42,674 bases of DNA from contig NW_021835130.1 of the NCBI RefSeq assembly GCF_006345805.1, positions 1 through 42,674 of the forward strand. Reading direction: 5' to 3'. Within the stretch, counting starts at the first letter, position 1; each line of letters opens with the position of its first letter. The DNA is from Octopus sinensis. Taxonomy: Eukaryota. The position numbers were made by a program, and so were the translations under genes. Positions 1 through 42,674 of this stretch are shown here, piece by piece. A model generated the notes under the pieces. That model was not told the DNA's origin. It made no database searches and worked only from the letters and a program-made list of their open reading frames with translations.

Positions 1-22499: not shown

Positions 22500-23180
22500 A
22501 TGGATGTCAGGTCACTTGTGAGGTCCTTCATGAGTTCTAATGATAATATGGAATCCAGTACAATCTGCTGCCAAGTCAGGTCGTCGGCAACTAAACTGAC
22601 GCTCTCACTACGCTTGCCCGGTGAGCAGAGTTGCTAGAAACTCAGCAACGTGATAAACAAAAACCCGTCAAAAGGACAGATAAACCCAGCATAGATTGGT
22701 GTCCAGCGTCCTGCAAGATCACTCCGAGTGCGCTAACCTTCAGCTTTTGATAATGCATGTCTCTCGAAGAAGATTACGCTGATATAAAACCAGGTATGCA
22801 GGGAATGACATTGAACATTTTGGGGATCCTTTGCTTGAGCTTGAGATCAAGGCACTCCCACACTCCAGGTTCTGCGACCCATATCAGCACTGGATATCTT
22901 GCCCTGGCTTGTCCCTAAACCAATTCAATGGGGTGAAGAGCGTCTGTGAGTTGTTGTGTAGATTTCATTAGACCGAAAATTTTAAGTTGGGCAATCTCAG
23001 GCGAGGTGACTTTCCAATATTTGGTCGAGTGGGAGGGCGCCGCAGAGAGCGTAGAAGACGAGGCCGCGAACCCGGGTGAGCTGACCGCGGGTGCAATAAC
23101 TTCATGCACGAGAATTGAGAACATTCTGCGTGGGCAATGGTCTATCATGGTCTTCCTCGGTCACGAGTGAACATCCATTA
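22500..23180 (-). other. GC-richer non-microsatellite island, possibly a decayed retroelement ORF1
   Basis: Coding-like composition with long open stretches on the minus strand; no diagnostic motif recognised. Confidence 0.25.
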
Positions 23181-23419
23181 TGTATGTATAAATATATCCT
23201 TCGTTAGGATTTCGACTCCAGATAGACTTCTAATAACGAGATCATGATATACAGCTTGTCTTTGTGCATTTTAAACTTGCTGGTGCCTCAACTCTTTCCA
23301 CGTCTAAAAATTTCGTCCAGAAAGTAAGAGGGAATAACAAAGAGAGGAAGAGAAAGAGAAACAGAAACAGACAGAGAGGCAAAAAAGAAAACAGAGAAAC
23401 ATTGTGAGAGATTAAGAAC

Positions 23420-23575
23420 TGACTTTAGTACTAGATTGGTACTTTATCGAGTTGAGAAGGATGACCGCCAAAGTTAACCTCGGCAGGATTTTAGCTTAAG
23501 GCACAGAGGAACTTAATACCGCAACGTATTCAGTCTGACGCTTTAATGTATCTGCCTTCTCCGTCAGCTCTTCTA
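23420..23575 (-). mobile_element. Decayed SINE-A
   Basis: TTGGTACTT..TATCGA...AGGATGA..GCCAAAGTTAACCTCGGCAGGATTT matches the A body. Confidence 0.6.
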
Positions 23576-23623
23576 TCTCTGTCTCTTTTCCTCTCTTTCT
23601 CTCTCTCTCTCTCCTCTCTCTCT

Positions 23624-23675
<52 letters not shown>

Positions 23676-23685
23676 GTATGTATGT

Positions 23686-23736
<51 letters not shown>

Positions 23737-24269
23737 TGAAATCCTTGCGTGTATTCGCGTGAGTCCATCATATTATGTAAGTGCGTACGCGTTACGTGTG
23801 TGTGTGTGTGCGTGTGTATTTGTGCATTTATGGGTGTATATGTATGTATGTGCGTGTGTGTGTGTGAGCGTGTGTGTATGTGTGTGTGTGTGCATATGTG
23901 TATGTTACAAACTTTAATGACTTTAAACATTTTCCCAGGCCTTTCCACGTAAAGTTCAGAGGAATTTGACAAATAGGAACAAAAAATAATAATAACAATC
24001 TAAAAAAAAAAAGTAAAAAGCAAGTAAGAATTAAAAAAAAAATTTACAATGACATTAGCGATCAAAACAAACATACCATTTACATGACATTGTAAATCTG
24101 CAATAAACTGCACCTTTATGATCTGGATGTGTTTTTATTTAAAGCTACCTCCACAGATATATACATATATAAGTAAAGACTCAAGCTTACATTATCATAG
24201 CCGTACACATTGGTGTTATCATTGCTGTTATATAGATATATAATCGTGAGTCGATTACTCAAATCACTA

Positions 24270-24650
24270 AGCCACGCGCCTTCGTGGAGTTCGATTCCTG
24301 GCGAAGCGTTGTGTCTTGGACATTTTACGTTGTTCTAGTCCACTCAGATGGCAAAAATTAGTTGTATTTGTACTTCAAAGGTCCGGCCTTTTTCCAATCA
24401 GTGTCACACTGAATCTCTCCGAGAACTACGTTAAGGATACGCGTGCCTATGGAGTACTCAGCCACTAGCTCGTTAATTCAAAGGTCTGGCATTGTCCCAA
24501 TCAGTGTCACACTGAATCTCTCCGCGAACTACGTTAGAGGTACGCGTGTCTGTGGAGTGCTCAGCCACTAGTACGTTAATTGCACGAGCGGGCTGTTCCG
24601 TTGACCAGATCAACTGGAACTCTCGTCGTCGTAACCGACGGAATGCCAGT
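24270..24650 (+). mobile_element. SINE with CORE-like head and tail type 1, containing a ~103-bp internal tandem duplication
   Basis: B box GAGTTCGATTCC; body resembles the 24795-25078 family; tail ending GTCGTAACCGACGGAATGCCA; duplicated units start at 24374 and 24477. Confidence 0.75.
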
Positions 24651-24794
24651 TGTAAAGATAAGTATGAATTCGTGCGGGTATAATATCTATGATTTTAGCA
24701 TAAGATCAGCAATCTTTAGAGGAAAGTTAGTCACTACTATCGATCCTAGTATTTGATTATTACTTGGGAAAAGAGTAAAATCACCTTCGGTCAT

Positions 24795-25078
24795 GAATGA
24801 CCATGGGATCATACCTAGAAAGTTCCCATCTAAAGTACAAGTTGGGACATGGTTGTTTTATAGAAGACCAGCAATTATCCATGCATTCCAGTCTCTCCTT
24901 TCCAGGCAAAGGCCGATACAGCTTGGCACCAGTGACGTTGCAACTCTTTTCACAGCTGAGTGAACTGGAGCAAAATGAAATAAAGTGTCTTGCTCAAGAA
25001 CACAACATACAACCCGGTCCAAGAATCGAACTCATAGCCTCACGACGCTCTCGCCACTGAGCCATGCACCTTCACGAT
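24795..25078 (-). mobile_element. CORE-like tRNA SINE family G
   Basis: Reverse complement A box TGGCTCAGTGG, B box GAGTTCGATTC, TTGAGCAAGACACTT...CTCCAGTTCACTCAGCTG resembling the CORE domain. Confidence 0.75.
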
Positions 25079-25079
25079 A

Positions 25080-26000
25080 GTAGTACTTTATTTTATCGAT
25101 AAGTCAGGGATGAAATGCAAATTTGAGCTCAAAACATAAAGAACCTGAAGACATACCAAGGCACTAACGATTCTGCCAGATCGCTGCCTTACATTGCAGG
25201 TATATAACGGTTTCAAATTTTAGCTCAGGGTCAGCAGTTTTTGAGGGAAGGAAACACTCGATTACATCGATTTCTCCAGTAAATGACTGGCATTTATTTT
25301 ATCGACCCTGAAAACATGAAATGCAAAGTCGACTTCGGCAGCATTTGAACTCAGAGCGAAGTGCTACTAAACATTTTGTCCCGCGTGCTAACTTTGGGGC
25401 CAGCTCATTACCTTCATGTATGCATATAACAATTCCTTTCGATTACACTGAACCCAGTACTTTATTTTATCGACTCTGAAAGGGTGGAAGGCAATGTCAC
25501 CCACGGCGTCAATTGAACTAAAAAAATGTACAGCCGGGAGAAATGCCGGTAAATATTTTGTCCGACGCCCTTATGATTCTGCCAGCTTCGTGCGTGTATA
25601 TAAATGATTTCTGGTTTAGTCACAAGGCCGGCAATTTTCATGTGGGTGATTTAGTCAGCACCATAGATATCAATATCCGACTTGTACTTTTTTTATCGAT
25701 CGGGACAAAAGAAAAAGTTGAGTACGGCGGCATTTAGTCTCAGAATATAAAATGCCTAGATGAATGTCACAGCATTTTTCGTTTATTTTTTCTGATGATC
25801 TAAAAAGAAATAATTCCAGCTCGCCACCTTCATGCGGATATATATTGGTTTTAAATTTTGGCACAAAACCATCAGTTTAGGAGTGAGCTGGGGGGGGGAT
25901 GTTTGGGTAAGTCGATTACATCGGTCCCCAGTGCTCAAATGGTACTCATTTTACCGACCCCTAGAAGAGGAAAGGCAAAGTTGACCACAGCGGAATTTGA
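25080..26000 (-). mobile_element. Cluster of about five decayed SINE-A copies, all on the minus strand
   Basis: Repeated TACTTTATTTTATCGA...AAAGTCGAC...ATTTGAACTC...CTGCCAGCTC motifs at about 25080, 25200, 25440, 25610 and 25850. Confidence 0.7.
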
Positions 26001-26059
26001 AGTGTATATTTTTAATATACACTTCAAATTCCGCTATGGTCAACTTTGCCTTTCCTCTT
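25965..26059. repeat. 95-bp hairpin formed from a SINE-A fragment and its inverted copy
   Basis: 46-bp arms, TTT loop at 26011-26013, one mismatch. Confidence 0.92.
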
Positions 26060-26326
26060 ATATATTATATATATAATCACAACGGTTTCACCATGTGTTT
26101 TTTTTTTCATATTTATTCTATTTCTAGAAGCTTACTGTTAAGTTTTTCTAATTTCTAGAATATACTGGTCACTGTGCTTCTTGGAAATAATTATGTGTGA
26201 TTGTACATGTATGAGAGTGTGCCTGAGAGAGAAATTTGGTGCATACGTGTAAGCGTATGTACACAGATATGAAAGATATTTGCATGTACACAGATATGAA
26301 AGAAGTAGATAGACACCCTTATAATC

Positions 26327-26538
26327 TTTTCTACTCTAGGCACAAGGCTTGAAATTTTGGGAGAGGGGTCCAGCTGATTAGATCGACCCCAGTACGCAAC
26401 TGGTACTTAATTTATCGACCCCAAAAGGTTGAAAGGCAAAGTCAACCTCGGCGGCATTTGAACTCAGAACATAAAGACAGACGAAATACAGCTAAGCATT
26501 TCGCCCGGCGTGCTAACGTTTCTGCCAGCTCGCCACCT
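26327..26538 (-). mobile_element. SINE-A2, full length
   Basis: TSD TAGACACCCTTATAATC at 26310-26326 and 26539-26555. Confidence 0.93.
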
Positions 26539-26582
26539 TAGACACCCTTATAATCATTAAAATTTATTTAAATCTGAAATTA

Positions 26583-27750
26583 TACAGTCAAATTATTTGT
26601 TAGTTGTTATAATGTGAACATTTAATATTTGGTAGACATGTTCTTTGCATTTTTCAATGCAAGGGCCGTATTAGGAATGTTATTGATCAGATGGTGAATA
26701 TTGTCTTGTGGAATTTCTTGCTAAGTTCCATGCAATAATCTCAAAAGATGTGGCTTTGAAGATGCTTTCTTGTTCTGTATATGAAATGTCCTGGTCATTA
26801 TGCACCAGAGGTGTTCTATAGGGTTCATATCTGGTGACTGGCTTGGCTATGGAAGCTTTCTAATGCCATTCTTTTCCAACAAATCTTGGGTTATTTTTAA
26901 CCATGTGACAAGGAATCCCATCTTCTATAAATAGAGAGTCTTCTTTAATCATTTCACCACTGGAGAAGTTTGGAAGGATTCCTTTCTGCAATATGGACAC
27001 ATATTTATTTGAGTTTATCTTTCCCTCACACTCCTCCAGCTCTGATCAACCTTTGCTCCAAATTGTTCCCCTGATCATCACAGAATAGCTGCTTGCTGCA
27101 ATCTTTTCACATCAAATTCTTGATCACAGAGTCTCTAGACCCACACTCGACCACTGTAAGGAATCCAGTAAATCTGGACTCATCAGAGAATATGATAGTG
27201 GACCCAAAATGCTAATGGCCTCTCCACCATCTCACTGGTCCAATCTTTCCTCCGCTTCATATTGGCTGGTCAAAGATGTGGATTCCGTCTTCCTGCTCTG
27301 CCATACTGACCAAGTTTCTGGAGATACCTGACAGCTGTTCTGGGACTGACATCAACTGGCTCTGCTATGTCAGAGATCTTGCAACGAGGATTATCCTCCA
27401 CACTTGTCTCAGCAGAGAAGGATCCTGTCAAAGGGCCCTGGTTCATCTGAACAAGGTGATGTGGACTCCTTCCCCTCTCTGGTGAATTGCACAATCACTC
27501 TATCAACTGTAGAAAGCAGGATCCCAAGGTTTTCTGCGATTTTACGCTGACTGTGTCCACCTGCAGAATGACCCACAATGCGGCCTCTTTGAAATTCAGA
27601 CAGTTCCAAGGCTTCTTTCGTACATGGCATGATTAAACAGTCACATACAGAATCTGAAACATTAAAAAAAGTTAATTAATAAGAAATATAAACCTTTACA
27701 AGCTAGAATAAACAGAAAACGATATTTTATGGGGTGTCTATTTACTTCTA
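26583..27750 (-). mobile_element. Heavily decayed Tc1-like transposon (second family)
   Basis: N-terminal [12 protein letters not shown]...[18 protein letters not shown] (ORF 27409-27630) and PSQSPDMNPIEHLWC near 26800-26850; ends uncertain. Confidence 0.8.
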
Positions 27751-28049
27751 ATATGTGTGTGTATGTGCGTATATGTGATGGGTCTTATGCATGTAAGGCT
27801 AAGTACATATACGTGTGTACTAGTGCTTGTATGTGTATATATGTGTGTATATGTACATGTGCATGTGTGTGTGTGTGTGTTTGTGTGTGTGTGTACGTGT
27901 ATGTGCATGTGTATGTGTATACGTTTGTCACAAATAGGTCAGTTGATGTTTCTTTCCCTATCTGTCACGCGACAAAGCATTTATGAAGTTCACACCTTTC
28001 GAAACAAAACTTTATCATCAAAATTCACCTTTATCATCACCGTCGTCGT

Positions 28050-28056
28050 CGTCATT

Positions 28057-28120
<64 letters not shown>

Positions 28121-28211
28121 ACAACAACAACACAACAGCAAAAACAACAACCTTATTATCAAGTTCTCCATTGGCATTAACTTCGTGTTCTGTATTTTGT
28201 TTTTAAGCTAT

Positions 28212-28248
<37 letters not shown>

Positions 28249-28250
28249 GT
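28050..28250. repeat. (ATC)n, (AAC)n, (CTA)n microsatellites
   Basis: Directly visible. Confidence 0.9.
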
Positions 28251-28695
28251 AGCTGCCACTGTCCTGGGTGGTTGAGAAGGGGGAAAAGGATAATCGATTT
28301 TGTTTTGTTTTGTTTTGTTATTTTTGGTTTGTAGCTTATATTTGGCATTAGCACAAATCCAAATATTTCAGGGATGGACACTGTCTATCACAGTGAATAC
28401 TGGTATTTTGGGTTAGTTAGAGAATGAAGACCAGCAATAATGGCTCAAATCCATGGGTTGTATGACTGGAAAAAAAAAACGGGAGGATAGCAACCCCAAA
28501 CTGGAGACCTGACTTCCGTGTTTACACTAGATTCGCCTTCATTAAACTGATTCATTGGCCAGATCGAAGATAAACCGCGCGATGAATGAAGACTATCACC
28601 ACAGAATTTGTTGTCCGGAGAAGAAAGGAGAAAACAAAATTAATTCTATTATTTCTTTTTGTTTTTGATTCTTTTTACAAATAGATATTTATCAC

Positions 28696-28807
28696 TTACA
28701 TTATTTACATTGTTTTACATTTGACGGATATTTGTCCTCATCTTTGTTGTTAACACAACGTTTCGGCTGATACACTCTCTAGCCTTCATCAGGTGTCTTG
28801 GGGAAAT
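28696..28807 (-). mobile_element. Inverted, 5'-truncated copy of the HHR-bearing tail of the adjacent element
   Basis: Reverse complement aligns to about 29077-29195 at roughly 88-90% identity by eye. Confidence 0.9.
28752..28797 (-). ncRNA. Predicted minimal hammerhead
   Basis: GACAC-CTGATGA-A-GGCT...AGCC-GAAA-CG-T-T-GTGTT. Confidence 0.65.
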
Positions 28808-28898
28808 GGGCATATGGCATATGGCGTAGTGGTTAAGAGTGCGGGCTACTAACCCCAAGATTCCGAGCTTGATTCCAGGCAGTGACCTGAATTATGAC

Positions 28899-28963
<65 letters not shown>

Positions 28964-29215
28964 TAACAATAACAATAACAACAACAACAACAACAACAAC
29001 AATAACAACAACAATAATGATAATAATAGTAATAACAAATCGAAAAATACCTTAGGAATAAGAACCCAGGTTCGAAATTTCCCCCAAGACACCTGATGAA
29101 GGCTGGAGGCTATATCAACCGAAACGTTGTGTTAACAACAAATAAGATAAGGACAAATATCCGTCAATTGTAAATAATGTAAATATTGTAAATAATGTAT
29201 ATAATTTCTCATCTC
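28808..29215 (+). mobile_element. tRNA-headed SINE-like element with internal (AAT/AAC)n and a hammerhead-bearing tail
   Basis: A box TGGCGTAGTGG 28822-28832, degenerate B box GAGCTTGATTCC 28865-28876, microsatellite 28898-29037, HHR 29088-29133, 3' TGTAAATAA repeats. Confidence 0.8.
29088..29133 (+). ncRNA. Predicted minimal hammerhead
   Basis: Stem I GACAC/GTGTT, CTGATGA 29093-29099, extra A, stem II GGCTG/CAACC (one mismatch), GAAA 29121-29124, palindromic CG stem III, GTT triplet. Confidence 0.65.
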
Positions 29216-29466
29216 ATACAACTATTTATTACTTGTTAAGGTTATCTCTACAGATATTCTATAGAAAATATAATCAACACTCATTTCTGTTACGATGTTT
29301 CGCATCTATTTTGTATCCGTTTCGCATTTATTAGTTTCAGAGTTGCATTTGTCGGTATCGTGACTGTATTTGAGACCGTGTGCTGAAACTGAGGTAATTA
29401 CATCATAGAAGAGGCATTTCCGTGATTTAATTTTAATAAAATAAAAATAAACATAAAAACAAAGAA

Positions 29467-29790
29467 CAGTGTTTCCCAACCTATTTCCCGCCAGCCCCCA
29501 CTATAACTTTCCAGAATTAAATGTATGCCCCACTAGTAGTTTATTTTTAATATTTCATCACAATTGTTTAATACAAAAGAATCTACCGGTAACAAAGTAC
29601 ATTATTGACTAGGAAAAGAAAGTCAATCACTTTCTTTTCTTAGTCAATAATGAAGCTTGTGCCTGGCAACTACAGCAGATTTCGTTGATTCGAGTAGATA
29701 ATTCTGTTAGCTTCAGTAGATCACCACATCTTGTAATTTCCAGTCTGCTTCCCTTGGCTCGAAATAAATCGTCAACAACCGAATTCAAAT
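29467..29790 (-). mobile_element. hAT (Buster/Charlie-like) transposon 3' remnant
   Basis: Terminal CAGTGTTTCCCAACCT; translation SRLEITRCGDLLKLTELSTRINEICCSCQAQAS resembles the hAT C-terminal RL.I..RGDLRL.L...P.I..L...Q..SH pattern. Confidence 0.6.
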
Positions 29791-29869
29791 TCAAACAAAA
29801 TAAGACGTGAGGAAATGAATAAAAAATTCCTTCATCACAAAACCACATCTTGGTATACTCTTTACTATT

Positions 29870-30283
29870 TTACTCTTTTACTTGTTTCAGTCATTTGACT
29901 GCGGCCATGCTGGAGCACCGCCTTTAATCGAGCAACTCGACCCCGGGACTTATTCTTAAGTATGTATAAGTAATCCCAGTACTTATTCTATCGGTCACTT
30001 TTGCCGAACCGCTAGCTGACGGGGACATAAACACACTAGCATCGGTTGTCAAGCAATGCTAGGGGGACAAACACAGACACACAAACACACACACGCATAT
30101 TTATATATATACATATATACGACGGGCTTCTTTCAGTTTCCGTCTACCAAATCCACACACAAGGCTTTGGTCTGCACGAGGCTATAATAGAAGACACTTG
30201 CCCAAGGTGCCACACAGTGGGACTGAACCCGGAACCATGTGGTTGGTAAACAAACTACTTACCGCACAGCCACTCCCGCGCCT
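29870..30283 (-). mobile_element. SINE-B, full length
   Basis: Reverse complement homologous to 20366-20785. Confidence 0.92.
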
Positions 30284-30665
30284 ATCTTTTCTTTTGAACA
30301 AAATTATTTACTGGTTTTACGTTTATGAATTTCTGTTGCAAGATTCCTGATGTGAAACCGTGTGCTGAAACAGATATCATTAAATTTTGGGATGGTCATT
30401 TTTTTTTCGTTCTTTTTTTTTTTTTTTTTGCCAAATAAAGACACAGAGAATGGATTAAGCAGAGCAGTTGCATACACGAGGACGGAAAGTGTCATTGGAG
30501 AGGTCACAAATGTGTGACGAAAGATTTCTGGACGATGGACATGAGCTAAAATAAGAACAGCAATAAACGAGTGAAGAACAAAAATATATATATTTGGCAA
30601 ACAACACTAGTCCCCTTCCATTAAATGTCAGGCTTTCTGCCTATAGTAGAAAGGATTATTATTAC

Positions 30666-30707
<42 letters not shown>

Positions 30708-31139
30708 CATTATTACAGTCATAGTTATTGTAATGGTAGGACGAATAGTGGAGAGGATAGTTGTGGGGGAAGATGTTTTGGCAACGGAGATTATACTGAT
30801 GTCAGTAGTGACCTAACTAATGTTGATGGTACAGGAGTTAATAAGGTTACAGTCAGTACAGTGACTGATTCTTAGTTGGTTGTTGAAGGAATCTGATAGG
30901 CAAAATATTATTACCATTTTAAGAACTCGTAATTTTGGGAACGTTTCCACGAGGGTCAAAGTGAGAGACCGAGATCTTCTTCCCACTACCATGAGCAGAA
31001 ACATGTATTTTGAAAATATGCACCCCAATGTTGATAATTCCTATAGACATAATTAACCGCCAAACCAAAAATATAACGAACGGCAATAGCATGCTTACAA
31101 CTAATCTGCATCCAAACCCTCACGCGAAAATATGTGTGT

Positions 31140-31400
<261 letters not shown>

Positions 31401-31566
31401 TGTATTTTTGTACCTATGTATGTATGCGTAGGCGGATGTTTTGTGTTTATGTACGTATTTTTCGGGGTTGCACTTGCCTGGCAAGGGATTTGCAGTGGAA
31501 GAGGGTCAGGAGCCAGGTCGCAGTCAGTATGAAGAAAACTTTACCACCAAATAATACACGATATAT

Positions 31567-31788
31567 AGCTGGCAGAAACGTTAGCACGCCGGGCGAAATG
31601 CTTAGCGGTATTTCGTCTGCGTTACGTTGTGAGTTCAAATTCCGCGAGGTCGACTTTGCCTTTCATCCTTTCGGGGTCGATAAATTAAGTACCAGTTACG
31701 CATTGGGGTCGATGTAATCGACTTAATACCTATGTCTGTCCTTGTTTGTCCCCTCCGTGTTCAGCCACTTGTGGGTAATAAAGAAATA
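31567..31788 (+). mobile_element. SINE-A1, slightly 5'-truncated
   Basis: Homology to other A1 copies. Confidence 0.9.
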
Positions 31789-32048
31789 GATATATATCAT
31801 TAAGTGACGTTAACTGTTTTTATTCATTTTCGTATACTTAACGTGTCTGCCACACTATAATAGCTTACATGCACACACGCGCACACACATACACATACAC
31901 ATACATGTACACACACACATATACATAAGTAAGTATATTCATAGATATACATAAAAATATGTATATACATATATACATACACACAAACACAGCTGGTTAT
32001 CGACAGACAATCTGTATCTGAAATATACTGTTAGCAAGGGAGCGTACT

Positions 32049-32417
32049 GGAGTGGAAGCACTCCGTCGGTTACGACGACGAGGGTTCCGGTTGATCCGAA
32101 TCAACGGAACAGCTTGCTCGTAAATTTAACGTGTAAGTGGCTGAGCACTCCACAGACACGTGTACCCTTAACGTAGTTCTTGGGGATATTCAGCGTGACA
32201 CAGAGAGTGACAAGGCCGGCCCTTTGAAATACAGGTACAACAGAAACAGGAAGTAAGAGTGAAAGAAAGTTGTGGTGAAAGAGTACAGCAGGGATCACCA
32301 CCATCCCCTGCCGGAGCCTCGTGGAGCTTTTAGGTGTTTTCGCTCTATAAACACTCACAACGCCCGGTCTGGGAATCGAAACCGCAATCCTATGACCGCG
32401 AGTCCGCAGCCCTAACC
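32049..32417 (-). mobile_element. SINE-C1, truncated in the A box
   Basis: TSD AGGGAGCGTACT at 32037-32048 and 32418-32429. Confidence 0.93.
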
Positions 32418-32839
32418 AGGGAGCGTACTACTCACTCCTAGCTACTAGCAGTATCAACATACCAATGGTTTCTGGGTAATTTCCCGTCCTTGATGCTGGA
32501 AAACCGCCGGCTAGAGATAGCAGCTTACACGACCCTATATACATGTATACATATATGCATATATATACATATACATATATACATATATATAAAGTAAATC
32601 CAAACATGAAAATACCTATATGTTTCTAAATGATTTCGTATATGCAGTTGTTATATTGAGATAAGTATATGTGTATCTATGTATTTGTGCGTTTTTGCAT
32701 GCTTATTTGTATGTATGTATATATAGATATATGTGTGTGTGTGCGTGCGTGCGTATGTGTATATGTGTGTGCATACACACACACATACACACACACACAT
32801 ACACACACACACACATATATATATAAGAAAATATATATA

Positions 32840-33217
32840 GGGTAGAAAAATTAGAGAAATTTTTTACCAGTAGCTAGCATGCATAAAAGAGTCAATAGAC
32901 AACATATTTTTCATATAAAATTAGTGTACAAATATATATCATTTGTAGCGCCTGTGCTGATGAGAACACGGATGGCAAATTATTTTATTTGTTCATTGAT
33001 GTTCGAAACCTAGGTACATGTGGTAACTATTAAAAATGTTTTATTTTTCATCCCCTTCGAAATTACTCTTAACCGTGGTTTAGGCTTTGACTGCTCTTTT
33101 CAGCATGTAAGATGGCCTTTTAGGCTCACTAATTCTATATGAAAAATATGTTGTCTATTGACTGACTCTTTTATGCATTCTAGCCACTGGTAGAAAATTT
33201 CTCAAATTTTTCTACCC
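32840..33217. mobile_element. Fold-back/MITE-like element with ~90-bp inverted arms
   Basis: Arms 32840-32926 and 33127-33217 (about 5 mismatches and a 4-nt indel), in (TA)n flanks. Confidence 0.85.
32953..33020 (+). ncRNA. Predicted minimal type-I hammerhead with canonical core
   Basis: Stem I TGTG/CATG, CTGATGA 32957-32963, stem II GAACA/TGTTC with extended hairpin, GAAA 33005-33008, palindromic stem III CCTAGG, GTA triplet. Confidence 0.75.
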
Positions 33218-33376
33218 AATATATATATTTTCTTATTATAATTTCGTAATTTTGAAGAATGCTGGCACATTTTATTTGCTGATGACTATAACTGCACTTG
33301 CGCGGTGAATTTGAAAAATTATAATGTACATAGTTGGAACATGTGCTGCCGTCAATGTACCATAAACATATATTGA

Positions 33377-33565
33377 TTGTAGCGCCCGTGCCAATGATAA
33401 CACGGGTGGCAAATTATTTTGTTTGTTCACTGACGTTCCGAAACCTATGTACATGTGATAACTATTGAAAATGTTTTTATTTTTCATCCACTTCGAAATT
33501 ACTCTTAAACGTGGTTTGGGCTTTGACTGCTCTTTTTACCATGTAAGGTGGCTCTTTAGGCTCAC
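33377..33565 (+). repeat. Diverged direct copy of the fold-back interior with decayed HHR
   Basis: Aligns to 32943-33129 (offset 434 bp); core reads CCAATGA...GAAA CCTATG TA CATG at 33387-33455. Confidence 0.85.
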
Positions 33566-33675
33566 CTCTTTTGTGTATAAATGTACACTAATATTATATA
33601 TATATATATATATATAGGAGGGGTAGTTTCTGGTAAGTATGTATATATGTATGTATGCCTGAATAATTGTCCGTA

Positions 33676-34956
33676 CGAGGGACGTTCAATAAGTAATGCC
33701 TCTGACCCACTTGCAGTTGATTGATCTAGCTGAAATTTTGCATGTGCAATTGTTTATATCTCTATAGAGTAAGTGGAAAATTACAGCTCTAAATTAATTG
33801 TGGTTTCTGATTTACAGGTGTTTGAACCGAGTCAAGGGTGAAATGGAGCCTGTTGAGTGTCGAGCAGTGATCCGGTTTTTGTATTTGAAAGGACGCACAC
33901 CACGGGAGACTTTTGATGAAATGAACGTAACTTACGGTGATGATGCCCCATCATATGACCTTGTAAAACGCTGGCATCGTGAATTCAAACATGGTCGGAA
34001 CTCTGGTCGCTCCCTTCTGCCATTGATGAGGCATCTGTCCGTCAAGTTGAGGTTGCCATTTTGGAAGATCGACGCATAACTATTCGCCAAATAGCCCATG
34101 AGGTCAAGATTAGTACCGGGTCTGTGGAAACTATCATTCATGACCATTTGCATATGCAAAGGTGTCTGCCAGATGGATTCCCAGGTTGCTCACGCCTTTC
34201 CAGAAGCAAGAACGCGTCGAGTGCTCGAGGTGATTTAGAGATGTGCCAAGAAGATGAGTCAAAATTTTTTCAAAAGACTGATTACACAGGATGAAACCTG
34301 GGTCCATCACGATGATCCAGAGACCAAAGCCCAGTCAATGCAGTTGAAGCACTGTGACTCACCCCCTCCAAAGAAGGCAAGGGTGCAGCCCTCCGCTGGC
34401 AAGGTCATGCTCACAGTCTTCTGGGACCAGGACGGAGTAGTGAGTAGTGATGACAGCTTTCCTTGCCAAGGGGTACCACAATTGCAGGAGCAGAGCCTAT
34501 TATGCTTCACTTTTGAGGAAATTAAGGAGAAGCTATCAAAATAAAGAGACGGGGCAAGATCAGCAAAGGCATCCTCCTCCTGCAGGACAACGCTCCGGTC
34601 CCACAACTCGCTTGTCCCAGATCCGAGTACAGGCGTATGGCTATGAACTCCTCCCCATCCCCCCTACTTTCCTGACCTTCCACCCTCTGATTTTCACCTC
34701 CTCCCAATCATGAAGTTGTTTTTGAAAGGAAAGCGTTTCCCAGATGATGTAGCCTTGATTTCTGAAGTCACGTTCAGGCTGGAGGACCAAGCTGGGTTCT
34801 TCTACAAAAACGGTCTCCAGAGCCGCATCAAACAATAGGAGAAATATGTAACTCTGGGTGGTTCCTATGTAGAAAAAGACTAATAACTGTGCCAAGTTTC
34901 GTTGCTCTACTGCTATGGGAAGTGGGTCAGGGGCATTACTTATTGAACGCCCCTCG
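33676..34956 (+). mobile_element. Full-length decayed mariner transposon (1281 bp)
   Basis: 37-bp TIRs CGAGGG(A/G)CGTTCAATAAGTAATGCC(T/C)CTGACCCACTT; TA flanks 33674-33675 and 34957-34958. Confidence 0.95.
33843..34883 (+). pseudogene. Mariner transposase, frameshifted
   Basis: MEPVECRAVIRFL..., ITQDETWVHH, KVMLTVFWD, LLQDNAPVH, PPSDFHL motifs across several frames. Confidence 0.92.
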
Positions 34957-35425
34957 TATGTATGTATATATAAGTAACCATATATATTGGCGTTTTATTG
35001 TTCTGTGAGTGTATGTATGCATTATGATTTTGTGTGTGCAAATGTGTCTCCGTGTGGTCTGTTTGTAATTAAATGGTCATAAGTGTATGCCGTGGTGTGA
35101 ATGCAGTTGTGATTTTTTTAGTATATTTTTGTTTCTGAGCATGTGCTTCTACGTAGGTGTATGTACACTTTTGGTTTTACTTCAATTCATTGAACCAGAA
35201 GTTATTTGGAATTGTTGTTAGAAAACATGACTAAAATTTCAGGTCTATAAGCTTTTATGTGTGGTCTTGTAACCTTTTAACCCCATTTTATGTTTACTCT
35301 TTTTGAATATTATTTCTTGGTGTCATCTTTATACCTCCTGCTGTTTGGTCCCTATTTAATTCATTTATATTAATATTTTATCTAAAAGTTTTTTTTCATC
35401 ATGATGCTGACATAAGTTCCTTGTC

Positions 35426-35496
35426 TTTCCTGATGAGAATGCACCCCTTATTCCTTCGAAATTAGGAATATGCAGTCTTCGAAACATATGTCGAGA
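35426..35496 (+). ncRNA. Predicted minimal type-I hammerhead with canonical core
   Basis: Stem I TTTC/GAGA, CTGATGA 35430-35436, stem II GAA..TGCA/TGCA-GTC-TTC plus TATTCCT/AGGAATA, GAAA 35481-35484, palindromic CATATG, GTC triplet 35490-35492; AATAAA follows. Confidence 0.75.
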
Positions 35497-35862
35497 ATAA
35501 AGGAATTTTGTTGTAAATCGTCGTTCGACTCCATTCTTCATTTATTTATATTTATATATATATATATATAATGATATATATATATTATACACATACAATA
35601 CATACATACATACATACATACACACACACGCGCATATATATATATACATATATACATGCATACATATATAGATAGATACATAGGTAGATAGATAGATAGG
35701 TGATTGGTAGATATAGTTTGTGTGTGTGTGTGTGTGTGTGTGCGTGTCTGTCTGTCTGCGTGTGAATCATTTTTTATTTTAAGTTTAAGTTCTTTACATT
35801 TTATCCCCTCCTGTTCTTGTTAATATTGAGGATAACAACCTTTCTTTATTTTTACTGACCAA

Positions 35863-35898
<36 letters not shown>

Positions 35899-36305
35899 TA
35901 GGCTGCGTGTATCTGAGATTGAAGTCTGCTTATCTGTGTGGGTTCATTTTTGCTGAATACCTAGAACGCAGGCATTACCGCAATATTAAGGTTTGCATGT
36001 TTTAAGAACTCCCTAATAATTTGGTGCTTATCGATATTCTTATGTTTTAAACGTCAATATGTACCTTGATGAATGTTGTTAGAAGCTCTTTATGTATCTA
36101 AAAGTATTCTACTGTGGATGGTATCTTAACGGCAAAGGAGTGTCAGCCAATTTGATATATTCGTTAGAAACTGATATATTAGCTATAAGTAATTCGAGTA
36201 GCAAATATATAGACGCCATAGAATCTGGGAACCCGGTCTCATGGGCTCACGATACGAGAAGGGAAGGACTTTTGGTCCTTTATTATTATTTTTAAAAACA
36301 CACGA

Positions 36306-36425
36306 GATCGACTTGGCCTTTCATCCTTTCGGCGTCCACAGGTGGCAGTCAAGTACTGAGATTGATGTAATCAAATTCTCCCACCTCTCAAAATTTCCTG
36401 GACCTGTGCCAAAATTGGAAACCAT
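36306..36425 (+). mobile_element. Decayed 5'-truncated SINE-A2
   Basis: TCGACTTGGCCTTTCATCCTTTCGG...CAAAATTTCCTGGACCTGTGCC followed by (ATT)n. Confidence 0.6.
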
Positions 36426-36519
36426 TATCGTTGTTATTGTTGCTGTTTTTGCAACTATGATTATTATTATTATAATTATTATTATTAATATTATTATTAT
36501 TATTAATATTATTATTATT

Positions 36520-36631
36520 CAGTGAGAGAGCAGTGCATGCCATCAATGTGAAACTGGGGTAAAATATACGAAGCCCAGTATACCCATCATGACTACCCGT
36601 CTGATAAGGGTACACTAGGCACATGCAGCAC
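36520..36631 (-). mobile_element. Element D, isolated 3'-terminal ~110 bp
   Basis: Matches 36658-36770; bounded by (ATT)n. Confidence 0.85.
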
Positions 36632-36657
36632 ATTATTATTATTATTATTATTATTAT

Positions 36658-37195
36658 TGAGTGAGAGAGCAGCTCATGCCATCAAAGTGACACTGGGGTA
36701 AATAATACGAAGCCCAATATACCTATCATGACTACCCGTCTGATAAGGGTACACCAGGCACATGCATCACAACCATATGTGCGCGACATGGTGATCTCAT
36801 ATCAAGATAAACAGCACATAACTTGCAGGTGGGGCCCAGTTAGAATTTTCTTCAGGTCGATTAACCCATCCTGCTCAAAAGGTCCCTGAATAAGGGTTGT
36901 TTAAGGATGTTGAATGAAACACCCATGTTTCCAGAGGTGAATCATTCAAACCCCAAAGAATCCCTCTCAGCACATGGCTATGATGCTCCCCCACTACTTC
37001 TGCTCATGATCAGAGATGCACATATCGTCAGCCACTAAGGGACATGCTCAACTGGTTAAAGTCAAACAACACTGACAGCAAATCTGTGGGTATGAGCAGA
37101 ATATTTGCTGTACGCCCATCTTTTATACCAAGACAAAACAATGTATAGATAACACTCTAATCAGTTAAGATCAGAAGCCATGAGAACACTGCCTG
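36658..37195 (-). mobile_element. Element D, long copy
   Basis: Colinear with 6485-7448; bounded by (ATT)n. Confidence 0.85.
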
Positions 37196-37219
37196 GCATG
37201 TGCGTACTAGCATCAGGGC

Positions 37220-37318
37220 ATTTATTATTATTATTATTTATTATTATTTATTATTATTATTATTATTATCATTCATCATCATCATCATCGTCATCATCAT
37301 ACATCATCATCATCATCG

Positions 37319-37370
<52 letters not shown>

Positions 37371-37671
37371 TATTATTATTGCCGTATCTCATTCAATAAA
37401 CCTTTTATTTATAGTTTTTCGTGCAGTTACGGTTTTACTCAGAGATAACTGTCTTGGATGTGTGAATGTGTTCATGTATATAACTATGCGTGTATGTATG
37501 TATGTATGTATGTATGTATGTATGTATGTATGTATGTATGTATGTATAGTATGGTGACCTTAGATAGATGGATAGATAGATAGATAGATAGATAGATAGA
37601 GATAGATATAGAGATAGATAGATAGATAGATGGATAGATAGATAGATAGATAGAAGAAAGATAGAGAGATC

Positions 37672-37704
<33 letters not shown>

Positions 37705-37754
37705 CTAGATAGATAGATGGATAGATAGATAGATAGATAGAAAGATAGATAGAT

Positions 37755-37786
<32 letters not shown>

Positions 37787-38108
37787 TTGTAGATAGATAG
37801 ATAGATAGATAGATAGAGATAGATAGATAGACATACAAAAACAAAATGAACTGCAATTCAGACATTTTCAGACATACTTAAATAACAAAATATCGAAATA
37901 CTCCCAGCCCTCACAAAATACATAATTTTATTTAAGTAGAGTATATTCAACGACATGATTAATAAATATCATCTTTTTGTTTTTTGTTCTGTTTCAGAAG
38001 GAAGAGAGTAAAATACATACATACATACTTAATACTACATACATACATACATGCACATTACCACACAAGCATATACGTACATATACATACACTCACACAC
38101 ACGCAGAC

Positions 38109-38151
<43 letters not shown>

Positions 38152-38272
38152 TACACAACACACACACACACACACACACATACACACATGCTCATGCATT
38201 CCCTCTTCTGCATCCAAGTACACTCACATATATACACAAGCGCAAATAGGAGCACACAGTACTCTTATTAGG

Positions 38273-38309
<37 letters not shown>

Positions 38310-38600
38310 CATACATAACATATATATAATATATACACATACATAATATATATAGTGTATTTATATATATATATATATATATAATATATATTATATATGA
38401 ATATGTATATGTATATATGAAATATATATATATATATATGTATATGTAAATATGTATATGTATGCATGCATGTATGGATATATATATACACACATGCATA
38501 AATATAAATAAATACGCATATATACATACATGCATATAAAATATATATATATGTATATATGTGTATATATATATATGTATGTGTGTGTGTGTGTGTGTGT
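37220..38600. repeat. Microsatellite cluster (ATT)n, (ATC)n, (TATG)n, (GATA)n, (CT)n, (CA)n, (TA)n
   Basis: Directly visible. Confidence 0.93.
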
Positions 38601-39169
38601 TTATATTCCATTTGGGTTTTAACATTGAAGCTTACGTTATAGATTCACAAACGCACCTACGTCCTTATAGATATAAGTACAAACACACACACAAGCGCGC
38701 ATGATGTGATATACAAATACGTACACAAACGCAAACACTTCTTCTACACATGAGATGTTACAGGCTGTCAATCAGAAGGCTTTTAACAAGCAGCATGAAC
38801 AATAATAATGACAACAACAACAACAACTATTACTATAGTAGCAGCCAACGGGTGAGCTTCATAGTGGTCGTTCGATGTGCCAATAATTGCAGCGAAATCT
38901 CTCTCAAATCGATTCAACCGTCTTGAAACGGAAAGATTCACTGCGTAATACCCTTGAAGTGAATTAAGTTCGGAGAGTCACCGTTGGTATTGCATTTGAA
39001 GATAGGTCTGTTCAGCCATGGCTGACCTGCAGCTAAATTAAATAGCATCGATAACAGTGACAATATTAGCCGTAGTGGTTATGGTGGCGGTTGTGGTTAC
39101 GGTAGTGGACCTCCGTCATTGGACGATGAGAATTCAGTTGTTCGATCGAGTGAATTATCTACTCCTGAA

Positions 39170-39470
39170 TTAACGCGTAAACTATTAGGCATGTTCATAG
39201 CCAGGCGTACTCTTAACGTAATTCACAGGCAGAATCAGCGTGACAGTGTGTAACAATGATCTACTTTTTGAGTAACAGATAGAATGTACCCGACAGGGTA
39301 ACACACCGTTTTTTTATTCCCAGTTTCGACTCGCAAGATATTAGTCGATCCGATGGTATAGAAAATGGCACTTATCCAAGATCAAGGTTCAAAATAGAAC
39401 ACGGTTTAGATTGAACCCGAAACGTCGTGGTTTTAAAACAAACTTCTTAACCATTCGGCCACTCTGCGCC
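39170..39470 (-). mobile_element. Old decayed SINE with B-like head and tail type 1
   Basis: Reverse complement GGCGCAGAGTGGCCGAATGGTTAAG...CGGGTTCAATC...CTTGGATAAGTG; CTTAACGTAATTC...TCAGCGTGACA matches tail 1. Confidence 0.5.
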
Positions 39471-39994
39471 AACGTGCAGCAACAATATTGACGTATAAAA
39501 AAGCAACAACAGCAATTACAATAATAGAAACACCAAGTAAAACAGTAACAAGAAAGTTAACATCTACTACAAATTCTAAAAGCCACAATAACATAAACGT
39601 CACAAGCAACACGGCTAAACAAAAATAGTAAATGGAAAGGAAAACAACAACGCCATTAAAAGCAGAAAAATAAATAAATGATCGGAAAGGCAAAAGCATA
39701 ATCGCCACAAACTGCAACACAGGTAAGAACAAAAAAAATATAATAAAATAAAATAACAGAACGGCAGTGACAACAACAACAAAAACAAAAAACACCTGCA
39801 GCAGAGTAGCAGCAACAACAACGACTGCTGAAAAAACGATGGTAATAAATGAGCAACGAAGCGACAACATAGAAGGAAAAAATGGCGTCAAGCAGGGCAA
39901 AAGTAAGAAGCAGCAGCAGCAGCAGCAGCAGCCACTACAATATCCGCAGTAGCAGTAGCAACAAAAACAACATCTGCAACAAGAGAACGGTTAA

Positions 39995-40036
<42 letters not shown>

Positions 40037-40070
40037 GTGTGTGTGTGTGTGAGTGTGTGTGTGTGTGTGT

Positions 40071-40108
<38 letters not shown>

Positions 40109-40402
40109 TGTGTGTGTAAAAGTAACGACGACCACAACAGCAACAACTACCGGGGTAATGTAACATCGACTATAACAGCATTAAGTGTTTGCTGCAAAAT
40201 AACAACAACAACTACTATTACTACTACTACTACTATACTACTACTACTACTACTACTACTACAGCAGCAACAACAACAACAACAACAATAGCAGAAACTG
40301 TAGCATCACTAAACGGCATTTAATTCATCAACTCAGGTTAAAGTCCGCCCATCAATGGGGCTTCAACCACAGCTTTGAGTTTTAGCTTTAGCCTGTTCTT
40401 GT

Positions 40403-40454
<52 letters not shown>

Positions 40455-41401
40455 TGGTTTGTTTGTGTGTGTGTGTGGTGTGTGTGTGTGTGTGGTGTGT
40501 GTGTGTCTGTGTCTGTGTGTGTGCTCGCATACACACGCTCATGTATATTGTTTATTTACTCGATTTGATCGGCAAATGACCAACAGAATCAAACAAGCGG
40601 CAGATTCTATCTGTACAGTCGTAAGAAAAATAATTTGCTTCTTTTGTCTCAGAGCATCAAAATAACTCTCTAAATGTTTGTCAAAAACTTGATTTTATTT
40701 GGTTCTTTAAATCTTTGATGGCTTCTCCCAATTTCTTTTTCCTCTTACCTTTTTTTTTTTTTGTTCTTATTGCATTTCTGTCTGACTTATTCACTTATTT
40801 TTTTATGATTTTAGGAGGTCTTTTCTCGTTTTCGTTTTATTCTGATGTTTAATAAATCACTTTTGTATTGTAAGTGGCAAAAAGAATGAATGACTTTTGT
40901 GAACCATTCTTACAATAAGGGTTCTATTCCTGGTTGAGTCCCTTCATTTCAAAAACTCTTTGAACGGCAGATAAGTGTCATCAACGGACTTGGTATTGGC
41001 GGTCTACAAGTTGATGATTGTGTTAAAAATATTCACTATGTCATATTCACTTCGTTATATCTACCTTGCCCTTCAACTTTGAGCTGTATTATAGACAAAA
41101 TATTTAATACGCAGTAGCTTGGTCTTCGGGTTTTAAGCAGGCAAAGTGAGAAAGGAAAGCGTCCACCAGGAGGACAATAAGTTAGTCAATTTTAGTTTGG
41201 ACTGAATATTTTCAGTCGCTTTGGGCAGATTTTGATAAAGCTGCTCGTTGGTTATGTCGGCTAATTGCCTTGGTGTCTTGTATTAATGCTTTGGTTCCTT
41301 GTCGTACTGACTGGGAGACCTCCAATGAATCCTGTTAAGGCAAATGATAGCTATTCTATCTCCACTGACTTGCATTATTTCCAACAATATTAGAAAGAAC
41401 G

Positions 41402-41510
41402 ACGGCAGCTAACTGGTTAAAGCGCCGGACAGCAATTTCGTGCATATTCGTTCCGAGTTCAAATCCCACTGAAATCAACTTTGCTTTTCATCCTTCTGAG
41501 GTTCATAAAA
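41402..41510 (+). mobile_element. Decayed SINE-A
   Basis: CCGAGTTCAAATCCCACTGAAATCAACTTTGCTTTTCATCC. Confidence 0.6.
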
Positions 41511-41589
41511 TCCAGTTCCGGTGTCCATGATTAGTTTAATAGCTGGAATTATTAGGATTTGATCTAACACTTTATTTACTGTGAATCCA

Positions 41590-41960
41590 TGAAACCTGAG
41601 ATTATCCCAGGTTCGTGGCCCCAGAGACGTCATCACGCGTAGAGTCGACTAGATCCAACAGTACTCTCCATCGCCGGCGGCCCCGTGCCAGTCCCTCTAC
41701 AATCTCCAAAGTAGCGTGAAGCCTCTAGAGACCTTCCTCAATCACGTGCAACCTTCTGGTGCGATGCCTGCCACGAGGCCTCCTTCACCCTACAGCTGCT
41801 GCGTCGGATGAGAGTAAAGCCCTGGTAAAATGATTTAGCGGAGACAGAGAATATGTCTGTGCGGGCGCATGCGACAGATAGATATGAGGTGAGAGACTGC
41901 GGGCTGATGCGTGCGCGTATGCAGTTCTTTGTTGGAAACGCAATGGTACCTTCTGATGTT
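41590..41960. other. CpG-richer unique island, possible regulatory element or exon
   Basis: Elevated GC and CpG; GACGTCA, CACGTG and GCGCATGCG motifs. Confidence 0.3.
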
Positions 41961-42074
41961 CTCGATGATCCATCATAAATTTCTAAGATAAAATAAAATA
42001 TAATTAAGAAATATTTCTTGACTTCAAAGCAATAATCCTTGGTTTTTATTTATTTTTTTTTGCGTCATTATCGC

Positions 42075-42210
42075 TTTTGTCAGTGAACAGGTCGCGGTCT
42101 TAAAGCGACGAAAATATTTTGACAAATTAAACTTAAATGTTGAAGTGAATCGAACGGCTTTTGTGTGTTTCTTAAATGGCTTACAAACACCTTCCACGCT
42201 GCAATTGTTT
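42075..42210 (-). mobile_element. Unclassified repeat F, partial
   Basis: Reverse complement of about 19388-19523. Confidence 0.75.
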
Positions 42211-42674
42211 ATTTAAATCAAAATTTAATGAAAATGCTTAACGGATATTGATATAGGACAATAAAAATTCAGTCATATTCTATTGATATAATCGAAATAT
42301 TTAAAATCTATCGACCCCTTGGATGGTCACAGTGACCTCTTCAATGGGCTAATACAGACCACTTTGGCAACCTCTCCATTAGCTAGCGAGTCAGCCATAT
42401 AAAGGCTCCCGCTTGTTGGCTCAGTATTGAAGTAACTGATCTTAGGTACGAAGTGAAGTGGAATGCTACGAGATTTCAATTCTGTTTTCATTTTCCATTG
42501 TCATTGCAAACATGCCTGCTTTTAACGACCACCTCTCCAAACAAATCTATGTTGCAAACAGAAAGAAGTTGGTGTCGGCGGCGATGGTTGTAAAGGTGGG
42601 AGCGGTGAAATTTAGGTGAGCGTAATAAAGGTGATGGACGTGGCGGCAGTAAATGTGACGGTGATGGTGATGGT

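What the first reader, a model, noticed from the sequence alone, without database searches (positions are those of the whole stretch)
28696..29215. tRNA-promoter SINE head fused to a hammerhead tail, with a PLE-style inverted tail copy at its 5' end
Seen: Pol III A and B boxes (28822-28876), an (AAT/AAC)n spacer, then a tail with a minimal HHR (29088-29133). An inverted 112-bp copy of the same tail, also with an HHR, abuts the 5' end with no spacer. Established: SINEs borrow the 3' end of their partner retroelement; inverted 5' terminal-repeat copies are a PLE signature; an extra A between A9 and G10.1 is tolerated in a viroid HHR; schistosome Sm-alpha is a precedent for Pol III boxes plus an HHR. 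Inference: a SINE mobilised by a Penelope-like element rather than a LINE, with the ribozyme defining the RNA end. The two tails are only about 88-90% identical, so two independent insertions are possible.
Basis: partly seen in the sequence, partly recalled or inferred. Interest (0 to 1): 0.85.

Follow-up and report, generated by a model that had tools for sequence, protein, structure and literature searches.

The report
tRNA-headed repeat with Penelope-type hammerheads
A roughly 510-bp decayed retroelement copy in an octopus-like genome joins a tRNA-like promoter head to a tail that looks like the end of a Penelope-like retrotransposon (minimal hammerhead ribozyme, inverted partial copy at the 5' end); it may be a SINE that uses Penelope elements instead of LINEs, but one copy cannot prove that.

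Summary
The described sequence is present. Two inverted arms, about 28696-28807 on the minus strand and 29079-29202 on the plus strand, are 88-92% identical. Each carries a minimal type-I hammerhead: CUGAUGA, an extra A, a G10.1-C11.1 helix II, GAA, a palindromic ACGU with no loop 3, U17, and a 5-bp helix I. None appeared in 200 shuffles under the strict descriptor.

These features match published Penelope-like element (PLE) hammerheads. They also match a genuine GIY-YIG PLE fragment I retrieved by chance, locus L005. The 5'-truncated copy in inverted orientation at the 5' end is a documented PLE insertion signature.

The head is weaker evidence:
- The A box is perfect and lies 44 nt from a poor B box.
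- The anticodon-loop spacing is correct.
- ARAGORN and Rfam find no tRNA.

No second copy of head or tail could be found anywhere, so the claim of a head-plus-tail SINE family is untested.

The anatomy contradicts the idea that the ribozyme defines the RNA end, because both arms continue 60-75 nt past the cleavage site.

My best reading is a PLE-mobilised, Pol III-headed non-autonomous element (about 0.4). The main rival is a one-off PLE capture or template jump onto an (AAT)n-tailed SINE RNA (about 0.3).

The parts
28696..28807 (-). Inverted, 5'-truncated copy of the tail. Its 3' end points outward (left). Its truncated 5' end abuts the head.
   Evidence: Inverted repeats I1-I3; alignments
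28752..28797 (-). Minimal type-I hammerhead: GACAC-CUGAUGA-A-GGCU..AGCC-GAA-ACGU-U|GUGUU. Predicted cut between 28757 and 28756.
   Evidence: Strict descriptor hit, 0/200 shuffles; helices I and II appear in the MFE
28808..28821 (+). Junction between the inverted arm and the head: two 7-nt direct repeats GGGCATA/TGGCATA, followed by TGGCGTA. It lies in the interval where a Pol III start is expected upstream of the A box.
   Evidence: Read directly from the sequence. The start-site expectation comes from general knowledge of tRNA genes.
28815..28887 (+). tRNA-like head: A box 28822-28832 (perfect), anticodon-loop-like GGG-CUACUAA-CCC 28843-28855, weak B-like box 28866-28876.
   Evidence: Negative results from ARAGORN, Rfam and folding.
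28899..29035 (+). (AAT)n then (AAC)n microsatellite, 45.7 units. It is pure near the head and degenerate towards the tail.
   Evidence: Tandem Repeats Finder
29036..29078 (+). Tail segment present only in the direct copy. The inverted copy is truncated just 3' of it.
29079..29202 (+). Direct tail arm, homologous to the inverted arm.
29088..29133 (+). Minimal hammerhead, second copy. Helix II has a C x A mismatch but gains a G-C pair one step further out. Predicted cut between 29128 and 29129.
29167..29205 (+). Terminal 9-nt tandem repeats (TGTAAATAA) x4. The left arm has about 3 units.
   Evidence: (D3)
29203..29234 (+). Possible 20-nt 'tail' extension (29203-29222), followed by candidate target-site duplication TATTTATTACTT (29223-29234), which matches TATTTATCACTT at 28686-28697. 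Not significant.
   Evidence: The motif resembles the element's own terminal repeat, so it is inconclusive.

Best explanation
The locus (about 28697-29205) is an old, probably inactive copy of a non-autonomous retroelement inserted by the enzymes of a Penelope-like element (PLE).

Proposed mechanism, all steps inferred:
1. RNA polymerase III starts about 10-15 nt upstream of the A box, close to 28808.
2. It reads through the head, the AAT/AAC repeat and the tail. It meets no TTTT until 29309.
3. The roughly 165-nt tail mimics the terminal (pLTR-type) region of a PLE RNA, with a minimal hammerhead followed by about 70 nt containing the reverse-transcription start.
4. A PLE RT/GIY-YIG protein nicks AT-rich target DNA on both strands and starts reverse transcription internally on the RNA.
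5. On one strand the copy ran to the RNA's 5' end, giving head plus tail. On the other strand it stopped after about 112 nt, giving the inverted 5'-truncated arm.

The hammerhead is a retained PLE module and does not mark the end of the inserted copy. The sequence anatomy is shown directly. Every mechanistic step, and the existence of a multi-copy family, is inferred.
For: - The minimal hammerheads in both arms exceed chance.
- The same architecture occurs on both 99%-identical inverted arms of a genuine 5'-truncated EN+ PLE, L005:3342-4642 (GIY-YIG PF01541, E=6e-4).
- An inverted 5'-truncated copy directly at the 5' end is a PLE hallmark (PMC8557442; PMC3846280).
- PAc cleaves and extends both DNA strands and starts RT internally, 85-92 nt 3' of the hammerhead cut (PMC11167929). 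Here the arms end 60-75 nt 3' of the cut.
- The unit's 5' boundary (28807/28808) lies where a Pol III transcript from this A box should begin.
- There is no TTTT for 494 nt from the head start. Only 9.7% of random starts in the window reach that distance.
- There is no T-run at the microsatellite-tail junction.
- The overall layout of head, spacer and about 210-nt tail is SINE-like.
- The window is octopod DNA. In Octopus vulgaris, PLEs make up 6.8% of the genome and 1279 SINE families are unclassified (PMC13282606).
Against: - Only one head and two tails are available, so head-tail co-occurrence is unproven.
- No copy of head or tail occurs in 61 kb of O. bimaculoides and O. sinensis DNA, nor in any collection searched.
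- The B box is poor and the head is not recognisably a tRNA.
- No PLE reverse transcriptase lies in the window, and no PLE with this tail was found.
- The arms are only 88-92% identical, and their differences avoid the ribozyme core (P about 0.03). This fits two different templates better than decay of two identical copies.
- PLE insertions are known to trap unrelated sequence and simple repeats at their junctions (PMC3846280; L005 filler).
- The target-site duplication is inconclusive.
Confidence: 0.4

Rival explanations
1. One-off PLE chimera or capture. A PLE reverse transcriptase copying the terminal region of a PLE, or short non-autonomous PLE, RNA switched template onto the (AAU)n tail of an ordinary short tRNA-type SINE RNA and copied it to its 5' end. 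The inverted arm formed in the same event. Head and tail would then be neighbours by accident of one insertion and would not form a family.
For: - In Adineta vaga, unrelated sequences are captured between pLTRs, and (AAT)n/(AAC)n-rich segments are taken up by proposed template jumps (PMC3846280).
- The genuine PLE insertion in L005 carries about 100 nt of (AATT)n filler between its inverted arm and the 5' end of the direct copy.
- Another short repeat family in this window ends in (AAT)n (36500-36790, minus strand), so (AAT)n-tailed retroposons exist in this genome.
- The head ends 12 nt before the microsatellite, as it would in a complete short SINE.
Against: - The junction between microsatellite and tail has no T-run. 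A jump onto the true 3' end of a Pol III transcript would leave one.
- The tail has no TTTT in sense orientation. A SINE requires this, whereas under this rival it would be coincidence, with a probability of roughly 0.3.
- Chimeras are expected to be much rarer than copies of a family, although the rate for PLEs is unknown.
Confidence: 0.3
2. Independent nested insertions. Either an ordinary (AAT)n-tailed tRNA-SINE landed between two pre-existing inverted PLE end fragments, or two solo PLE fragments landed on either side of a SINE, one of them in its microsatellite. PLE endonucleases prefer AT-rich, ATT and microsatellite targets.
For: - PLE-derived sequence is dense in octopus genomes (6.8%).
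- Four hammerhead candidates lie within 7 kb of this window.
- PLEs favour AT-rich and microsatellite targets (PMC11167929; PMC8557442).
- The arms differ by 8-12%, with differences clustered in helix II, as expected for two different family members.
Against: - No target-site duplication longer than 4 nt (AAAT) flanks the head-plus-microsatellite segment.
- No other copy of this tail or head occurs in 42.7 kb of window or 61 kb of octopus loci. Two same-family fragments within 500 bp, in the PLE-typical 3'-ends-out orientation, with one ending 7 nt from the SINE's 5' end, would be a coincidence.
Confidence: 0.15
3. A DNA-level foldback or MITE-like element with terminal inverted repeats of about 115 bp that contain hammerhead-like motifs, carrying a SINE insertion or a captured SINE.
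For: - Long terminal inverted repeats bound the unit.
- Another hammerhead-bearing unit in the window (32821-33236) also has 106-nt inverted arms.
Against: - There is no clear target-site duplication of a DNA-transposon type.
- The arms have unequal lengths because one is truncated at its inner end, as in retroelement 5' truncation.
- The arm content and orientation match PLE ends.
Confidence: 0.05
4. The tail comes from an ordinary stringent LINE (L2 or CR1 type, which end in short tandem repeats such as the TGTAAATAA units here), and the hammerhead motifs are fortuitous.
For: - The tail ends in 9-nt tandem repeats, as many L2/CR1-type LINE and SINE tails do (from memory).
- Rfam hammerhead models do not hit.
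Against: - The full minimal hammerhead architecture gave 0 hits in 200 shuffles.
- It is intact in two diverged copies, with the variation confined to helix II.
- Inverted 5' copies are not a LINE feature.
- The LINE remnant in the window (zf-RVT, 10850-11390) shows no similarity to the tail.
Confidence: 0.04

Closest known systems
Penelope-like element terminal repeats (pLTRs) with minimal type-I hammerheads, and the PLE 'inverted 5'-truncated copy' insertion structure (Cervera & de la Pena 2014; Arkhipova et al. 2013; Craig et al. 2021; Frangieh et al. 2024)
   Same: - The hammerhead architecture is the same, including the extra nucleotide before helix II and the loop-less palindromic helix III.
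- Two hammerheads lie on opposite strands about 330 bp apart. Pairs 100-700 bp apart are reported in Schistosoma.
- The 3' ends point outward and the inner copy is truncated.
- The terminus lies tens of nt 3' of the ribozyme.
- The flanks are AT-rich or microsatellite.
   Different: - There is no RT/GIY-YIG ORF and no direct (tandem) pLTR.
- A tRNA-like Pol III head and a microsatellite sit where the PLE body would be.
- No sequence homology to a named PLE could be tested.
Schistosome Sm-alpha / Sj-alpha SINE-like retroposons bearing a hammerhead (Ferbeyre et al. 1998; Laha et al. 2000; cited in PMC8490949)
   Same: A short non-coding interspersed retroposon described as SINE-like and carrying a type-I hammerhead.
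   Different: - Sm-alpha has a canonical hammerhead with a real helix III and loop-loop contacts, and it is active.
- It is often tandemly arranged.
- Its Pol III boxes are recalled from memory only, because the paper was not held.
- No sequence relationship was tested.
Metazoan non-LTR retrozymes, proposed to be non-autonomous derivatives of PLEs (PMC7229834; bioRxiv 10.64898/2026.07.22.740005)
   Same: Non-coding, hammerhead-bearing, and presumed to depend on PLE enzymes.
   Different: Retrozymes are head-to-tail tandem repeats of about 170-400 bp with canonical type-I hammerheads, and they are expressed as circular RNAs. This locus is a single unit with inverted arms, minimal hammerheads and a Pol III-type head.
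PLE-mediated trans-mobilisation or capture of unrelated sequence between pLTRs (Adineta vaga NRPS gene and non-coding inserts, PMC3846280); short non-autonomous Penelope elements in Heliconius (PMC6685494); non-autonomous Chlamys elements such as MRC1 (PMC8557442)
   Same: Foreign or non-coding sequence is flanked by PLE terminal sequences, including an inverted one. The terminal repeats suffice in cis.
   Different: None of those cases is reported to carry a tRNA-type internal promoter, which would give the passenger its own transcription.
Classical tRNA-derived SINEs that share a 3' tail with a partner LINE (for example eel UnaSINE1/UnaL2, from memory)
   Same: Tripartite layout: a tRNA-like head with an A box at +8, a body or spacer, and a borrowed 3' tail ending in short tandem repeats.
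   Different: The borrowed tail looks like a PLE end instead of a LINE 3' UTR. An inverted tail copy lies at the 5' end. There are no clear TSDs.

Membership tests
PLE-type minimal hammerhead ribozyme (min-HHR) | Catalytic boxes CUGANGA and GAAA in type-I order, with a non-G nucleotide at the cleavage site | tested here: met
   Both arms have CUGAUGA ... GAAAC GU U|G with U17.
PLE-type minimal hammerhead ribozyme (min-HHR) | Unpaired nucleotide between A9 and G10.1, plus a G10.1-C11.1 pair | tested here: met
   Both arms have CUGAUGA-A-GGCU...(A/G)GCC-GAA. The hallmark is listed in PMC4209133.
PLE-type minimal hammerhead ribozyme (min-HHR) | No loop 3, with palindromic positions 15.2-16.2, so that helix III forms only in a dimer | tested here: met
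   ACGU directly follows GAA in both arms.
PLE-type minimal hammerhead ribozyme (min-HHR) | Short open helix I (4-5 bp) and helix II of at least 4 bp | tested here: met
   Helix I is GACAC/GUGUU, 5 bp including one G.U. Helix II is 4 contiguous bp plus G.U in the left copy, and 5 of 6 bp with one C x A mismatch in the right copy.
PLE-type minimal hammerhead ribozyme (min-HHR) | Family-level covariation in the helices across many copies | tested here: inconclusive
   Only two copies are available. All 5 differences inside the motif fall in helix II or loop 2 and none in the core (P about 0.03).
PLE-type minimal hammerhead ribozyme (min-HHR) | Self-cleavage, as a dimer or with protein assistance | not testable with these tools
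   This needs an in vitro assay.
PLE-type minimal hammerhead ribozyme (min-HHR) | Match to a curated hammerhead covariance model | tested here: not met
   Rfam gives no Hammerhead hit at E<=10 on either arm. The models require a helix III. A canonical type-I hammerhead elsewhere in the window does hit.
Penelope-like element insertion (non-autonomous) | Inverted 5'-truncated copy immediately adjacent to the 5' end, with 3' ends facing outward | tested here: met
   The feature is defined in PMC8557442 and PMC3846280. The positive control L005 has the same layout.
Penelope-like element insertion (non-autonomous) | Terminal sequence shared with an autonomous PLE encoding RT plus GIY-YIG | not testable with these tools
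   No PLE ORF lies in the window. The source genome is not searchable. All collection scans were empty.
Penelope-like element insertion (non-autonomous) | Short TSD (8-10 bp, sometimes absent) and an optional 30-40-bp 'tail' extension at one end | tested here: inconclusive
   The candidate TATTTAT(C/T)ACTT would leave a 20-nt extension at the right end, but it resembles the element's own terminal repeat.
tRNA-derived SINE | Internal Pol III promoter: an A box and a B box at tRNA-like spacing | tested here: inconclusive
   The A box is perfect. The B-like box sits at the canonical 44-nt spacing but matches only 6 of 9 positions, which is within chance.
tRNA-derived SINE | Head recognisably related to a tRNA | tested here: not met
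   ARAGORN finds nothing down to a 60% threshold, Rfam gives no tRNA hit, and there is no cloverleaf. What remains is the A box, an anticodon-loop-like GGG-CUACUAA-CCC at the right distance, and a resemblance to tRNA-Ser/Arg recalled from memory.
tRNA-derived SINE | No internal Pol III terminator (TTTT) in the transcribed strand | tested here: met
   The first TTTT lies 494 nt from the head start, beyond the element. Only 9.7% of random starts reach that distance.
tRNA-derived SINE | Dispersed multi-copy family in which head and tail occur together | not testable with these tools
   One copy lies in the window. None occurs in 61 kb of Octopus loci. Viral, metagenome and prokaryote collections were empty. 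Protein-space searches were empty or spurious.
Metazoan non-LTR retrozyme | Head-to-tail tandem repeats, each with a canonical type-I hammerhead (helix III plus palindromic loop) | tested here: not met
   The arms are inverted and not tandem, and helix III has no loop.

The most novel reading that the evidence does not exclude
This is a copy of a true SINE family in an octopod: a tRNA-type Pol III head fused to the cis-acting end of a Penelope-like element. It would be amplified by PLE RT/GIY-YIG enzymes instead of a LINE. PLE reverse transcription starts internally on the RNA, which would make Pol III read-through transcripts usable templates. The held literature describes no SINE-PLE partnership of this kind.
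Probability: 0.4. Interest if true: 0.65.

Novelty: new variant of a known kind. Interest (0 to 1): 0.45.

Why it matters
All well-characterised SINEs borrow the 3' end of a LINE. A Pol III-driven SINE that borrows the end of a Penelope-like element would add a third class of autonomous partner.

It could also help classify some of the roughly 1300 'unclassified SINE' families reported in octopus genomes.

It would provide a small natural substrate, about 170 nt of tail, for mapping the RNA features that PLE enzymes recognise. That includes whether the minimal hammerhead has any role in mobilisation.

If the locus is only a chimera, it is one more example of the known tendency of PLEs to trap foreign sequence between inverted ends, and it is ordinary.

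Tried and rejected
- Rfam at gathering and E<=10 thresholds, on the whole window and on small sub-windows. No hammerhead or tRNA hit in the finding.
- ARAGORN at default and relaxed thresholds. The head is never called, while more than 100 random sites are.
- Exact-pattern scans for tail and head in viral contigs, metagenome contigs and genome contigs. All returned zero.
- A search for other copies through ORFs that happen to span the element. The search for homologous proteins found no candidate.
- The exhaustive HMMER search gave one hit (P0003, E=1e-10). It is a tandem-repeat ORF in a 6.5-Mb bacterial chromosome. Each repeat scores only 25-29 bits, so the hit was rejected as spurious.
- Exact look-up of window ORFs to locate the source record. 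Not on record.
- Literature text search for sequence strings. Only primers turned up.
- Supplements of PMC4209133 and PMC13282606. No sequences are held.
- A B-box-like GGTTCGAAATT at 29069-29079 inside the tail. Dismissed, because 70 such matches occur in the window against 44 expected.
- TSD search. Only low-complexity candidates were found.
- Thermodynamic support for the hammerhead fold. The z-scores are not significant, as expected for minimal dimer-dependent hammerheads, so I did not use them as evidence.

Full report
OBSERVATION

The window is animal DNA that is rich in microsatellites and transposons, with GC of 0.27-0.41. It contains remnants of Mos1/mariner and Tc1-like transposons and a LINE zf-RVT remnant. 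It shares 58, 176 and 178 interspersed-repeat alignments, at a median identity of about 80%, with 20-kb samples of Octopus bimaculoides and O. sinensis chromosomes. It therefore comes from an octopod.

At the reported coordinates the sequence reads as follows:
- 28696-28807: an arm that is the reverse complement of 29079-29202. Ungapped identity is 88-89%. The gapped alignment has 9 substitutions and a few indels.
- 28808-28821: two 7-nt repeats, GGGCATA and TGGCATA.
- 28815-28887: a tRNA-like head.
- 28899-29035: (AAT)n(AAC)n.
- 29036-29078: 43 nt found only on the right side.
- 29079-29202: the right arm, which ends in 9-nt TGTAAATAA repeats.

Nothing else in the window resembles the head or the tail.

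THE HAMMERHEADS

In the tail orientation, both arms read GACAC-CUGAUGA-A-GGCU(N12)(A/G)GCC-GAA-ACGU-U|GUGUU. I wrote a descriptor for a minimal type-I hammerhead. It required a helix I of at least 4 bp, an optional bulge, a helix II of at least 4 bp closed by G-C, GAA, A-NN-U with NN self-complementary, and a non-G at position 17.

The strict descriptor found the left copy (28752-28797, minus strand) and nothing in 200 dinucleotide shuffles of the whole window on both strands. A relaxed version allowing one helix II mismatch also found the right copy (29088-29133). It gave 0.03 hits per shuffled window.

Cervera & de la Pena (PMC4209133) list features of PLE minimal hammerheads that were not part of their search descriptor:
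- the G10.1-C11.1 pair;
- palindromic 15.2-16.2 with no loop 3;
- a short helix I.

All four are present here. The same paper reports pairs of such motifs 100-700 bp apart on opposite strands, which is the arrangement seen here.

Rfam's hammerhead models do not score either arm because they require a helix III. They do score a canonical type-I hammerhead elsewhere in the window, so the negative result is a limitation of the models.

The 14 differences between the arms avoid the 26 core, helix I and helix III columns (P about 0.03). Five of the 9 substitutions fall in the 20-nt helix II. Each copy has one broken helix II pair, at different positions.

A POSITIVE CONTROL FOUND BY CHANCE

While sampling DNA through mariner homologues, I ran my descriptor on the fetched loci. 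It hit L005, an ENA metagenome contig from an unidentified eukaryote. Two identical minimal hammerheads, UAUU-CUGAAGA-A-GGCUCG..CGAGUC-GAA-AGCU-C|AAUA, lie on opposite strands. They sit on 449-nt arms that are 99% complementary.

The longer, direct copy encodes the C-terminal GIY-YIG endonuclease motif of a PLE (IYMIPCGDC..YIGQT..R..EH; PF01541, E=6e-4). The hammerhead starts 4 nt after the ORF's stop codon. The element ends 41 nt after the predicted cut. About 100 nt of (AATT)n filler separates the inverted arm from the 5' end of the direct copy. The whole insertion sits in a (TA)n array.

This genuine 5'-truncated PLE shares four features with the finding: the ribozyme architecture, the 3'-ends-out inverted layout, the terminus a few tens of nt after the ribozyme, and the simple-repeat context.

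HOW THE TAIL COMPARES WITH PLE BIOLOGY

- Arkhipova et al. describe inverted pLTRs, TSDs of 8-10 bp or none, an optional 31-bp tail, and unrelated sequences captured between pLTRs. They conclude that the terminal repeats are sufficient in cis (PMC3846280).
- Frangieh et al. show that the anole PLE PAc cleaves and extends both DNA strands at ATT and AT-rich sites. Its reverse transcription starts internally, 85-92 nt downstream of the hammerhead cut. It does not need hammerhead cleavage (PMC11167929).

In the finding, the arms end 60-75 nt downstream of the predicted cuts (29128|29129 and 28757|28756).

THE HEAD

The A box TGGCGTAGTGG (28822-28832) is perfect. The window holds three perfect A boxes against 0.24-0.33 expected, and the other two belong to heads of other SINE families. 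If the A box is placed at tRNA position 8, three things follow:
- GGG-CUACUAA-CCC falls where the anticodon stem-loop belongs.
- A B-like box lies at the canonical 44-nt spacing.
- The expected Pol III start falls at about 28802-28812, which is exactly where the inverted arm ends (28807).

Against this, the B-like box matches only 6 of 9 positions, which is within chance. ARAGORN and Rfam see no tRNA, and there is no cloverleaf. The plus strand has no TTTT from the head start to 29309, a distance that only 9.7% of random starts in the window reach. The head is therefore plausibly a decayed tRNA-type SINE head, but this is not demonstrated.

WHAT COULD NOT BE DONE

The decisive test is whether head and tail recur together and whether an autonomous PLE shares the tail. 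That needs the source genome, which no tool here can search. Several substitutes were tried:
- Exact-pattern scans of the viral, metagenome and prokaryote collections were empty.
- ORF-based searches were empty or spurious.
- 61 kb of Octopus DNA held no copy.

WEIGHING THE READINGS

(a) A true Pol III-headed, PLE-dependent SINE family, about 0.4. It explains the 5' boundary at the expected Pol III start, the T-run-free read-through, the tripartite SINE layout and the inverted arm.

(b) A one-off PLE chimera or capture involving an (AAT)n-tailed SINE RNA, about 0.3. Support comes from documented PLE capture events, the simple-repeat filler in L005, and another (AAT)n-tailed repeat family in this window.

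(c) Independent nested insertions, about 0.15. This is disfavoured because no TSD flanks the head-plus-microsatellite segment and because the positions and orientations would have to coincide.

(d) A foldback or MITE-like DNA element, or a LINE tail with chance hammerhead motifs, together about 0.1.

The non-random distribution of differences between the arms suggests that the two arms may come from two different template molecules or two events. This is compatible with (a), (b) and (c).

NOVELTY

PLE minimal hammerheads, inverted PLE ends, PLE capture of foreign sequence, non-autonomous PLE derivatives and hammerhead-bearing SINE-like elements in schistosomes are all known. A tRNA-type SINE that uses a PLE as its partner is not described in the literature I could search. 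It would be a new variant of a known kind. On present evidence it is a reasonable but unproven reading of a single decayed locus.

Noticed in passing
window 35424-35498 (+): A canonical type-I hammerhead: UUUC-CUGAUGA-GAAUGC..GUCUUC-GAA-A-CAUAUG-U-C|GAGA. Rfam Hammerhead_1 scores it 20.8 bits (E=0.0045 in a 111-nt search), below the gathering score. It lies about 50 nt upstream of a (TA)n array and is unrelated in sequence to the finding.
   Followed up: partly
window 32821-33565 (+): Another hammerhead candidate at 32953-33020 (helix III A-CCUAGG-U), inside a 200-nt unit present twice 434-436 bp apart (32930-33129 and 33364-33565, 84-89% identical). The core of the second copy is mutated to CCAATGA. 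The first copy is framed by its own 106-nt inverted repeat (32821-32926 / 33127-33236). It looks like a retrozyme-like or PLE-derived repeat. Four hammerhead motifs lie within 7 kb of this window, against 0.03 expected per shuffled window and none in the 61 kb of Octopus DNA sampled.
   Followed up: partly
L005:3342-4642 (ENA ERZ26696836, ctg84618): A young 5'-truncated EN+ Penelope-like element. It has 449-nt inverted arms at 99% identity, a minimal hammerhead 4 nt after the ORF stop on each arm, (AATT)n filler at the inverted junction, and an insertion site in (TA)n. The host organism is unknown. The contig shares only an 87.5%-identical mariner with the window.
   Followed up: partly
window 33674-34963 (+): A mariner (Mos1-type) remnant with HTH_48 and Transposase_1 domains. 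It is 87-91% identical at the DNA level to copies in unrelated metagenome and Logan contigs (L004-L007, L011), and 91% identical in protein over 58% of the query to a mantis-shrimp (Oratosquilla oratoria) protein. It is only 65% identical in protein to the Octopus mariner-like proteins found. This pattern suggests horizontal transfer.
   Followed up: partly
window 14488-14498 (+) and 25054-25064 (-): Two further perfect Pol III A boxes, belonging to heads of other tRNA-type SINE families. The one at 25078-24980 (-) also has a good B box, AGTTCGATTCT. Neither is followed by a hammerhead.
   Followed up: partly
window 16588-19300: A 473-bp satellite, 4.7 copies at 96% identity. It continues in inverted orientation after about 18850. 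ORFs read the same peptides on opposite strands. Each unit gives a weak tRNA-Val-like ARAGORN call at a relaxed threshold.
   Followed up: no
window 36500-36790 (-): A repeat unit of about 115 nt ending in ...CTCTCTCACTG(AAT)n, present twice in tandem. It shows that short (AAT)n-tailed repeats exist in this genome, which bears on the chimera rival.
   Followed up: no
window 10850-11390 (-): The 3' end of a LINE with a zf-RVT zinc knuckle (PF13966, E=4e-7), frameshifted and interrupted by an (AGAT)n array. Homologues at 73-75% DNA identity occur on two short ENA metagenome contigs (L001, L002).
   Followed up: partly
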